Below, one piece after another: positions 1 to 64,000 of a DNA stretch of 64,000 nucleotides. How positions within the stretch are numbered: position 1 is the first letter of the stretch; every line of letters starts with the position of its first letter. This DNA comes from an uncultured Acidobacteriaceae bacterium (GTDB lineage: Bacteria > Acidobacteriota > Terriglobia > Terriglobales > Acidobacteriaceae): positions 500,476 to 564,475 of the forward strand of contig CAVUQI010000001.1 in assembly GCA_963743585.1 (NCBI GenBank). The letters are read 5' to 3'. The notes under the pieces were generated by a model. The model worked only from the letters and a program-made list of their open reading frames with translations. It had not been told where the DNA came from and did no database searches. The position numbers and the translations under genes are program-made.

Positions 1-97
1 CAACTCCACCGCAGCCCACGTAATTTCAAACTTCTCCCTGATAAATTGCCTGAACAGGACGGTCACACCAACTTTGCCGCAACTATTTGGAGCTCGC

Positions 98-1612
98 ATG
101 CAGTACCGCTCGTTAAGACTGATCGTCGCAATTTCAATTCTCACTGCATTCGCCGCGGCGCAAGATGTGGCTTCGTTTGAGAAGCGCGTCACAGTGAGAA
201 AATTGGCGAACGGGCTGACGATCGTCATTTGTGAGCGTCACGAGGCGCCTGTGTTTTCCTTCTTCACTCTGGTCGATGCCGGCTCGGCGCAAGATCCGAT
301 GGAGAAGACTGGCCTGGCGCACATGTTCGAGCACATGGCGTTCAAAGGCACAGAGACCATTGGCACAACCAATTATCCGGCTGAGAAAATCGCGCTGCGA
401 AAAGTCGAGCAGGCCTATGCCGCGTATCTTGCCGAGCGCGACAAACGAGTGGGCCGCGATGAAGCCAAGCTCAAGCAATTGGAAAAAGCCTGGAAAGACG
501 AGATCGCCGCCGCGGACAAATATGTGGTTCCGAATCAGTTTGGAAAAATTATCGAACAAAGCGGCGGGCAGGATCTCAATGCCTTCACCGATTACGATGA
601 AACCGCCTATCACTACTCATTACCGGCGAACCGGCTGGAGCTGTGGGCGTATCTTGAATCGGAGCGCTTTCTTCATCCGGTGCTGCGCGAATTCTACAAA
701 GAGCGCAATGTGGTCATCGAAGAACGCCGCATGCGTACCGATAGCTATCCGATCGGCCGCCTGCTTGAGCAATTTGGCGCCGCCGCTTTCGAGGCCCATC
801 CCTACCATCGCCCAACTGTGGGCTGGATGTCAGACTTGAATTCCTTTTCCGCAACCGACGCAGAAAAGTTTTTTCATGAATACTACGTGCCCGCGAACAT
901 GGTCGTGGCCATCGCTGGGGATCTGAAAGCTTCTGAGGCGATGCCGATCCTTGAAAAATATTTTGGACGCCTGCCGCCGAGCCATAAGCCCGATGAGACC
1001 ACCACGGTCGAGCCTGCTCAAAACGCCGAGCGCAGGGTTGAACTCAAAGAACAAACTCAGCCGCTCTATCTCGAGGGCTACCATCGCCCCGATTACCTTT
1101 CGAAAGATGACGCGGTGTACGACGCAATCACTGATCTCATGTCAGAAGGACGCACCTCGCGGCTTTACCGCGCGCTGGTGCGCGACAAAAAGATTGCATC
1201 GTCGGCCGCCGGATTCACCGGCCTGCCGGGAATCAAGTATCCGCACCTGTTCGCGTTTTATGCATTCCCCTTGCCCGGTCACACAACCCGGGAAGTTGCC
1301 GACGCAATCCATGCCGAAATCGAGCGTTTGAAGACGCAAGACATCAGTGACGACGAATTGAAGATGATCAAGACGCGCGCCAAAGCCAATCTGATTCGCG
1401 GCTTGGACGACAATGAAGGACTGGCCACGCAGCTCGCCACGTACCAGACCCGTTACGGCGACTGGCGAGAATTATTTCGCTCTGTCGATCGCATCGAAAA
1501 CGTGAACAAGGCCGATATTCGCCGCGTGGCCAACGAGACTTTTCTCGACACGAATCGCACTGTCGGCGTAATCGAAACGGTCGCGGGACCGGGTCGCGGA
1601 GGTGCGCGATGA
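98..1612 (+). CDS. M16 family zinc metallopeptidase (insulinase/pitrilysin-like), catalytic-type subunit
   Basis: ORF 74..1612. The HxxEH zinc motif is present as HMFEH. Probable true start is ATG 98 (GGAG 6 nt upstream), giving the signal-peptide-like MQYRSLRLIVAISILTAFAAAQD. Confidence 0.85.
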   Translation: MQYRSLRLIVAISILTAFAAAQDVASFEKRVTVRKLANGLTIVICERHEAPVFSFFTLVDAGSAQDPMEKTGLAHMFEHMAFKGTETIGTTNYPAEKIALRKVEQAYAAYLAERDKRVGRDEAKLKQLEKAWKDEIAAADKYVVPNQFGKIIEQSGGQDLNAFTDYDETAYHYSLPANRLELWAYLESERFLHPVLREFYKERNVVIEERRMRTDSYPIGRLLEQFGAAAFEAHPYHRPTVGWMSDLNSFSATDAEKFFHEYYVPANMVVAIAGDLKASEAMPILEKYFGRLPPSHKPDETTTVEPAQNAERRVELKEQTQPLYLEGYHRPDYLSKDDAVYDAITDLMSEGRTSRLYRALVRDKKIASSAAGFTGLPGIKYPHLFAFYAFPLPGHTTREVADAIHAEIERLKTQDISDDELKMIKTRAKANLIRGLDDNEGLATQLATYQTRYGDWRELFRSVDRIENVNKADIRRVANETFLDTNRTVGVIETVAGPGRGGAR

Positions 1613-3082
1613 GGCGGTGCGCAATGAAAATGAAGCTGATGCGATCTTTAATCGCAATCTCGCTGTTTGCTGTCTTCTGCTTTGAGATATTTCCGGCAGC
1701 GTTCGGCCAGGAAAGGAGCTGGCAGCAAATTCCTACGCCTCCGCTGCCCGCGTTTCATCCTGCGCAGCCGAAACGGATCGAACTCTCGAATGGCATGGTA
1801 ATTTTTCTGCAGGAAGACCACGAACTGCCCCTGATCAACGGCTCGGCTCGAATCCGGGGCGGCACGCGCGATGAGCCGGCCTCGAAGGCCGGCCTGGCGA
1901 ATATCTTCGGCAAAGTCTGGCGAACCGGCGGGGCACAAGGCGCAAACTGGAGATCAGCTCGATGACTTTCTCGAAGTCCGCGCCGCAAAAGTGGAAACCA
2001 GCGACGGACCGGACTCAACTTCAATCAGCTTGTCATGCCTGAAAGGAGACTTCGACGAGGTCTTCCAGGTTTTCGCCGACTTGCTGCAAAACCCCGAGTT
2101 CCGCCTTGACAAGCTGGACCTCGCGCAGAAACAAGCCAACGCCGCCATTTCCCGCCGTAACGACAACATCGGCCAAATCGCCCAGCGCGAATCTGAAGAG
2201 CTGGCCTATGGAGTAAACAATCCCTACGCCCGCCAGCCTGAATACGCCACCATTGCCGCCATTACTCGCCAGGATTTGCTCGACTGGCACCACAAGTACG
2301 TGCAGCCCAATCACATCATTCTGGGGCTCAGCGGAGATTTTGATTCGGCCGCAATGGAGGCCAAGCTGCGCGCGGCGTTCGACTCCTGGCCCAAAGGAGA
2401 CGACCTACCGAAAACTGAGGTCAGCTACGATCCCGCCAAGCCCGGCTTCTACGAGATCTCGAAAGAGGATGTAAATCAAACCAGCATTCAAATGATCGGC
2501 CTCGGCACCACGCGCAACAATCCCGACTACTACGCGATTGCGGTCTTCAACGAGGCGTTCGGCGGAGGATTTTCATCGCGGCTATTCAACGATATTCGTA
2601 CCAAACGTGGCCTGGCGTACGCCGTAGGCGGCGGTATTGGCGCGAATTTCGGCCATCCGGGAATTTTAAATTTCGTCGCCGCCACCAAAAGCCAGAGCAC
2701 CGTTGAAACCATCAAGGCGCTCGATGAGGCCATCGACAATTTGAATCAACATGCAATCACTGAAGACGAGATCAAACACGCCAAAGAAGCGATTCTAAAC
2801 GCGTTCATTTTCCGGCTCGACTCGCCCGATAAAGTGCTCGCCGAAAGGACGACCTATGAGCTTTATGGTTATCCGGCCGATTGGCTCGATAAGCTACCCG
2901 CGGAAATTCAGAAGGTGACTGCGGCTGATGTGAACCGCGTGGCGGAGAAGTATGTGCACCGCGACCGGCTGGCCGTGTTGGTAATCGGCAACACCAGGCA
3001 GTTCGATCAGCCTCTAGCTTCGCTCGGGGCAGTCAGAGAAATCGACATCACGATTCCTCCGCCAGCTCCCGCCTCGAAATAA
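1609..3082 (+). pseudogene. M16 family peptidase, non-catalytic partner type; reading frame broken by an extra nucleotide
   Basis: ORFs 1609..1965 and 1871..3082 read as one M16 protein (...GLANIFGKVWRTGG | HKAQTGDQLDDFLEVRAAKVETS...). The frames join if one G of the GGGG run at 1930..1933 is skipped, and total length is 3n+1. ATGA start/stop overlap with the upstream M16 gene. No HxxEH motif. Confidence 0.75.
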
Positions 3083-3094
3083 CAAGCGCACATG

Positions 3095-3137
3095 AAATAA
3101 AAAACCGTCGCGGCAAAGTGGACCATCTCCGCGACGG
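3095..3137 (-). terminator. Rho-independent terminator candidate for the PEP-CTERM gene
   Basis: 9-bp stem CCGTCGCGG/CCGCGACGG (3105..3113 and 3129..3137), followed on the minus strand by TTTTTTATTT. Confidence 0.5.
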
Positions 3138-3170
3138 GCTCATTCGCTGCTGCTTCAGGCTTGCGAACTC

Positions 3171-3818
3171 TTAGGCCCTGACGATTTTCCGGCGCGCGAT
3201 TCCAGCCAGATAAATCAAACCGGTACCGAACAGGACCAGCGATGTCGGCTCCGGAACTGGAGAGTATCCAATGTATTCCTGCGCCGTGCCGCCCCAGCTC
3301 TGCGTTCCCGGGATCGGCGTATAGAGATACAGTCCATTAAACGCGCTGTTCTTGGCGGTGCCGGCCATGGCGAGATATTCCGTTTCAATGGCTGCGGCTC
3401 CGCTACTCTGAAAGTATGAATTATTCTGCGCATTGGTGGAGAACAATCCCCAAATCGCAAAGTTGCCCGCGTTCACGTTCACCGTGCCGCTCAGAATGCT
3501 CTTGAAGATCAGTCCCGCAGCCTTGTAGTCGAGCAATTGATTGCCAAATAGTCCCTTGCCGCTCAGCAGGCTGCTTACAGTGGCTTGCCAGGTCTCGCCC
3601 ACTACAACTTCATTGTCGTAAGAGTCACAGATCAGCGCCACCGGCTTAGCGCCATTGATCGAGAAATAGTATGGATAGGTGTACACGCCGCCGGCATTGT
3701 TCCCGCCGACGCTGGTGAGCTGCATGGTTACGTTTGAGTTGGCCAGAGCCGTACCGGTGCAGAGAAACATCGCGGCCAGAATGGTGAGAGAAGATACAGC
3801 AAGACGAAGTTGACGCAT
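3171..3818 (-). CDS. PEP-CTERM sorting-domain secreted protein
   Basis: C-terminus VPEPTSLVLFGTGLIYLAGIARRKIVRA (PEP motif, TM helix, basic tail). Internal ATG at 3818 gives the signal peptide MRQLRLAVSSLTILAAMFLCTGTALA. Confidence 0.8.
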   Translation of the reverse strand: MRQLRLAVSSLTILAAMFLCTGTALANSNVTMQLTSVGGNNAGGVYTYPYYFSINGAKPVALICDSYDNEVVVGETWQATVSSLLSGKGLFGNQLLDYKAAGLIFKSILSGTVNVNAGNFAIWGLFSTNAQNNSYFQSSGAAAIETEYLAMAGTAKNSAFNGLYLYTPIPGTQSWGGTAQEYIGYSPVPEPTSLVLFGTGLIYLAGIARRKIVRA

Positions 3819-4187
3819 TTCTTTTAACGCCTCCAGCGAATGGTTCAGTCGGTTGCGCTCACGAGAGCCGGTTACTCCACACTGAAGTAACTTCACCCAG
3901 GCCAGATACCGCATTCGGCGGGGTTCCTGGCGAAGCTTAGTGAGTCCGGCGTTTCGCTCGCTCGTCTCTATAAGAGCAGCAGGGTAGCCAAATGACGGCG
4001 CAATCGAATCTTTGATTTGGGTCTCGTCAGATCGGGTGCGATGAAAGTGTTTTCACATGCTGGAAGGAAAGTGAATGTTTGCCCTGCGGCTTGGTCATCC
4101 CCTAAAAGTAACGTGGGTAATCATCGAGGGTAACCTTTTTCGAAGAACGCGGCAGATTTCATTGCGGCCGCTTCAGTCGAGAAGTGC

Positions 4188-5097
4188 TTATGACTGTCGC
4201 GGAACCAATGATTCGAAAGGAGGGATCGAGAACGACGCGGTAAAGGCATGTTCCGGCGGCTGAGTTCCGTCATGGTTAGCTTTTGCGAGAATCTCCATCG
4301 CCTGTCCCGTGAGCGGTGGGATGTGAATCGTTGCCGTGAGCCATTTTTCGCGTACCCAGGCCTGACCCGTGCCCGGCTGACCATCACATCCGGTAAACGG
4401 TAAACTCAGCCATTGCGAACGCTCGGGTCCATTGGCAAGCTCCTGAAAAGCTTTCCGAGCGCCCAGGGCCATCGAGTCATCCTGCGCACTGACCAGGCTA
4501 ATTGACGCGCTTTGTGAGGTGGCCATTTTCAGCCAGGAACGCACCGCCCTCAAGGCACTTTCTTCTGTCCAGTGTGCCTTGAGAATCTTCACTTCAATAT
4601 TCGAGGGTTTCGTCTCCAGCATCCCGGACTCGCGTTCCTGGGCCGAGGAACTCTGTGAAGGTGCCTTCAATGTACAAAACCGAGCCGCCTCGGGGCAACA
4701 ACGCCGCGAATTGTCTTCCTTGAATGCGTCCAATCTCCAGGTGATTGGAGCTAATAGCAAACATAGGCGCGGCTGCGCCCGTGCGCAGATCCGACAGGTA
4801 ATCCGGCCTGCGGTTCAGGACCGCCCAACCGATTCCTGCAGCACTGGCGGCCCGGGCCACCTGCGGAAGGGCCGTACCGCCAAACGGTTCTACCACAATC
4901 GCATCGGGTCGGGACTCGACTGGGCTTTGGATTGCTTTTAGGAGTTGCGTGCTCTGATTCACGGCATCGTTATCGGCGAACATTATCTCCACATCGCTCC
5001 CCAGCTTTTGCGCGGTCTTTTCCGCGGTCTGGGCTTGGGCCGCTTGGAAATCGTTCTCTCGGGTATGAAGAGACACCAAGAATCGGAGCTTTTTCAT
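4188..5097 (-). pseudogene. Periplasmic-binding-protein fold (RbsB/LacI-type) sugar-binding domain protein, frameshifted
   Basis: ORFs 4594..5280 and 4188..4760 join as ...GGSVLYIEG | PSQSSSAQERESGMLETKPSNIEVKILKAHWTEESA... Junction near 4660..4663; length 3n+1. Start ATG 5097 (MKKLRFLVSLHTRENDFQ), with no obvious signal peptide. Confidence 0.65.
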
Positions 5098-5359
5098 CAC
5101 TTCGGAAGTGTACCTGTACCGAGGCATCCATGAAACACTTCTAACAATTCGAGGGGGACGAGCTACTCGCCCCCGGTGGCGCACGCGATAATCGGCTTGG
5201 GGCTTCGCCGTGCTGAGTGAATACCCTTGATCCGTTCGTTTTCCTGCGGCCTCCCAACGACCGGGTGCAGGAGTTTCCACTCTAATTAATTACCCCCAGG
5301 GGAGCGTTGACCGGGGGTGTCCAGTATCGTAATATAGGCGAACATAAGGCGAATATTCC

Positions 5360-6373
5360 ATGGCTTCCCTGCCCCTGTTTCCCGCGTCAAAAAAGCCCGA
5401 CCTCGTCGGCATCGCCCGTCTGGCGGCCGAGGGAGAATCGATTCGCGAGGGCCACAACGTGGAGTATTTCACGCTGCCGTCGCGCTCCCTGCTGAACCGC
5501 TGCGTCAGCAATCGCAATCTGCCCTTTACCTGGACCATCAATCCCTATCGCGGGTGCGAATTCGGTTGTCGTTACTGCTACGCCCGCTACACTCACGAAT
5601 TCATGGAAATGCGCGACGGGATGGAGTTCGAGCAAAAGATCTATGTCAAGCAACAAGCCGCCGGTCTGCTGCGCCGGGACCTGCGGCGAGTGAAAGCTGG
5701 AGAGTCGATCGCTTTGGGCACCGCAACCGATCCTTACCAGCCGGCCGAGCGCCGCTACGAAATCACACGCGGCATTCTCGAAGAATTTGCACGCCATCGC
5801 GGATTCGAGTTGGGAATCGTAACCAAATCCAATTTAATCGTGCGCGATCTGGATCTTCTGCTCGAGGTTTCGCAGAATAATTCCTTGTCGGTTCACATCA
5901 CGGTAACCACTTTAGATGCCGATCTGGCGCGTATTCTTGAACCGCGGGCGCCACGTCCTGACCTGCGCATCGATGCGGTTCGGCAACTCAGCCAAGTGGG
6001 AATCACGGTAGGCGTAAGCTGCTCACCGGTCTTGCCAGGTATCACGGATTCACCCGCGAACCTTGAGGCTGTCGTGCGCGCCGCAGCCGAAGCCGGAGCA
6101 ACCCATGTTTTCGCCGGGCCGTTATTTCTGAAGCCGTGTTCGGCAGCGGTCTTTCTGCCTTTTCTTGAACAGCACTTCCCGCACCTGGTTGACAACTACC
6201 GCCAGCGTTACCAAAACCGCTCGTTCCTGCCAGCCGCCTACGGTAAAGGGATTGCAGAATTGATTGCGCGATTCCGGAAGAAACATGGAATGCAGCGCGC
6301 CACTGCGCGCCGCGAGGAGTTCGCCGAGAAGTGGCCGGCAGCCTTATCCGAGGAACAACTTCCGCTTTTTTAA
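5360..6373 (+). CDS. Radical SAM protein (PA0069/SplB-like, COG1533 type)
   Basis: CxxxCxxC cluster in NPYRGCEFGCRYCYARYTHEF; length and layout are typical of the family. Confidence 0.85.
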   Translation: MASLPLFPASKKPDLVGIARLAAEGESIREGHNVEYFTLPSRSLLNRCVSNRNLPFTWTINPYRGCEFGCRYCYARYTHEFMEMRDGMEFEQKIYVKQQAAGLLRRDLRRVKAGESIALGTATDPYQPAERRYEITRGILEEFARHRGFELGIVTKSNLIVRDLDLLLEVSQNNSLSVHITVTTLDADLARILEPRAPRPDLRIDAVRQLSQVGITVGVSCSPVLPGITDSPANLEAVVRAAAEAGATHVFAGPLFLKPCSAAVFLPFLEQHFPHLVDNYRQRYQNRSFLPAAYGKGIAELIARFRKKHGMQRATARREEFAEKWPAALSEEQLPLF

Positions 6374-6520
6374 AAATTGTCGATCTTTTGTTTCTTATCA
6401 TTTCTTGTTTCTAATTTTCTTGTCTCTTTCACTGTCGGTTTCCGTTTTCCGCCACACTCAGCATCATGCCGCCTGAACTCCAGCCGTGAGCGCACATTCC
6501 TCTATAATCACTTCACTCGC

Positions 6521-7702
6521 ATGGCAACAACTCCTCCATCGTCGCAAGTCACAGTTCACGAACACATTTCGTGGCGAGTGCGCTGGCAACTTTTCTGGCG
6601 GCGGGTGACGGAAGGGATGGAACTGACCCAGCTCTGGTCGCAGTTCGAAACCGAAGCGCGGGCCAGCTACCGGCTGTACTCACGCGACGTCGCGGCTAAA
6701 ACCCCCGAAGGTCTCACTCGCAAGGGCCGCCATCTGCATGTGGCCAAGGAGTTCTTCTGGGCGGTGCTCGAAAAACTCTCGCCGGCGCGGCGCGTGCTTT
6801 TGCTGGTGGCCCTGATCCTGCTGGTGTTTCCCAGCGGCGGATTCAGCTACGGCTCGGGCAACAACCTGCACGTCGTTGAATTAGATTTCCATTTCTGGGG
6901 CGGCTTGCTGTTGTTCCTTCTTCTTATGCTGGAGATTGCAGACCGCGTAGTGATGAAGCGCGATCTGCAGATTGCCCGCGAGATTCAAACCTGGCTTCTG
7001 CCCGGAGTTCCACCGCAAATTCCCGGACTAGCGATCGCCTACGCCAGCCGCCCCGCCAACACTGTCGCCGGAGATTATTACGACGTATTTCCCCGCCCCG
7101 GCAAGACCAACGAAGATAATCGTGTCATCTTCGCTGTGGCCGACGTAGCCGGCAAGAGCATTCCTGCCGCGATGCTCATGGCGACATTTCAAGCCAGCCT
7201 CAAAACACTTTCCACCGCTCAGGTGCCGTTGCCCGAACTCGTCGCCAACATGAACAAATATGCCTGCTCCAACAGCCAGGGTGGATCGCGCTTCACCACC
7301 GCCTTTTTGGCGGAGTACGATGCTGCGCGCCGCGTGTTCACCTACATCAATGCCGGCCACAACAATCCCATTCTCCGTCGCGCTTCTGGATCGGTCGAGC
7401 ACCTCGACGTCGGCGGTGTGCCGCTCGGTATTCTGCCGGCAGCGAACTACGAATCGGCAACCGTTACGCTCGCGCCCGGCGATTGGCTGATTATTTTTAC
7501 CGACGGTCTGGTGGAAGCGGAAAACGCGCGCCAGGAAGAGTACGAGGAATCGCGGGTCCTTAGCCTGCTGGCCGCCAACGCCGACGCCACTCCGAAAGAA
7601 ATGCTCGACCGCATGATGGCAAGTCTTGATTTGTTCGTCGGTTCTACGCCGCAACATGACGATGTCACCTGCTTGCTGATCAAAGCCGAGGCCACGGCCT
7701 AG
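6521..7702 (+). CDS. PP2C-family (SpoIIE/RsbU-like) serine phosphatase with N-terminal membrane segment
   Basis: Motifs GDYYDVF, AVADVAGKSIPAAMLMA, FTDGLVEAEN, QHDDVTCLLIK. ATG 6521 chosen because the preceding ORF stretch is low-complexity. Confidence 0.85.
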   Translation: MATTPPSSQVTVHEHISWRVRWQLFWRRVTEGMELTQLWSQFETEARASYRLYSRDVAAKTPEGLTRKGRHLHVAKEFFWAVLEKLSPARRVLLLVALILLVFPSGGFSYGSGNNLHVVELDFHFWGGLLLFLLLMLEIADRVVMKRDLQIAREIQTWLLPGVPPQIPGLAIAYASRPANTVAGDYYDVFPRPGKTNEDNRVIFAVADVAGKSIPAAMLMATFQASLKTLSTAQVPLPELVANMNKYACSNSQGGSRFTTAFLAEYDAARRVFTYINAGHNNPILRRASGSVEHLDVGGVPLGILPAANYESATVTLAPGDWLIIFTDGLVEAENARQEEYEESRVLSLLAANADATPKEMLDRMMASLDLFVGSTPQHDDVTCLLIKAEATA

Positions 7703-7734
7703 GGCAAGACTGATGCGGTCACGGCTTGACGTGA

Positions 7735-8844
7735 TCACGTCTGAACGTCACCATGCAGTGTCATTGCTTTCGCATACATGCGATGGAACGCATGCACTCC
7801 TTTTTCCTGCCTCACGCTGAATCGTCCCCGCGAATAACTGCGCGAATGAAGGTTCTTCTGCACGGTTTCGCAGATCGCAACATCTTCGATCTGAATCTGG
7901 TGGCTGAACTCGACCGAGGCTTTCGCCGCCGGGCTGCCATGATCTTTCTCCGGCAGGTACCATTCAAAGATCGCGAGCGATCGTTCCGCCGAGAGCGGCA
8001 AGACAACGTTTAGCGAAATATTGTCGGGATAACAGTTCAGCATCCAGTTAGGAAAAATCCAAAAATAATCCGTCGTGAGATCCTCGCCTGCTTCCTGATA
8101 GCGGCGCGGAGTAGCGTCTCCCGGCTGCGCGCCGCGGATCGGGCTGAACTGCCGCACGTATTCGGCATGCGGCTCAACCGTGTACGCGTTGTAATCGAGT
8201 TCGCGGTTCAGTCCCGGATGCACGCTGGGCAGATGATAGCCTTCGAGATAGTTGTCCACGTACGCCTTCCAGTTACATTTCATCTCGTAGGTTCGCCGCT
8301 CAAACAACTTCATGGCGGCAAAAGGAAACTTCTCCACCTGCCGCGGCAGTTCATCCAGGCATTCGCGAAGAGGCCGCGCCTCGCGATCAAGATTTACAAA
8401 GACGAAGTTGAACCACTCCTCTACTCGCACCGGCGCCAGCGCAAAATCTTCCGCGCGAAATCCTTCGACGCCCTCAATTTCTGTCGCGCTGATTAATGAT
8501 CCATCGAGATCGTAAGTCCATCCATGGTAGCCGCAACGAAATAGTTTTCTTGACCCGCAGCCTTCCGCGGCCGGCCCGGCGCGGTGCCGGCAGACGTTAT
8601 AAAAAGCGCGGAGCTTGCCGTCTACGCCTCGAACCACCAGCAGCGGTTCGCCGATTAGTTCCGTCGTAAAGTAATCGCCGGCATTCTTCACCTGATCGCG
8701 ATGCCCGACCACTTGCCAGGTGCATGAAAAAATCCTCTCCTTCTCAACCGCGTATACATCAGGGTCGTAATAAAGATGAGCAGGAAGAGTCCATGCGCGG
8801 GAGATCGCTGGGTCGATATTCAGTGATTCGGGAGAAGTCGGCAT
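7735..8844 (-). CDS. Rieske [2Fe-2S] aromatic ring-hydroxylating oxygenase alpha subunit
   Basis: Rieske motif CRHRAGP...CGYHGWTY; C-terminal catalytic-domain-like region. Confidence 0.85.
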   Translation of the reverse strand: MPTSPESLNIDPAISRAWTLPAHLYYDPDVYAVEKERIFSCTWQVVGHRDQVKNAGDYFTTELIGEPLLVVRGVDGKLRAFYNVCRHRAGPAAEGCGSRKLFRCGYHGWTYDLDGSLISATEIEGVEGFRAEDFALAPVRVEEWFNFVFVNLDREARPLRECLDELPRQVEKFPFAAMKLFERRTYEMKCNWKAYVDNYLEGYHLPSVHPGLNRELDYNAYTVEPHAEYVRQFSPIRGAQPGDATPRRYQEAGEDLTTDYFWIFPNWMLNCYPDNISLNVVLPLSAERSLAIFEWYLPEKDHGSPAAKASVEFSHQIQIEDVAICETVQKNLHSRSYSRGRFSVRQEKGVHAFHRMYAKAMTLHGDVQT

Positions 8845-8927
8845 GAGAAAGCAGGAAGCAGCAACATTGTAATCCGCGAAAGCAGGGCGGTGCCTTGGTT
8901 TGGAGATTTAGCGGACTCAGAAGAACT

Positions 8928-10823
8928 CTAATCGTTCGGGATTCCGCTGGTGTCGAGGATCATCGCAGCCGAGCGCCGCGCCTGAGAAATATCGCGAGAA
9001 ATATGCTCCGCCTGCATCTCCGCATCGGCCGCTGCGGAAATGTTCCCGGCCTTGCGCAAGGTGTGAGCCAGCAGCAGGTAGGCCACGTCGCTGGGCTGCA
9101 TCTTCACGGCACGCGAAATCTCCGACACGGCCAATGCATTATCAGCATCTCGCTCGGCCAGCAAGCCGCTGCCTACCAGCGCGACCGGATTATCGGGATT
9201 CTGTTGCAAGGCATCGCTGTAGGCCATTCTCGCATGGGCAACATCGTCGCTTTGCATAAACGCAGAACCCAGCACTGCGAGCGCTTTGGCGCGCGAAGCA
9301 TTGTCCTGCGCCGTATCGACCGCCTGTTTCAATTGCGCAATCGAATCTTGCACGCGTCCATGCGCCAGCTCGTACAAAGCGATGGAAACCGTCTCGGAGG
9401 ATGGATAAGTGGCGAGCGCCCCGGCGGCTTTGTACTCCGCAATGGCGTCATCGGTCCGGTTCTCGTTGGCCAACACACGGGCCAGGCTGTCATGCGCCGT
9501 ATAGTTTTTCTCGGTAACGGCGAGTGCGTGCCTCCACAGCGTTTCGCTGTCATGCCAGTAACCGATCTGCCGGTAAGTCAGCATCCCCAGCGCCGCCAAA
9601 ATCGCCAATGCCGGCGCAACCAACCAAGGCTCCGATATTTTCCAGCGCTGCGCCAAGTCTACCGCTCCCCATGCTACGCATATGAACAACCCTATGAAAG
9701 ACAGGTAGGCGTATCGATCTGCCATGGCTTGTACGCCAACCTGCACCAGGCCAATCACCGGAACGAGCGTCCCTAGAAACCAGAACCAGCCAACCGGCAG
9801 GTAACGGTGCTCCCGCCAGCGCAAAACCAACAGGGTCAGTGTGACGAGCAGAACGGTCGATGCAACGACCTCCCACGCCGGAAGCAAACGTCCGGGGTGC
9901 GGATACAACACCGCCAGCCGGCTCGGCCAGAAAGCTTTTCCCAGATAGCGAACATACGCGACCACCGCGTTCCCGAGCCGCATGGTCATCGATAGTCCGC
10001 GTACCGCGTGACCCGCTTCCTGAGCAACCAGCGTGATCACCGCGCTCCCGATGCAGAGCAGAAACAGAGGAACTTTCTCGAGCACAAGGAAAGAGAAAGG
10101 CCGCTCGCCAAGGTCAGATCTCCGCGCGACGGTGACAGACTTGCGCAAACGCCGCAGCGGCCAATAATCCCAAAGCAAGAGAACAAATGGCAGCGTGATC
10201 ACCTCCGGCTTCGCCATCAGTGCCAGCGCAAAAAGGCCGGCAACCGGCAGGTATCGCCCAACGCTTACCTTGCGAACATAGCGCTGATAGGCATGCAGCG
10301 TCAGCAGGAAGAAAAACATGCTGAGCACATTCTTGCGCTCCGCGACCCAGGCCACCGACTCCACATTAATAGGATGGAGTGCAAACAGAGCTGCGACCAT
10401 CAGGCTCGGCCAGGTGGCGCCGGTAGCGATCTCTAAGAGAAGGAACAGCAAGACCACATTGGCCGCATGGAACAAAACATTTACGTAGTGATAACCCGCA
10501 GGATTCAGCTTGAAAAGTTGATAGTCGAGAGCATGAGAGAGCCAGGTAATCGGGTGCCAGTTGGCGGCGTCACGGCTGGTGAAGGCCCAAGCTACGGTTT
10601 CCCACGTCAGCCCGCCACGAATGTGCGGGTTGTCGGTGATGTAAGTATTGTCATCAAAATTGGTGAATCCGTTGTGCGCGGCGGCGTTGTAGACGGCCAG
10701 CGTGGCCAGAACCAGCAGCAGGCATAAAATCAAGCTTCGTTTCTCGCGAAGATCGCGCGAGGCCCCGGGCGGTCCGGAAGCCCGAACAGGTCCTGTAGCT
10801 TTGGCAAGTGTTGTCGAAGGCAA
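8928..10823 (-). CDS. Polytopic membrane protein with C-terminal TPR repeats (TMTC/DUF1736-like putative glycosyltransferase)
   Basis: About 10 hydrophobic helices. NFDDNTYITDNPHIRGG motif near the N-terminus; TPR-like C-terminal 200 aa. TTG start, no in-frame ATG nearby. Confidence 0.7.
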   Translation of the reverse strand: MPSTTLAKATGPVRASGPPGASRDLREKRSLILCLLLVLATLAVYNAAAHNGFTNFDDNTYITDNPHIRGGLTWETVAWAFTSRDAANWHPITWLSHALDYQLFKLNPAGYHYVNVLFHAANVVLLFLLLEIATGATWPSLMVAALFALHPINVESVAWVAERKNVLSMFFFLLTLHAYQRYVRKVSVGRYLPVAGLFALALMAKPEVITLPFVLLLWDYWPLRRLRKSVTVARRSDLGERPFSFLVLEKVPLFLLCIGSAVITLVAQEAGHAVRGLSMTMRLGNAVVAYVRYLGKAFWPSRLAVLYPHPGRLLPAWEVVASTVLLVTLTLLVLRWREHRYLPVGWFWFLGTLVPVIGLVQVGVQAMADRYAYLSFIGLFICVAWGAVDLAQRWKISEPWLVAPALAILAALGMLTYRQIGYWHDSETLWRHALAVTEKNYTAHDSLARVLANENRTDDAIAEYKAAGALATYPSSETVSIALYELAHGRVQDSIAQLKQAVDTAQDNASRAKALAVLGSAFMQSDDVAHARMAYSDALQQNPDNPVALVGSGLLAERDADNALAVSEISRAVKMQPSDVAYLLLAHTLRKAGNISAAADAEMQAEHISRDISQARRSAAMILDTSGIPND

Positions 10824-10834
10824 AAATCGATCCT

Positions 10835-10890
10835 GATCTTTCTAATCTGGTCTTTCCATTCCGGTCTGTCCAATCCGGTCTTTCTAATTT
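10835..10890. repeat. Four tandem copies of a 14-bp unit (consensus GGTCTTTCYAATYY)
   Basis: gatctttctaatct / ggtctttccattcc / ggtctgtccaatcc / ggtctttctaattt, ending 11 nt upstream of the TTG start at 10823 (minus-strand gene). Confidence 0.85.
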
Positions 10891-11253
10891 AGAACGATTA
10901 TAGGCGGCGGAGTTTGCGTTCGTGAGTGCGATAAAAGCGGGCGAAGCTACGTTGGTAACCCGCAAATTTCTCTGCAAGTTTCTGATTCTGCCGCGATCAC
11001 CAGTTGTCGGGTACGCGCGGAAGAGTGCCACGAAGGGTCAGGCTCCATGACACAATTTGGCAGGTGCGCCAGCCGATGGCAGGATATAATGGCCCTAAAG
11101 TTTCATACCGTATTGAAAATAACGGAATTGCAGGGCACCGGTGGGAACCAAGGTAACTAGCGGGTTTGGTCTGGCAAGTGCGAACATCAAGCCCGACTGC
11201 GTCATTCCATGACCAGCACGAAACTAAAAGTCCAAGACGAGGGGAAAATAGAG

Positions 11254-11763
11254 ATGCGGAAGCAACAGAAGGGTTTCTCACTGATCGAGCTGCTGATCGT
11301 GGTTGCCATCATCCTGATCATTGCAGCTATTGCTATTCCAAACTTGATGCGTGCACGTATGGCAGCCAACAACTCATCGGCGGCTGGTTCCGAGCACACC
11401 ATCATCGTCGGCGAAGTTGGGTATTATGGCGCGTATCCGGCCACGGGGTATTCCACCCTCGCGATGTTGGGCGGTGCGGCCACGCCTTGCATTCCGGGAA
11501 CGGCCAATGGCTGCTTGATCGACAACAACCTGGCCACCAACGGCGGCGGCCTGGGCAAGAGCGGCTTCAACTTCGCGGCCACTCCGGGTGGCGCGGCGGC
11601 AACTGGCTGGAACTATTACACCACCGGAACTCCGATGTCGAACGTAACCGGCACGGAAGCTTTCTGCGCGGTTGACGACGGCGTGCTGCGCGATACTCCG
11701 ACGGCGATTGCTATTGCCGGTAGCTACACTGTTTGCCAGGGATGGACTCCTAGCCAGAACTAG
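11254..11763 (+). CDS. Prepilin-type N-terminal cleavage/methylation domain protein (type IV pilin / T2SS pseudopilin-like), copy 1
   Basis: MRKQQKG|FSLIELLIVVAIILIIAAIAIPNLMRARMAANNSSA. GAGGGG upstream of ATG 11254. Four Cys in the C-terminal half. Confidence 0.85.
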   Translation: MRKQQKGFSLIELLIVVAIILIIAAIAIPNLMRARMAANNSSAAGSEHTIIVGEVGYYGAYPATGYSTLAMLGGAATPCIPGTANGCLIDNNLATNGGGLGKSGFNFAATPGGAAATGWNYYTTGTPMSNVTGTEAFCAVDDGVLRDTPTAIAIAGSYTVCQGWTPSQN

Positions 11764-11809
11764 TTAGTTCGGGCAACGAGTACTTCTGGATGTCATTTCT
11801 GGAAGTCAA

Positions 11810-11842
11810 GGGCAGCGGACAAAATCCGCTGCCCTTTCTTTT
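11810..11842 (+). terminator. Rho-independent terminator after pilin copy 1
   Basis: GGGCAGCGG-acaaaat-CCGCTGCCC followed by TTTCTTTT. Confidence 0.8.
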
Positions 11843-12140
11843 CTGATCCTAGAAGCCCATCGTGCGGGCTGGCATTTGGAGTCTTTCCGATCTCGCTGAG
11901 ACCGCAATGTTCTTGGCTCGTTTCGATTCAATTTGTCACAAATTGTCAACCTCAAGCGACGCATTCTGCCAGAGTCTCGCCAGATTGTCCCGCCAGGAGC
12001 TTTCCTATCTACTGAAACAAAGACACTTCCGCAGTCCCGGTAGCACCTAGGTAATTAGAATGAGTGGCCGTTCATGTGCGATACCCAATGCGAACGTCTG
12101 CTGTGGCAAGCAACTTAGCGAAAATGGAGACATTGTAAAA

Positions 12141-12650
12141 ATGGAGCGTCGACAAAAAGGTTTCTCATTGATCGAACTGTTGATTGTGGTTGCAATTATC
12201 CTGATCATCGCAGCGATTGCTATTCCAAACCTGATGCGTGCCCGCATGGCAGCCAACAACTCATCGGCGGCTGGTTCCGAGCACACCGTCATCGTCGGCC
12301 AAGTCGGCTATTACGGAGCGTATCCGGCAACCGGCTATGCCACTCTGGCTCGGCTCGGCGGCGCGGCCACGCCTTGCGTTCCGGGAACGGCCAACGGCTG
12401 CTTGATCGACAACAACCTGGCCACCAATGGCGGCGGCCTGGGCAAGAGCGGCTTCAACTTTGCGGCCACTCCGGGTGGCGCGGCAACGACTGGGTGGAAC
12501 TATTACACCACTGGGACTCCGATGTCGAACGTGACCGGCACGGAAGCCTTCTGCGCGGTTGACGACGGCGTGCTCCGCGATACTCCGACGGCGATTGCCA
12601 TCGCGGGTACTTACACGGCTTGCCAGGGATGGACTCCTAGCCAGAACTAA
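12141..12650 (+). CDS. Prepilin-type N-terminal cleavage/methylation domain protein, copy 2
   Basis: MERRQKG|FSLIELLIVVAIILIIAAIAIPNLMRARMAANNSSA. Differs from copy 1 at only a few residues. Confidence 0.85.
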   Translation: MERRQKGFSLIELLIVVAIILIIAAIAIPNLMRARMAANNSSAAGSEHTVIVGQVGYYGAYPATGYATLARLGGAATPCVPGTANGCLIDNNLATNGGGLGKSGFNFAATPGGAATTGWNYYTTGTPMSNVTGTEAFCAVDDGVLRDTPTAIAIAGTYTACQGWTPSQN

Positions 12651-12697
12651 CTAGTTCGGGCAACGAGTACTTCTGGATGTCGTTTCTGAAAGTCAAA

Positions 12698-12732
12698 GGG
12701 CAGCGGTCAAAATCCGCTGCCTTTATTACTTT
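12698..12732 (+). terminator. Rho-independent terminator after pilin copy 2
   Basis: GGGCAGCGG-tcaaaat-CCGCTGCC followed by TTTATTACTTT. Confidence 0.75.
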
Positions 12733-13038
12733 CCCTTCGCACCTTCCGGTGAGTTTCGCTTTCCGACAATTTCTGTCACTTCAGATTGACGCTTTGCGGC
12801 TTGGATGCCTGGCCGCCTATGGTTGCCAGCAGTTACCCGCAAATCCATGCCGTCCGCTGAGGCGGGTTCGGATGATTCTGCCTTTCTTTTCCGGCACCTA
12901 CACCCTGGGCAAGGAAATGCTGCGCATCGTTACCAGAGTACCTGCGTCGCGGCAGGCTGCTTGGCCCCCTAAATGCCACCTGTTTGGTGGACCGGCTATC
13001 GCTGAAGGAGCGTGGAAGTCCACGCGTGTGCAGCAAAC

Positions 13039-13563
13039 ATGAAGCTAATGCGAGAACAAAACGGGTTTTCACTGATCGAGCTTCTGATCGTGATCGCCAT
13101 CATCCTGATCATCGCGGCGATTGCCATTCCGAACCTGATGCGGGCCCGCATGGCGGCCAACGATTCGTCAGCGGCGGGCTCGATCCACGCGATCAACGTT
13201 GCCGAGGTCGGGTATTTCGTAGGCTATGAGAATGTCGGCTTTCCGGCGACCTTGCTTCCTCTGGGTGGCGCTGCCCCCTGCGTTCCAAGCGTGGCAACGG
13301 CATGCCTGATCGACAACAATCTGGCCACCAATGGCGGAGGTAATGGCAAGAGCGGATATCAGTTTGCTGCGACGGGATCGGCGACTGCGGCCAGCCCGAA
13401 CAACAATGCGTTCTATGCCACAGCCACTCCTAACAGCGCTTCTACCGGTTCCCGCGCGTACTGCGCCACGGATGACCTGGTGATTCGCCTTCAACCAGCC
13501 GGCACGATCACCCTGGTAGGCTCCTATGCCTCGTGTGAGGCCTTGGGCGCCATGATGAATTAA
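13039..13563 (+). CDS. Prepilin-type N-terminal cleavage/methylation domain protein, copy 3 (diverged)
   Basis: MKLMREQNG|FSLIELLIVIAIILIIAAIAIPNLMRARMAANDSSA. Shares the CLIDNNLATNGGG.GKSG core with copies 1 and 2; the C-terminal half is divergent. Confidence 0.8.
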   Translation: MKLMREQNGFSLIELLIVIAIILIIAAIAIPNLMRARMAANDSSAAGSIHAINVAEVGYFVGYENVGFPATLLPLGGAAPCVPSVATACLIDNNLATNGGGNGKSGYQFAATGSATAASPNNNAFYATATPNSASTGSRAYCATDDLVIRLQPAGTITLVGSYASCEALGAMMN

Positions 13564-13721
13564 TAGCTTCGGCTTTCCCGGTCTCCCCGCTGGGGGCCGC
13601 GTCTTCCAGGCGTTGCTTGCTTTTACTTTCGTAATCTTCCGACAACAGCCCACTGCTTTACTCGCTACCTAATTCGCTTATAATTTTTCCAGATACCGCA
13701 TGGCTCTTCATTGAAACGCAC

Positions 13722-14672
13722 ATGCCTGCAATAGAAATCTTGGGACTGGAAAAGACTTACAAAGTGGGCTTCTGGCGCAAGCGCCCGAAGCAAGCACTTC
13801 GTCCGCTCCACCTCCAGGTTGAAGAAGGGGAGATTTTTGGCTTTCTCGGCCCTAACGGAGCGGGTAAAACCACTACGCTAAAATTGCTGATGGGCCTGGT
13901 CTTCCCGAGCGCCGGATCGGCACGCATCCTGGGCCGCGAATGGACAGATCCCGCGGTAAAAGCGCAGATCGGTTTTCTTCCCGAGCAGCCCTACTTCTAC
14001 GACTACCTGACAGCTCACGAACTGCTGGAATACTACGGGCAACTTTCCGGCGTTCCGGGCAAACAGCGAAGGCAGCGAATCGAACAAGTTTTACAACAAG
14101 TGGGCCTGCGCGATGTACGCGGAGTGCAACTGCGGAAGTTTTCCAAAGGAATGCTGCAGCGCGTAGGAATCGGCCAGGCAATTCTGCACGATCCCAAGCT
14201 CGTATTTTTCGACGAGCCAATGTCTGGGCTCGATCCCATGGGACGCCGCGAAGTGCGCGACCTGATGGAGCAGCTGAAACAGCAGGGCAAAACCGTGTTC
14301 TTCTCCACGCACATTCTCTCCGACGCCGAAGCGCTGTGTGACCGTGTTGCCATTATTAACAAAGGCGAAGTGCTCCGCGTGGGCGCGGTTGAAGATTTGA
14401 CTTCGAGTGTGCGCGGCAAAGTCGAAGTGATTTGGCAGGGCACGCAGATTCCTCAATCAATCAAGGCGTTGGGCGCAGAGTGCCACGTCGCCGCTGAAAC
14501 CGTGCGCGCCGTGATCGACGAAAAACAGCAGGACCTGGCCATCGATGCATTGCGCCGCGAACGTTTGCGCCTGATTGCGGTAATTCCGGTGCGCACTTCG
14601 CTGGAAACTTACTTCGTCGAAAAACTGCGGCACGCCGAAACCGCGGCCAATTCGATCGCAGGCGGCGCGTGA
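13722..14672 (+). CDS. ABC transporter ATP-binding protein
   Basis: Walker A GPNGAGKTTT, signature FSKGMLQRV, Walker B LVFFDEP. Confidence 0.9.
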   Translation: MPAIEILGLEKTYKVGFWRKRPKQALRPLHLQVEEGEIFGFLGPNGAGKTTTLKLLMGLVFPSAGSARILGREWTDPAVKAQIGFLPEQPYFYDYLTAHELLEYYGQLSGVPGKQRRQRIEQVLQQVGLRDVRGVQLRKFSKGMLQRVGIGQAILHDPKLVFFDEPMSGLDPMGRREVRDLMEQLKQQGKTVFFSTHILSDAEALCDRVAIINKGEVLRVGAVEDLTSSVRGKVEVIWQGTQIPQSIKALGAECHVAAETVRAVIDEKQQDLAIDALRRERLRLIAVIPVRTSLETYFVEKLRHAETAANSIAGGA

Positions 14673-14728
14673 TATGAGGCGTACGACATGAGGCGGATTA
14701 CGAGGCGCACGATTACGAGGCCCATGAT

Positions 14729-15505
14729 ATGAGAAGCAGCATTGCCCACATTGCGTCCAATACCTTCCGCGAAGCCGTACGCGACCGCGTGCTCTATAAT
14801 CTGATCGCCTTCGCCCTGCTGCTTTCCGGGGCGGCGATTCTGGTCGGCCAGATTTCCATTGAGATCGAGAAGTTGGTGGTCATCAATCTCGGCCTGACGG
14901 CGGTATCGTTATTCGGCGTGGTCATCGCCATTTTTATCGGGATTGGACTCGTCTCCAAGGAAATCGAAAAGCGCACGCTCTACACCGTTCTTTCGCGCCC
15001 GGTTCGCCGCTGGGAGTTCATTATCGGCAAGTTTTTTGGACTGGCCGGCACCTTAACGGTGAATACGTTCTTCATGGCGATCGGCGTGTTCGCGGCTTTG
15101 TTTTATGTATCGCACAAGTTCGTGAGCGCCGACGGCCTGATTTTTGTTGCCCTGTACTTCATCATTCTCGAGTTTTTAATCATCTGTTCTTTGGCGCTAT
15201 TGTTCTCGTCGTTTTCTTCACCATTGCTCTCGGCTGTGTTCGCTTTTTCGTTGTTCGTGATTGGAAACTTCGCCGAGGATCTCCGCGGTTTTGCAGCCAT
15301 GGCCCACGGCCTAACCCGCTGGCTGGCGACGGGTGCGGCGTACCTGGTGCCCAATTTCTCCGCCTTCAACGTGATTACTTCGATCGCCCACGGGCAGCCG
15401 GTCGCAGGACACTTGATTCTACAGAACACTTTCTATGCCCTGTTCTACGCCACCATGGCGCTCAGCGGGGCCGTGCTCATCTTCGAGCATCGCGATTTGA
15501 AATGA
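14729..15505 (+). CDS. ABC-2 type transporter permease
   Basis: About 6 TM helices; immediately downstream of the ABC ATPase; start/stop overlap with the next gene. Confidence 0.75.
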   Translation: MRSSIAHIASNTFREAVRDRVLYNLIAFALLLSGAAILVGQISIEIEKLVVINLGLTAVSLFGVVIAIFIGIGLVSKEIEKRTLYTVLSRPVRRWEFIIGKFFGLAGTLTVNTFFMAIGVFAALFYVSHKFVSADGLIFVALYFIILEFLIICSLALLFSSFSSPLLSAVFAFSLFVIGNFAEDLRGFAAMAHGLTRWLATGAAYLVPNFSAFNVITSIAHGQPVAGHLILQNTFYALFYATMALSGAVLIFEHRDLK

Positions 15506-16426
15506 AGTATCGTCGCAAAATCACAGGGATCGCGGCCGCGGCGTTGATTGCGTCGCTGGCTGCCAGCTCGTTTGTGCTGCATCGCGTCGACCAACAGCGT
15601 CCGCAGGCCACGCTTGATGAAGTCCTGTTTCTAAGTTCGCCGACGGTGATCAAGCGCGCCAGTCTTGGCTATAACGGCCTGATGGCTTGCATCTACTGGA
15701 CCCGGGCCGTGCAATATTTCGGAAACCGCCAGCATTATTACGCGGCCAGATACAGGCTGTTGGCGCCGCTGCTGGAGATCACTACGCATCTCGATCCGCA
15801 ACTCATCATCGCTTACGAATTCGGCGCCAGCTTCTTATCGCCAAAACCCCCGCAGGGAGCGGGAGAGCCCCAGCGTGCGGTGGAGTTGATGCAGTACGGA
15901 ATCCAGCACAATCCCGATAACTGGCACCTCTATTACGACCTCGGCTTCGTTTACTACATGGACCTCCAGGACTATAAAAAAGCCGCCGAGGTCTTCGAGC
16001 GGGGATCGCAGGTGCCCCAATGCTCATCCGTTTCTCAAGATCCTGGCCGCGCAAATGGCACAGCACGCCGGCGAATATCAGACCGCCCGCATGTTATGGT
16101 CGGCCACCTATGAGAGCACGCAGGACAAACAAATCAAAGAAAATGCTATCGAACACCTGCGCGCGCTGCGCGTCGATGAGGACGTTCAGCACCTGCAGGA
16201 AGCTGTCACCCGCTTCGGCGAGAGCACTGGTCGCTTACCGACGAGCTTAGCGGAACTTGCCGCCGCCGAACACCTGCCGGGAATTCCGGTCGACCCGGAT
16301 GGCAATCCCTACAAGCTGACTCCCGACGGCCGCGTGGAAGTTCGCAACCCCGATGATTTTTCTTTCGCGACCCGCGGATTCCCGCCTGGATACAAGCCCG
16401 TGCCTACGCTGCGCAACTTTCATTAG
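15502..16426 (+). pseudogene. TPR-like accessory protein of the ABC-2 operon, frameshifted
   Basis: ORFs 15502..16113 and 16055..16426 join as ...FERGSQVP | NAHPFLKILAAQMAQHAGEYQTARMLW... The frames join by skipping one C of the CCCC run at 16015..16018; length 3n+1. N-terminal TM anchor. Confidence 0.6.
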
Positions 16427-16481
16427 TCCCACATTTTCGCCCTTCCGGATTTTCTTTCCTGGTGATCGTTATGATTGCGGA

Positions 16482-17273
16482 ATGGAGAGCAACGATCGCT
16501 TGCCGTTTCGGGTCCAGTTGTTTCGCTCTGTGCGGCCATGGTGGAACGAAATCGCCTCCGACGAGGGACATTTGGTCGCGGCGCGGCGACTCGCGACCGC
16601 ATTGTGGGAATTCATCCGCGACTCCTCGCCTCAGCGACGCCGGCTACGCTACGGTGATGCAGAATTCGATTGGGACCACCGCGTCGACACCACCAGCGCC
16701 AGCGTTTCCTGGCGAGACCGCCTGCTCGGACTGTTTCACTCGCCCTATCAGCCGACCGAAGCCGCGTTGTTTCATGAGATGCTTTCTGCTCTGCGGGAGC
16801 AAACCGGTTGCGACTTTCGGGATTTTATCTTTATCGATCTCGGCTCGGGAAAAGGACGTGCGCTGTTGATGGCCTCGGACTATCCGTTTCGCCGCATCGT
16901 CGGCGTGGAGCTTCTGCCACAATTGCATCGCGCTGCGCAGGACAATTTAACGAAATACAGAAGCGAGACTCAGCAGTGCTTTGTCGTGCAGTCGATTTGC
17001 GCTAACGCTGCGGAGTTTCGCTTTCCGGAAGAGCCAATCGTGCTTTATCTTTTCAATCCACTTCCAGAACCTGGGCTTAGACGTGCGCTGACAAATCTGA
17101 AGAGCAGCTTGCGCCGGCATCCACGAACGGTTTACGTCCTGTATCACAACCCGTTGCTCGAGCATGTATTCAGCGAGAGCCCGGCGTGGGGAAAAATTGG
17201 CGGGACGCATCAGTACGCGATCTACCAGTTTGTCCGTACGAAGTTGGCTTGCGAGGAACCACCTCGCGGCTGA
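16482..17273 (+). CDS. Class I SAM-dependent methyltransferase
   Basis: Motif I FIDLGSGKGRALLMAS. ATG 16482 chosen over the upstream ORF start. Confidence 0.75.
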   Translation: MESNDRLPFRVQLFRSVRPWWNEIASDEGHLVAARRLATALWEFIRDSSPQRRRLRYGDAEFDWDHRVDTTSASVSWRDRLLGLFHSPYQPTEAALFHEMLSALREQTGCDFRDFIFIDLGSGKGRALLMASDYPFRRIVGVELLPQLHRAAQDNLTKYRSETQQCFVVQSICANAAEFRFPEEPIVLYLFNPLPEPGLRRALTNLKSSLRRHPRTVYVLYHNPLLEHVFSESPAWGKIGGTHQYAIYQFVRTKLACEEPPRG

Positions 17274-17286
17274 CTATGCAGTCTGA

Positions 17287-18354
17287 CTACGCAGCTTTCT
17301 TTGCGCTATCTTTCAGCAGTCCGAGGCGCATGAGGCTTTCGGCAGTGGCGATAATCGATTCTTCTCTTGATCGCGGCGACCAGCCGAGCATGCTCTTCGC
17401 TTTTTCGGCGGTGGCGTTTTTTCTATTGCCGAGTTCGGGGACGATCTGCTTCACGGCAGCGTCGCGCAGCGCCGCAAGACGTATCACAAAGTTCGGCAAT
17501 TGCATCGTAGGAACTCTTTTTGCAGCCTGGCCCAAACTCGTTTTCAGAATCTTCGCGGTTTCGAGAGTGGATAGAAAATTTCCGGCGACGGCGAGAAAAC
17601 GCTCACCACTAGCAGCGGGGTGGGTCATGGCGCGGAGGTGCAGATCGGCAACATCACGCACGTCGACGGCGCCGAAATACAGTTTCGGAAGGCCGGGGAC
17701 GGCCCCATCCAACAGGCGCTGCACGATGAGGATTGAAGTGGAATAGTCCGGCCCCAGAACCGGGCCGAAAACGCCAACGGGATTCACGACGGAAAGCCCC
17801 AATCTTCCGCCATCTTTATTCGCGGCTTCGCTCTCGATGAAATCCCAGGCGGCACGTTCCGCCAAAGTTTTCGATTTCACGTAGGGAGTTACACCTTCGC
17901 CATTCACATCTGTCCAGTCTCTTTCCGTGAATGACTCTGTTTGCGGCTTGTGGCCATAACCGATCGCCGCAAAAGAAGAAGTCAGAACAACGCGTTGTAC
18001 TCCGGCGTCACGCGCGGCGCGCAACACGCGGAGCGTGCCTTCCCGTGCGGGCACGATCAACTCGTTTTCATTCTTTGGGACAGTCGGTGGAAATGGCGAC
18101 GCCACGTGCAGAACGTATTCGCAGCCGGAAACTGCTTCCATCCAACCGGCGTCGCTCCCGAGATCGGCGGCGAAGAATTGCAATCGGCTGCCCGGATCGG
18201 CTCCACCTTGTCTCAGCATGGCGCGAACGTTGGCTTCGCGCTTCAGGTTGCGAACCGTGGTCCGTACGTCGTGTCCTGCCGCGAGCAACTTGAGGATGCA
18301 ATGACTGCCGATGAATCCCGAACCACCGGTGACGAGAACTTTGCTCATTGTCAT
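17287..18354 (-). CDS. SDR family NAD(P)-dependent epimerase/reductase (aldehyde/dihydroflavonol reductase-like)
   Basis: Rossmann motif VLVTGGSGFIGSH; YxxxK region (YVKSK). Confidence 0.85.
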   Translation of the reverse strand: MTMSKVLVTGGSGFIGSHCILKLLAAGHDVRTTVRNLKREANVRAMLRQGGADPGSRLQFFAADLGSDAGWMEAVSGCEYVLHVASPFPPTVPKNENELIVPAREGTLRVLRAARDAGVQRVVLTSSFAAIGYGHKPQTESFTERDWTDVNGEGVTPYVKSKTLAERAAWDFIESEAANKDGGRLGLSVVNPVGVFGPVLGPDYSTSILIVQRLLDGAVPGLPKLYFGAVDVRDVADLHLRAMTHPAASGERFLAVAGNFLSTLETAKILKTSLGQAAKRVPTMQLPNFVIRLAALRDAAVKQIVPELGNRKNATAEKAKSMLGWSPRSREESIIATAESLMRLGLLKDSAKKAA

Positions 18355-18475
18355 TTGAGCGTATCACGGCAAATAATCCGCGATTTTGGCTGACACAGCC
18401 TTGCAGAAGTTCTCAAGGCGGTTCGAATGCATGGCATTCCTGTAACGTTGTGCCGATAACTTACACGATCTCCGC

Positions 18476-19856
18476 CTACTGCGCTAATTCTTTGCGGACG
18501 CGAGCCATCAGCCTCCGGTATTCGGAATCGTTTTGTAGTGCCGGAATCGGCGGGTCTGACGTGAGAAGGCCGGCCTCGCGGCGGTCAAAAGCGAGTTGGA
18601 GGTAGGTGAGCGCATCCCTGGTTCTGCCGAGAGCGGCGTACGAGACTGCCAGATCGTAGGCATTTCCACCCCCGCCGTCGACTGCCGCTTTCTGCAGGGG
18701 TAGTTGAGCTTGCAGCATCCCTCTCGGGCCGCCGGAGGAGAATCCCTCGGCGCGGGCATCAGCGAGCGCCAGGCCTGCCAGGTCGTGGCGCAACTCAGCG
18801 ACCGTGCGCCACTCAGCAACGGCCTTTGCATAGTCCCGCTGCTCCCACGCGATTCTTGCAAGGTAATAATGAGTGGATGAAAGAGACGGATCGGTAGTTT
18901 CGAGCTGCTTGAGCAAGGCGAGCCCCTCAGAATGGCGGCCAGCAGACCACAATAGGTATCCCTTGTCGGCGAGCAGTGCGGTCGATGCGGGCTCGAGGCG
19001 CTGCGCCTGATCGATCTGATCGATGGCATCCGGAAAACGATGGAGCGCCATCAGATAGGTCGCATACCAGTGGTGGGCGCGCACCAGATCGGGATTCAAC
19101 TGCAAAGCGCGCTTGAATTCGCGCTCGGCGGTCGCTGCCTTCCACAACCACCAGAAGGTTGCAAAGGCGAGCGAGTTGTGGGCCTGGGCGGAGGTGTCGT
19201 CAAGTTGGACCGCGCGCTGTGCGGCAGCGAGTGCGCGCGGGTAAGCCTCGGCCGCAGGCATGACTCCGAATTCGCGCAGCAGGTTATAACAGTCGGCGAG
19301 TCCGACGTAGGCTTCGGCATTGCCGGGATCTCGGACGATGGCCTGCGTGAAATAGTCGATCGCCTGGGTGAGGTCATCGGGTGTGCGACGGCTCCAGAAA
19401 TAGCGTCCCTTGAGGTAGAACTCCTGGGCTTGTGTGTTGGATGAATGGTGGCTGGCTGCGCTCGCGAATCGAAATGCGCCACGCTGTCCCAGGTAAATAA
19501 TCAGCAAAACAATCAACAAGAACGACGCCGACACGGCAGCCCATAGCGCTCGGGTGTGGGCCCTCGCGGCGGTCGACCCGAAGTTCGGTCCTTGACTTGC
19601 CGCCTCGACTGCGTCCTCGTGGGCCGGTTTATCGAAGGCTGGTTCTGCCGCTATGGTTCCTGCTGAATCTCCGGTTGGAGGGGCCAACTCCGGCAGAGTT
19701 GGCGATTCTGAATTGAGGTCTTCGGGACCGGCTTTTCAGCCAATCGGCCAGCTCCCGAGTGTAGGCAAAAACTGAGCTGCGGCCGTTCCCCGGAAGCCGA
19801 TGAACGGGGAGACCGCGTTCCGACTCCCAGCGCTTGACGGTGCGCTCGGCGCGGCC
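18476..19856 (-). pseudogene. HTH (ERTVKRWE-type) + TPR regulator, 3' fragment, separated from its 5' end by the IS insertion and carrying one further frameshift
   Basis: The minus strand reads GRAERTVKRWESERGLPVHRLPGNGRSSVFAYTRELADWLK, then needs a 1-nt skip in the A-run (plus strand TTTT 19733..19736) to continue as AGPEDLNSESPTLPELAPPTGDS... into the 403-aa TM+TPR ORF. Length 3n+1. Confidence 0.75.
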
Positions 19857-19864
19857 AAAAAAAG
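19857..19864. repeat. Target-site duplication AAAAAAAG (left copy)
   Basis: Identical 8-mer at 21778..21785, directly abutting the inverted repeats. Confidence 0.8.
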
Positions 19865-19907
19865 GGCATTAAATCACAAGACTCACCTAGCGTGGTAAAC
19901 TCTATGA

Positions 19908-20282
19908 ATGGCCTTCGTACAATTTTCCAGTGGCTTCACGCCACAGCAACAAAAGAAAATCATCGACGCAGTAAGCCCAAAGCTGCGCGGCTGCTCGGCG
20001 TGCGGCCAAAATGCATGGCAACTGATGACGGAGGGTGTCGTTCAGATGCCGATTGCACCGAATCCCGGAGCATTAGCATCGGCATTCTACTCGCAGCCCC
20101 CAAACTATGCGGATGCAGCCATGTATGGTCTCATCGGTCCAACCCCTCCGCGAACGTTGCCATGCATCGCGCTTATGTGCAGCAACTGCGGTCATTTGCA
20201 GTTTTACAGTGTGCTTCAGCTTGGTCTCGGTGTTGCGCTTGGAGTCGTGGCATCGCTCATCCCAGAGCCGGAGGGACAATAG
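19908..20282 (+). CDS. Passenger gene A: 124-aa hypothetical protein with CxxC...CxxC (zinc-ribbon-like) and a hydrophobic C-terminus
   Basis: CSACG at about residue 29 and CSNCGH at about residue 91. Its coding end contains GGAGGG, placed as an SD for the next gene. The region is visibly less GC-rich than its surroundings. Confidence 0.6.
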   Translation: MAFVQFSSGFTPQQQKKIIDAVSPKLRGCSACGQNAWQLMTEGVVQMPIAPNPGALASAFYSQPPNYADAAMYGLIGPTPPRTLPCIALMCSNCGHLQFYSVLQLGLGVALGVVASLIPEPEGQ

Positions 20283-20283
20283 G

Positions 20284-20655
20284 ATGTCTGGACAGAACCT
20301 TATTCCTCCGCAAGAAGATGATGGCAATCCGATTCTCTCGCCTGTCCCAATTCCTCTCACCGTGCAATATGTTCAGAGGAGTATGCGCATGATTCCTGTA
20401 AACAGCCATGAATTGGATACCGTCGCATCTCTTAGCAACTCGGTCAACTTAGCATTTTTCACTTTGTGCGTGGGGCTGGCTGCTGCCTTTGGACTTGTTC
20501 TCAATCAGGGCGGTATCACTGATGCCATGAAGCACGCTGAATATGTGAGTCTGTTCGCTGTGTCGGTAGTAGGTTCACTTTATTTCGGAGTCAGAGCATT
20601 GGTTGACCACCGAGCGGCGAAAAGAAGATTGGATGACATTAAGCGCGGCAAGTGA
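20284..20655 (+). CDS. Passenger gene B: 123-aa hypothetical 2-TM membrane protein with basic C-terminal tail
   Basis: ATG lies 1 nt after the stop of gene A. Two hydrophobic helices (VNLAFFTLCVGLAAAFGLVL and YVSLFAVSVVGSLYFGV). Tail HRAAKRRLDDIKRGK. Confidence 0.6.
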   Translation: MSGQNLIPPQEDDGNPILSPVPIPLTVQYVQRSMRMIPVNSHELDTVASLSNSVNLAFFTLCVGLAAAFGLVLNQGGITDAMKHAEYVSLFAVSVVGSLYFGVRALVDHRAAKRRLDDIKRGK

Positions 20656-20800
20656 TTCGCGGTTTATTTTGTCGCTGGTTTCCGTAATGGAGGCGCGTTG
20701 ACCACTCGTTTAAGCAGTTTTTTGAACTTGCGAAACCCCGGCGGCTTCTTGGGCTTTGGTTCTTTTCCCTCTACCTTGTCGTGGTTCTTTTCCATGCGCA

Positions 20801-21729
20801 TCACCCTAACACTAGCGCATACGTCAAGCGCTTGCCGACAATGGAATCGAGCACTTTCTGGAATCTTTCTGCACTGGTTAGCTTACGCTCGTTATAGCGA
20901 AAGGCTTGCTCATCAAGGTATCTGAATAAATGAAACGGCTCGACACTCACATACGTTCCTTTGATCGAGCGCTTCAACAGCGACCAGAAATTCTCAAGGC
21001 GATTAGTGTGAACGTTGCCATTAACGTATTCTTCGGCATGATCGACAACCTTGTGCGCGTAGTCAGACTCAAGCCCATCATACGATTTCAGCGCGTCAGT
21101 ATAAACTGCCGTTCCCGCTGCGACGTTCTCTCTAATTCGTCGTTGCAGTTCACCTTTGCGCCGCGTGCTCACAACGGACGTGCGAATCTTTCCAGTCTCG
21201 CGCTCCAACAATCCGAATACAACAGCTTTTCCCATGGGGCCGCGTCCACGAATCTTTTCCATGCGCTTCCCGATGTGCATATTTCGTGCCTTCCCGCCGA
21301 TAAAGGTTTCATCTGCTTCCACGGTACCAGTCATTTTGTTGACGCTACCCGTGTGCATGGCGTAGCGGATACGATGCAGCATGAACCATGCCGACCGCTG
21401 AGTAACTTTGATCGCGTCGGCAAGTTCGTAACTGCTGATGCCGTTCTTACAATTCGCAAGCAGCCACATCGCCGTCAGCCATTTGTCGAGCGGAATCGCG
21501 CTGTCCTCAAAGATCGTTCCGACCTTGACGGAGAACTGCTTCTTGCAATCGAGGCACTTCCACATCAGGCGCGTAGTCAGAAACGACAGCCGTTTGGATG
21601 CACATTGCGGACAAGCAGGCCATTAGGCCACTTGGACTCGGCAACGTGTTTCAGGCAGACCATAGGGTCAGAAAAATACCGAATAGCTTCCATCAAACCA
21701 TTGGCGCTGTATGGTTTATCGTTTCTCAT
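20801..21729 (-). pseudogene. IS1595 family transposase, apparent 1-nt deletion near codon 37
   Basis: MRNDKPYSANGLMEAIRYFSDPMVCLKHVAESKWPNG (frame a) continues as PACPQCASKRLSFLTTRLMWKCLDCKKQFSVKVGTIFEDS... (frame of ORF 20801..21565). Junction near 21618..21621; length 3n+2. N-terminal zinc ribbon plus DDE_Tnp_IS1595-like core (DETFIGG, VYTDALKSY, HTNRLENFWSLLKR). Confidence 0.85.
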
Positions 21730-21753
21730 GAGGTGAGTCTAGCACATCATGAA

Positions 21754-21777
21754 AGGTGAGTCAAGTGATTTGTTGCC
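21754..21777. repeat. Transposase-proximal terminal inverted repeat of the IS1595-family element
   Basis: See the mobile_element entry. The 9-mer AGGTGAGTC also recurs subterminally at 21731..21739. Confidence 0.8.
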
Positions 21778-21785
21778 AAAAAAAG
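21778..21785. repeat. Target-site duplication AAAAAAAG (right copy)
   Basis: Identical to 19857..19864. Confidence 0.8.
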
Positions 21786-21846
21786 CCGCAATTTCTTTCC
21801 AGGAATCCAGCCGATGAGACGCCAACGGGTCGCGATGAGCTGCCAT
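21778..21846 (-). pseudogene. HTH+TPR regulator, 5' fragment (23 codons) cut off by the IS insertion
   Basis: The minus strand reads MAAHRDPLASHRLDSWKEIAAFF, then runs into the IS inverted repeat. It joins in frame to G RAERTVKRWE at 19856 once the element is removed. Confidence 0.65.
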
Positions 21847-22015
21847 AAAGGGAAATGACCTGTACTGACCCGTAGCGGCCTGAACTGTCTCTTGCGGGGG
21901 GGGAACGCCGGGGAACCATAGTATAGCCCGAACCCGCGCGTTGCGCTCCCCCACTAGAGTGCCCCCTCAGGCATTAGGCCCCGCGCATAAACCTAACAAC
22001 CTCAGGAGGATTTGG

Positions 22016-23683
22016 ATGTCGGCTCAGTCTTTTTGTCGCCAGGCTTCGGCTTTGGCTTTCGCATTTATCTCCGTTTTCGCTGTTTTCGGTAGCGCTTCAG
22101 CCCACGCGCAAACTTTTAAACCGATCTTTGAGGGAACAAACGCCACTACCATCGTGAACCCCTCCAGCAGGGTTGTGACCCAGGGCACCGATGGCGACAT
22201 GTATTTCACCAGCGAAAACGGCGGCACTTTTTATGGAACGCTGTTTAAGGTGTCACCGACCGGAGCAGGTGCACTGGTTTATGACATTTCCTATTTTCCG
22301 ACCAGCGGCGTCAGCCTTGGCCTGGACGGCGAATACTACGGAACCAACGGAGACGGCGGACCGGGCGGCGGTTGCGGTTTTTCCGGATGCGGCCAAATCT
22401 ATAAGGTGTCGGAAGCCGGAAAAGAGACGATTCTATACAGCTTTACCGGTGAGGGCGACGGTGCGGACCCGCAGTCTCCCCCAATCCTCGCCGCTAACGG
22501 CCTTTTCTACGGCACCGCACCCGCTGGCGGCGCCAATAGCGCCAGCACTGCATACTCGATCAGTTCCTCCGGAGCATTCAAGATCCTGCACACCTTCGCC
22601 GCAACTGAAGGGCAACAGGTGCAGGCGGAACTGGTGCAGGGACTCGATGGCAACTTTTACGGCACGGCTGTTAACGGCGGGGCTAATGGTCTTGGAACGA
22701 TCTTCAAGATGAGCCCCACCGGCACCGTGGCGGTGTTGCATAACTTCGCGGGATCCGATGGCTCGAATCCATGCTGCGGACTGTTGCTGGCCAGCGACGG
22801 AAATTTCTATGGCACGACCAGTAATGGCGGAGGCGAGGGCATTGCGGGTGTAATCTTTCGGATCACGCCGGCAGGCGTCTACACCGTGCTTCACAGCATC
22901 AATCCCGCGAATGGGGATGGCACGGGGCCGGGATCCACGCTGACCCAAGGCACCGACGGAAAACTCTATGGCGTCACCGCCTCCGGCGGTGGTGGGGTGA
23001 GCGGCACGCTCTTTAACATGACCACGACCGGCACGTTTAAGACTTTGTATACATTTTGCAGCAGTGGAACTTGTACTGACGGCTACGGGCCCAGCTCTCC
23101 GCTGAAGCAGAATACGAATGGCGTCTTTTATGGCAGCACTTGGTCCGGCGGGGATTTGACACAGTGCAACGGGGAAGGTTGCGGCGAGGTCTACAGCTTG
23201 AGCACGGGGCTGAAGCCTTTCGTATCGCTGCCGCTCGCATCCGGCGAAGAGGGCGCGAAGGAAGAGATCCTGGGCCAAGGCTTCACCACGTCATCGACCG
23301 TTAGCTTTGGTGGAACTCCGGCGACCATCACTGAGGCAACCAGCAAACTTCTGGTGGTCAAGGTTCCGGCGGGAGCGTTGACGGGTTCGGTGACAGTCAC
23401 AACCGGGTCTGAAACATTGACCAGTTCCCGGATCTTCCGCGTAACTCCGACCTTCCTTTCGTTCGATCCGACGAGCGGACAGGTGGGAACGCCTGTGACC
23501 ATTACGGGAACCGGGTTGACGCAAACCATCGGCGTGGCGTTCGATGGGACCGCAGCAAGTTTTACGGTTGATTCCGACACGCAGATCACGGCAACGGTTC
23601 CGAGCGGAGCCAAGAGCGGAAAAATCACTGTTACTACCCAGGGAGGAAGCGTGAGCAGTAGCACCAGCTTTACGGTGAATTAG
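22016..23683 (+). CDS. Secreted GloVer-type tandem-repeat protein with C-terminal IPT/TIG-like domains
   Basis: AGGAGG before ATG 22016; signal peptide ending ASAHAQ. Repeats of the type GTLFKVSPTG...LYSF...DGxxP...DGxFYGTTxxGG. Three C-terminal segments of about 80 aa: FTV..ITGTGL / GKITVTT. Confidence 0.8.
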   Translation: MSAQSFCRQASALAFAFISVFAVFGSASAHAQTFKPIFEGTNATTIVNPSSRVVTQGTDGDMYFTSENGGTFYGTLFKVSPTGAGALVYDISYFPTSGVSLGLDGEYYGTNGDGGPGGGCGFSGCGQIYKVSEAGKETILYSFTGEGDGADPQSPPILAANGLFYGTAPAGGANSASTAYSISSSGAFKILHTFAATEGQQVQAELVQGLDGNFYGTAVNGGANGLGTIFKMSPTGTVAVLHNFAGSDGSNPCCGLLLASDGNFYGTTSNGGGEGIAGVIFRITPAGVYTVLHSINPANGDGTGPGSTLTQGTDGKLYGVTASGGGGVSGTLFNMTTTGTFKTLYTFCSSGTCTDGYGPSSPLKQNTNGVFYGSTWSGGDLTQCNGEGCGEVYSLSTGLKPFVSLPLASGEEGAKEEILGQGFTTSSTVSFGGTPATITEATSKLLVVKVPAGALTGSVTVTTGSETLTSSRIFRVTPTFLSFDPTSGQVGTPVTITGTGLTQTIGVAFDGTAASFTVDSDTQITATVPSGAKSGKITVTTQGGSVSSSTSFTVN

Positions 23684-23772
23684 GGCGGCTCTTTTTTATC
23701 CATCCGACCTCAGCGGAAGTTGCGAATGGCTCGTCGTAAGTCGAAGTTTCCTGCCATCGCGTACCTCCAAAA

Positions 23773-23809
23773 GGTAGTGTCCTGATATTGCAGTAATCAG
23801 GACACTACC
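23773..23809. other. Perfect 14-bp stem hairpin/palindrome in an intergenic region
   Basis: GGTAGTGTCCTGAT-attgcagta-ATCAGGACACTACC; no T-tract follows. Confidence 0.7.
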
Positions 23810-23860
23810 GCTCGAAACGCGCCCTTGCAAAATTTTCCCTCGTCATGCACCCTCGATGGG

Positions 23861-24460
23861 ATGGCGCGAAAGAACGGCCGTACCGGCGGTTTTCTTTTAC
23901 TCACAATATTTCTTATCGCCGTGGCTGTGGCGGGCCACGCGCAATCTGCTCCCGAACACGGCAGCAACGAACTTCAGGTGTGGGCCGCGGGGGGGCATTC
24001 GGTCGCAGGCGGAACTTCGAAGACAGAAGTTTTCAATGCGGGCATTCGTTACGGCCGAGTGATTTCGGCTCTTCATTGGCCGTCAATTTTGCGGGGGCGA
24101 TTCGAATACACGGTTGAATTCGTCCCCGTCTATCTGATTTTTCAGCCGGCGAACACCGCTTTTGGATGGGGATTCAATCCATTGGGACTGAAGTGGGATT
24201 TCCAGCGGCGTCGGCGATTCTCGCCATATCTTGAACTCGATGGCGGAACGGTATTCAGCAATCACAACGTTCCAACCTACACGAACGACGTGAACTTTAC
24301 TCCCAGCGCGGCGTTGGGCACGCACATCCTGGGTGAGAAATATAACTGGAGCGTGGAAGTGCGCTATCTGCACATTTCGAGCGCCGGATTGGGAACCTAC
24401 AACCCGGGATTAAATACGGTGCAAGTGCGTCTCGGCGTGGGAAGGTTCTGGAAGAGATAG
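23861..24460 (+). CDS. Acyloxyacyl hydrolase / PagL-like outer-membrane beta-barrel (lipid A deacylase family)
   Basis: Signal peptide ending AGHAQS; alternating beta-strand pattern; C-terminal YLHISSAGL...VRLGVGRFW resembles the H-x-S motif region of the family. Confidence 0.6.
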   Translation: MARKNGRTGGFLLLTIFLIAVAVAGHAQSAPEHGSNELQVWAAGGHSVAGGTSKTEVFNAGIRYGRVISALHWPSILRGRFEYTVEFVPVYLIFQPANTAFGWGFNPLGLKWDFQRRRRFSPYLELDGGTVFSNHNVPTYTNDVNFTPSAALGTHILGEKYNWSVEVRYLHISSAGLGTYNPGLNTVQVRLGVGRFWKR

Positions 24461-24494
24461 ATCCAAAGCCTCTCAATGACGCCGCATCGGGGCG

Positions 24495-24743
24495 TTACGT
24501 CACCGTGACGCAAATCGGTTTCGCGCAGCAAGTGGCGATGAAATAATACTCCCCGGCGGGCAAGCCGCTTTTTATGCCGACAGCCGCCGGAGAAGGCAGA
24601 CGGACCGGCGGTCGAACATTAAACGGCCAGGGGTCATTGTCATCGGCGGTGAGGGTGCAGCCGGAAGGCGGGATGTTGGTTCAGTTCACGCCGTCGCCAG
24701 GCTTGGCAGTGAAGTTTTGGCAGATCGGAATGTTGTGGGACAT
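24495..24743 (-). pseudogene. Small Cys-containing protein, paralog of 24866..25204, with in-frame TGA at codon 21
   Basis: MSHNIPICQNFTAKPGDGVN*TNIPPSGCTLTADDNDPWPFNVRPPVRLPSPAAVGIKSGLPAGEYYFIATCCAKPICVTVT. The stop is at 24681..24683. Aligns with the neighbour over GD.V....IP..C..TA....WPF...PP..LP....KS.L..G.Y....CC....VTV. Confidence 0.5.
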
Positions 24744-24865
24744 GGCCACGGAAGCTTCCTCGCTGAGTCGCGCCAAGGGCAGTTCAATCGATAATCGGCA
24801 AAAAGAGTCGATGGCCCAAGGCGGGCGGAGAAAATTTCTATGAATTTCTCCGCCCCAAGGTCGGT

Positions 24866-25204
24866 TTACTTTTGGCGATGCGTGCGATGCATTGAGTCGC
24901 CAACGGTCACCGTATGCTGTGCGTTATCTTGCGTGCAGCAGCTTACGTTGTAATTGTAATTTCCATCCTCTAAGTCGGATTTAAGCGTGATGGTGCTGGC
25001 AGGCGGAAGATAGATGGGAGGGCCCGAGGTGAACGGCCACTCGGTAGTGCCCGCCGTGATTTCGCAGTTGTGGCTTAGGTAGTTGCAGGTCGTGGGAATG
25101 CTTTGAAAATCCACATAGTCCCCGGCGTCGGCGTCGAAATCACTGCAAAGCTCGGGTGTACGCGTGGTTGGCGTTGGTGTATTGGGTACGCGAGCGGTTG
25201 CCAT
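24866..25204 (-). CDS. Small (112 aa) Cys-containing hypothetical protein downstream of the Ser/Thr kinase
   Basis: Intact ORF on the same strand as the kinase, 118 nt after it. Paralogous to the interrupted ORF at 24495..24743. Confidence 0.55.
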   Translation of the reverse strand: MATARVPNTPTPTTRTPELCSDFDADAGDYVDFQSIPTTCNYLSHNCEITAGTTEWPFTSGPPIYLPPASTITLKSDLEDGNYNYNVSCCTQDNAQHTVTVGDSMHRTHRQK

Positions 25205-25322
25205 AATTAGTTATTCCTTTCGGATTGTCCAGGGCAACATCATCGAACTGGCTGCCCGTGGCTGGATTTTCTAACCTGGTCCCCTCCTCGTATAGTTCGC
25301 GGGGAGTTACTGCTAGGAGTTA

Positions 25323-27947
25323 CTAATGAGACGACTTCATCAACTGCTGATAACCCGGCGTGTTGGCCAGGTTGTCGAATTCGTGCAAGCTGCGAATTTT
25401 CTCGGGAGTATACCCCGCCTGCACCATTTTTGCCAGAAATTCCAAGGCCAGGCCGGATTCGCCCAACTGGTTATATACCTCGGCGGCGTCCCACAATACA
25501 TCTTTATCGTTGTGCCCATATTGCAAGGCTTGCCCAAGATAGAGCAAGGCGTTCTTGCGGTCGCCCAGCATGGAGCAGTAACCGGCTAGGTTGCTGAGCA
25601 CATCCGGATCGTGAGGATTGATCTTGAGGGCTTCAGTAGCGAGTTCGACGGCCCTGCGGTAAGGAGCTACGGATTGGTCTTTGGCCCCGGAGTAATAGCG
25701 CGCGGCCCCCAGGTTTCCCCATATCACGTATTCCTGCGGGCTCAGTTTGGCTGCTTCCTCGTATGCGTCGGCGGCTTCGGCAAACTTCCGCAAGCCAGAA
25801 TATGCCACGCCCAGATTGACAAATCCCGCATAGCTTGGGCGAAGGGCGACCGATTTTTTCAGCGGGTCGATCGCCTTTTCATACTGCCCCATTTCGACAT
25901 AAATGGCCCCAATATTCACGTATGTGCCATACCACTCGGGAGCAATTTGAATGACCTTGGCGTACATCTGCAACGCTTTGTCATATTCGTTGCGGCGCTG
26001 ATAAAACCTCCCCGCTTCGTTGTAGCTGTTGCGGCTGTTGGGATGCGATTGAATTACTTGCTGGAAGGTCGCTTCCGCTTCCGTGATCTTCCCTTCGTTT
26101 TCGTAAGCGCGAGCTAATTGAATAGCTGCTTCCTCGTTGGCCGGTTCAAGACTGAGGGCCGCCTGGAACTCCTTCACTGCCGCATCATGCTGCCCGGTTC
26201 CATCTTCGATCCGGCCCAGACAGATATGTCCGGCGGCGCCGGCGTTGCCCAGCTTCACCGCCTCGTTACATTCCGCCTGCGCGGGCGCGACCCATTTTTT
26301 CTCTTTCGTGCCCGTGTACCTCAGCCAGTCGCTTTCCCCCAGTACGGCTTTGGCCATGCCGAAATTGGGATCGAGCTTGAGCGCTTCGTGGGCCATCAGC
26401 GCCGCATTGTCGAGATTCTCAGCTCTGCTGCTGTCGAGCAGATAGCCTCGCGCCTGCAAATAGTACTTGTAGGCTTCAGGTTGGTCGGTGCCGTGGACTT
26501 TGAGCGCAGTTTCTTCTTCCGGGCGAAGCTGCAGTTTGAGGGCCCTGACAGCGCCATCGGCAACGTTGCTTTCCACGGAGAATACATCGGAGGCGGGAAC
26601 AGAAACGGAATCGCCCCCGAGCGCAGCATTGTTTTTAGCGCTGCTCACAGTATAGGAAACTTTGATCAACTCGCCGTTGGGCTCGAGGCTGACGGCAAGT
26701 CCAAGATTTGCGCCGAACATGTGCGCCGCATCCGCGAGCGTGGAAATGTGTTTTTCCTGTAAGCTGCGCGGCGGGATGACTTCAAAGGCGCGATCGTTGC
26801 TGAGGCCGCCAAGCTTGGCCCCAAGGCTCTCGACCAGTCCTTCGCCAAGGGCGGTGAGTTTGGGATCGGCATTCGGAGGAGCAGCAAAAGGTAGGACGGC
26901 AAGAATTTCGGTTTGCGGCAATCCGGATTGGGCAGCCGATGCGGCGTTGTTCGCGGTCGAGAAGGCGCGGTGCAATAAACGATAGGCGAAGAATCCGGCA
27001 AGAACGATAACAACGATAGCGATGGCTGCGAGCGCGCGATATTGATGGAATGCGCCGGGAGCGGATGCCATGCCCCTGGGCTTGCGGCCTCCCTGCACGC
27101 GGCGCAAATCAGCTAGAACGGCCGCGGCATCGGGATAACGGGCCTCAGGCTTTTTCTCGATCATCCGCGTAACTACGCGGGCGAGCGGGCCGGGAACATT
27201 TTTAAGCGAGGGCGGCTCTTCGTGAACGATGCGGGCGACGGTGGTAGCCAGGCTATCACTGTGGAATGGCTGCTCGCCGCCAAGCATTTCGTAGAAAACC
27301 AGGCCAAGCGAGAATATGTCGGAGCGGCCATCGTCGGGCTTTTGCAGCAAAACCTCCGGAGCCATATAGGCGGGCGTGCCGCCGCTGGCGGTCATGGTCT
27401 CCATGCTCTTGGTGGCATCGTCCGGATTTGCCGGTCGAAGGGCGCGGCGGGCAACCCCGAAATCGAGAATCTTCACCCGGCTGCCTGGCGTGATCATGAT
27501 GTTTTCAGGCTTGATATCGCCGTGAATGATGCCTTTTTCGTGCGCGGCCTGCAGGCCTTCGCAGCATTGCGCCGCGATGGCGAAAAATTCTTCGGAGGAA
27601 ATCGGCTGCTTCAGACGATGGCGCAGCGTCTGGCCTTCCACGTACTCCATGACCAGCCAGAGTTCGCCGGCGTGTTCAACCACGTCGTAGACTCCGCCAA
27701 CGTTGGTGTGATTGAGCGCGGAGGCGCGCTGGGCTTCTTTGAGAAAACGCTTGCGATCGGCAGAGTCGGATTCCGAGCGGGAAGAAGCTCGCTTGATGGC
27801 AACCTTTCGCTTGAGCGTCGGGTCTTCGGCAATAAAAACCTGACCCATGCCGCCCGCACCGATTCTGCGCCCCACGACGAAACGGCCCACGAGCGTGCCC
27901 GTGAGAGTATCAACGGCGACAGGGGGCGTCTTGATTTCGTCCGGCAT
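25323..27947 (-). CDS. Ser/Thr protein kinase with TM segment and C-terminal TPR array
   Basis: Hanks motifs GAGGMGQV, VAIK, HGDIKPENIM, DFG, GTPAYMAPE. TM helix ALAAIAIVVIVLAGFFAY. Multiple TPRs. Alternative upstream start at 27998. Confidence 0.9.
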   Translation of the reverse strand: MPDEIKTPPVAVDTLTGTLVGRFVVGRRIGAGGMGQVFIAEDPTLKRKVAIKRASSRSESDSADRKRFLKEAQRASALNHTNVGGVYDVVEHAGELWLVMEYVEGQTLRHRLKQPISSEEFFAIAAQCCEGLQAAHEKGIIHGDIKPENIMITPGSRVKILDFGVARRALRPANPDDATKSMETMTASGGTPAYMAPEVLLQKPDDGRSDIFSLGLVFYEMLGGEQPFHSDSLATTVARIVHEEPPSLKNVPGPLARVVTRMIEKKPEARYPDAAAVLADLRRVQGGRKPRGMASAPGAFHQYRALAAIAIVVIVLAGFFAYRLLHRAFSTANNAASAAQSGLPQTEILAVLPFAAPPNADPKLTALGEGLVESLGAKLGGLSNDRAFEVIPPRSLQEKHISTLADAAHMFGANLGLAVSLEPNGELIKVSYTVSSAKNNAALGGDSVSVPASDVFSVESNVADGAVRALKLQLRPEEETALKVHGTDQPEAYKYYLQARGYLLDSSRAENLDNAALMAHEALKLDPNFGMAKAVLGESDWLRYTGTKEKKWVAPAQAECNEAVKLGNAGAAGHICLGRIEDGTGQHDAAVKEFQAALSLEPANEEAAIQLARAYENEGKITEAEATFQQVIQSHPNSRNSYNEAGRFYQRRNEYDKALQMYAKVIQIAPEWYGTYVNIGAIYVEMGQYEKAIDPLKKSVALRPSYAGFVNLGVAYSGLRKFAEAADAYEEAAKLSPQEYVIWGNLGAARYYSGAKDQSVAPYRRAVELATEALKINPHDPDVLSNLAGYCSMLGDRKNALLYLGQALQYGHNDKDVLWDAAEVYNQLGESGLALEFLAKMVQAGYTPEKIRSLHEFDNLANTPGYQQLMKSSH

Positions 27948-28092
27948 TTTAGAACTGCCCGATTCTTCACATTCTAAACAGATTATTCGGGAAACCAAAG
28001 TAGCACATCAGTTGAATCGTGCCGCACGAAAGTGGTGAAGTGCGATCCGCGGAGTTGCTTCGTGGAGTGCACGCCAGCTATCCTGCTCACCT

Positions 28093-29568
28093 ATGTCTAC
28101 GCTAGTGGAATGTGTGCCCAATTTTTCGGAGGGCTGCGATAAAGAAAAAGTGGATGCCATTGTTTCGGCAATGAAGATTGATGGGGTTTACGTGCTCGAC
28201 CGCGAAATGGATGCCGACCACAATCGCAGCGTGATCACGCTGGTGGGCGAGCGTGAAGCGATTCAGGAGGCGGCCATTCGCGGAGTTGGCAAAGCTGCTG
28301 AGTTGATTGATTTGTGCGTTCACAAAGGCGCGCATCCGCGGATGGGCGCGGCAGACGTGGTGCCGTTCATTCCGATCGAAGGCGTGACCATTGAAGATTG
28401 CGTGGCCATGGCAAAGCACGTCGCGGCGGAGATCTGGAAACGGTATCAGATTCCGGTTTATTTGTACGAAGCTGCAGCGGCGGTACCAGAGCGGCAGAAT
28501 TTGGAAAATATACGGCGCGGGCAGTTCGAGGGCATACGTGCGGAGATTGCGACCAATCCCGCGCGTAAGCCGGATTTCGGAGAATGCAGAGTACATCCCA
28601 CGGCGGGCGCAACCGTTGTAGGAGCGCGCAAGTTTTTGATTGCTTACAACGTTTTTTTGAGCACGCCGGATGTGGAGATTGCGAAAAAGATTGCCAAGGC
28701 CGTGAGGTTTTCGAACGGAGGCATGCGCTTCGTTAAAGGCGCGGGATTTCTAGTACGCGGACAGGCGCAGGTCTCGATGAATCTGACGGATTTTGAGCAG
28801 ACCCCGGTGCACCGCGTATTCGAGATGGTGAAGCGCGAGGCAGCGCGATACGGCGTGATGCCGGTATCGAGCGAGATTGTGGGCCTGATTCCGAAAAAGG
28901 CGCTGGAGCAGGCCTCGGAATGGTTTCTTCAGGTGGAGAATTTCGATTCGTCTTTAATTCTGGAAAACCGGTTGACAGCTGTGATGAGCGGCAAGATGGC
29001 TGTCGGCGGATTGCGCGCGGGAGTGGAACCGTTCATCGAACAACTTGCCGCGCCCACGGCCACACCTGGCGGCGGCAGTGCCGCAGCAGCGGCTGGCGCA
29101 ATGGCTGCAGGACTCGCAACCATGGTCGCCTCGATGTCGCGAGGTAAGAAGGCGTATGTGCAATACGAGACGGAGCTGAGTTCCGCGATCGCGAGGCTGA
29201 GTGCGCTGCGCGAGGACTTGAAAGCCGCCGTGGATGCCGATGCCGCGACCTACGATGCGGTAATGAAAGCCTATAAACAGGCGAAGATCGATCCCCCGAA
29301 TGCTGACGTGCTGATCGATACCGGCTTGAAACAGGCGACCGCAGTGCCGCTCGGGGTCGCCGAAAAAGCCAAGGAAGTGGCGCAGATCGCGAAAAGTCTA
29401 TTTGCCATTACGAATCCCCACATGAAATCGGATTTGACTACCGCCCAGGCATTGGCGCAGGCGGCAATTACCGGCGCACTGGCCAACGTGGAGATCAATC
29501 TAGGGTCGCTAAAGGATCAGAGTTTCGCCGCGGAAGTGCGAAAGCGGGCCGAGGCATTGGCAGATTGA
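28093..29568 (+). CDS. ftcD: Bifunctional glutamate formimidoyltransferase / formiminotetrahydrofolate cyclodeaminase
   Basis: N-terminus MSTLVECVPNFSEG is typical of the formimidoyltransferase. The C-terminal 190 aa form an all-helical cyclodeaminase-like domain (TPGGGSAAAAAGAMAAGL). Confidence 0.85.
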   Translation: MSTLVECVPNFSEGCDKEKVDAIVSAMKIDGVYVLDREMDADHNRSVITLVGEREAIQEAAIRGVGKAAELIDLCVHKGAHPRMGAADVVPFIPIEGVTIEDCVAMAKHVAAEIWKRYQIPVYLYEAAAAVPERQNLENIRRGQFEGIRAEIATNPARKPDFGECRVHPTAGATVVGARKFLIAYNVFLSTPDVEIAKKIAKAVRFSNGGMRFVKGAGFLVRGQAQVSMNLTDFEQTPVHRVFEMVKREAARYGVMPVSSEIVGLIPKKALEQASEWFLQVENFDSSLILENRLTAVMSGKMAVGGLRAGVEPFIEQLAAPTATPGGGSAAAAAGAMAAGLATMVASMSRGKKAYVQYETELSSAIARLSALREDLKAAVDADAATYDAVMKAYKQAKIDPPNADVLIDTGLKQATAVPLGVAEKAKEVAQIAKSLFAITNPHMKSDLTTAQALAQAAITGALANVEINLGSLKDQSFAAEVRKRAEALAD

Positions 29569-29636
29569 CGGCTCCGTCCAGCAGGCTTTTCAGAAGCCAG
29601 CTTTCCGCGGATCGGATCTACCAGCGAAGACCACCC

Positions 29637-29665
29637 TTGACAATCCATCGCTCACATCCTATAAT
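29637..29665 (+). promoter_or_regulatory. Sigma-70 type consensus promoter of groESL
   Basis: TTGACA (29637..29642), 17-nt spacer, TATAAT (29660..29665). Confidence 0.65.
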
Positions 29666-29691
29666 CAGCACTCAGTAGGCGAGAGTGCTAA
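29665..29691 (+). promoter_or_regulatory. CIRCE operator (HrcA binding site)
   Basis: TCAGCACTC-agtaggcga-GAGTGCTAA against the consensus TTAGCACTC-N9-GAGTGCTAA. It begins at the last base of the -10 box. Confidence 0.85.
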
Positions 29692-29769
29692 CACTTAAGC
29701 CGAAATCCCCATAATTTCATAGGATTACGCAGTATCAACCTTCTACCAACTTTGAAAGGAGTTGCAACT

Positions 29770-30105
29770 ATGGCTAAGTTCACACCGCTACACGACCGCA
29801 TCCTGGTTCGTCGCGTGGAAGAAGCGACCACCACCCGGGGCGGCATCATCATTCCCGACAGCGCAAAAGACAAACCGCAGGAAGGTGAAGTCATTTCCGT
29901 CGGCAAAGGCAAAATCAACGAAGACGGCAAGACCTTCCCGCTCGACGTGAAAGACGGCGACCGCATTCTGTTCGGCAAGTACTCCGGCACTGAGATCAAA
30001 ATTGATGGCGAAGACTTCATCATCATGAAGGAAGACGAAGTTCTCGGCATTCTGACCGGCGCGGCCAACCCGTCAAAGAAGGAAACCGTCGGCTCCAAGC
30101 GGTAA
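29770..30105 (+). CDS. groES: Co-chaperonin GroES
   Basis: [45 protein letters not shown]; about 15-aa C-terminal extension. Confidence 0.95.
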
Positions 30106-31884
<1,779 letters not shown>

Positions 31885-31956
31885 AAGTGTGGCGCGGGCA
31901 CCCTCGCCCGCGAAGGCCGCCAGCGCTAAGCTGCCAGCCATTTACAAACTCAAAGG

Positions 31957-31984
31957 CCTCGCTCGCAAGAGCGGGGCTTTTTTG
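31957..31984 (+). terminator. Rho-independent terminator after groEL
   Basis: CCTCGCTC-gcaa-GAGCGGGG followed by CTTTTTTG. Confidence 0.7.
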
Positions 31985-32153
31985 CGTCTAAGGTTCCAAG
32001 GGGACAGGCTCGGAAGGGATAGGCTCGGGAAGGGCACGAACTTCAGTCGTGCCGTAGAGCGCTATGCGTCACGCGGCTTCAGCCGCTGAGGGCCAGCCAG
32101 CCATCGAGTTTGAAGCCTGGGAAGGCGGATGCCGATACCGTCTTCTCCGACCT

Positions 32154-33593
32154 TTACATCGGCTTCGCAGGGCCCGCTGGAGCCGAAGCTGCACCAGCCG
32201 CAACGGCGCTCATTTCACGTTCTCGGGATACAGCAGGTTCGGACACGGGAGTTTTTAGGCATAGCTCCACCGCTTCGCCCATGCTTTGGGACTCCTGCTC
32301 TTTCGTGGTCACCCAGCTGTTGAATCTGGCTTTGTCGCGGGCCAAAGCTTCCATGTTGCGGCTGATGCGCGCCGTGTAGTGCGCCTTGATGCTCTCCAGT
32401 TCCGCCTGAATGTGGGTAATTTCTTCGGCCTTGCGCGCCCACTCGGCCTCAGCCTGTTTCTTCTGCTCGGTCTCGTAGCCGTCAAGGGCATTCTGCCGCG
32501 CCTTGCCGTCCCGCTGCACTTGCTCGATCGTCACTCCCGCGGCATCGAGGGCCATCAGCAATGCAGCCCGCTTGGTTTCTTTCGAGAGCCCGCGAATGTG
32601 CTCGCTGTTCAGCATCTCAACCACTTTCGGCACACTGTACCCTTTGCGCGGACTCACAATGCCGGCGGTGCGGTAAATGTCTTCCATGGGCAGCAACTCG
32701 ACCTGGAACGCAGGCACTTCGCGTGCAGAAATCGATGCGGTTTTTTCCATATTTTGAGCGGACTGCGGCATAGACATACGATTCTCCTTCGCCATGGCAT
32801 TCTTTTTGATTTCGCTGCTGTTGGTGATTTCGTCGGGCTTCGCGTTCTCACTCTCGCCCGCGGCGGCGGCGTCCTGTTTGTTGTGCCATGGCGCTAGTCC
32901 GAGCCATTTGTGTGCCATAGGTTTCCTTTCCCTGTCAGTTGCTTTTCGCGCAGAAGTGTCTTCAGCGCGCTGTTGAATCTGGCGATATTCAGTCTGGCGT
33001 TGCTCATTCTGGCCTTGTTCCTTCTGGAGAAGACCTTGTAAATCTTCCCGCTTCGGCTTGCGCGGACGCTGCTTGTCCATCAAGCTCACCGACTGCAGCA
33101 ACGGCGTAATCTCAATTGTTTTTGGGCCTGCGGAATTTTCGCCGAGAATTTCTTTGACAGTTTCGCGGCTTCCAGACTCCCCGAGTCGACCGCGCGTCTC
33201 AGCCGGCGACATTCTGGTCTCTATGATTGGGGCTGGCTTATTCTTCACCGTTACAACTTGGCGATTTTTGCCGTCTGAACCTTGGCGCGAATCGGCAGAT
33301 TTGACTTCGCCTTGGTGCGAAGCGGAAGAAGTCGCAGCCCTCTGGATGCCAACGACATACTCGCGGCCCTCGCGCCGGCAATATCTGACGATGCCCGCGA
33401 ACTGCTCGAAACGCCACTGGATGCTTAACCTGGAGCCCTCCACTACCGGTGTTTTCATCCGGAGACACGCGCCGCTGGCGGACTTATCCTCCATACAGGC
33501 ACGAGCCTTCTGCACAACTCCGTTCTGCTCTTCCCACGACACGTCCACCAGGATCATCACCGGTGTGCGTAGCTCAGGCATAGCTGCGGCCAT
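32154..33593 (-). CDS. PilZ-domain protein with long disordered linker and C-terminal coiled-coil region
   Basis: The N-terminal 90 aa resemble a PilZ beta-barrel (...SRLSIQWRFEQFAGIVRYCRREGREYVVGIQ). The middle is Lys/Glu/Gln-rich low complexity. The C-terminus carries heptad-like repeats. Confidence 0.6.
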   Translation of the reverse strand: MAAAMPELRTPVMILVDVSWEEQNGVVQKARACMEDKSASGACLRMKTPVVEGSRLSIQWRFEQFAGIVRYCRREGREYVVGIQRAATSSASHQGEVKSADSRQGSDGKNRQVVTVKNKPAPIIETRMSPAETRGRLGESGSRETVKEILGENSAGPKTIEITPLLQSVSLMDKQRPRKPKREDLQGLLQKEQGQNEQRQTEYRQIQQRAEDTSARKATDRERKPMAHKWLGLAPWHNKQDAAAAGESENAKPDEITNSSEIKKNAMAKENRMSMPQSAQNMEKTASISAREVPAFQVELLPMEDIYRTAGIVSPRKGYSVPKVVEMLNSEHIRGLSKETKRAALLMALDAAGVTIEQVQRDGKARQNALDGYETEQKKQAEAEWARKAEEITHIQAELESIKAHYTARISRNMEALARDKARFNSWVTTKEQESQSMGEAVELCLKTPVSEPAVSREREMSAVAAGAASAPAGPAKPM

Positions 33594-33690
33594 GAGAAAT
33601 TTATCGGCAGCCAGTGAAATGAGTTCAGAAACTAAAGAGTTTCCTGATTTGGAAGAAGGGTAAACGCGTTCCCGTTTTAGCGCATGCTAG

Positions 33691-36531
33691 CTAGTCTCCA
33701 CCCGCCGGGAAAACCGTGTGCCTCGGCGTAGGCAGCGGCGTGTTGCCTTTCCGGTCGCGCCACAGGACCTCATTCAACTTCGCGGCGTCGGCTGCGTCGG
33801 GACGGGAGAAATCCATTTTGGAAGATTCGCTGGCGCCGGCTGCATCGCCTCGGTTGCGTTCGTAGATCAGTCCGTTATTCAGGTTTCGGCGGTCAGCGTG
33901 GAATGCAGGCTGGTTGCCCGCACCGGCGAACATCGGTGCCATGACCGGAGCGTAAGCATCGTTCTGATTCATCGGAGGCAGGCCCAGCAGCAACTCCATG
34001 GTGTGAATCAGATTTACCGTCGTATAAAAACCATGATCGACGTAAGGCGCGGCCGCCGATCCCGGCGAAAATTTGCTGATTACGAACGCAGTCGAACGAT
34101 GGGCGTCAACGTGATCGGCCCCATCCTGCGCATCGTCTTCAAGAATGAAGATCGCGGTGTCATCCCAGTACGGACTGTGCGAAACCGCCTCGACCACACG
34201 GCCGACCGCCAGATCGTTGTCCGCCACCGACGCCGCAGGGCGCGGATGGCCAGCTCGCGTGCCGCCGGTGTGATCGTCGGGAAGATAAAGCAGCACGAAC
34301 GCGGGAAGCTGAAACTGCCGGCTCTCGTTCTCTTCGCGCGCACGCACATAAGCACCGAATTCGTTGAGAAATTCATCGGCGCGAAGCTGGTCCGGGTAGT
34401 CCGTGTTGAAGTCGGGATAAAGCGCATCGAAGTGATCGCGCAAGTCCGCCTTAGTGGCTTTCATTTTCTTGAACACCGGCACGTCCCACGGCCAAGGACT
34501 CTCGCTGCCGTGTGGATCGCCGACATTCGGCTCCAGTTTTTCCCCTTGACTGACTTCAGTCCGCGGGCACGAAGCTTCAAGCGACGAAGGAGTTCCCTGT
34601 TCCGGCACCGCTGCCTTGCGCATTTTGTTGCACCACACGGCATCGACGAATTCCCCGTAATCGCGGTAGGTCAATCCGTGGCTGGCAAGATTGTCCCAGA
34701 GAAATCCGGTCGAGGGATCGTCGATATCGGACTCGTTATGGTCCAAAGGAAACTCACCCGCGACCGTTCCTTGAAAGTCATAGGTTCGCTCCTTGCCGCG
34801 GTAGCCAATCTGCCAGGTCTTTTCGTTATAGTCGCTGGTAATCGCGGCAGTGAACCATTGATGGCCGTCCCCGGAAACCTCGCCGCTATCGTAAAAATCA
34901 TCGAGCACGCCGAATTGCAAGGCCAGCTTGTGCTCGTTGGGCGTGATGTCTTCGCCGTAAAGCGTAAGCGATGGATCGCCATTGCCGATTTTCTTATCGC
35001 CCAACCTCAGATCACCAAGCATCTGATCGTAAGTGCGATTCTCTTTAATAATGTAGATCACATGCTTGATCGGATCTCCGCCGCCGGCGAACTGAATCAC
35101 TCCAGGGTTTTTATGCAATAAGTTGTCTCGCTCGACGACGCTGGTGAGTTCTTCCAGCTTCCCGAGAGTCGAAGGGATATTCAGCCGCGCAATCGATCCG
35201 TATAAAAGCGTGGGAATGTAGGGATGCTCGTGATGTTTGATTTCCCATGGCGTCTTGCCCATATCTGCGTCAGGTCTCGTACCGGTTCCTTTAGCGGTGG
35301 CGATCAGCAGATCGTCTCCCCGAACGGCGAGCGCGCTCGGATACCAATCGGTTGGAATAAAGCCGAATGCTGGTTGTGAATTGGCAGCGCGCGAGTGCGG
35401 AACATTCGAGATTAGCTGAGCGGTGTCGAGCACTGCGACCGCATCCGAGGATGCATCGGCCACAAATAATCGTTTGCCATCTTCCGACTGGGCCAATGCG
35501 CTGGGATATGTGCCGTTGTATTCCTGATTCCGCACGGTCGTGCTGAACAGCGCGACCGGCTGGCCGTCATCGGTTGAGACCGCGGCAACCGCATCCGCAT
35601 TCGACAAAGCAACATACAAAAGCTTCTCGTCTGGACTGAGAAGCATGGCGGTGGGGTGAGATCCGGGGGCAATGCGTTTCTTCGGTTCCTCCAATTTAAT
35701 CCAACGCACGACTTTGCCGCTGATCAAATCCAGTTCGGCGACCTGCGACGCGTTCCACAAGCTGCACCAGGCACGGCGGCCATCGCGTGTGCCGACGACG
35801 GTATACGGAAACGACGATGGCACCAGATCGTTCGTGCTGAGGTCGAAATCCTGAAGAATCTTTCCGCTCGCAATATCGAGCAGCACGACGTTGTCGGAAA
35901 GATTATAAGCCACCAGCAGCCGATCGCCTGTTTTATCCCGCACCAATGCCAGCCCGGCGGGATATGGAATCGCTGTACCCTGCGGGGTCTTGCGCAATTC
36001 GATGGCGACCTTTTTCCCGGCTGCAAGCTTTTGCGGCCGGATCGCGATGAATCGCTCCGGGGAAACTTTCCCCTCCGCGAAACGGTACACAGCGATGCCA
36101 TTGCCCAGGTCTCCCGGCTTTTCACCGGAGGGATCGGTGACTGAACCTACCGAGGCGTACAGGTGCTTGCCATCCGCTCCGAACACGAGTCCCAAAAAAT
36201 AGCTCTGGCGAGCGTCTTCCCCGAAGCGCTTGTCAGGAAAATCGGAGAGTCGATTGCTTTTGAGGTCCAGGACTGAGATCGACTGCGTACCTAATGTCTC
36301 CTGAGTGCCATAGCCATCATTCAAAAGCACCGCGTAGCGTCCATCGGAACTAACGGCGATTGTGGCAGGAAAGCTGTTGGTGCGGGCGACGCGGCCCGGC
36401 GACGGACTCGTCAGCGTTTTGCTGGTGGGAAGCGAAATCGAAGATTCGTTTTGTTGGCCCTGCTGAGATAAAAGTGCAGTCGATGCCGCGAATACCGTCA
36501 TCGCAAGGACAATACGACAGGATCGAGTCAC
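33691..36531 (-). CDS. Fusion protein: N-terminal YncE/lactonase-like beta-propeller + C-terminal phosphoesterase (PlcC/AcpA, alkaline-phosphatase superfamily)
   Basis: Signal peptide. Repeated propeller blades. The C-terminal half has HVIYIIKENRTYDQMLGD and DDHTGG...EDDAQDGADHVDAHRS, typical of the phosphoesterase family. Confidence 0.8.
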   Translation of the reverse strand: MTRSCRIVLAMTVFAASTALLSQQGQQNESSISLPTSKTLTSPSPGRVARTNSFPATIAVSSDGRYAVLLNDGYGTQETLGTQSISVLDLKSNRLSDFPDKRFGEDARQSYFLGLVFGADGKHLYASVGSVTDPSGEKPGDLGNGIAVYRFAEGKVSPERFIAIRPQKLAAGKKVAIELRKTPQGTAIPYPAGLALVRDKTGDRLLVAYNLSDNVVLLDIASGKILQDFDLSTNDLVPSSFPYTVVGTRDGRRAWCSLWNASQVAELDLISGKVVRWIKLEEPKKRIAPGSHPTAMLLSPDEKLLYVALSNADAVAAVSTDDGQPVALFSTTVRNQEYNGTYPSALAQSEDGKRLFVADASSDAVAVLDTAQLISNVPHSRAANSQPAFGFIPTDWYPSALAVRGDDLLIATAKGTGTRPDADMGKTPWEIKHHEHPYIPTLLYGSIARLNIPSTLGKLEELTSVVERDNLLHKNPGVIQFAGGGDPIKHVIYIIKENRTYDQMLGDLRLGDKKIGNGDPSLTLYGEDITPNEHKLALQFGVLDDFYDSGEVSGDGHQWFTAAITSDYNEKTWQIGYRGKERTYDFQGTVAGEFPLDHNESDIDDPSTGFLWDNLASHGLTYRDYGEFVDAVWCNKMRKAAVPEQGTPSSLEASCPRTEVSQGEKLEPNVGDPHGSESPWPWDVPVFKKMKATKADLRDHFDALYPDFNTDYPDQLRADEFLNEFGAYVRAREENESRQFQLPAFVLLYLPDDHTGGTRAGHPRPAASVADNDLAVGRVVEAVSHSPYWDDTAIFILEDDAQDGADHVDAHRSTAFVISKFSPGSAAAPYVDHGFYTTVNLIHTMELLLGLPPMNQNDAYAPVMAPMFAGAGNQPAFHADRRNLNNGLIYERNRGDAAGASESSKMDFSRPDAADAAKLNEVLWRDRKGNTPLPTPRHTVFPAGGD

Positions 36532-36629
36532 ACGACCTCCGGCCTCTGAGAATGCTGATTAGAGACTACAGAAGAGACGAGCGTAAACGATACCGATACT
36601 TCGGTCAAAGAGGTCTTCGGCCAAGGAGG

Positions 36630-37352
36630 TCAGTCTAATCCGCCGGAGGCGCGAACCGGTCCCGGAACACCGGGTGTGTGGTCGACATGCTCGTCCGGAT
36701 TTACGTTGTGCCGCACATCGGAGCCTTGCACCCAGAAGATGACATCCTCGGCAATATTGGTGGCGTGGTCGGCAACGCGCTCCAGATTCCGCGCGACCAG
36801 CAGCGCATCGAGCGCCTGTCGCACCGCTTCCGGACGCTGATTCATCGTCTTCACCAGCTGGATGAAAGCATCATCTTTCATGCGGTCGATTACGTTGTCC
36901 ATCTCCAAGACGGCCTGCGCAAGTTCAACTTTGGCTTCAATAAATGACTCCAATGCTCTGCGAACCATGGCGCTTACGGCCGACCCCATCCGCGCAATGT
37001 CTACCGGAAGTTCGACCACGGGCAGATCGATCATATCCATCACACGCTCGGCAATGTTGACCGCCTGGTCGCCCACGCGTTCGAGGTCGGAATTGATCTT
37101 GGTTACGGCAAGAATGAAGCGCAGATCGACTGCCATGGGCTGCTGCATCGCGAGCAGATCGAAGGCCGCCTCATCGATTTCGCGCTCGGAATTGTTGATC
37201 AGACTCTCGCCTTCGAGAACCATCTGGCAGCGATTCAGATCGCGGTCCACGTAGGCTTGCCGGGCACGATCCACCGCCTGTTCCGCCAGCCCACCCATAC
37301 GGAGCAACTTCTGCCGTAAATCGTCCAGCCCTTGTTGAAAGCGAGTTCGCAT
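36630..37352 (-). CDS. phoU: Phosphate signalling complex protein PhoU
   Basis: Two PhoU repeats (ERVGDQAVNIAE / ERVADHATNIAED); directly downstream of pstB. Confidence 0.9.
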   Translation of the reverse strand: MRTRFQQGLDDLRQKLLRMGGLAEQAVDRARQAYVDRDLNRCQMVLEGESLINNSEREIDEAAFDLLAMQQPMAVDLRFILAVTKINSDLERVGDQAVNIAERVMDMIDLPVVELPVDIARMGSAVSAMVRRALESFIEAKVELAQAVLEMDNVIDRMKDDAFIQLVKTMNQRPEAVRQALDALLVARNLERVADHATNIAEDVIFWVQGSDVRHNVNPDEHVDHTPGVPGPVRASGGLD

Positions 37353-37384
37353 TATTTTTCGAACCTTCCTCGTTACACTCCAGC

Positions 37385-38143
37385 TTATCCGAACCTTCCC
37401 GTAATGTAATCTTCCGTCTTTTTATCCGACGGCTTGGTGAAGATTTTCTCGGTCTTGTCGAATTCAATCATCTTCCCCAGCAGGAAAAACCCAGTGAACT
37501 CAGCCACTCGCGCCGCCTGCTGCATGTTATGGGTGACAATAACGATGGTATACCGCTCTTTAAGCTGAAAAATCAATTCCTCGATCTTACCCGTCGAAAT
37601 GGGGTCAAGCGCCGAGCACGGCTCATCCATCAGCAGGACTTCGGGTTCTACGGCAAGCGCCCGCGCAATGCACAGCCGCTGCTGCTGACCACCAGAGAGG
37701 CTGGCGCCTGATTTCTTGTGAATCGAATCCTTTACTTCATCCCACAGCGCCGCTGAATCCAATGATCGATGCACGATCTCATTCAGCTTTGCGCGATTGC
37801 CAAAACCGTTCAGCTTTAATCCGGAGGCCACGTTGTCATAGATCGACATGGTGGGGAATGGATTCGCTTTCTGAAACACCATTCCAACCCGCCTCCGAAG
37901 CTGCGTGGGCGATGTGCCATTATAAGCGTCGATGTCGCCGATGCGCACGCTGCCGGTCACGGTCGCGTCAGGAATGGTTTCGTGCATGCGATTCAGGCAT
38001 CGAATGAACGTCGACTTGCCACAGCCCGAGGGCCCGATCAGCGCGGTGGCGTGGTTGGCGGCGACCGACAAGCGTATGTCATGCAAGGCTTGCGTCTTGC
38101 CGTACCACGCGTTCAGGTTTTCGACCTCGATGCCTACTCCCAT
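37385..38143 (-). CDS. pstB: Phosphate ABC transporter ATP-binding protein PstB
   Basis: [46 protein letters not shown]. Confidence 0.95.
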
Positions 38144-38146
38144 AAC

Positions 38147-39031
38147 TTATGCCGCTCCGAAGGTACCACGGCGCACCGCAATGCGCACCGCAGCCACTGC
38201 CGTTACGATCAAAACGATCAGCACCAGTGCTCCCGCCCAGGCCTGGCGATGCCATTCGTCGTAGGGAGAAATCGCATAGTTGAAAATCTGCAGCGGCAGC
38301 GCCGCCGTCGGCTGATTGATTTTCAGGTTCCAGAATTGATTGCCGAATGCGGTAAAGAGCAAGGGCGCAGTCTCGCCCGCAACCCGCGCAAACGCCAGCA
38401 TGACCCCGGTAATCACACCGGAAGTCGCCGTCCGCAGAGTGATGGAGAGTGTGGTCCGCCAACGGGGGATGCCCAGCCCATAGGCGGCCTCGCGCAGAGA
38501 TTGGGGCACCAACAGAAGCATTTCTTCGGTCGTGCGGGTGATGGTAGGAATCATCATGATCGCGAGCGCCACTCCTCCAGCAAGCGCGGAAAAATGGCGC
38601 TGCGAAAGCACCACAATGGCATAGGCGACGATTCCCACCACGATCGAAGGCACGCCGTTAAGCACATCGGCAGTAAAGCGAATGGCATCGCCGAATCGAT
38701 TGCGCCCAAACTCGGCCAGATAAATTCCCGCCCCAATTCCCAAGGGAACTCCAATAACGCTGGCGATCGCGAGGATCACACATGAACCTACGATGGCGTT
38801 GGCCATGCCCCCGCCCGCCTCGCCTACCGGCTTCGGAGTTTGCGTCAGGAAAGCTAAGTTGATGGAGCCTATGCCCTTGTAAACCAGGTAGGCAAAGATC
38901 GCGAACAATGGAGCTAAAACTATGATTACGGTGAGAACCGAAGCGGCCGTCATCGCGTGGTCCACGATGCGGCGCCGCAACGCGATTGGCGGAACGTGGT
39001 GCAAAGTCGGATTGTTGGTCTTGTCAGGCAC
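38147..39031 (-). CDS. pstA: Phosphate ABC transporter permease PstA
   Basis: 6-TM permease with the EAA-loop region LREAAYGLGIPRW. GTG 39031 chosen, with an 8-nt overlap onto the pstC stop; the ORF track extends to 39097. Confidence 0.85.
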   Translation of the reverse strand: MPDKTNNPTLHHVPPIALRRRIVDHAMTAASVLTVIIVLAPLFAIFAYLVYKGIGSINLAFLTQTPKPVGEAGGGMANAIVGSCVILAIASVIGVPLGIGAGIYLAEFGRNRFGDAIRFTADVLNGVPSIVVGIVAYAIVVLSQRHFSALAGGVALAIMMIPTITRTTEEMLLLVPQSLREAAYGLGIPRWRTTLSITLRTATSGVITGVMLAFARVAGETAPLLFTAFGNQFWNLKINQPTAALPLQIFNYAISPYDEWHRQAWAGALVLIVLIVTAVAAVRIAVRRGTFGAA

Positions 39032-40064
39032 GGGACCCCATCGCCTGGCCGCGGGTGACGCTCCAGACCAGCAATCTCGCCAATGCATTGACCACAATCG
39101 TCACCAGAAACAGCGCCAGGCCAATTTCGATCAGCGCGGAGAGATATACGTCACCGGTGGCCTCGCTGAATTCGTTCGCCAGCACGCTGGCCATGGTGTA
39201 ACCGGGGGCGAACAAAGACTTCGCAATCTCGGGACGATTGCCAATCACCATGGTGACCGCCATCGTCTCACCCAGTGCGCGGCCCAGCCCGAGAATAATT
39301 CCGCCGACGATTCCCGCCCGCGCGTTGCGCAACACCCCCACTCGAATCATCTCCCACCGGGTCGCACCCAGGGCCAGAGCTGCCTCGCGCTGGTGCCGCG
39401 GCACAACCATCAGAACCTCGCGCGTGATCGAGGAAATAATCGGGATGATCATAATCGCGAGGATAATTCCTGCAGCCAGCATGCTGATCCCGTAGGGCGG
39501 ACCGTCAAACAATCCCGTCCAGCCGAGAGTCTTCCCGAGAAACGGCTCAACGTAATTGCTCAGGATCGGCACCAGAACAAAAATCGCCCACAATCCGTAG
39601 ACCACGCTGGGGATTGCCGCCAGCAGTTCCACAAAAAACGAGAGCGGCCCGCGTAAAGCAACCGGACACATCTCCGTGGTGAAAACGGCAACCCCAATCG
39701 AGAGCGGGACGGCGATCAGCAGCGCGAGAAATGACGAGACCAAGGTCCCGTAAATAAACGGCAGGGCGCCGAATTTTTCATTGACCGGGTCCCATTCACT
39801 GTCACCGAAGAACTTCATTCCGAAGGCATGCCATGACGGCCCGGAGCGCAGGACAAGCTCATATACGATCAATACCAGCGTGGCCAGCACGGCCGCGCCG
39901 CATAAGATCATTGCTCCCTTGAAAATGCGGTCGCCAGTTTCACCGCTTTTTCCCCGCAGGAAGGAGGCAGCCGGAAGCACGACCAGACCGGGCCCGCTAA
40001 CAGCCTTAGATTCAGCAGGTTCTGGCAATGGCATATTGGGCCGCTGTAAGGCAGGATCAGCCAT
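39024..40064 (-). CDS. pstC: Phosphate ABC transporter permease PstC
   Basis: Permease with QREAALALGATRWE; precedes pstA. Confidence 0.85.
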   Translation of the reverse strand: MADPALQRPNMPLPEPAESKAVSGPGLVVLPAASFLRGKSGETGDRIFKGAMILCGAAVLATLVLIVYELVLRSGPSWHAFGMKFFGDSEWDPVNEKFGALPFIYGTLVSSFLALLIAVPLSIGVAVFTTEMCPVALRGPLSFFVELLAAIPSVVYGLWAIFVLVPILSNYVEPFLGKTLGWTGLFDGPPYGISMLAAGIILAIMIIPIISSITREVLMVVPRHQREAALALGATRWEMIRVGVLRNARAGIVGGIILGLGRALGETMAVTMVIGNRPEIAKSLFAPGYTMASVLANEFSEATGDVYLSALIEIGLALFLVTIVVNALARLLVWSVTRGQAMGSRA

Positions 40065-40085
40065 CCTCGCCAGAGTAGCAGGCCA

Positions 40086-40103
40086 CTGTTAACAGGATGT
40101 TAA
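40086..40103. promoter_or_regulatory. Pho-box-like direct repeat (weak call)
   Basis: CTGTTAA-cagg-ATGTTAA: two 7-mers with 11-bp periodicity in the divergent pstC/CHAD intergenic region. Compare the E. coli PhoB half-site CTGTCAT. Confidence 0.25.
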
Positions 40104-40169
40104 AATGGCCCAGCTTGGGGGTTGCTTTCCCTTCCCCGGCGAGGTATCTTCGTCTCCCTCTTAACTTTT

Positions 40170-41012
40170 ATGTCCATCGATCGCAAGCGCGGACGCATGG
40201 TTTTCGCAAAGCTGGAACGCGATCTGATCAAGCTCTCTTCGAAACTCCGGCCACAAAACGTGCATGGCTTCCGCACCGGCACGCGGCGTCTACAGATTCT
40301 GCTGATTGAACTTGCTCCGCATCCCGACCGCAAGCATAAAAAATTACTCAAGTCGCTAGGACGAATCCGCAAGCGCGCCGGCAAGCTTCGCGACCTGGAT
40401 GTCCAATTAAGCGCCCTGCGCAGTTTCAAGAGCCCCGGAGAACCGCGTCGCAAGACCCAGTTGATCAACCAATTAATCGAACTGCGCGACCGCCAGGAAA
40501 AGAAACTGCGGAAAACATTGGACAAAGATACCGTCCGAGACCTCCGCAAGCAACTGAAACGCACCGCGAAAGACTTCAGTTTGGAGAAGGCCCGCGATCC
40601 TTTATCGGTCGCCAGAACCATCCTCGGATCGATGAACGGCGCTCCGATCGATGCCGCACTGCTGCACCAGTACCGGATCCGCACCAAGCGCGCGCGCTAT
40701 GCCGCGGAGTTCGCCAAGCCCTCCGACGAAGCGCAACAATTTATCGCTGGAATCAAGCGCGTCCAGGATGCTCTTGGTGATTGGCACGACTGGCTCACGC
40801 TGACCGAGAATGCCCAAAAGCATCTCGGCGAGGTCCGCGAATCGGCGCTAGTGGCCGAACTTCATAACCTGACCGGAGCCAAGTTTCGCCAGGCGGTCTC
40901 GGCGCTCTCGCAAATGCAGCGAAAATCGGCTCCAGCACAAATCTTATCCAAAGCTGCGCCTCTCCCAACGGCCTCGGAATCCAGCAAACCTCAGGCCATT
41001 TCAGCTGCATAA
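40170..41012 (+). CDS. CHAD domain protein (polyphosphate-granule associated family)
   Basis: All-helical, with conserved His/Arg pattern (VHGFRTGTRRLQ, HQYRIRTKRARYAAEF, DWHDW). ATG 40170 chosen. Confidence 0.75.
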   Translation: MSIDRKRGRMVFAKLERDLIKLSSKLRPQNVHGFRTGTRRLQILLIELAPHPDRKHKKLLKSLGRIRKRAGKLRDLDVQLSALRSFKSPGEPRRKTQLINQLIELRDRQEKKLRKTLDKDTVRDLRKQLKRTAKDFSLEKARDPLSVARTILGSMNGAPIDAALLHQYRIRTKRARYAAEFAKPSDEAQQFIAGIKRVQDALGDWHDWLTLTENAQKHLGEVRESALVAELHNLTGAKFRQAVSALSQMQRKSAPAQILSKAAPLPTASESSKPQAISAA

Positions 41013-41690
41013 TCAACCGCAGCCAAGCATCTCTCTTATCCATCCTTCGATTATTTGGCGTACTTCGCGCAAACGGCCTTCGAAAAAGTGGTCGGCGCCT
41101 TCGATCAGAATGAGTTTCTTCGGATCGGATGCGGATGCCACCAGCTGTTCAAGTTTTTCGCGAGGGCCGAATGGGTCACGCGATCCGCTGACGAAGAGTT
41201 TCGCTTTCGAGCAGTTGCTCAGAAAATCGAAATTATAAGTTCGCGGAAGTTCATTTTCCGAAGACGCCGGGGTGACTGGTGTTCCCAGGCTGATTGCCGC
41301 TTTTACTCGCGGATCCGGGCAGGCGGCGCGCAGCCCGACCGCAGCTCCGAAAGAAAATCCGGCGAAGATGAGTGGAAGGTGAAATTCGGAGTCTAGCCAG
41401 TTGAGGGCCGTGCGAACGTCGTCAACCTCGCCCCGACCGTGGTCGTGCTCGCCTTCGCTGAGGCCGGTGCCGCGAAAGTTGAAGCGCAGAACGGGGAACC
41501 CAAAACTGTTCAGCGCCTTCATGGTGTGGAAAACGACTTTGTTGTGCAGCGTGCCACCGAACAGGGGATGCGGATGGCAGACGATCGCGGCGTGTGTGGC
41601 GTTTGGCGCGCCTGTATTCAGCAAGGATTCGAGGCGTCCGGCAGGGCCGTCGAGAAAATGTGAGCGGATGGTTGAATTTACCGGAACCAT
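41013..41690 (-). CDS. Alpha/beta hydrolase (COG2945-like)
   Basis: CHPHPLFGGTLHNKVV, nucleophile elbow GFSFGA, C-terminal ADHFF. Only the last 225 codons of ORF 41013..42314 look protein-like. Confidence 0.75.
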   Translation of the reverse strand: MVPVNSTIRSHFLDGPAGRLESLLNTGAPNATHAAIVCHPHPLFGGTLHNKVVFHTMKALNSFGFPVLRFNFRGTGLSEGEHDHGRGEVDDVRTALNWLDSEFHLPLIFAGFSFGAAVGLRAACPDPRVKAAISLGTPVTPASSENELPRTYNFDFLSNCSKAKLFVSGSRDPFGPREKLEQLVASASDPKKLILIEGADHFFEGRLREVRQIIEGWIREMLGCG

Positions 41691-41779
41691 ATCGTGACCA
41701 TGCAGTCGTCCCTTCGTTAAGCGTAGCACCTGATTGTACAAAAGCCCTTCCATTCCTTTCTGGCGTCTCCAGGCTGTGT

Positions 41780-41807
41780 TTGACAATCCTCTAACGCAAC
41801 GTACAAT
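41780..41807 (+). promoter_or_regulatory. Sigma-70-like promoter candidate for the MFS gene
   Basis: TTGACA, 16-nt spacer, TACAAT. The -10 ends 9 nt before ATG 41817, which would give a near-leaderless transcript. Confidence 0.35.
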
Positions 41808-41816
41808 CCCCGCTGC

Positions 41817-43105
41817 ATGGGGATTGACGCAATCCAACTGATTCAACAGGCGACGCCTGCGCAACGGCGGACCTGCTGGCGGCTGCGCTGGGCTGGGCGT
41901 TGGACGCGTTCGATGCCATGCTCTATGCGCTCGTGCTGGCGTTCTTAATGCGCGACCTCGGTATGAGCAAGACCGCTGCGGGACTGCTGGGCACGCTGAC
42001 CCTGCTCGCTTCCGGGTTAGGCGGTGTGCTGTTTGGTTTTTTTGCCGATCGCATGGGGCGCAAGCGGGCGCTAATGGCCAGCATCCTGACGTATTCGATC
42101 TGCTCCTTTGCTTCTGGACTGGCAACCAGCATCGCGATGCTGGCTGCGGCGAGGTTCGTGCTCGGCCTGGGCATGGGCGGCGAATGGAATACCGGAGCCG
42201 CACTGGTTGCCGAGAGCTGGCCCATGGAACTGCGCGCGAAGGCAATTGCGATCGTGCAGAGTTCGTGGGCTTTCGGCTTTGCGGCAGCGGCGTTGGTGGC
42301 AGGGCCGGTGTCACGGTACTTCGGATGGCGCGCGGTGTTCTTTGTTGGAATTCTTCCGGCGTTGTTGACGTTGTGGATACAGCGGGATGTGCCGGAATCG
42401 AAAATGTGGGAGCAAGCGCTAAAAAAACGGAAGACTGCTTCGATTGCCGGGAGCGGCGCGCGACGAATCCCTGAGAATTTGCCGGGCGAAAGCGAGAGAT
42501 TCTCGGCGATCTTTAATCGAACTTATCGTCGTCATACGATTGCTCTCCTGCTATTTAACTTTTTCTCCCTGTTTGCCTGGTGGGGTTTGTTCACCTGGAT
42601 GCCTCCATATTTGTCTCTGTCCGTGTCGCAAGGTGGACGCGGATTTGGCGTAGTAGGCACCACCACGCTGCTGGTGATTTTGAATCTGGTGGGGATGTTC
42701 CCTGGGTACGCCACTTTCGGGTGGGTGGCTGAGCGGCTGGGACGCCGCAAGGCATTTCTGCTCTACAGCCTAATGGCTGCGCTTCTGATTCCGCTGTATG
42801 CCGCGGCCCGCGGGACAGCGTCTCTTATGGCGATGGGGACCTTGGTCGCGTTCTTCGCGACTGGACTGTTTTCCGGCTCGGGAATCATGGGCAGCGAAAT
42901 TTATCCAACCAGCTTGCGGGCACGTGGCCTTGGATTTACCTATAACGGTGCGCGCGCGATGAGTTCGGTTGCGCCACTGGTGATCGGGCGAGTCGGGCAG
43001 ACGAGAGGTTTGGGCGCCGCGTTTTACTTGTGCGCGGCCGGATATCTGCTGGCCACTTTGGTGGCAACGCAATTGCCTGAGACACGCGGCAAGGCCCTCG
43101 AGTAA
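41817..43105 (+). pseudogene. MFS transporter, apparent 1-nt deletion in codon 19-20
   Basis: MGIDAIQLIQQATPAQRR (frame of ATG 41817) continues as (T)LLAAALGWALDAFDAMLYALV... in the frame of ORF 41900..43105. Junction near 41868..41873; length 3n+2. 12-TM layout. Confidence 0.65.
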
Positions 43106-43124
43106 TTCGCGGCGACCTCCAATT

Positions 43125-44108
43125 TCACTCGATCGGGTCGACCACGAGCGAACTGTCAGCTGCAGATCGACCTGGGTGCTGAACGATGACGATGGCCGCG
43201 AGCACAAAGACGATTCCCAAACTTTGAATCGGCCGCAACACTTCCCCGAGTAAAAGCGCGGCCAGAAGTATCGAGAAGACAGGCTCGAGACAACTGGCAA
43301 TAATCGCGCGAGTCGGTTCGAGATGCTGCAGACCGAGAAAATATAACGAGAACGCGCCCAGCACAGAGATCATCGAGAAAACAAAAAGGAACAACCATTG
43401 CGCGGGAGCGTAGTGGGCACGAGCGATTTTCCAAGGTGGATCAATCACAAGCCAGAAGGCGGCCGCCGCGGCGAGAGTCCAAACCAGCACGCGCCAGCGG
43501 TCGTAGCGTGCCAGAATGCGGTGCCCGCCGATGTTGTAAAACGCGAACGAGAACGAAGCTAGCAGCGCCGCGATGAGGCCGTAGGCATCGATGCGAAAGT
43601 TCGAGAGCGAGCCCGAACCGATAAGGCCGATGACGAGTGCGGTCCCTGCTAACGCCATCGCGACTGCGAGAACTTTCTGTAGCGTGAGCTTTTGCTGGCG
43701 GCGAGCGACTACATAGAACAACACCCACACCGGGGCCGTATATTGCACGATGATGGCGACGGCCACGTTGATGCGCTGAATGGCGACGTAGTAGAAGTAG
43801 TTCGAGACCGCAACCCCGAGAATTCCGAGAACGAAGCAATATGCCAGATCGCGCGGGGGTAGCTTGATGCGCTGCCATCCTTGCGTGACGGCGAGAAATG
43901 GCAAAAGTACGAGCAGGGAGAAAGTTGTGCGGGTCTGAGAAAGAATCAGCGGATCGATGGGATGCATCGCGGCGTGACTTAGCGGCAGCCTGCCGGTGAA
44001 GACGGCGCGGCCAAGGGCGGCAGAAACTCCCCATAAAAACGCGGCCGAGGCGATGAACAGGTAGCCGCGGAGCGGATGGGGAGCTTGGTCTTTCTTTTGG
44101 TTTGGAAT
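43125..44108 (-). CDS. EamA/DMT family transporter (start codon uncertain)
   Basis: ORF 43125..43967 is open in frame up to the stop at 44127..44129. The extension encodes TM1 (PLRGYLFIASAAFLWGVSAALGRAVF), but it contains no ATG, GTG or TTG. ATT 44106..44108 sits 6 nt after GAGG. Confidence 0.65.
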   Translation of the reverse strand: MPNQKKDQAPHPLRGYLFIASAAFLWGVSAALGRAVFTGRLPLSHAAMHPIDPLILSQTRTTFSLLVLLPFLAVTQGWQRIKLPPRDLAYCFVLGILGVAVSNYFYYVAIQRINVAVAIIVQYTAPVWVLFYVVARRQQKLTLQKVLAVAMALAGTALVIGLIGSGSLSNFRIDAYGLIAALLASFSFAFYNIGGHRILARYDRWRVLVWTLAAAAAFWLVIDPPWKIARAHYAPAQWLFLFVFSMISVLGAFSLYFLGLQHLEPTRAIIASCLEPVFSILLAALLLGEVLRPIQSLGIVFVLAAIVIVQHPGRSAADSSLVVDPIE

Positions 44109-44126
44109 GGCCAGCCTCTGGTCGCA

Positions 44127-44525
44127 CTACGCGTCGACGTATTCAATTTCGAAGGTGATCTTTGCAGTTTTTTCGAGCATGGCCGAGACGGAACAGTATT
44201 TTTCTTTGGAGAGCCGCACTGCGTCTTCGGCGGCCTTGTGCGACACTTTGCCGCCGATGCGATAAATGAGTTTGATCTTCGTGAAGACTGAGGGTGGTTC
44301 TTTCGCGCGCTCGGCCTCCGCGCGAACTTCGAGACTGGTAAATGGCTCGCGTTTCTTCTCCAAGATTGAAACTACGTCGTAGCCAGTGCAACCGCAAAGG
44401 CCAATCAGGACCAACTCAACCGGACTGTTGCCCTTGGCTTTGTCGCCATCGGCGACGATTGCATGGCCGCTGTCGGCGACGGAGTTGAAGACCCGCTTTT
44501 CTTTCCAGGTGGCTTTAGCGTGCAT
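44127..44525 (-). CDS. OsmC/Ohr family peroxiredoxin-like protein
   Basis: 132 aa, with conserved Cys pair (GLCGCTGYD ... KYCSVS). Confidence 0.85.
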   Translation of the reverse strand: MHAKATWKEKRVFNSVADSGHAIVADGDKAKGNSPVELVLIGLCGCTGYDVVSILEKKREPFTSLEVRAEAERAKEPPSVFTKIKLIYRIGGKVSHKAAEDAVRLSKEKYCSVSAMLEKTAKITFEIEYVDA

Positions 44526-44546
44526 CAGAATGTTCTCCCATGAAGT

Positions 44547-45977
44547 CTACCGCCGGTTGTCGGTGCTGGGTTCAGGATGAATGAGCACACGAAATAATTC
44601 TGGGGCTGCGTGCTTCAATTGAATTTCAAATTCGGTCTGAATGTCGTGAACGCGGGCAAGCGGCAGATCATCCGAAAACGTGCAGTGGCAGGAGACGTAC
44701 AAGCGTCCGCGAACTTTTTTGACTTCCACTTCGTGCACGTCAACGATCTCGGGGAACTCTTGGGCAACTTTCTTTAGTTTACGCTCCAGGTTGGCATCGC
44801 GAACGAGCGTGTCCCCTGCTTCTATGGTTGCCGGCTCGCTTTCAATGTGGGTAAGGATATCGGCAATTTCTGGCACTTCGCCGCGCATCGCGGCTTCGAG
44901 TTCGGTGACCTGATCGTGAGCGCTTTTCAACGTCAGGTTCTCATCCAGTTCAACATGCTGCTCCACGTGGAGGCGTCCGGCCAAATCCTGCACGCTGATG
45001 TCGTGAACGTTCAAATTGTGGCGCGTGGCGACGGCGCGAATGCGGTCGAAAATATTTTCCGAGCGCTGCGCTCGCGGCAGCGGCTGCACGGTGACATCGG
45101 CATCGGGAAGAATGCGCTGCACCGCGTCGGTGACCGCGCCTACCAGTTGCTCCGATCGCTGGAAAGTGACGGTACGGGCGAAGCCCACGGCCAGATCGGC
45201 GAAATAGCGATTGCCGGCGCGGCGGATGCGGACGCGGCCGATCTCGAGAACACCATCGACGTGTGAAACAGCATCCGTGATCTGGGCGCGAACCCCGGTG
45301 GGCGCGGCATCCAGCAGGGCGTCAATCGTCCGGCGCGCCAGGCGCCAGCTCACAGAAACGATGACTCCGCCCACAAATAGAGCGGCGACCGGGTCGGCTT
45401 TCGCGAACCAGGGAACGTGATAGGAGCGGCCCAACAGCACCAGCACCAGGCCAAGCACGACTACGCCAGCCGACCAGATGTCAGTGGAGAAGTGCAGCGC
45501 GTCGGCTTCGAGCGCCTGACTCTCGTATTTGGTGGCGATGCGGCCGAGCGCGCGGGAACGCCACCAGTCGACCGCCATGGATATGAGCATCACGGCGAAG
45601 GCCCAAATTGAGGGTTCGACCTCCACCTGGCGGAAAAAAAGCCGCACAACCGCTTCATAGATCACCCAGGCGCAGGTGATCAGAAGCAGGCCAGTTTCAA
45701 CGAAGGCGGAGAAGTTTTCTATCTTTCCGTGGCCGTATTGGTGGTCGGCATCGGCGGGTTTGTCGGAGACTCCAACAGAGAAATATGTTAGCGATGCGGC
45801 GATCAAATCGAGGGCGGAATGCGCCGCTTCCGAGAGAATGCCCAGGCTGCCGGTGGTGACGCCGACGACAATTTTCGCCGCTGTCATGAAGAGCGCCGCG
45901 GCAACGGAGTTTCCCGCTACGGAGCGTTTTTCCGCGCGCATGGCGCTCGGCGAATAAAGGGCCGGGGTCCCGGACAT
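44547..45977 (-). CDS. Cation diffusion facilitator (CDF) family transporter with duplicated C-terminal dimerisation domain
   Basis: HSALD and HxxxD motifs in TM2/TM5; two ZT_dimer-like C-terminal modules. Confidence 0.85.
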   Translation of the reverse strand: MSGTPALYSPSAMRAEKRSVAGNSVAAALFMTAAKIVVGVTTGSLGILSEAAHSALDLIAASLTYFSVGVSDKPADADHQYGHGKIENFSAFVETGLLLITCAWVIYEAVVRLFFRQVEVEPSIWAFAVMLISMAVDWWRSRALGRIATKYESQALEADALHFSTDIWSAGVVVLGLVLVLLGRSYHVPWFAKADPVAALFVGGVIVSVSWRLARRTIDALLDAAPTGVRAQITDAVSHVDGVLEIGRVRIRRAGNRYFADLAVGFARTVTFQRSEQLVGAVTDAVQRILPDADVTVQPLPRAQRSENIFDRIRAVATRHNLNVHDISVQDLAGRLHVEQHVELDENLTLKSAHDQVTELEAAMRGEVPEIADILTHIESEPATIEAGDTLVRDANLERKLKKVAQEFPEIVDVHEVEVKKVRGRLYVSCHCTFSDDLPLARVHDIQTEFEIQLKHAAPELFRVLIHPEPSTDNRR

Positions 45978-46106
45978 GATGGGATTATCGCCGCTTATGC
46001 AGAATTGCGCCAAGGGAATGTCGTGTGCGAATCAAGAGATGGGCCCCTTCCAGGAAGGCCACTTTGTGGGAGAAGTTTCGATGAAGGGCTTCTCTTCTGT
46101 CCGAAA

Positions 46107-47288
46107 TCAATTTCTCAGAACTATGGCTACTGGATCATTTCCCGTTTGAACCGTCCCCGCAGGAGTTAATACACCGGTCGGGCCAACGCTGTAAATCGAC
46201 AGTGAACTGTCATCCTGATTTCCCACGTAGACAAAGGTACCGGCAGCGTTGACAGCAATTGGATAAGGCCAACCGCCAGCTTGTACTGTGCTCGGAGCAT
46301 TTGCGGACAGAGTGCCGGTCGATGGGTCGATGTTGTACATGGATACCGTGCCGTCATAACGATTTACTACGTAAGCGAACTTGCCCGAAGGATGCACGGC
46401 CATATACGCCGGCTGGTTTCCTGCAGGAACCAAAACCGCCGGGTTCGGCGTCAGCGTCCCTGTTATGGCATCAACGGTGTACATATAAACATCGCCTATA
46501 TCCTCGTCCGGGACGTAGGAAAATTTACCTTCAGGATCAAAGCTCACTTGCCACGGATAAGGGCCGGCGATGACACCGGCTGGGTTTGTCGGGGTCAAGG
46601 CGCCGGTCTTCGAATTTATGGAAAACGTCGAAATTGAGCCGTTGCCCGCGTCACTCACATAAAGAAACTGTCCTGAGGGGCCAACGGTGACGAACCCTGG
46701 GCTGGAGAACGAGGAACGCGACGAAAACAGCGGAGGCACAAACGTTTCGGAGGGTGATAGCGGGGTTAGCAGGCCATTGCTTGTGTTGGTGGTGAACATC
46801 GAAACCGAGTTGTCATCGCTGTTTGCCGTGTAGACGAAGTTGGCGGAAGCCGCGATTCCCTGCGGATAAAAGCCGGTGGGAACCTGCCCCGGAGTGGTTG
46901 CCGTCAGCATGCCCGTATTGGGGTCAATGGTGAACATGGAAACCGTTGCGGCATCGGTTGCATTCGACCCGAGATTCGCAACGTAAAGGAACCTGCCTGT
47001 CGGATCGATCGCCATGGACTCGGCGTTGAATCCGTTATCGACACCCGTCGGAACCGTCGCCGGGTTCGAGCCCGTCAGAGCGCCGGTGCAAGAGTCCGCC
47101 GTGTACATGGAAATTGTCGCATCGGCAGAGTTTAGAACGTACGCGAATTCGGGATGGGTGGACGGTACACAGCTAGGTGAAGGACTGGGCGGAGGAGTAC
47201 TTGCCGGGGTAGTAGCCATTTGTCCACAGCCGGTTCCAATTGCGACGAGGCAAGCCAGGAACGCGATTCGGGGAAAAGCGGCGCGCAT
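46107..47288 (-). CDS. Beta-propeller lactonase-family lipoprotein
   Basis: GGAGGG before ATG 47288; lipobox LVAIGTGC; repeats of the type FxYVxNxxxxxVSMYxxDxxTGxLT. Confidence 0.75.
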   Translation of the reverse strand: MRAAFPRIAFLACLVAIGTGCGQMATTPASTPPPSPSPSCVPSTHPEFAYVLNSADATISMYTADSCTGALTGSNPATVPTGVDNGFNAESMAIDPTGRFLYVANLGSNATDAATVSMFTIDPNTGMLTATTPGQVPTGFYPQGIAASANFVYTANSDDNSVSMFTTNTSNGLLTPLSPSETFVPPLFSSRSSFSSPGFVTVGPSGQFLYVSDAGNGSISTFSINSKTGALTPTNPAGVIAGPYPWQVSFDPEGKFSYVPDEDIGDVYMYTVDAITGTLTPNPAVLVPAGNQPAYMAVHPSGKFAYVVNRYDGTVSMYNIDPSTGTLSANAPSTVQAGGWPYPIAVNAAGTFVYVGNQDDSSLSIYSVGPTGVLTPAGTVQTGNDPVAIVLRN

Positions 47289-47618
47289 AATCCCTCCGAA
47301 AAGTTCGTCTACTCCTAATTTTATTATAGCTGTCAATGAGGGATCGCCCACCTTTGCACTTTGCGTCGCCACAAGTACAAGGTAAGTTGCCTCAATTATC
47401 ATTGGCGTCGTAATGACGGGCCAACCCGAAAAGGCGTCGCCTGAGCGGGCTTCGGGACGGGAACGAAGACCAGAACTCTCGGCCACCCGTCATCGACCTT
47501 CGACTGTTGACCTTCGGTAAATACAAAGCCAACGCTTTTGGCGGGAATCGGCTCTATGCTAGGATGCTAGGTTCGGTTGATTCAACTTCCTGATTCACCA
47601 ATCCTGGAGGATTTTGGT

Positions 47619-48815
47619 ATGCGTAAGAGCTGGTTGTTGTGTGTGTTGATGGGAGCATTGGCGCAGGGACAGGCAGCGCCACCGGCCGCTCCGGCCCACT
47701 CCAATGCGGAGCCCGGGGGCGCGGCTAAAGCGCCTACACCGGCTGCCGAAGTACCTGAAAGCGCCGTCGTACTCACAATCAAGGGCGTCTGTTCCCCATC
47801 AGTGAAGGCAGCGACGGCCTCAAAAACCGCTGCTAGCAAGGCCGGCTCGGCCAAGAAATCGGCCGAGTGCGAAACCACGATTACGCGCGCGCAATTTGAA
47901 AAAATTGCGACTTCGCTTTCGCCGAATGTGACTCCGCAATTGAAGCACCAACTGGAGACCGTGCTGCCCCGGTTCATGGCGATGTCAGATGCTGCGAAAG
48001 AAAAAGGGCTCGACAAAACGCCACATTTTGAAGAAATGATGAAGATCGTGCGGATGCAGGTCCTGACGCAAGAGCTCCAGCGGTCGCTGCAGGAACAATC
48101 CGACAAGATAACCCCTCAGGAAGTCGACAGCTATTACAAAGAACATCCCGAAGCCTACGAGCAATATTCGCTCGACCGGTTGTTCATTCCGCGCTTCAAA
48201 CAGGTCCAGCCGGAAGCCGAACCGAAAGACATGACGGAGGAGCAGCGCAAGGCGAAAGATGCCGAAAACAAAGCCAAGCAGGAGCAAGGCGAGCAGGAAC
48301 TGAACAAGCTGGCGGATAGTTTGCGGGCGAAGGCAGCCTCCGGAGAGGATTTTGCGGAACTGCAGAAGGAAGCCTTCCAAGCGGCTGGCGAAAAGGTTGA
48401 AAATCCCACGGTGAGCCTGCCCAAGGTACGGCGCACAGGCTTGCCTCCTGCGCACGCCGCGGTTTTCGATCTGAAAGTGGGCGAGGTATCGCAAGTCATC
48501 AGCGATAATGGCGGACATTATGTTTACAAAGTTGTGAGCAAAGAAGTTGTTCCGCTCGACCAGGTCAAGGATGAAATCCACAACAAGCTCAAATCCGAGC
48601 GCATGAAGGAATTGATGGACAAATACACGAACTCATTCCAGGCAATCCCGAACGAAGCTTACTTTGGGCCGCCGGCCGGGCCCGGCATGATGATGCCTGG
48701 AGGACCATCGCGGCCTCATCAGATGGCTCCGCCGCCCAGGCCGGGCTCTGGGCCGGCAGGTGCGGGTCCATCACAGCAGCCTTCCGGGCAAGCGCCGCAA
48801 TCACAACCGAACTGA
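47619..48815 (+). CDS. Peptidyl-prolyl isomerase (parvulin/SurA-like) with Pro/Gly-rich tail
   Basis: Signal peptide; parvulin-like segment PPAHAAVFDLKVGEVSQVISDNGGHYVYKV. Confidence 0.75.
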   Translation: MRKSWLLCVLMGALAQGQAAPPAAPAHSNAEPGGAAKAPTPAAEVPESAVVLTIKGVCSPSVKAATASKTAASKAGSAKKSAECETTITRAQFEKIATSLSPNVTPQLKHQLETVLPRFMAMSDAAKEKGLDKTPHFEEMMKIVRMQVLTQELQRSLQEQSDKITPQEVDSYYKEHPEAYEQYSLDRLFIPRFKQVQPEAEPKDMTEEQRKAKDAENKAKQEQGEQELNKLADSLRAKAASGEDFAELQKEAFQAAGEKVENPTVSLPKVRRTGLPPAHAAVFDLKVGEVSQVISDNGGHYVYKVVSKEVVPLDQVKDEIHNKLKSERMKELMDKYTNSFQAIPNEAYFGPPAGPGMMMPGGPSRPHQMAPPPRPGSGPAGAGPSQQPSGQAPQSQPN

Positions 48816-49870
48816 TGTTGACCGAGAAGCCTGTCGTCGTGGTCACCGGCATTGCGGGCAACCTGGGATCCAGATTGCTCCCGCTGCTGAAGGACTTCTC
48901 GGTGATCGGGGTGGACTTTGTTTCACCCCTCACGCAAGCTGCGCTGCAGTTCGAGAAGCTTGATCTTGGCGAAGAGGCTTCCACGCGGACTTTTTATGAG
49001 CTGCTGCGGGACACGCGACCGGTTTCGGTGGTCCATCTGGCGTTCGTGATCGATCCCGTGAGAACGGGAGTGCTCGATCTCGACCGCATGTGGCAGATCA
49101 ATGTGGCCGGGACGGCGCGCGTAATGGAAGCCATTACCGAGGCCAATCGAACCTCGGAGGCGCCCGTCAAGCGATTCGTCTTCCCCAGCAGTGTTTCGGC
49201 CTACGGCCCCAATCTCCCGGCGCCAGCCACGGAAGATTCCATTCTTGCGGCCCACACTTTACCGTATGCGGTCCATAAGAAGCAGTCGGACGAAGTGGTG
49301 CAGCAGCGGGCCCCCGCTATGCGGGGATGCAGCGTCTATATTTTGCGTCCCCATATTTTTGTTGGAGCTAGCGTAGAGAATTATCTGCTGGGAGCTTTCC
49401 GGGGCACGCCGAACGGGAAGAGCAGGCGGGCAGAGAAGATGCGCGCCGAAGGCAAGCGCCTGCCCTGCATGTTGCCGCGGGGCCAAAAATATCTCGACCA
49501 CAAAATCCAGTTCGTGCATGTGGACGATATGGCCAGGCTGATCGCGCACATTCTGCAGCGCGATCCGGAGGCGCAACGGCTCACGATTTTGAACGTGGCT
49601 GGCCGCGGCGATCCATTGACGTTGGGCAGATGCGTCGAAATGGCGCAGGCAAATTTATTGCGAGTTCCGGGAAAATGGGTGATGGGCGCGGTGCTGAAGG
49701 TGTTGTGGAAGCAAGGAATTTCGGCAATCCCTCCTGAGGCGCTGCCTTACATCACCGGCGAGTACATCATGAATACTGCCCGGCTGCGCACATTTCTGGA
49801 TGGCGAGTATGAAGACGTAATCCGTTATACGATTGCCGATGCTTTTGCCGACAGCTTCAAGGGCAATTAG
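48815..49870 (+). CDS. NAD-dependent epimerase/dehydratase family protein
   Basis: VVVTGIAGNLGSRLL Rossmann motif; YAVHK (YxxxK). Confidence 0.8.
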   Translation: MLTEKPVVVVTGIAGNLGSRLLPLLKDFSVIGVDFVSPLTQAALQFEKLDLGEEASTRTFYELLRDTRPVSVVHLAFVIDPVRTGVLDLDRMWQINVAGTARVMEAITEANRTSEAPVKRFVFPSSVSAYGPNLPAPATEDSILAAHTLPYAVHKKQSDEVVQQRAPAMRGCSVYILRPHIFVGASVENYLLGAFRGTPNGKSRRAEKMRAEGKRLPCMLPRGQKYLDHKIQFVHVDDMARLIAHILQRDPEAQRLTILNVAGRGDPLTLGRCVEMAQANLLRVPGKWVMGAVLKVLWKQGISAIPPEALPYITGEYIMNTARLRTFLDGEYEDVIRYTIADAFADSFKGN

Positions 49871-49913
49871 CAGGCACAGCAGTCAACAGGCGGCAAGCCG
49901 CGTCCTGAACTGC

Positions 49914-50762
49914 TCACCTCTTTCCGCGGTACAAACCTGCAATTCCAAATGTATACGGAGTCCAGCTGGCTTCGCTGAATCCGGCGCGCCGCATTCGGTC
50001 AAGCATCTCCTGCGGCGACGGGAAACGCTCCACCGACGCAGGCAGATAGGCGTAAGGCCCACGCACGCCGGAGATCAAAGTGCCAATTCGCGGCAGAATT
50101 TGCTTGAAGTAAATGCGGTATAGATTTCCGAGAACTCCTTCTGGCTCGCTGAAATCGAGGATGCCGCATTCACCCCCAGGGCGCAGCACACGCACGATCT
50201 CGCGCAGCCCGGCATCGTAATCAGCCAGGTTGCGGAAGCCGAAGGCGGAAGTTACCAGACTGAAATGTTCGTTGCCAAATGGGAGCTGCAGGGCGTCGGC
50301 TTCGATCCAGCGGGGGGCTTTCATCCGATTGAATGAGCTTTGATTGGATCGGTCGAGCGACTTCGCGCGGGCTCTTTGCAGCATGGCATGGGAGAAGTCG
50401 GCACCGAGGATTTCTCCATTGCTGGTCCCGGCTTGTTTGCGCAGGGCGAAGGTCATGTCGCCGGTACCGCAGCAGAGATCTAATACGCGAGCCTTGGGCG
50501 CGGTCAGCAGATCTGCGAAAGTACGGGCTGTGCGCCGCCACCACAGACGATCGACGTTGAACGACAGAACGTGGTTTAACAGATCATAGCGTGGAGCGAT
50601 GGAAGTGAACATATCGCGGACCGCAAGCGCTGCGGAATCGCGATCATGTGCGCCTGCGGGAGCTGCGCCGAGCGTCAGTTTGCGGGTTTCCGGCATATGG
50701 AGTTGAATTACTGATTGTTGATTTTCGGTTGGCTGAGTAGCAAGCTTTTGACGCCCGCGCAA
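49914..50762 (-). CDS. ubiE: Demethylmenaquinone / ubiquinone methyltransferase UbiE/MenG
   Basis: VRDMFTSIAPRYDLLNHVLSF, LDLCCGTGD. Alternative start at 50696. Confidence 0.85.
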   Translation of the reverse strand: MRGRQKLATQPTENQQSVIQLHMPETRKLTLGAAPAGAHDRDSAALAVRDMFTSIAPRYDLLNHVLSFNVDRLWWRRTARTFADLLTAPKARVLDLCCGTGDMTFALRKQAGTSNGEILGADFSHAMLQRARAKSLDRSNQSSFNRMKAPRWIEADALQLPFGNEHFSLVTSAFGFRNLADYDAGLREIVRVLRPGGECGILDFSEPEGVLGNLYRIYFKQILPRIGTLISGVRGPYAYLPASVERFPSPQEMLDRMRRAGFSEASWTPYTFGIAGLYRGKR

Positions 50763-51881
50763 TTAAGGATCTTTTCTTCCCCAACCGCCGCGCGAGAGGC
50801 GGCGCAATTCCTCGACAGCGGCGATTACTACGTTATCCGGAACATCAGCCGCGATCTCGACTTTGCCGATCTCGCGGGGCAGCACGAAATGAACCGCTCC
50901 TTCTTGCGTCTTCTTATCAGCCTGCAGGCGCGCAAGAACCTTGCGCGGCGCCACCTTCAGCTCCGGCAGGCGTCCCAGACTGAGCACTGCATCGGCTATG
51001 CGGCCCGCGGTAACGCTATCGGTACGGCCCACCGCGAGCGCGATGTTGGTGGCTGCGATCATCCCCCACGCTACCGCTTCGCCGTGAAGCAACGTGCGGT
51101 AGCCGGTTTCAGCCTCCAGCGCGTGGCCGATGGTGTGGCCAAGATTCAGAACGCGGCGCAGCCCGCCTTCGTGTTCATCGGCGGAGACGACCTCGGCTTT
51201 CAGCTTCACCGATTGAGCAATGACGCCCTCTAACTCCACCGGATCGCGCTTCAGAATTTGCGCGCGCTTCTGTTCAAAGCGCAGAAACAGATCGACGTCG
51301 CCGATAATGCCGCACTTGAGCGCTTCGTAGAGCCCGGCACGAAACTCGCGATTAGGAAGCGTACGAAGGAGTTCGGGATCGATGAGAACGACGCGCGGAT
51401 GATGGTAGGTTCCGAGCAGGTTCTTCCCTGCCCCCAGATTGACCGCAGTCTTCCCACCGACCGAAGCATCTGCTTGAGCGAGCACGGTTGTCGGAATCTG
51501 CACCAATTCGACTCCCCGCATGTAGAGAGAGGCGAGCAGGCCAGTCACATCGCCCACGACGCCGCCGCCCAGGGCGATGAGAACCGCTTTGCGATCGGCA
51601 TGCAGGCGCACCATCCGTTCGGCAAGAACTTCCACCGTACGGAGCTTTTTTGCGGGCTCGCCGTCGGGCATCTGGATGACTTGCGGCTTGAATCCCGCGC
51701 CAGTCAGCGATCGAAGCAGCTTCGCGCCCCAGCGCCGCCGCACCGGCGCGACGGTCACGACGAAGACTTTGCTGGATTGCGGCAGCAGTTCGGCGAGCAA
51801 AGTTCCGGCCCGCACCAGCAGGCCGTTTTCGATGCGCGCCTGATACGGACGCGGCTGCACATGGATGGTGACTTGCGCCAT
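50763..51881 (-). CDS. aroB: 3-dehydroquinate synthase
   Basis: GGGVVGDVTG, IPTTVLAQADASVGGKTAVN, HTIGHALE. Confidence 0.92.
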   Translation of the reverse strand: MAQVTIHVQPRPYQARIENGLLVRAGTLLAELLPQSSKVFVVTVAPVRRRWGAKLLRSLTGAGFKPQVIQMPDGEPAKKLRTVEVLAERMVRLHADRKAVLIALGGGVVGDVTGLLASLYMRGVELVQIPTTVLAQADASVGGKTAVNLGAGKNLLGTYHHPRVVLIDPELLRTLPNREFRAGLYEALKCGIIGDVDLFLRFEQKRAQILKRDPVELEGVIAQSVKLKAEVVSADEHEGGLRRVLNLGHTIGHALEAETGYRTLLHGEAVAWGMIAATNIALAVGRTDSVTAGRIADAVLSLGRLPELKVAPRKVLARLQADKKTQEGAVHFVLPREIGKVEIAADVPDNVVIAAVEELRRLSRGGWGRKDP

Positions 51882-51993
51882 GGGAATTCCATAATAGCTT
51901 AAAAGGGCTTCAGCTTAGAGTGGATTAGCTAATGTAATCGTTAATTCCTAGACGCCAGCATTCGCAAGCCCACGCGCAAGCGACTACCCGCGC

Positions 51994-52992
51994 TCACTCC
52001 AGCTTTGCGGGGAGAACGACCGAGGCAGCGATTGAGACTCCAATCACCAAGCCAACCGCAGCTAAGATCAGGAGCGTGGACACCGGAAAGTAATCTGCTG
52101 CGATCATCTTCGCGCCGATGATAATCAGCACGATCGCCAGGCCGGTGTGAAGAAAGCGAAAGCGTCTCATCAGGCCAGAGACGGCAAAGTACATTGAGCG
52201 CAGGCCCAGAATTGCAAATACATTCGAGGTGTAGGCGATGAACGCGTTCAGGGTTACCGCGAGCACCGCGGGAATGGAGTCGACGGCGAAAAGCAGGTCA
52301 GTGGTTTCGACTACCACTAACACAATCAGGAGCGGCGTTGCGTAGAGAATGCCGCTTCCCTCAGTTCCCTGACTTCGTTTCTCTTGGATTCGATTTTCCT
52401 GAATTCGTTTTGCGTCACCTCCGTAGCTCTCTCGGTTGGTTTTCCATCCGCGCACAAAGAAATCGCCATTCTGATAGTCGTCTGTGACTGGAATCCAGTG
52501 GCGCAGCAGGCGCACCGCAAAATTATTTGTGAGATTGACCTGATGCGCGCCGAGAAAAGCAAGCCGGATGCCGCTGATAATCAAAACGGCTCCGAGGATG
52601 TAGAGAATCCAATGAAAGCGTTGAATCAGGCCGACGCCTGCAAGGATGAGGACGCCGCGCATGAGCATCGCCCCGAGAATTCCCCAGAAAAGAACGTTGT
52701 GCTGGTATTTCTCGGGAACGGAAAAATAACGGAAGATCACGAGAAAAAGAAAAAGATTGTCTACGCTGAGGGAAAGTTCGAGAACGTACCCGGTGACGAA
52801 CTCCAGCGCGATTTGGCGTCCGTGCCAGAAAAATATGATTGCGGCGAAAAGCGCCGCGAGTGCGATCCAGAATACGCTCCAGGCGGGGGCTTCGCGCGAG
52901 CGCATGATGCGGCCCCGGCGATGGAAGACCCGCAGATCCAACGCCAGCAGACCAAGTGCGAACAGGTTGAACAGAATCCAGAACTTGAGCAA
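51994..52992 (-). CDS. TerC/Alx family integral membrane protein
   Basis: ELSLSVDNLFLF and LFAVDSIPAV motifs. Confidence 0.85.
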   Translation of the reverse strand: MLKFWILFNLFALGLLALDLRVFHRRGRIMRSREAPAWSVFWIALAALFAAIIFFWHGRQIALEFVTGYVLELSLSVDNLFLFLVIFRYFSVPEKYQHNVLFWGILGAMLMRGVLILAGVGLIQRFHWILYILGAVLIISGIRLAFLGAHQVNLTNNFAVRLLRHWIPVTDDYQNGDFFVRGWKTNRESYGGDAKRIQENRIQEKRSQGTEGSGILYATPLLIVLVVVETTDLLFAVDSIPAVLAVTLNAFIAYTSNVFAILGLRSMYFAVSGLMRRFRFLHTGLAIVLIIIGAKMIAADYFPVSTLLILAAVGLVIGVSIAASVVLPAKLE

Positions 52993-53152
52993 GGGTGGAT
53001 TAAAAATGAAAGTTAGGAAAAGAGCAAAGAAGAAAAAAGCGAAAAGGGCATTGCACCACAGAGGGCGCAGAGGACACAGCGTCCACTGCGGGAACAGCAG
53101 ATTCCTCCTCCGTCGCTTCGCTCCCGCGTCGAAATGACAATGGGGAGGCGGC

Positions 53153-54229
53153 TCAGGTCGGGTTGTGGACTTGATTCGGCGGCAGCGGATTCATTTTGTC
53201 GAGGATGCGGATGGTTTCGAGTATCGTGGCGCCCACGATTTGCAGGCTTTTCGGGCTGAGCTTGTCGACGGTGTCCTGCGTGGTGTGCCAGTAAACGTTG
53301 TTATAACCGTAATCGAAGTCGATCAGGTCTGCGGAAGGCACACCGAGTTTCACGAAGGGGACGTGGTCGTCATCCACCTCCATGGTGCGGCCGAAAAAAT
53401 GCGACTGATACCCCAGGCGGCTTGCGGCTTCGTATATGACCGATTCGAGCCAGGGAGCCGAGTTCGAATCGTGCTCGATGTTGAGATCGGCATCGCCGAT
53501 CATATCTGCCAGCAGAAATGCTTTGATCTTCTTGAGTGTGCCATCAGTTTTCCATTGTCCGGCAAGATGACTGATGCCGTATAAGCTATCGTCCTCAAAG
53601 GGCATTTTCCGTGGTAGCCCCCCGGAGCCGTCTGGTTCGATCGCTTCCTCGGCGTCATCCCAGACCAGCCAAATACTGTAGCCGTCGTTTTTCTTGCCTC
53701 GAAACTGATTGGCCAGTTCCAACAGCAGCCCGCTGGAAGATCCGCCATCGTTGGCCCCAACAAAAGAAGTGTTGCGCAAGGGATAATTCGTATCGTAATG
53801 GCTGGCGATCACAATGATCCCGTCTTTTGCGCCTGGAAACTTGGCAATGATGTTGTGAACCGGAAACCTGCCTTCCGGGGTTTCGGCCGTGAACACGTCG
53901 TTTTCGACGTCATCGCTTTTCAGGTGCGCGAGGATGAAATCCTCGACCTTCTTGTGATTTGCGCTGCCGAGCGGACGCGGCCCGAACGCCACGATGTCCT
54001 TCACATATTGCATGGCTTGCTCGCCATTGAACGCGGGGGGCGGGCCAGTATCGGGTGGAAGTGAGAGCGTGGGCAGAGACGTGTCGGATTGAGATGCGGG
54101 AGAACTCGGCGGATCGGCAGGAGGCGTCTTGTCTTTATCGTTGTCCTTGTCCTGGTTGCAGGCAATCACCCCCAGAACGATCGCGGGAAGTAATACCCGG
54201 AAAAGTATCTTCTTCATTTTAAGTGACAA
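53153..54229 (-). CDS. M28 family metallopeptidase lipoprotein
   Basis: Lipobox LGVIAC; IVIASHYDT, GANDGGSSSGLLLELA, LLADMIGD. Confidence 0.8.
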   Translation of the reverse strand: MSLKMKKILFRVLLPAIVLGVIACNQDKDNDKDKTPPADPPSSPASQSDTSLPTLSLPPDTGPPPAFNGEQAMQYVKDIVAFGPRPLGSANHKKVEDFILAHLKSDDVENDVFTAETPEGRFPVHNIIAKFPGAKDGIIVIASHYDTNYPLRNTSFVGANDGGSSSGLLLELANQFRGKKNDGYSIWLVWDDAEEAIEPDGSGGLPRKMPFEDDSLYGISHLAGQWKTDGTLKKIKAFLLADMIGDADLNIEHDSNSAPWLESVIYEAASRLGYQSHFFGRTMEVDDDHVPFVKLGVPSADLIDFDYGYNNVYWHTTQDTVDKLSPKSLQIVGATILETIRILDKMNPLPPNQVHNPT

Positions 54230-54278
54230 CGTATGGGCCTCGACTAATGGCGAAGGTTCCGACCAGGTATGCCAGCCT

Positions 54279-55070
54279 TTATGTTACCTGTTTTTCCTTT
54301 CGCGCCCGCCGCTGTTTCGGATGCACCACCCACGCGATGCCGATGCTGATGGCGTACAGAGCAACCATGGGAGCGGCGAAGATGCACATGCTTAAAATAT
54401 CCGGGGTTGGCGTTACGATGGCCGCGACAATGAAAATCAGCAGGATCGCGTATCGGAAGTTCTTCCACATGAAACGGGCTGTGATCAAGCCCATCAGCGC
54501 CAGGAAAAAAATGAGGATGGGCATCTCGAAGATCAGGCCCATGCCGAGGATGATGCTGAGAAATAAAGAGGTGTATTCGCTGATGGTGATCATCGGCTGA
54601 AACTGCCGGCCGAAGTGAATCAGAAACGCGAGCGCCTGCGGGTAAACCACCTTGTAGCCGAAGAACCCGCCGGTCAGAAACAAGGCGATGGTCGAAACCA
54701 TGAAGGGAATGACGTAGCGTTTTTCGTGGCGATAAAGGCCGGGAGAAATAAACATCCAGACCTGATAGAGCACGAAGGGAGAAGTAACGAACAAGCCCGC
54801 GAGAGCGGCAATCTTCAAGTAAAGATTGAAGGGTTCGGTGGGGTTCAGGTATACCAGTTTGTCTGATAACCCGTTGGCCCGAAGCACTTCGAGAATGGGC
54901 CGCTGCATGAGGTCGTAGATCCATTCAACCTTCCACCAGCAGGCGAAGAATCCTACTGCAACGGCAGCGATGGAATAGACGAGACGGCGGCGAAGTTCCT
55001 CCAGATGATCGAGAAAGCCCATCGTGGGCATGGGATCCGGAGCTGCGAATTCAGCGGCACTTTCAGACAT
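54279..55070 (-). CDS. tatC: Twin-arginine translocase subunit TatC
   Basis: FLDHLEELRRRL; 6 TM. Confidence 0.9.
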   Translation of the reverse strand: MSESAAEFAAPDPMPTMGFLDHLEELRRRLVYSIAAVAVGFFACWWKVEWIYDLMQRPILEVLRANGLSDKLVYLNPTEPFNLYLKIAALAGLFVTSPFVLYQVWMFISPGLYRHEKRYVIPFMVSTIALFLTGGFFGYKVVYPQALAFLIHFGRQFQPMITISEYTSLFLSIILGMGLIFEMPILIFFLALMGLITARFMWKNFRYAILLIFIVAAIVTPTPDILSMCIFAAPMVALYAISIGIAWVVHPKQRRARKEKQVT

Positions 55071-55503
55071 GCGATGCCTGCGAAGCAGGATCGTTCACTG
55101 CCGCGAGCGCCTCGGATGCGGCGATGGTGTCGGATGCGTCAGCTGGATTTTGTGGGCCAGTTTCGACCGTTGGCGCGGCGAGCGTAGCGGATGTACTCTG
55201 CGGCGCGGTTTCGCCGCCCGCAGGATTCAGACTCAGACTAGCCACAGTGCCCTGCGGTGCTGTGTTTGGAGTGAGTGCAGTTAGAGTTTTTTCCGCCTCA
55301 TTTCTGTTCGTCTCGCGCTGCTCGGCTCGCTGCTTCACTTCGAGATGAGAGATCTCAGTTTCGATTTGCGACTTGAATTCGTTCGAGGCGCGACGCAGTT
55401 CCGCCAGCAGGCGTCCAGCCTGGCGGGCAATCTCCGGCAGCTTCTTCGGGCCGAAGATGATCAGGGCCAGGAAGAACAGGAAAATTGTCTCGGAAAAGCT
55501 CAT
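55063..55503 (-). CDS. tatA: Twin-arginine translocase TatA/TatB family subunit
   Basis: MSFSETIFLFFLALIIFGPKKLPEIARQAGRLL followed by an amphipathic helix and an extended tail (TatB-like length). Confidence 0.8.
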   Translation of the reverse strand: MSFSETIFLFFLALIIFGPKKLPEIARQAGRLLAELRRASNEFKSQIETEISHLEVKQRAEQRETNRNEAEKTLTALTPNTAPQGTVASLSLNPAGGETAPQSTSATLAAPTVETGPQNPADASDTIAASEALAAVNDPASQASHV

Positions 55504-55933
55504 GAACCACCATCATAATGCCGGAAGGCCGAGGCGGCAATGCGCGGCAGATCCTTGTAGTGGTCCAATTTGAATTTGTCGGCCACAGTTCGGAGTCATC
55601 CTGAGTGCAGCCGTTTTTCAGGCGGAACGAGGCATCTCCCACAGACCGTATCTGAGGGATGGCACTCAACCGGCTGAGTACGCTGCGTTTCGAGATGATG
55701 GCAATGCGGGGTAAGTTCAAAACTGAGGCCGCCCACGCCCTTCTGCTATCAGGGCGTTAGAATGTTTTGTGGAAGCCGGAACCTAAGGGCCGCGCGCCGC
55801 ATCTGATTAGGGGTATGCGTTGGTTACCCTGGTGCCTGTACAGGCCCTGGGCGATCTACGGGGATGATATACTGCGGGTATTCAGTACGGCGGCCGGCAT
55901 TCCGACAACCCACAATCGAAGGAAAATTCTAAG

Positions 55934-57538
55934 ATGGCACGTAGTTCTCGGCGCTCACTCTTCCTGGTAGTTTTTTTTCTCCTGGCCTGTGGTTTTCTGG
56001 GCATTCTCTTTGCCCAGCGCACCGGAGACCAATCGCCGCTTACCGGTGACTCCGACGTCAAAGACAGCCTCAAGCAGTTTGCCGACGTCTACTCGATTGT
56101 CGAGCAGAACTATGCGGAACCCGTGAATCCGGACAAGGCCATCTATGATGGCGCGATCCCGGGAATGCTGCACGCGCTCGATCCGCACTCGAACTTCTTC
56201 GATCCCAAGTCGTATGCCCTGATGCGCGAAGATCAGCGCGGCAAATACTACGGCGTTGGCATGACGGTCGGGCCACGCAACAATAAAGTAATTGTGATCT
56301 TCCCCTTTAACGGCACACCCGCTTACAAGGCCGGAATTCATCCCGGCGACGTGATCATCGCGGTCGATGGAAAGTCGACGGAAAACATGAGTGTCACCGA
56401 TGTCGCCGACATGCTGAAGGGGCCCAAGGGAACGACGGTCGATATCAGCATTTCGCGCGAAGGCGTGGAAAAGCCAATGGAATTCACGCTGGTCCGCGAC
56501 GAGATTCCCCGTTACAGTGTTGACGTTCACTTCCTGATTCGCCCCGGGATCGGCTACATGCACATCAACGGGTTCAACGAGACCACGGAAGAAGAAGTCT
56601 CGAACGCCCTAGATGAATTTGGCGATCTCAAAGGACTGATCCTCGACCTGCGCGGCAACCCCGGCGGCTTGTTAAGCGAAGGCGTGGGAGTTGCCGACAA
56701 GTTCCTGAAGAAGGGTCAACTGATCGTTTCCCATCATGGCCGGGCTTCGGCGGAAAAACGCTACGTTGCGCAGCATGGCAACGGGGGCAAGGATTATCCG
56801 ATCGTGGTGCTGGTGAATCGGCTGACAGCGTCGGCTGCGGAAATTGTCTCCGGTGCGATCCAGGACCATGACCGCGGTCTCATTGCCGGCGAGGTCACGT
56901 TCGGCAAAGGGTTGGTGCAGACGGTGTACCCACTTTCGGAGGATACGGGCCTGGCGCTCACCACGGCGCACTACTACACCCCCAGCGGCCGGCTGATTCA
57001 GCGCGATTACAGCAACATCTCGCTATACGATTATTACTACAGCCGCGACGATGTACCTCCCACAGCGAACCGCGAAGTGAAACTCACCGATAGCGGCCGG
57101 ACGGTTTACGGCGGCGGAGGCATCACCCCGGATGTCGCCATTCCTCCAGTCAAGAGCAATCATTTCCAGGACACGCTGCTGCAACACTATGCATTCTTCA
57201 ACTTCGCGAAGCTCTATGTGGTAAACCACCACCCGGCTAAAACCTTCGAAGTGGACGATGCCGTAATGCAGGAATTCCGCAAATCCCTCGATGATGCCAA
57301 CATTTCTTACACCCAGGCCGAGCTCATCGACAACAATGACTGGATCCGGCCCAACATCAAATCCGAAATCTTCGTCGATGCCTTTGGCGAGGATGAAGGC
57401 ATGAAGGTGCGTACGGAAGCAGACCCGGAAGTGCTGAAGGCACTCGATCTGCTGCCGCAAGCTAAGGCGCTCGCGGACAATGCGAAGCGAATCGTGGCCG
57501 AGCATAACAGCCCGGCGGCGTTCAGCGCCAATCGATAA
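55934..57538 (+). CDS. S41 family C-terminal processing peptidase
   Basis: PDZ segment plus LILDLRGNPGG and VVLVNRLTASAAEIVSGAIQDHDRG. Confidence 0.9.
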   Translation: MARSSRRSLFLVVFFLLACGFLGILFAQRTGDQSPLTGDSDVKDSLKQFADVYSIVEQNYAEPVNPDKAIYDGAIPGMLHALDPHSNFFDPKSYALMREDQRGKYYGVGMTVGPRNNKVIVIFPFNGTPAYKAGIHPGDVIIAVDGKSTENMSVTDVADMLKGPKGTTVDISISREGVEKPMEFTLVRDEIPRYSVDVHFLIRPGIGYMHINGFNETTEEEVSNALDEFGDLKGLILDLRGNPGGLLSEGVGVADKFLKKGQLIVSHHGRASAEKRYVAQHGNGGKDYPIVVLVNRLTASAAEIVSGAIQDHDRGLIAGEVTFGKGLVQTVYPLSEDTGLALTTAHYYTPSGRLIQRDYSNISLYDYYYSRDDVPPTANREVKLTDSGRTVYGGGGITPDVAIPPVKSNHFQDTLLQHYAFFNFAKLYVVNHHPAKTFEVDDAVMQEFRKSLDDANISYTQAELIDNNDWIRPNIKSEIFVDAFGEDEGMKVRTEADPEVLKALDLLPQAKALADNAKRIVAEHNSPAAFSANR

Positions 57539-57558
57539 TCAGCGAATTGCAAAATCTT

Positions 57559-57588
57559 AGGCCCGGAGTTTTCCGGGCCTTTGTTTTT
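57559..57588 (+). terminator. Rho-independent terminator after the S41 peptidase gene
   Basis: AGGCCCGGA-gttt-TCCGGGCCT followed by TTGTTTTT. Confidence 0.75.
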
Positions 57589-57653
57589 CCAAAGGTAAAC
57601 TCCAAAGGGGTGGTAGTAGAAGCGAGTCAGGAAGGTCAAGGTCCTTTGCGAAC

Positions 57654-57754
57654 TTAGCGGCCCTTCTTGGCGCACTTCACGGCTACAAGCTTTAGTGTTT
57701 ACTTCGTCGAGACCAAAACTATCAACCGCAAAGTGCGCCAAGGAATGCCGCTAA
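57654..57754. repeat. Long imperfect inverted repeat (24-nt arms, 53-nt loop), REP/MITE-like
   Basis: TTAGCGGCCCTTCTTGGCGCACTT (57654..57677) against the reverse complement of 57731..57754, TTAGCGGCATTCCTTGGCGCACTT. Confidence 0.6.
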
Positions 57755-58013
57755 GAACGCGAAGCGCCGGGATCGGATTCAAGTCATATATCCTGGGGGT
57801 GCCGCAGCTGGACTGAGTCACTACCTATATCCAAGGTCAATTGACTTCGCTCATGGGCTATGTGAAAATTTGCGGCAGTGGAGTATTGGGCGTTCCCCGC
57901 GCTTAGGAGTAGAGAATTCATCCCCAGCAGGAAAACGATATTTTTGAAAGACAAAGAATGCGGCTTCTCGCTGGAGCCCGCCGAAAAGCACCGCTCCACA
58001 GTTTGAGGGCGGT

Positions 58014-58541
58014 TTGAAGCTGATCGTGCTGGCACCGGCGCTCGCGGTGGCGCTTATCGCCGGTTGGACGGATTGGCGCAGCCGCCGCATTCCGAACTGG
58101 CTGACCGTACCGGCGCTGCTGATTGGCGTCCTGCTCAACGGTTTGACCGGAGGATGGGGCGGAGTGAAAACTTCCCTGCTCGGGGCAGGGTTGGGACTGC
58201 TCGTGCTTTTGCCGTTCGTTCTGCTGCGCAGCCTGGGTGCGGGTGATTGGAAGCTGGCGGGCGCATTAGGAGCGTTCGTTGGCTGGGAGGCCCTAATAAC
58301 TTTGTTGATCGGTTCCATGTTTGTGGCTGGACTGATGGCCTTGATTCTGGTGATTTACAAGCGGCGGTTCAAACAGACCATGCGTAATATCTGGGGCATG
58401 CTTGCATCCATGTTCGCGCTTCGCATGCCGGGAGCGGAAGTGTCACTCGACAACCCGCAGTCGCTGAAGGTCCCTTACGGCGTGGCGCTGGCTTTGTCTA
58501 CTTTGCTGTTCGGGGCAGGCACAATTTGGGGAGGGCACTAG
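58014..58541 (+). CDS. cpaA: A24 family prepilin peptidase, short CpaA/TadV type
   Basis: TDWRSRRIPNWL and GAGDWKLAGALG aspartyl motifs. 175 aa, with no methyltransferase domain. TTG start (GTG alternative at 58026). Confidence 0.8.
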   Translation: MKLIVLAPALAVALIAGWTDWRSRRIPNWLTVPALLIGVLLNGLTGGWGGVKTSLLGAGLGLLVLLPFVLLRSLGAGDWKLAGALGAFVGWEALITLLIGSMFVAGLMALILVIYKRRFKQTMRNIWGMLASMFALRMPGAEVSLDNPQSLKVPYGVALALSTLLFGAGTIWGGH

Positions 58542-58543
58542 CC

Positions 58544-59167
58544 ATGCGAAAGAAGCTTCTTGCTGTCTCCCGCCGCCTGGCTAGACCTTCTCACGGTTCT
58601 GAGATTGCTGAGTTCGCTATCGTCCTGCCCCTCCTGTTCCTGCTCCTGATCGGGATCTACTGGGTGGGGCAGGCGTTCAGAATCTACGGGGCCATGACCA
58701 ATGCGGCCCGCGACGGGGCGCGCGCAGCCGTGAATCCGGCATGCACCACGTGCGCGGGAGTTGATCCGACGCAAAACGCGTGGACGGTCATCCAGAATGA
58801 TCTGCAGGCGGCGCACATTAACCCAAATGCCTTGCAACAGCCCACCAATCCTCCTGCCGTTTGCGCCTGCAGCAATGGCACAGCTACGGGCTGCAGTAGC
58901 ACTACAGTGGCCTGCGACAATAGCCAGAATAAAATTTGCGTTCAAGGCGTCACTCATTCCGGAACAGGCACCGTCAATTGGAGTGACAGCTACGTCCGGC
59001 TGTCCTCCACCATTGCCCCCAGCAAGACCCAGGCTGGCGGCGCGGGAGAGTGCGGAATTTCCGTTAGTTTTCAATATCCGTATACATTCTGGCTGCCGGG
59101 GAGTTCGTTGAACAACGAAACCATCAATCTGCGGGCGCAGGCGCAGATGAGGGCGGAAAGTCAGTGA
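58544..59167 (+). CDS. TadE-like pilus assembly (minor pseudopilin) protein 1
   Basis: GSEIAEFAIVLPLLFLLLIGIYWVGQAF N-terminal TadE motif. Confidence 0.75.
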   Translation: MRKKLLAVSRRLARPSHGSEIAEFAIVLPLLFLLLIGIYWVGQAFRIYGAMTNAARDGARAAVNPACTTCAGVDPTQNAWTVIQNDLQAAHINPNALQQPTNPPAVCACSNGTATGCSSTTVACDNSQNKICVQGVTHSGTGTVNWSDSYVRLSSTIAPSKTQAGGAGECGISVSFQYPYTFWLPGSSLNNETINLRAQAQMRAESQ

Positions 59168-59784
59168 CACCCGATTCTATCTTCAGCCACTCGAACGTCC
59201 TGGGGCGCCCAAGGCCGCCAGGGGTTCACCATGCATGCCTGCGGGAGAGCGGTTCTCAGATTGTGGAATTTGCGCTTTCGGTGCCGTTGCTCGTCTTGTT
59301 TGTGATCGGCATCTACGATTTCAGCGGGGCGCTCGCCCTCAAGCATAAGTTAACGAACGCCGTCCGCGAGGGTGCTCGGGTTGCAGCCGCGGATCCTGCT
59401 ACGGACCTCAACGCCAGCATGCCGGTATCGGTCAGCGATGCTTTTCAGGCGGTAGATAATTATCTGCTCTCGGAGCAGGTGAATGACTGCGGGCTGAGTT
59501 CCGCGGCTGCTCCTGCCCCGTCGACACTTACGTGGGTTTACCAGGCCAGTTCGGGATGTCCGGGTGCCTCGAATCCTGCATTGACGCTTACGATTAACCG
59601 CGGTTGCATTTCAAAACAGACCATGACCGTTGGCGGGAACACGGCCCCGGTGGATATTGTGGGTACCTGCGTCACTCTTAGCTATCCATACGTCTGGCAA
59701 TTTAATACTGCGGCTGGATTGTTCAGCCGCTTCTCGGGGCCCACTAAAATTACGACGACTGCAATTGCATTCGATGAAAACTAA
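59164..59784 (+). CDS. TadE-like pilus assembly (minor pseudopilin) protein 2
   Basis: GSQIVEFALSVPLLVLFVIGIYDFSGAL; GTGA overlap with the upstream gene. Confidence 0.75.
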   Translation: MTPDSIFSHSNVLGRPRPPGVHHACLRESGSQIVEFALSVPLLVLFVIGIYDFSGALALKHKLTNAVREGARVAAADPATDLNASMPVSVSDAFQAVDNYLLSEQVNDCGLSSAAAPAPSTLTWVYQASSGCPGASNPALTLTINRGCISKQTMTVGGNTAPVDIVGTCVTLSYPYVWQFNTAAGLFSRFSGPTKITTTAIAFDEN

Positions 59785-59808
59785 AATGCGCAAGCTTGGA
59801 AGTGGGCC

Positions 59809-61263
59809 ATGCGGCGGCCGCTGATCGAACGCCGGACACGTCGCACTGCTCGCGAGGCGCGGCAGCGCGGCGTGACCATGGCCATGGTTGCTCTGTCGTT
59901 GGTAGCGTTGATTTCGATGGCGGCGCTATCCATCGACCTGGGCTCGCTGTACGAGGCCAAGGCGGAGGCGCAACGAGCGGCCGACTTGGGCGCGTTAGCA
60001 GCGGCCCGCATAATTTCGCTGGAGGGCCTCACCGGAGATTCGACTGCCGGCCCGGCGGATGTAGCCTGGAGGGCCGTTTGCGGTAGCGCCAGTAGTCCGG
60101 CGAGCGTTGCAGCCATCAACGTTGCTCAGCAGAACCTCATCAACGGTTCAGCTGCATCAACCGTTACGGTGAATTACGGCACGACTGGGAGTTTTACCTC
60201 GGATTGCTCGGCAGCTACAGGAACGGGCTTTACGGTAAATCCTGAGGTGCAGGTGTATGTGCAACAAGCCAGCCTTCCCAGCTTCTTTTCCCGCATCTTT
60301 TCACTGGTGGTCACGGGCGGCACTTCTAATTCTGGAGTCAGCGCGACAGCTACTGCCGAAATATTCAATCCCTCGGGTTCCGGGTCTTTGTCTTCTGGCA
60401 TGGTGCCGGCGCAGCCAAAATGCGTGAAGCCCTTGATCGTTCCAAACAGCGATCCGGAGAACTACGCTAATCCATTTCTCAATACGAATGGCAGCATCGT
60501 AAACCCGGGCATTTCTCCGCTTGGCCAAGGGGTGATCGGCGAAAGCTTCATCTTGAAGTCAGCCTGTAGCTCTGGATCGGCCACCTCCTGTAACCCACCG
60601 CCAGCCAACAATCCGCCCAAGTCAACTTCAGGCGGCCCAGGCAGCGCCGGCAGCCTGCAGTACGTGCCAGCGACGGTTACGGGTACGCCCATCGCGGTGG
60701 CTTCGAACGCATCCTGCTCGTCGTTGAACGCAGGCTCGACGTACCAGTTGGCAATCGCCGGATGCGATCAGAGCACAGTCTATGCCTGTGGGACCCCGAA
60801 CGCCGTGACACCCAATTTATTAGGCGAAAATCCAGTTTATCCCAATGCCGCTTCAGGCGACACAGCGACCGCTGTGCAGTGTCTAATCAACAGCACCGTT
60901 ACCCCCGATGGCCCCGACATCCTGGCTGGTCCTCCAACCGCCCCAACATATCCCTTTGCGATACAGGCTGGTAACGGTAATCCGCTGGTCCAGGCAGGAG
61001 TGGCGTCCTACAACGACATCGTCACGACCAGTAACAATATCGTGACTCTCCCCATCTATGACAGCAATCCTAGTATCCCGCTGACCCCAGCCTCACAGGT
61101 TACGATCCTGGGATTCCTGCAGGTCTTCATCGAGAACATAGACACGACGACCGGCAATCTGACGGTAACCGTTCTTAACGTTACCGGCTGCAGTAACGAC
61201 GCCGCAAGCGGTACCAGCGCCAACGGCACTTCTCCTGTGCCGATTCGGCTGATCACGCCTTAG
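59809..61263 (+). CDS. TadG-like (Tad-domain) pilus assembly protein
   Basis: RQRGVTMAMVALSLVALISMAALSIDLGSLYEAKAEAQRAADLGALAAAR N-terminus; long Ser/Thr/Gly/Asn-rich extracellular part. Confidence 0.7.
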   Translation: MRRPLIERRTRRTAREARQRGVTMAMVALSLVALISMAALSIDLGSLYEAKAEAQRAADLGALAAARIISLEGLTGDSTAGPADVAWRAVCGSASSPASVAAINVAQQNLINGSAASTVTVNYGTTGSFTSDCSAATGTGFTVNPEVQVYVQQASLPSFFSRIFSLVVTGGTSNSGVSATATAEIFNPSGSGSLSSGMVPAQPKCVKPLIVPNSDPENYANPFLNTNGSIVNPGISPLGQGVIGESFILKSACSSGSATSCNPPPANNPPKSTSGGPGSAGSLQYVPATVTGTPIAVASNASCSSLNAGSTYQLAIAGCDQSTVYACGTPNAVTPNLLGENPVYPNAASGDTATAVQCLINSTVTPDGPDILAGPPTAPTYPFAIQAGNGNPLVQAGVASYNDIVTTSNNIVTLPIYDSNPSIPLTPASQVTILGFLQVFIENIDTTTGNLTVTVLNVTGCSNDAASGTSANGTSPVPIRLITP

Positions 61264-61347
61264 CGGCGACGCGTAGTAATCCGTGATTTACGATGGGAAG
61301 TCGAGGACCAAGCTGCGCAAGTGCGCAAGAAATCCATAGCGATTATT

Positions 61348-62305
61348 TTATTGTGGATCGTTTGGCGGAGGGTCGGGCTGGCCTTCACCATCCGTGGGCG
61401 GCTCGCGGAACGGCGGTAATCCCGGGCGGCCTCTCATGCGAAATCTGGGGTTTTCCTCATCGGCGTTGTTGGTGTCGTCGTTGGCCGTAGGCTGCGAAGG
61501 CGGTTGCGGCACAGCGGCCTGGGCTTGCACGGGAGCGTCGGTACGAGGAGTGAGAATCACCTGGTCGAGCGCTCCGGGGTTTTTCGGAGAACTCAAAATC
61601 ACAAAATTAAATTTTGAGCCGTTGAGCAGTTGCGACAAAACATCCGGCGCGGGCGCAGGGCCCAGGTTGACCACGACTTTTTCCTGCTCGGCCCCTGCCG
61701 GTATTGCAATCTCAGCCCCGGTGCGCTGGTGTACGGCAAACAACACCTCTGACAAGCTCGCCCGGTCGCAGTTGATGGAAAGCAATCCGTTGCGAAATGC
61801 AACTTCGAGACTAGGTTTCGGCGGCCCTGGCGCAGGGTTGGCAGCTTCGTTCGCCGCCAATATATTTCCCGACGAGGCCTGCGCACCAGATATCTCCGCG
61901 CCGGCGCCTCCAATTTTCACGATGGTGGTGCCTTCCGGCGGGAAAGACCTGGTAAGGCTGCGGGCCGTTCAGGTCGACTACGATGCGCGTGACCGGCGGG
62001 TCCTTTGAAAATAAACTGACCCGTAAGTCCTTCACGTCGGTTCGGTCAACGCTCTGGCCGCGCAGTTGCGCGCCGGGCCTGGCCTTGACGAAGTCAATCA
62101 GAAGACGGTCGGGTTCGCCCAACTCGTTCGTTTGGGGAACAATCGGAGCACTGGACTCGATCTGGATTTCGACTTGATTTCCCCCGCGCAGCACCTCGAC
62201 ATGCCGGACCAATGGGACATCCTGGGCGCGTACAGCAAGCGGTCCGGCAATGGATGCAGCCGCCGATAAAACGACTACCGCCGTGCGTCTGAAGCTGGGA
62301 AACAT
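61348..62305 (-). pseudogene. AMIN-domain protein with STN-like middle domain and Pro-rich tail, frameshifted
   Basis: ORFs 61811..62305 and 61348..61920 join as ...GPQPYQVFPA | EGTTIVKIGGAGAEISGAQ... Junction near 61931..61942; length 3n+1. Signal peptide MFPSFRRTAVVVLSAAASIAGPLAVRAQD. Confidence 0.6.
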
Positions 62306-62429
62306 AAATGAGAGGGCTTCAGCCGATTCTACCAGCCTTCGCCATGCTTAGTTGATGACTAATTCATGACAGCAGGCAGAAAATCATGCGCTGAATGATG
62401 CGCAAAGTAGGGAGGGAAAGGCTGCGAGC

Positions 62430-63418
62430 TTACGCTCGAGATAGTTTGCGCCGCAATTGCCAGAGTATTGCGGTCAATCCGGTCATGAGCAGCATCCACG
62501 TGGCCGGCTCCGGCACGGTGGATGGCCCTGGCCACCGGTACCGCAGGGGCCAAGTTTCTTTTTGCCGTTTGTCAGCGCTCCGCCCTCAATTGCCGAAATT
62601 GCCGTGCTGCCTTTTTTGGGCAGTGGCGCACAAAGACCGACGGGAAATGCCGGAGGCGCGATCGCGATCAAATTTCCGCCACCGAATGGGGTAGTCACGT
62701 TCAGAGGTCCCTCAGGCCCGGAGCCGGGCACGCTCGGGCGATTCAATAACGCTGATTCAAACGGAACCGGTGGGGCCGGCATTACCGTGCCCGCTCCATC
62801 CATGGGCTTCTCCATTCTTTCCGGCGAAGGTTCGGCAGGCGAAACTTCCGCCTGCGGATTCTCTGCTACCCGATTACCGCAGCGTCCGCGCGCCGTGATT
62901 CGCCCGTCTGTGATCAGCTTCTCGCCTTTGTGAAGACTGATTCTTCTACGCATCCAATAAATGTGATTGCCAATGCGATAGGAGACAAAAGCGGTGCGGG
63001 CCAACGTGACCTCGACTACGCGCGCGTGATCGTAATCAAAGCCGGCATAGTGCTCCGCCACTACAGGATCGTGTTCCGCTACCCATTTCAGCTCTTTCGC
63101 GTCACTGACTCCGCCGGGCACAACCGAATACGCATATAAGGGACGAGACGGCCGCACCTGCGACAGAACTTCATCGAGCACCCGCGATTCTTCACGGCTC
63201 GGTGACGCATACCCGGTACCGGACAACTTGCTTTGCCAAATACTAACAATGGAAGAGCCGAAATATCTTGCAGCAAAGCTGGAAACACTGGCAGTGAAAA
63301 CCGCAAGAAGGGCGAGGGAAAGCCAACGGCGAATGAGGCGATGCTGGCGATGCCGGCGGGTACGCCGGCGCTTAACGATAATCTGGGCTTTCCCGTTCTC
63401 GGGACTGGGCACGGACAA
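62430..63418 (-). pseudogene. Membrane-anchored hypothetical protein whose PEP-CTERM sorting signal lies in a different frame
   Basis: The 311-aa ORF ends ...GTGGQGHPPCRSRPRGCCS*. The -1 frame reads ...PGPSTVPEPATWMLLMTGLTAILWQLRRKLSRA* (stop 62430..62432). Length 3n+2. Confidence 0.6.
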
Positions 63419-63906
63419 CTCCTACCAGCGGCGGAGATCCTGGGACCACGCACTCCGGCACTCTAGCAGTACGATAGGGCAGTTTGAGTGCCATTTCTCC
63501 TTCATTTCTTTCGCAGAAAACAAAGGATATCCGCTTGTTTTTTGCGACCCATCCTAGCAGACGCAGGAATGGTTTGCACATGAATATACTGTGGATTTCT
63601 TTTTTGGTGCCAATTTTGGCACTCACGCATTTCGCGAGCGGACCTAAAGCTCATCAGGATGTTGGTGACTCTGGTAACCACCACTATTGGGCTATTTCAA
63701 TGCCTCCCACACGCTGGTACCCTTTTAGCTGTTACGGGAGTAAGTTTTCTGTCCCTTGACAAATTGCCGCCCTTCGCGGCGCAAGCCAGAGATCCTTAAG
63801 TTTTTTTTCCTTTTGAGTTGTCTGGCCGAACTCCCCTGATCGAAGGAACCCTGTTCAGTGGCATAAGAATAACCGCTCGTTCTAAGTTTTGCCTGGAGGA
63901 AAACCG

Positions 63907-64000
63907 ATGCGCCTTCGTTCTCTTCATCTCATATTCTCCGTTGTTTTATTTTCTTCACTGCTAACCAGCTCAGCGTTCGCTAATACGGTCCAGATGGTGT
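63907..64000 (+). CDS. 5' end of a secreted protein gene (partial; possibly same family as 3171..3818)
   Basis: GGAGGA 6 nt before the ATG. Signal peptide MRLRSLHLIFSVVLFSSLLTSSAFA, then NTVQMV, resembling ALA-NSNVTMQL of the PEP-CTERM protein at 3171..3818. Runs off the window. Confidence 0.4.
   Translation, partial: MRLRSLHLIFSVVLFSSLLTSSAFANTVQMV

Follow-up and report, generated by a model that had tools for sequence, protein, structure and literature searches.

At positions 19865-21777 of the window, by which we mean the whole 64-kb stretch of DNA that was analysed, a gene for a protein with a helix-turn-helix (HTH) and tetratricopeptide repeats (TPR) is interrupted by an element of 1913 bp that has the 8-bp duplication AAAAAAAG on both sides. 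The element holds a transposase gene, a small basic ORF and two passenger genes, which we call orfA and orfB. The features of the locus are the following.

18476..19864, minus strand: 3' part of the interrupted HTH + TPR gene (remaining HTH, linker, transmembrane segment, TPR repeats), with an extra G at 19724
19857..19864, no strand: left copy of the target-site duplication, AAAAAAAG, from repeat comparison; a single copy is present in the ortholog at locus L091
19865..19888, plus strand: left (cargo-side) terminal inverted repeat, GGCATTAAATCACAAGACTCACCT; a related repeat lies upstream of the orfA homolog at locus L006
19908..20282, plus strand: orfA, a zinc-ribbon-like protein of 124 aa, from the ORF list
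20284..20655, plus strand: orfB, a protein of 123 aa that has a pair of long hydrophobic helices and ends in a basic C-terminal tail, from the ORF list
20644..20671, plus strand: terminator-like hairpin with T-rich tail at the end of orfB, by consensus match only
20664..20804, minus strand: small basic ORF of 46 aa with the motif GFRKFKKLLKRVVNAPP, conserved in L011 and L012
20801..21729, minus strand: IS1595-family transposase gene (zinc ribbon and DDE domain; Pfam, NCBIfam)
21736..21764, minus strand: promoter-like TTGACT-17-TAGACT with TG extension, upstream of the transposase ATG, by consensus match only
21754..21777, minus strand: right (transposase-side) terminal inverted repeat, reading GGCAACAAATCACTTGACTCACCT on the minus strand
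21778..21785, no strand: right copy of the target-site duplication, AAAAAAAG, from repeat comparison
21786..21846, minus strand: 5' fragment of the interrupted HTH + TPR gene, which together with the duplicated 8 bp encodes MAAHRDPLASHRLDSWKEIAAFF

The longest exact direct repeat around the element is 11 nt, not 8 nt (GCCAAAAAAAG, 19854-64 and 21775-85), because the final GCC of the right inverted repeat equals the left flank by chance. We read the duplication as 8 bp because the inverted repeats then sit at the tips of the element. These repeats match at 20 of their 24 positions and both have GGCA at the tip; the four mismatches include the TTGAC core, which is AAGAC on the cargo side. The same core is almost invariant across the inverted repeats of related elements, and the -35 box of the promoter-like site falls within the right inverted repeat. 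A degenerate inverted-repeat pattern found no further match within the 64-kb window (0 matches in 100 shuffles). The G+C content is 49-54% in the interior of the element versus 58-62% in its flanks. The terminator-like hairpin should be read with the observation that the count of such hairpins is no higher than expected from shuffles. The initial annotation of this DNA had described the direct repeat, the 24-bp inverted repeats, the size of the element, its lower G+C content and two convergently oriented passenger ORFs, all of which we recover unchanged. Three further features were not part of it: a split of the transposase near 21619, the extra G at 19724 and a third ORF at 20664-20804.

Deletion of 19865-21785 fuses the flanking minus-strand frames to ...HRLDSWKEIAAFFGRAERTVKRWESERGLPVH... 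in one reading frame, as had been seen directly in the sequence, and the syntenic ortholog of a sister species (locus L091, P0009) is indeed uninterrupted, with 481 aa and 88% identity. An empty site of this kind had been proposed as a check on the element. The alignment with this ortholog runs through the junction with no gap: the entire 1921 bp are missing there, and the target is present once, reading CTTTTTTC where the window has CTTTTTTT. The insertion point corresponds to the codons for AAFFG in the N-terminal helix-turn-helix, so that the first 23 codons are cut off, and the insertion presumably inactivates the gene. In the window, the extra G at 19724 additionally shifts the frame of the 3' part; it is absent from all seven other assemblies covering the position. 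The target had been called a regulator gene. That an HTH-TPR gene is interrupted stands, while "regulator" is a putative label for a protein with HTH, transmembrane segment and TPR, which our sources name "tetratricopeptide repeat protein".

The transposase matches NF033547 in NCBIfam (E=1e-53, 182 bits, cutoff 75) and, in Pfam, PF12762 (E=9e-42, 152/153 profile positions) and the zinc ribbon PF12760 (E=3.3e-11), bearing out its earlier assignment to the IS1595 family. These profiles were run with the frame mended by 1 nt, a sequence identical to the L001 ORF. In the window itself one base is lacking after 21619, and the gene falls into two pieces, one of 50 aa at 21577-21729 and one of 254 aa at 20801-21565. 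The ORF is intact, with 309 aa, in L001, L002 and L004, and the 1-nt deletion near 21619 is absent from all three other assemblies covering the position. In IS1595 transposases, a D, D, E/N/H triad is accompanied by K or R seven residues past the third residue, and an N-terminal zinc ribbon is present in every subgroup but IS1016. An alignment of 81 transposases shows conservation of the zinc-ribbon cysteines C40, C43 and C59, and of D140, D212, E246 and K253 in at least 97% of the sequences; by analogy with the family, D140, D212 and E246 would be the catalytic residues. The closest other transposase among the best 80 loci listed from 185,579 species genomes is 72% identical. Transposases in plasmid records are at most 42% identical and labelled only "IS1595 family transposase".

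The ATG of the small basic ORF overlaps the TGA stop codon of the transposase (TGATG). Searches of Pfam and NCBIfam found no family for it, and a purpose-built HMM detects the protein in at least 45 of the 80 relatives. In elements that could be delimited, all matches are internal, mostly adjoining the 3' end of the transposase, on either strand. We know of no description of a conserved small basic ORF adjoining an IS1595 transposase.

The genes orfA and orfB occupy the stretch from the left repeat to the transposase gene and are convergent with the latter; orfB starts 1 nt past the stop codon of orfA. Both are real genes under purifying selection, with dN/dS of 0.1-0.3 versus homologs for orfA and of 0.10-0.18 for orfB in those comparisons whose synonymous sites are unsaturated. 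In the orfA protein, five cysteines (C29, C32, C86, C91 and C94) are invariant, and the linker varies. Few close relatives of either protein emerged from homology searches; an exhaustive search of 1.84 billion representatives gave 92 remote relatives of orfA, all without names. Neither protein has a family in Pfam, NCBIfam or PADLOC, no defence, toxin or holin model matched, and the sole PHROG match is a weak one to phrog_4293 (E=0.007), which has no assigned function. The AF2 model of orfA (pLDDT 77.5) has no Foldseek match below E=0.1 in PDB or BFVD, and a PDB sequence search, like Foldseek against PDB and BFVD, returned just generic zinc-ribbon noise. The model of orfB is a plain helical hairpin (helices 41-74 and 81-120). 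Two predicted transmembrane helices and a basic tail may fit a holin-like protein or a small membrane toxin, a build that is not specific to these classes. One distant homolog of orfA is preceded by an endolysin and followed by a two-helix membrane protein. A phage-lysis origin of the pair was considered and rejected, as profile comparison of orfB with such partners was not significant, and the sole full-length relative on a viral contig lies in an early/regulatory region with no membrane partner.

The family profiles, the 8-bp duplication, the ORFs inside the inverted repeats and the empty site together support a cargo-carrying IS1595 element, and we are confident that the segment 19865-21777 belongs to the transporter insertion sequences (tIS) of this family and has inserted in the HTH-TPR gene. 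The initial annotation had likewise seen a cargo-carrying derivative, and the absence of the whole unit at the orthologous L091 site agrees with it. The 8-bp duplication that it had named as a trait of the family is attributed to IS1595 elements in PMC8101967, with reference to Siguier 2009.

Our data suggest a model for the element and its arrival. Along the transposase strand, the right repeat with its predicted -35 box is followed by the transposase, the small ORF, the cargo slot and the left repeat. The small basic ORF would be translationally coupled to the transposase stop, and the cargo forms a convergent two-gene operon for a zinc-ribbon protein (orfA) and a two-helix membrane protein (orfB). 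The transposase probably bound both inverted repeats and moved the unit as a whole, by a transposition chemistry that we infer. The target was the A/T-rich 8 bp CTTTTTTT on the gene strand, which the insertion duplicated.

The same insertion is found at the same site in eight other assemblies (nine in all) with 99.7-100% identity, and is thus old enough to be common to all nine assemblies of this species-level population. It is single-copy, and in the window it may be inactive, because its transposase is frameshifted. Other copies, which had been suggested as a further check, were not found: exact-protein look-ups led back to the one locus alone, the best 80 genome loci listed contain no second copy of precisely this element, and none of the assemblies examined shows an empty site that would be polymorphic within the species. 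The mobility of the unit is therefore deduced from one insertion event. These observations could also be explained by an immobile relic, fixed in the population and decaying, with neither current activity nor cargo function. In favour of this are the single copy at one site in 9/9 assemblies, the frameshifted transposase of the window, and the loss of the conserved TTGAC core from the repeat on the cargo side. However, the transposase is intact in L001, L002 and L004, and the 0 substitutions between assemblies in 2.7 kb around the element leave little time for decay. Moreover, a comparison of the window with L001 gives 3 indels versus 4 substitutions over 10.4 kb, a ratio which hints that the frameshifts are assembly errors, and orfA and orfB are under purifying selection across relatives. 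We consider a relic unlikely, if the most serious of the alternatives.

The orfA/orfB genes also occur as a conserved adjacent pair in five other loci. At L007, L093 and L095 no transposase accompanies the pair, and a role related to the element is therefore not required. At L006, the homologs share the leader and have a related left repeat (GGCAACAAATCATTCGACTCGCCT) ahead of them, with no transposase downstream. L094 is a distant IS1595 element (transposase 34% identical, own inverted repeats, 8-bp duplication GTCAAGGA) that carries the orfB membrane domain at the same convergent position. One could imagine from L006, and from the recombination of the 3' half of orfB into a different IS1595 backbone in L094, that orfA/orfB was a transposase-less cassette with IS1595-type repeats that only later fused with, or was captured by, a transposase-bearing IS; the unit that moved last might then be a composite of two mobile parts. 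Yet no matching right repeat follows orfB in L006, even with up to 6 mismatches, so that L006 looks like a decayed copy and not like a cassette. However it arose, the element as it stands has one repeat pair and one duplication. Such a two-step origin seems to us quite improbable.

The cargo-carrying reading gains from comparison with relatives. Among the best 80 loci listed, transposases 55-72% identical to ours occur in Acidobacteriota, Chloroflexota, Actinomycetota, Verrucomicrobiota and other phyla. The elements could be delimited in 53 of the 80 relatives by GG-tipped inverted repeats and an 8-bp duplication, which is perfect in 50, and measure 1709-4284 bp. In all 53, the DNA within the repeats and duplications extends past the transposase by at least 730 bp, with 0.7-3.3 kb of differing cargo. 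Their consensus target is C-W6-G, to which the site in the window conforms at 7/8 positions, and their tip consensus is GGCAAT(A/T)AT. In size (1.7-4.3 kb) and tips we take them to resemble ISNwi1+ (1750-4750 bp and GGnnatTAT in the ISfinder table). We can hardly give credence to a transposase-only IS of ~1.1 kb beside resident orfA/orfB genes, with the outer left repeat and AAAAAAAG as coincidences: the pairs without transposase in L007, L093 and L095 and the imperfect inverted repeats (20/24) would suit it, but it is contradicted by the empty site in L091, where the whole 1921 bp are missing and the junction is gapless, a pattern search of the 64-kb window found no inverted-repeat-like sequence between orfB and the transposase, and 53/53 delimited relatives carry their extra DNA beyond the transposase.

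The slot equivalent to that of orfA/orfB is occupied in the relatives by genes for DUF3800 (10 elements), PemK/MazF, HEPN, RelA_SpoT and TacA proteins, by DNA methylases, and by the PADLOC candidates PDC-S33 and PDC-S42. This defence-like picture derives from about one third of the cargo proteins, most being unannotated, and from raw occurrences. The orfA/orfB pair may form a self-contained conflict module that acts at the membrane and is of the addiction or abortive-infection type, a suggestion drawn from two things only, the build of the two proteins and the same-slot cargo of related elements.

Only the IS1595 and IS66 families are described as containing transporter IS (10.1101/2021.05.26.445724; PMC3129680), and those of IS1595 include the ISNwi1+ and ISPna2+ derivatives of Siguier, Gagnevin & Chandler (2009), as cited in PMC3129680, PMC11891212 and 10.1101/2021.05.26.445724. 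The element in the window shares with IS1595 tIS a single zinc-ribbon and DDE transposase, GG-tipped terminal inverted repeats, the 8-bp duplication, and a cargo of genes with no relation to transposition, placed between the transposase gene and the distal repeat. It differs in its orfA/orfB cargo, which has no annotated relative, and in the small basic ORF that adjoins the transposase. In Tn7-like transposons, defence systems dominate the cargo (PMC8649781). They likewise combine a conserved transposition backbone with a highly variable cargo region, which includes restriction-modification, toxin-antitoxin and defence-candidate genes. They use TnsABCD(E), however, in place of one DDE protein; the elements described here are 10-50 times smaller, hold from one to a few passenger genes and give no sign of targeting attachment sites. 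In mobile insertion cassettes (MICs) such as IS231-MIC231, as cited in PMC3129680, IS-type inverted repeats also bound passenger genes. L006, with its left repeat and orfA/orfB but no transposase, is superficially similar to these, except that no second repeat was found, whereas the element in the window has its own transposase gene.

Transporter IS are a known kind, described in 2009, and the present element is a further case with an exact empty site. Annotation gains a new IS name from it and, in the soil acidobacterium Candidatus Sulfotelmatobacter, an HTH-TPR gene marked as disrupted, which would be unsurprising alone. What counts more is the wider pattern of varied cargo in every delimited relative and a small protein at the boundary between backbone and cargo. 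We offer, as a speculation that we would sooner bet against than on, that there is a large undescribed clade of IS1595 tIS in soil bacteria, never free of cargo, which would consist of a transposase, a coupled small basic protein (PFERFxxLxKKLVxVPKxEID and a basic tail) and an exchangeable slot, and which would spread mainly conflict modules of one or two genes. The small protein might then be an accessory factor in transposition or cargo exchange, and orfA/orfB a new membrane-acting addiction or abortive-infection module. If the pattern holds across a systematic survey, elements of 2 kb would rank with the smallest autonomous carriers of conflict genes, and their cargo slots a cheap hunting ground for new systems, with orfA/orfB as one candidate.

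The insertion in the HTH-TPR gene has an orthologous empty site. After repair, the target protein has 3600 homologs. Almost every listed one spans the entire protein, and the best (P0009, 481 aa, 88% identity) comes from another Candidatus Sulfotelmatobacter assembly. The contig that encodes it, L091, shares the gene neighbourhood of the window (an epimerase/3-beta-HSD, genes of 263 and 307 aa, and an ABC-2 permease). When the element and one copy of the duplication are removed, the window aligns with L091 at 88% DNA identity and without a gap at the junction, which reads GCGGCTTTTTTTGGCC in the window and GCCGCTTTTTTCGGCC in L091. From this empty site it follows that the whole 1913 bp, including the passenger ORFs, arrived as a single piece. 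Within the window itself, deletion of 19865-21785 fuses the minus-strand frames to MAAHRDPLASHRLDSWKEIAAFFGRAERTVKRWESERGLPVH..., just as the initial annotation had claimed. That annotation had also proposed a search for empty sites and additional copies; the former is supplied by the L091 ortholog, but exact-protein look-ups found the element at the same site only, in 4 MAGs and 4 read-run assemblies that are 99.7-100% identical to the window, and no second insertion site. The features of the element and of its right flank are as follows, with ORFs taken from the ORF list.

19857-19864 and 21778-21785, the two copies of AAAAAAAG
19865-19888, left inverted repeat, GGCATTAAATCACAAGACTCACCT
19908-20282, plus strand, towards the transposase, orfA (124 aa)
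20284-20655, plus strand, towards the transposase, orfB (123 aa), one base after orfA
20664-20804, minus strand, small basic ORF (46 aa), its ATG overlapping the transposase TGA
20801-21565, minus strand, transposase piece of 254 aa
21577-21729, minus strand, transposase piece of 50 aa
21754-21777, right inverted repeat, reverse complement GGCAACAAATCACTTGACTCACCT
21896-21903, G8 tract in the short intergenic gap that separates the interrupted HTH-TPR gene from the divergent repeat/TIG-domain gene
21941-23683, repeat/TIG-domain gene (580 aa), divergent from the HTH-TPR gene

The 8-bp repeat and the 24-bp inverted repeats described from the sequence are thus present, the two arms lying directly inside the 8-bp copies and agreeing at 20 of 24 positions, and both passenger ORFs lie within them, convergent on the transposase as had been proposed. 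Taken exactly, the direct repeat extends to 11 nt (GCCAAAAAAAG) rather than 8, because the right arm ends in the same 3 bases that stand to the left of the left duplication copy; only under the 8-bp reading do the inverted repeats stand at the tips of the element. A degenerate pattern for both arms, allowing up to 3 mismatches, had no further match in the window and none in 100 shuffles. The lower G+C content claimed for the interior was also borne out (49-54%, against 58-62% in both flanks). Separately, the G8 tract (eight C on the gene strand) compares with six in L091, the locus of the sister species; its length might alter expression of the HTH-TPR gene or of the 580-aa gene.

One base inserted after WPNG yields a transposase of 309 aa, which matches PF12762 (DDE_Tnp_IS1595; E=9e-42), PF12760 (zinc ribbon; E=3e-11) and NF033547 (IS1595 family transposase; 182 bits, cutoff 75), confirming the family named by the initial annotation. 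When this protein is aligned with 79 relatives plus one distant element, conservation is 97% or higher at C40, C43, C59, D140, D212, E246 and K253. A promoter-like TTGACT-17-TAGACT lies just upstream of the ATG, with the -35 box within the right repeat. In a 2.7-kb region around the element, comparison with the covering assemblies shows no substitutions and two 1-nt indels in the window. One is an additional G at 19724, which none of the seven assemblies spanning that position has; it puts the target gene out of frame between the HTH and TPR parts. The other is a base missing after 21619, present in all three covering assemblies; its loss breaks the transposase, whose 309-aa ORF is intact in those three. 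Over 10.4 kb, the window and L001, another assembly with the same insertion, differ by 3 indels and 4 substitutions, a ratio that suggests that the window may contain assembly errors.

Scanning one genome per species for the transposase gave at least 574 confirmed relatives, and the best 80 of these, with transposases 55-72% identical, were analysed. They are spread over Acidobacteriota, Chloroflexota, Actinomycetota, Verrucomicrobiota, Binatota and other phyla. To delimit an element, an 18-nt inverted repeat close to the start of the transposase had to pair with a partner downstream and be accompanied by an 8-bp duplication. Such boundaries emerged at 53 of the 80 loci, with a perfect duplication in 50. 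The delimited elements span 1709-4284 bp (median 2294), of which 730-3318 bp lie beyond the transposase, and none of the 53 consists of the transposase only. The consensus of the tips is GGCAATAATATACTTGAC. The duplications of the 50 relatives give a near-palindromic target consensus, C-(T/A)-A-A-T-T-(A/T)-G, to which the window site conforms at 7 of 8 positions; this consensus implies that the clade selects its targets by sequence.

Among cargo proteins of 90 aa or more there are clusters of 14, 10, 5 and 3, plus 58 singletons; orfA and orfB are absent from the cargo of these related elements. Most clade cargo carries no annotation. Pfam assigns DUF3800 (10), PemK/MazF (2), DUF6941 (2), Trypsin_2 (2) and DNA methylases (2), as well as RelA_SpoT, HEPN, TacA, DUF433 and Nuc_deoxyrib_tr, and PADLOC models include PDC-S33 (E=3e-108), PDC-S42 (E=5e-66), mad2, an LmuA-like protein and many methylases. 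The cargo gives the impression of being conflict-type, an impression and not a measured enrichment.

The small basic ORF matches nothing in Pfam or NCBIfam and is conserved in the two nearest relatives. An HMM built from eight such ORFs recovers the motif (T)PFE(R/K)F..L.KK(L/I)V.VPK.E(I/L)D (or PFERFxxLxKKLVxVPKxEID), followed by a basic (K/R) tail, at 45 or more of the 80 loci, in a family of about 45-60 aa. In delimited elements all matches lie inside the element, on either strand, and mostly within 50-300 nt of the transposase stop; at three relatives (L027, L069, L022) the motif forms the C-terminus of a larger cargo protein. This constant position suggests that the small protein may be a component of the backbone.

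Neither orfA nor orfB has a match in Pfam, NCBIfam or PADLOC, and orfA has only a weak match to a PHROG family of unknown function. Close relatives are scarce among 5.8 billion clusters (one protein at 72% for orfA, five at 66-73% for orfB). Where synonymous sites are unsaturated, dN/dS is 0.11-0.29 for orfA and 0.10-0.18 for orfB, so both are real genes. An exhaustive profile search with orfA gave 92 representatives at E<0.001, with lengths of 56-173 aa throughout. Ten clusters were looked up, all metagenomic and either without a name or called 'hypothetical protein'. In orfA, Q14, C29, C32, P85, C91, C94 and G95 are invariant and C86 nearly so, while the linker is proline-rich and variable. 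The AlphaFold model of orfA (pLDDT 77.5) predicts a helix followed by beta-hairpins, zinc-ribbon-like, with no match below E=0.1 in PDB or BFVD. That of orfB predicts a disordered N-terminus, long helices at 41-74 and 81-120, and a basic tail at the end.

Adjacent orfA/orfB pairs occur at five further loci (L006, L007, L093, L095, L096). At L007, L093 and L095 no transposase or recognisable repeat was found. In L006 (region 1583-1624) a related left repeat (GGCAACAAATCATTCGACTCGCCT) and the same leader precede the pair, without a transposase, and the locus looks like a decayed copy. Just upstream of that repeat stands the loosely right-repeat-like AGGTGAGCATCAATGTTTGG, which may be what is left of an abutting end. 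L094 (16-1812) is a second, distant IS1595 element of 1797 bp, with a transposase 34% identical, 24-nt inverted repeats CACGATTATGCATTTGACGCATCA and CATGATTATGCACTTGACACATCA, and the 8-bp duplication GTCAAGGA. Of the pair it has just the two-helix 3' part of an orfB homolog, 82% identical to L093 and convergent in the same position, and orfA is absent. Upstream of the orfB part, L094 also has a 96-aa ORF with the small-basic-ORF motif (REKFEGIVKNLLHTKPVKRE). This composition suggests that cargo modules may recombine between backbones.

Among more remote relatives, the orfA homolog overlaps a following gene for a two-helix membrane protein; profile comparison of orfB with these partners was not significant. 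At L097 (2314-4850) the homolog P0136 comes directly after a phage portal and a Peptidase_M15_4 endolysin and precedes such an overlapping gene (168 aa), a context that hints at a phage origin of the module. At L098-L102 a distant homolog lies among small genes including one for a ParB-like protein. Only three relatives, all weak, were found in viral contigs. Judged by these loci, orfA/orfB is a small and conserved module that belongs to mobile or accessory DNA.

The term "transporter IS" was coined with the definition of the IS1595 family, for IS-like elements with passenger genes (Siguier et al., 2009, as reported in PMC3129680 and PMC11891212). Such elements have been described as limited to the IS1595 and IS66 families (10.1101/2021.05.26.445724), and traits of the former are 8-bp duplications, an N-terminal zinc finger and a DDE domain (PMC8101967). 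The element in the window shows all tested features of the family except an uninterrupted transposase ORF, which is broken in the window only. The transposase family, the 8-bp duplication and an empty site in L091 that lacks the whole unit together support the cargo-carrying IS1595 derivative originally proposed. In the ISfinder table, ISNwi1+ elements measure 1750-4750 bp and have tips GGnnatTAT; the size range and tips of the clade resemble these values. Our literature search found no paper linking IS1595 transporter ISs to defence cargo, and the nearest analogue of that picture is a survey of Tn7-like cargo (PMC8649781). The value of the finding lies in the picture of the clade, in which cargo is never missing, its slot varies and the boundary holds a small protein without annotation, and also in the orfA/orfB module, rather than in the insertion itself.

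Follow-up and report, generated by a model that had tools for sequence, protein, structure and literature searches.

A coupled zinc-ribbon and membrane-protein gene pair, overprinted by a third reading frame, on IS1595-family elements of soil Acidobacteria

Sequence comparisons identified two adjacent small genes, here termed A and B, as a real, uncharacterised, conserved and translationally coupled module that is carried by several distantly related IS1595-family insertion sequences (ISs) of soil Acidobacteria. The copy described here lies in a window of 64,000 nucleotides (the whole stretch of DNA that was analysed). Judged from its conserved signals, the module is a compact operon in three frames and thus more complex than two ORFs, as it comprises an internal start in B as well as an overprinted frame, X, in addition to A and B themselves. 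Insertion sequences are usually seen as a transposase gene and little else. The features of the element and its insertion site are the following (window coordinates, with the strand where one applies):

19857–19864: left copy of the target-site duplication, AAAAAAAG; the same octamer abuts each inverted repeat
19865–19888: left inverted repeat (IRL), 24 nt; 20 of 24 positions match 21754–21777
19893–19901, + strand: putative promoter element of the extended −10 type, TGgTAAACT, whose end is 6 nt from the ATG of A (from a hexamer recurring at most loci)
19904–20392, + strand: frame X, +2 relative to A, running over the whole of A and on through 36 codons of B; stop-free over A in 14 diverged loci
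19908–20282, + strand: gene A, 124 aa, zinc-ribbon protein (CxxC...CxxC), divergent DUF2082/Zn_ribbon_13-like, predicted cytoplasmic (dN/dS, invariant Cys, AlphaFold2, PF09855)
20270–20275, + strand: GGAGGG, Shine-Dalgarno sequence for the long form of B, inside the last codons of A (conserved motif)
20284–20655, + strand: gene B, long form (B-long), 123 aa; N-terminal extension with PLTVxYxPR, two-helix membrane hairpin, basic C-terminal helix (dN/dS, AlphaFold2, profile search)
20377–20381, + strand: AGGAG, internal Shine-Dalgarno sequence in the Arg32-Ser33 codons of B (rare AGG codon conserved)
20389–20655, + strand: predicted short form of B (B-short), 88 aa, the hairpin without the 35-residue N-terminal extension; internal ATG 7 nt after AGGAG
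20644–20671, + strand: weak hairpin with a T-run, resembling a terminator, where B ends (pattern scan only)
20801–21729, − strand: transposase gene, IS1595 family, convergent with A-B (DDE_Tnp_IS1595 and NF033547 matches)
21736–21764, − strand: promoter-like site (TTGACT, 17 nt, TAGACT, with TG) in the right inverted repeat and directed towards the transposase gene (consensus scan only)
21754–21777: right inverted repeat (IRR), 24 nt; 20 of 24 positions match 19865–19888
21778–21785: right copy of the target-site duplication, AAAAAAAG

An earlier note on this DNA had described the pair as carried on a transposon, and this is borne out by the inverted repeats, the AAAAAAAG duplication and the IS1595 transposase. 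The element measures 1,913 bp, its inverted repeats being 24 bp and its target duplication 8 bp long, and the sequence of its IRL is 100% identical to that of a diverged sister element (L006). By direct sequence reading, in silico removal of the IS together with one AAAAAAAG copy restores the host frame ...LDSWKEIAAFFGRAERTVKRWE... and thereby the reading frame of the interrupted gene, which encodes a helix-turn-helix protein. The window transposase matches PF12762 (DDE_Tnp_IS1595; 5.4e-42, 143.8 bits, cutoff 27) and NF033547 (6.5e-54, 183 bits, cutoff 75). Its frame is broken by a 1-nt deletion near position 21619, which may be real or an assembly error and which leaves the part encoding the N-terminal zinc ribbon (21577–21729) out of frame. 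In a Logan assembly of the same locus (L003), the IS has one extra A and is otherwise identical to the window copy, and its transposase is an intact 297-aa product with Zn_ribbon_IS1595 (PF12760). An Rfam scan of positions 19000–22500 returned no match, and the frequency of the terminator-like hairpin at the end of B was not above that in shuffled sequence.

An A gene followed by a gene for a small two-helix membrane protein was found at 16 distinct loci, of which every identifiable one belongs to Acidobacteriota. The partner of A is a member of the B family in 14 of the 16, and the spacing of stop, 1 nt and start is kept in 12. At six loci, A-B is located just inside the IRL of an IS1595 element. 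Three transposase lineages are fully sequenced (window type, L011/L026 type and L024 type), with 32–43% identity between them, and the L018 fragment has the same arrangement, with A-B inside the IRL and convergent with the transposase gene. The L024 element additionally encodes a PIN_10 and DUF433 pair, while at L001 an IRL relic and A-B remain and the transposase is gone. Furthermore, solo copies of A-B occur in chromosomes, flanked by varying genes that for the most part lack a Pfam domain. The notion of a mobile pair therefore holds, given that at least three deeply diverged IS1595 lineages enclose the genes between their inverted repeats; the alternatives considered at the time, that they would be housekeeping genes or would fail to co-occur, did not materialize, as the genes are not housekeeping genes and the pair co-occurs at 16 loci. 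The module is very rare, with 3 loci in 185,579 species-representative genomes. A tblastn search of PLSDB plasmids with A and B returned no match, and scans of IMG/VR viral contigs revealed no relative.

The patterns of similarity among A and among B are incongruent between loci, which indicates allele shuffling; the evidence for such exchange consists of these incongruent similarities together with saturated dS of B. As the transposases of the window and L006 differ by a dS of 0.74, these two elements are old relatives, and a previously considered cassette swap in a near-identical backbone was withdrawn.

IS1595-family elements with passenger genes are known as transporter ISs, represented by the ISPna2 and ISNwi1 '+' groups of ISfinder. 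The elements carrying A-B have in common with these the DDE_Tnp_IS1595 transposase, which in the L003 copy has an N-terminal zinc ribbon, the short inverted repeats, the 8-bp duplication and the placement of the extra genes in the interval from one inverted repeat to the transposase gene. They differ, however, in that one module is found at the same position across transposases that are 32–43% identical. On this comparison, A-B looks like a clade-defining component of the IS elements rather than casual cargo. Moreover, its retention with transposases that have diverged to about one-third identity, as well as its survival of transposase loss, suggests that the module matters to the element itself. 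A literature search on IS1595 passenger genes, ISNwi1 and DUF2082 provided nothing useful.

The module could be an accessory or regulator of transposition, in which case A would bind the IS ends or the transposase and B would tether A to the membrane, tuning the transposition of this IS1595 clade. The constant position just inside the IRL in three or four transposase lineages is consistent with such a role, as are the zinc-ribbon character of A, whose family is labelled 'nucleic-acid-binding' in Pfam, and the divergence of B (39–43% identity), which is comparable to that of the transposases and fits long co-inheritance. However, when the A profile was compared by hhalign with the zinc ribbons at the N-termini of the associated transposases, the probability was 3%, A has no helix-turn-helix, and A-B is intact and under purifying selection at loci without any transposase. 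In addition, most IS1595 elements are devoid of A-B-like genes, and to our knowledge no IS family needs a membrane protein. We therefore consider a role in transposition quite unlikely, and the same holds for the associated proposal that A would act like InsA of IS1 or the Tn5 inhibitor.

Gene A encodes the 124-aa protein with two CxxC pairs that had been described before, with CSAC at residues 29–32 and CSNC at residues 91–94, and none of these four cysteines (C29, C32, C91 and C94) varies among 14 family members. Between diverged homologues, substitutions in A and B accumulate at third codon positions, with a dN/dS of about 0.08–0.18 (0.10–0.18 for A and 0.08–0.18 for B). Together with the invariant cysteines, this identifies A and B as real genes and not chance ORFs. 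The AlphaFold2 model of A comprises a helix (residues 12–22) followed by a four-strand ribbon, with a core pLDDT of 77–88, and A is probably a four-cysteine zinc ribbon with predicted metal binding. Against PF09855 (Zn_ribbon_13, DUF2082), window A reaches 12 bits (E = 0.24) and thus not the gathering cutoff of 23, and two further family members (P0016 and P0018) reach 19.6–20.1 bits, while a distant member (P0019) passes with 28.1 bits. A is therefore a remote relative of PF09855 and not a formal member. It shares with PF09855 the CxxC...CxxC ribbon ending in C-x-x-C-G-aromatic-x-x-aromatic, but proteins of the A family additionally have a helix at the N-terminus (FTxEQQxKI), a long variable loop and a tail rich in Gly and Pro. 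The hydrophobic C-terminus previously ascribed to A is present in the window copy (KD19 1.9) but is not a conserved feature, as the C-terminus of the homologues is Gly/Pro-rich without a conserved membrane helix. With regard to the origin of A, a truncated transposase domain had been considered as a candidate and was dropped in view of the hhalign probability given above.

At most loci, a hexamer of the type TGnTAAACT, TAACAT, TGAAAT or TATGCT is found 6–9 nt upstream of the A start, and a Shine-Dalgarno-like motif ahead of A is absent in 15 of 16 loci; A is thus probably translated from a leaderless mRNA. The A stop codon (TAG, 20280–20282) is separated by 1 nt from the ATG of B at 20284. In the closer subfamily, a GGAGG-type motif in the last codons of A is present at 10 of 11 loci, and stop, 1 nt and ATG or GTG at 11 of 11. 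The translational coupling of A and B proposed in the earlier note is thereby confirmed for TAG, ATG and GGAGGG, and both this spacing and the Shine-Dalgarno sequence within A indicate that A and B-long are made together.

B was likewise recovered as described, a protein of 123 aa (20284–20655) with two hydrophobic segments by hydropathy (about residues 53–76 and 88–107) and a basic tail, AKRRLDDIKRGK, and the AlphaFold2 model places helices at residues 41–74 and 81–120. According to the positive-inside rule, both termini of B, including the N-terminal extension, would be cytoplasmic. Variation in the PLTV region is found at third positions, and therefore selection acts on the frame of B in this region. 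B is not an orphan, as an exhaustive profile search placed it in a family that has no name and comprises about 350 clusters (50% identity).

Within B, a conserved internal ribosome-binding site and start codon would yield the 88-aa B-short. Arg32 is encoded by AGG, a rare codon, at 10 of the 13 loci, compared to 5% of Arg codons in the background, and in the remaining 3 of 13 loci GAGG, GGGAGG or AAGGA is formed instead. The column of the internal start (codon 36) contains ATG at 8 loci and GTG at 5, so that all 13 have a potential start, every Val in this column is encoded by GTG, and the ATG or GTG is located 6–8 nt 3' of the internal Shine-Dalgarno sequence in all 13. Across the family, Met is found in this column in 74 of 106 members, and gene callers place the start of B at the internal ATG in P0003 as well as in about a fifth of the family representatives. 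The internal Shine-Dalgarno sequence is not present in two outgroup pairs, and RNAalifold detected no conserved structure near the A-B junction or the internal start.

Frame X is open from position 19838, has an ATG at 19904 and ends with TGA at 20390–20392, where its stop overlaps the B-short start as ATGA. Over A, X has 0 stops in 14 diverged loci, whereas about 45 would be expected from codon permutation. Frame-by-frame counts for 13 loci gave 0 stops in 1,464 codons, compared to 3.2–4.3 per 100 codons in control frames, and in the two outgroup A-B pairs the X frame has 5–6 stops each. The X stop is found at B nt 98–116 in 12 of 13 loci. The protein sequence is not conserved, with X translations sharing almost nothing between loci. 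Concerning entry into X, neither a conserved −1 slippery heptamer in A nor a conserved X-frame start with a Shine-Dalgarno sequence was detected; if the mRNA is leaderless, the upstream ATG of X would not be transcribed.

Gene callers predicted X as a protein of 162–166 aa, and in L003 and L008 they picked it over A. Such predictions often replace A, and the A family is consequently largely hidden from protein databases. They also raise the question whether the longer frame X, which is open in 14 of 14 loci, is the real gene and A its shadow. This is highly improbable, since the substitutions fall on third codon positions of A, its dN/dS is 0.1–0.18, several of its motifs are invariant in addition to the four cysteines, its relatives reach a Pfam family while X translations do not resemble each other, and homologues of A exist without an open X. 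The proposition that A is not real is thus effectively refuted.

The pair had been suggested to be of a toxin-antitoxin, holin or defence type. No sequence or fold tie to any of these was found, with PADLOC, PHROGs, Pfam and Foldseek providing noise only, and no search pointed to a transposition protein either. Searches of Pfam, NCBIfam and PADLOC with window A and B returned only noise. When the 14 A-family members were scanned with Pfam, PHROGs and PADLOC, the single match above threshold was the one to Zn_ribbon_13, and 106 B-family members scanned with Pfam and PHROGs gave solely sub-threshold signals, those from PHROGs being noise. In PADLOC-DB v2, there was no match for window A, window B or the 14 A-family members and four isolated weak matches among the 106 B-family members (E 3e-4 or worse). 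Nothing relevant to toxin or antitoxin homology of A or B was found in Pfam, NCBIfam or PADLOC, and B matched no Pfam or PHROG holin family at threshold. The AlphaFold2 models of A and B are of modest confidence overall (pLDDT 63–65); with these, the Foldseek comparison that had been recommended as a check of the pair returned nothing below E = 0.4 in the PDB for either protein. The matches were unspecific, comprising ribosomal or RNase P proteins with zinc ribbons in the case of A and helical hairpins in the case of B. Searching the PDB sequences with profiles was also without result. The earlier note did not recognise either protein as a named family, and no characterised family was found for them here; A is distantly related to DUF2082 (through P0019), and B belongs to a family of its own.

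The recurrent weak Pfam signals for B are confined to PF07332 (Phage_holin_3_6, 'Holin-X') and LapA_dom, both sub-threshold; PF07332 was matched by 9 of the 106 members, with a best E of 4e-4 and below the gathering score. The layout of B is collinear with this family, in that an N-terminal segment in the cytoplasm is followed by a pair of membrane helices and then by a basic helix, while the operon partners differ, being YqjD and YqjK for YqjE and a zinc ribbon for B. Because the hhalign probability for the B profile against Escherichia coli YqjE, a PF07332 member, was 10%, membership of B in PF07332 is not claimed.

E. coli YqjE is a non-lytic stationary-phase membrane protein, and A-B may in the same vein be a harmless adaptive cargo: a YqjE- or LapA-type pair for membrane or stress homeostasis with a cytoplasmic zinc-ribbon partner, of conditional benefit in soil, for which the IS is a mere transporter. 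That PF07332 and LapA_dom are the sole recurrent signals of B would agree with this, as would the steady purifying selection on A and B, the solo copies in chromosomes and the searches for toxin and defence homology, which found none. While this makes harmless cargo a possibility to be considered, we judge it rather unlikely, because the matches to both families are sub-threshold, with the hhalign value for YqjE as low as stated, and because the low number of loci in species-representative genomes and a patchy distribution tied to mobile elements are unusual for a generally useful function. It would also leave the two starts of B and frame X unexplained.

A toxin or defence role for A-B is conjectural, and the explanation that we favour, albeit tentatively and in the knowledge that it may well be wrong, is that A-B is an addiction-type module built around a holin-like membrane effector that is kept under regulation. 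As a holin-like effector, B would perturb the membrane. A would bind the N-terminal extension unique to B-long and keep this form in check, so that the ratio of B-short to B-long and A would decide between membrane damage and none. X would serve as a ribosome conveyor, in that ribosomes translating it would pass the start of B-long and terminate at that of B-short, and translation of X would thus shift the output towards B-short. On an IS, such a module would act as a selfish addiction or abortive (toxin-antitoxin-like) cassette, which would explain both its retention by distant IS1595 elements and its solo persistence after transposase loss. In favour of this explanation, the anatomy combines purifying selection on both genes, the recurrent coupled pair, the conserved internal start and a stop-free X ending there, whereas the two outgroup pairs have neither X nor the internal Shine-Dalgarno sequence. 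The holin-like architecture of B is suggested by its size (88–123 aa), the two-helix hairpin, the basic tail, the two starts and the weak Phage_holin_3_6 matches. Selfish or mobile behaviour is suggested by the recurrent IRL position, the relic at L001, the PIN_10/DUF433 pair of L024, the solo copies and the allele shuffling. The size of the full-length protein (about 120 aa) exceeds that of typical small membrane toxins and counts against an addiction module, and the incongruent histories of A and B argue against strict cognate toxin-antitoxin pairing. Also against the favoured explanation are the lack of resemblance to known toxins, antitoxins, holins and defence proteins, the searches of viral contigs and plasmids, which revealed no relatives, and the absence of an endolysin gene from the module. 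No A-B fusion, which would have supported physical interaction, occurs among long B homologues, and the searches for a slippery site and an internal X start, which found none that is conserved, speak against the conveyor. If B is a controlled membrane effector, the known cargo of simple ISs would be extended by an addiction or abortive module that is protein-based and has two isoforms, and a first function would be at hand for the family of about 350 clusters as well as for a branch of DUF2082.

Among known systems, dual-start class II holins, such as S68/S71 of phage 21 and S105/S107 of lambda, have starts 2–3 residues apart. B shares with these its small size, a pair of membrane helices, a C-terminal tail that is charged and basic and, as predicted, two in-frame starts. 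In contrast, its two forms differ by about 35 residues, it has no endolysin, spanin or phage context and stays below the thresholds of holin Pfam families, and B-long is translationally coupled to a dedicated zinc-ribbon partner. Indeed, no endolysin gene was found inside any element, and the GH25 lysozyme gene beside L026 lies outside the inverted repeat.

Toxin-antitoxin passengers are also known from transposons, e.g., from Tn3-family elements. As in these, A-B consists of two small co-translated genes next to a transposase gene, with a patchy spread and surviving remnants, and the related L024 element has a PIN_10/DUF433 pair as well. A-B differs in that it has neither toxin or antitoxin homology nor a DNA-binding antitoxin domain, and in that the putative toxin B is a 120-aa membrane protein.

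Alternatively, the module could act against phages by abortive infection, with A sensing a phage cue via its zinc ribbon and releasing B, so that the membrane would collapse before phage release. The combination of a sensor and a two-helix effector resembles many defence systems, and carriage on mobile elements, variable neighbourhoods, allele shuffling and the toxin-antitoxin-like pair in the L024 element would be in line with this. We nevertheless regard it as unlikely, because PADLOC returned nothing for the 14 A-family members and no more than isolated weak matches for B, the surroundings of those solo loci that were examined contained no known defence genes, and A has no recognisable sensor or enzymatic domain.

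A more elaborate version of the addiction-type explanation appears doubtful to us. In this version, the module is an IS-borne translational switch, in which A and X would each bring ribosomes to a different start of B, the ratio of the A-guarded long form to the unguarded short form would set silence or membrane damage, and the whole would have been kept as an addiction or suicide timer since the origin of the IS1595 clade.

Frame X, which is conserved but sequence-free, offers a clean example from nature with which to test for selection on translation as such, as opposed to selection on the protein product. Overprinting and coupling are known from compact mobile genomes, including insA/insB' of IS1, orfA/orfB of IS3 and the lysis genes of ssRNA phages. 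As in these, a mobile element under size constraint maintains a second frame on top of a gene that is already there. X is different in that its openness is conserved and its sequence is not, and a slippery site was not found. Furthermore, X terminates at a start codon within the following gene and does not lead into a fusion protein.

The open frames A and B are well supported as a mobile, conserved operon encoding a zinc-ribbon protein and a membrane hairpin protein, the latter probably in two isoforms. Both frames were found exactly where an earlier note, which proposed them as a transposon-borne toxin/defence-type pair, had placed them. A encodes 124 aa with the two claimed CxxC pairs (CSAC, residues 29-32; CSNC, residues 91-94), and the 123-aa product of B has two hydrophobic segments and ends in a basic tail. 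The claimed coupling was found as well: the TAG stop of A (20280-20282) and the ATG of B (20284) are separated by a single G, and GGAGGG is present within A at 20270-20275. In pairwise codon alignments with homologs from other loci, differences cluster at third codon positions and dN/dS is approximately 0.08-0.18 for A and B alike, a pattern of divergence which indicates that both are genuine genes. The transposon was confirmed to be an insertion sequence (IS) of the IS1595 family, 1,913 bp long, with inverted repeats and target octamers.

Features of the A-B element and its insertion site in the window
18476-19869 and 21739-21954, minus strand: interrupted host gene, helix-turn-helix (LDSWKEIAAFF...) and TPR
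19838-20392, plus strand: frame X, +2 relative to A, spanning all of A and ending at the internal start of B
19865-19888 and 21754-21777: inverted repeats, 24 nt each
flanking both inverted repeats: octamer AAAAAAAG, direct repeat
19893-19901: extended -10-like motif TGgTAAACT, 6 nt before the ATG of A
19908-20282, plus strand: A, zinc-ribbon protein
20284-20655, plus strand: B, two-helix membrane protein (B-long)
20389: start of B-short, the predicted 88-aa form
20801-21565 and 21577-21729: transposase gene, convergent with A-B (DDE_Tnp_IS1595, 5.4e-42; NF033547, 6.5e-54)

When the IS and one octamer are removed in silico, the minus strand reads ...LDSWKEIAAFFGRAERTVKRWESERGLPVHRL... across the junction, which restores the helix-turn-helix head of the TPR protein whose gene lies at 18476-19687. 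The insertion has thus split a host gene. Independently of the IS, its helix-turn-helix and TPR parts lie in different frames across a 4-base T-run (19733-19736), which suggests indel errors in the assembly or a pseudogene. The zinc-ribbon head of the window transposase is out of frame, and L003, a contig from an independent assembly of the same locus, carries the same IS with a single extra A nucleotide and encodes an intact 297-aa transposase. The single-base deletion at approximately 21619 on the minus strand (GCAGG-CCATT vs GCAGGACCATT in the otherwise identical L003) splits the window transposase in two; either an error of the assembly or a genuine inactivating mutation could account for it. 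A sigma-70-like promoter match (21736-21764, minus strand; TTGACT, 17 nt, TAGACT, with TG) lies in the right inverted repeat and faces the transposase gene.

First word-indexed protein searches returned just 2 proteins related to A and 6 related to B. This apparent rarity is partly an artefact: automated gene prediction in several contigs picks a longer frame that overlaps A and misses A itself. Frame X (162-165 aa) is called in its place at L003:5516-6004 and L008:2153-2650, so that the A family is under-represented in predicted-protein databases and seems rarer than it is. A fuller set was obtained by searching DNA and translating it directly, and comprises 16 distinct loci in which an A homolog is directly followed by a small two-helix membrane protein, a member of the B family in 14 of them. 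These loci originate from metagenomes of soil and peat and from three MAGs of Acidobacteriota (Ca. Sulfotelmatobacter, Bryobacterales, Acidobacteriaceae). The arrangement of stop, 1 nt and start is kept in 12 loci, and a GGAGG-type motif lies within the last codons of A in 10 of the 11 closer-subfamily loci. In contig L025, the upstream partner of the B homolog differs and is not a zinc-ribbon protein; there (3321-4366), the B-family protein is 179 aa long and much extended at its N-terminus, and an unrelated coiled-coil-like protein of 167 aa takes the place of A. The surroundings are chromosomal (glycosyltransferase, MacB, bPH_2).

Just inside the left inverted repeat (IRL), the pair is found convergent with the transposase in the window element and in those of contigs L006, L011, L026 and L024. 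The L006 element is an older relative of the window element at a different insertion site. Identity between transposase lineages is just 32-43% (72% for L011 vs L026). Inverted repeats measure 37 nt in L011 and 28 nt in L026, the latter flanked by ACCTAA repeats. The 3.7-kb L024 element (197-3937; perfect 23-nt inverted repeats) carries, besides A-B and its transposase, a 65-aa ORF, a PIN_10 protein and an HTH_66/DUF433 protein, the last two being like a toxin-antitoxin pair. In L018, a C-terminal transposase fragment directly follows the membrane-protein gene. Among the solo copies, that of L001 still shows the remains of an IRL ahead of A, with housekeeping genes in the expected place of the transposase, and may be a non-autonomous derivative. 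Its IRL-like sequence is at 1601-1624, and this copy (1505-2485) is bracketed by another 23-nt inverted repeat (1505-1527 / 2463-2485, 96% complementary). Neighbours of the solo copies in L007, L009, L010 and L013 mostly lack Pfam domains.

A and B do not share one pattern of similarity between loci: identities are 72% for A and 47% for B between window and L006, 52% and 71% between window and L001, and 73% and 56% between L001 and L009. Such incongruence is indicative of recombination at the conserved junction. In the comparison of window and L006, dN and dS are 0.012 and 0.74 for the transposase and 0.19 and 1.0 for A, and B has a dN of 0.37 with saturated dS. No relationship was found between A and the transposases' own zinc ribbon, and a role of the pair as a transposition accessory, as its position inside the elements might imply, appears quite improbable.

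AlphaFold2, run on 14 sequences for A, predicted an N-terminal helix (12-22) and a four-strand zinc ribbon (core pLDDT 77-88), with a disordered 40-residue loop and tail. For B, a disordered N-terminus (1-39) and a helical hairpin (41-74 and 81-120) are predicted. Conserved in the B family are the motifs P(L/V)T(V/I)xYxPR and (L/V/I)-x-M-(H/Y)-x-V, E-L-D directly ahead of helix 1, an invariant Gly within helix 1, and YFG(I/V)R...D(Y/W)R...L..IK after helix 2. An exhaustive profile search assigned 350 clusters at 50% identity to this unnamed family (E <= 1e-3), 108 of them with E <= 1e-10 and nearly all members with 85-135 aa, while the profile of A found 14 proteins. The earlier note's remark that neither protein is recognisable as a named family holds for B and for window A, which scores 12 bits against Pfam Zn_ribbon_13/DUF2082 (cutoff 23); it is qualified by a distant A member, P0019, which passes with 28.1 bits, and two further members fall narrowly under the cutoff.

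Foldseek, run on the AlphaFold models as the earlier note had proposed, and profile searches of the PDB gave no meaningful match for A or B, and PADLOC and PHROGs scans gave none. The only recurrent hint is Phage_holin_3_6 (Pfam), to which 9 of the 106 B-family sequences give sub-threshold matches; when the B profile was compared directly with YqjE, the E. coli member of that Pfam family, the probability was 10%, so that the layout is alike but kinship unproven. The conserved, coupled, mobile pair is what remains of the toxin/defence-type reading; PADLOC, PHROGs, Pfam and the PDB provided no homology of either protein to a toxin, holin or defence protein. A dedicated anti-phage system is an unlikely reading, and benign membrane or stress cargo a possible, if still rather doubtful, one.

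No Shine-Dalgarno sequence precedes A in 15 of 16 loci, and in most its start codon lies 6-9 nt downstream of an extended -10-like element (TGnTAAACT or a variant), which together suggest a leaderless mRNA. Within B, the conserved Arg32 is encoded by the rare codon AGG in 10 of 13 B-family loci, vs a 5% share among the Arg codons of genes nearby, and the remaining three have GAGG, GGGAGG or AAGGA in this region. The internal Shine-Dalgarno is followed after 6-8 nt by ATG (8 loci) or GTG (5 loci), Val in this column always being GTG; Met occupies it in 74 of 106 family members, and approximately one-fifth of representatives are called from this start (84-99 aa). Variation at the PLTV codons of the N-terminal extension falls on third positions in the frame of B, so the extension is itself protein-coding; together with the internal start signals, this makes it plausible that B-long and B-short are both made.

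Frame X is open across the entire A in all 13 B-family loci whose contigs contain A and B complete, and likewise in L014, where the contig ends within B. Its stop falls at B nt 98-116 in 12 of the 13, at the internal start or no more than 10 nt from it, and overlaps that start as ATGA in the window. Over A, 0 stops were observed in these 14 loci vs 45 expected by codon permutation, and control frames of the same genes have a stop density of 3.2-7.6 per 100 codons. When calibrated on 39 long ORFs, independent-codon models proved to overestimate such stops by approximately one-third; the deficit remains overwhelming after this correction. Synonymous sites of A are saturated and X translations share almost nothing across loci; X is selected for openness only. 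That A is a mere shadow of X was rejected, given its third-position changes, its dN/dS and the unconserved X translations. The outgroup pairs L017 and L018, whose membrane proteins match the B profile marginally, have neither an open X nor an internal Shine-Dalgarno. Translation of this third frame, ending where the short isoform would start, is part of the well-supported anatomy. No conserved slippery site, X start or RNA structure was found across loci, and a switch in which two frames deliver ribosomes and thereby control a membrane effector seems rather improbable.

For function, we tentatively favor a guarded effector: B would be a regulated, holin-like effector acting on the membrane, A would guard it through the extension that B-long alone has, and the module would serve the IS as an addiction or abortive cassette. 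This reading fits the gene order and coupled translation of the pair, the two starts and effector-like build of B, the persistence of the module in several IS lineages and as remnants, the shuffling of alleles, and the PIN_10/DUF433 pair carried alongside it. Three observations argue against it: neither protein shows any homology to a toxin, holin or defence protein, searches of phage and plasmid collections found no relative, and A and B have incongruent histories. IS elements with passenger genes are a known kind, as are toxin-antitoxin pairs carried by transposons, holins with two starts and overprinted frames; their particular combination here and both protein families are uncharacterised.

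Directly downstream of the solo A-B of L015, an ORF (3225-3797), judged by eye to be IS200-type (RAYT) transposase-like, is flanked by REP-like perfect palindromes (3156-3848), with similar repeats upstream of A-B at 2000-2053. Furthermore, a GH25 lysozyme gene (L026:2323-2943, minus strand) lies just beyond the IRL of the L026 element; as it is outside the element, this proximity is probably coincidental.
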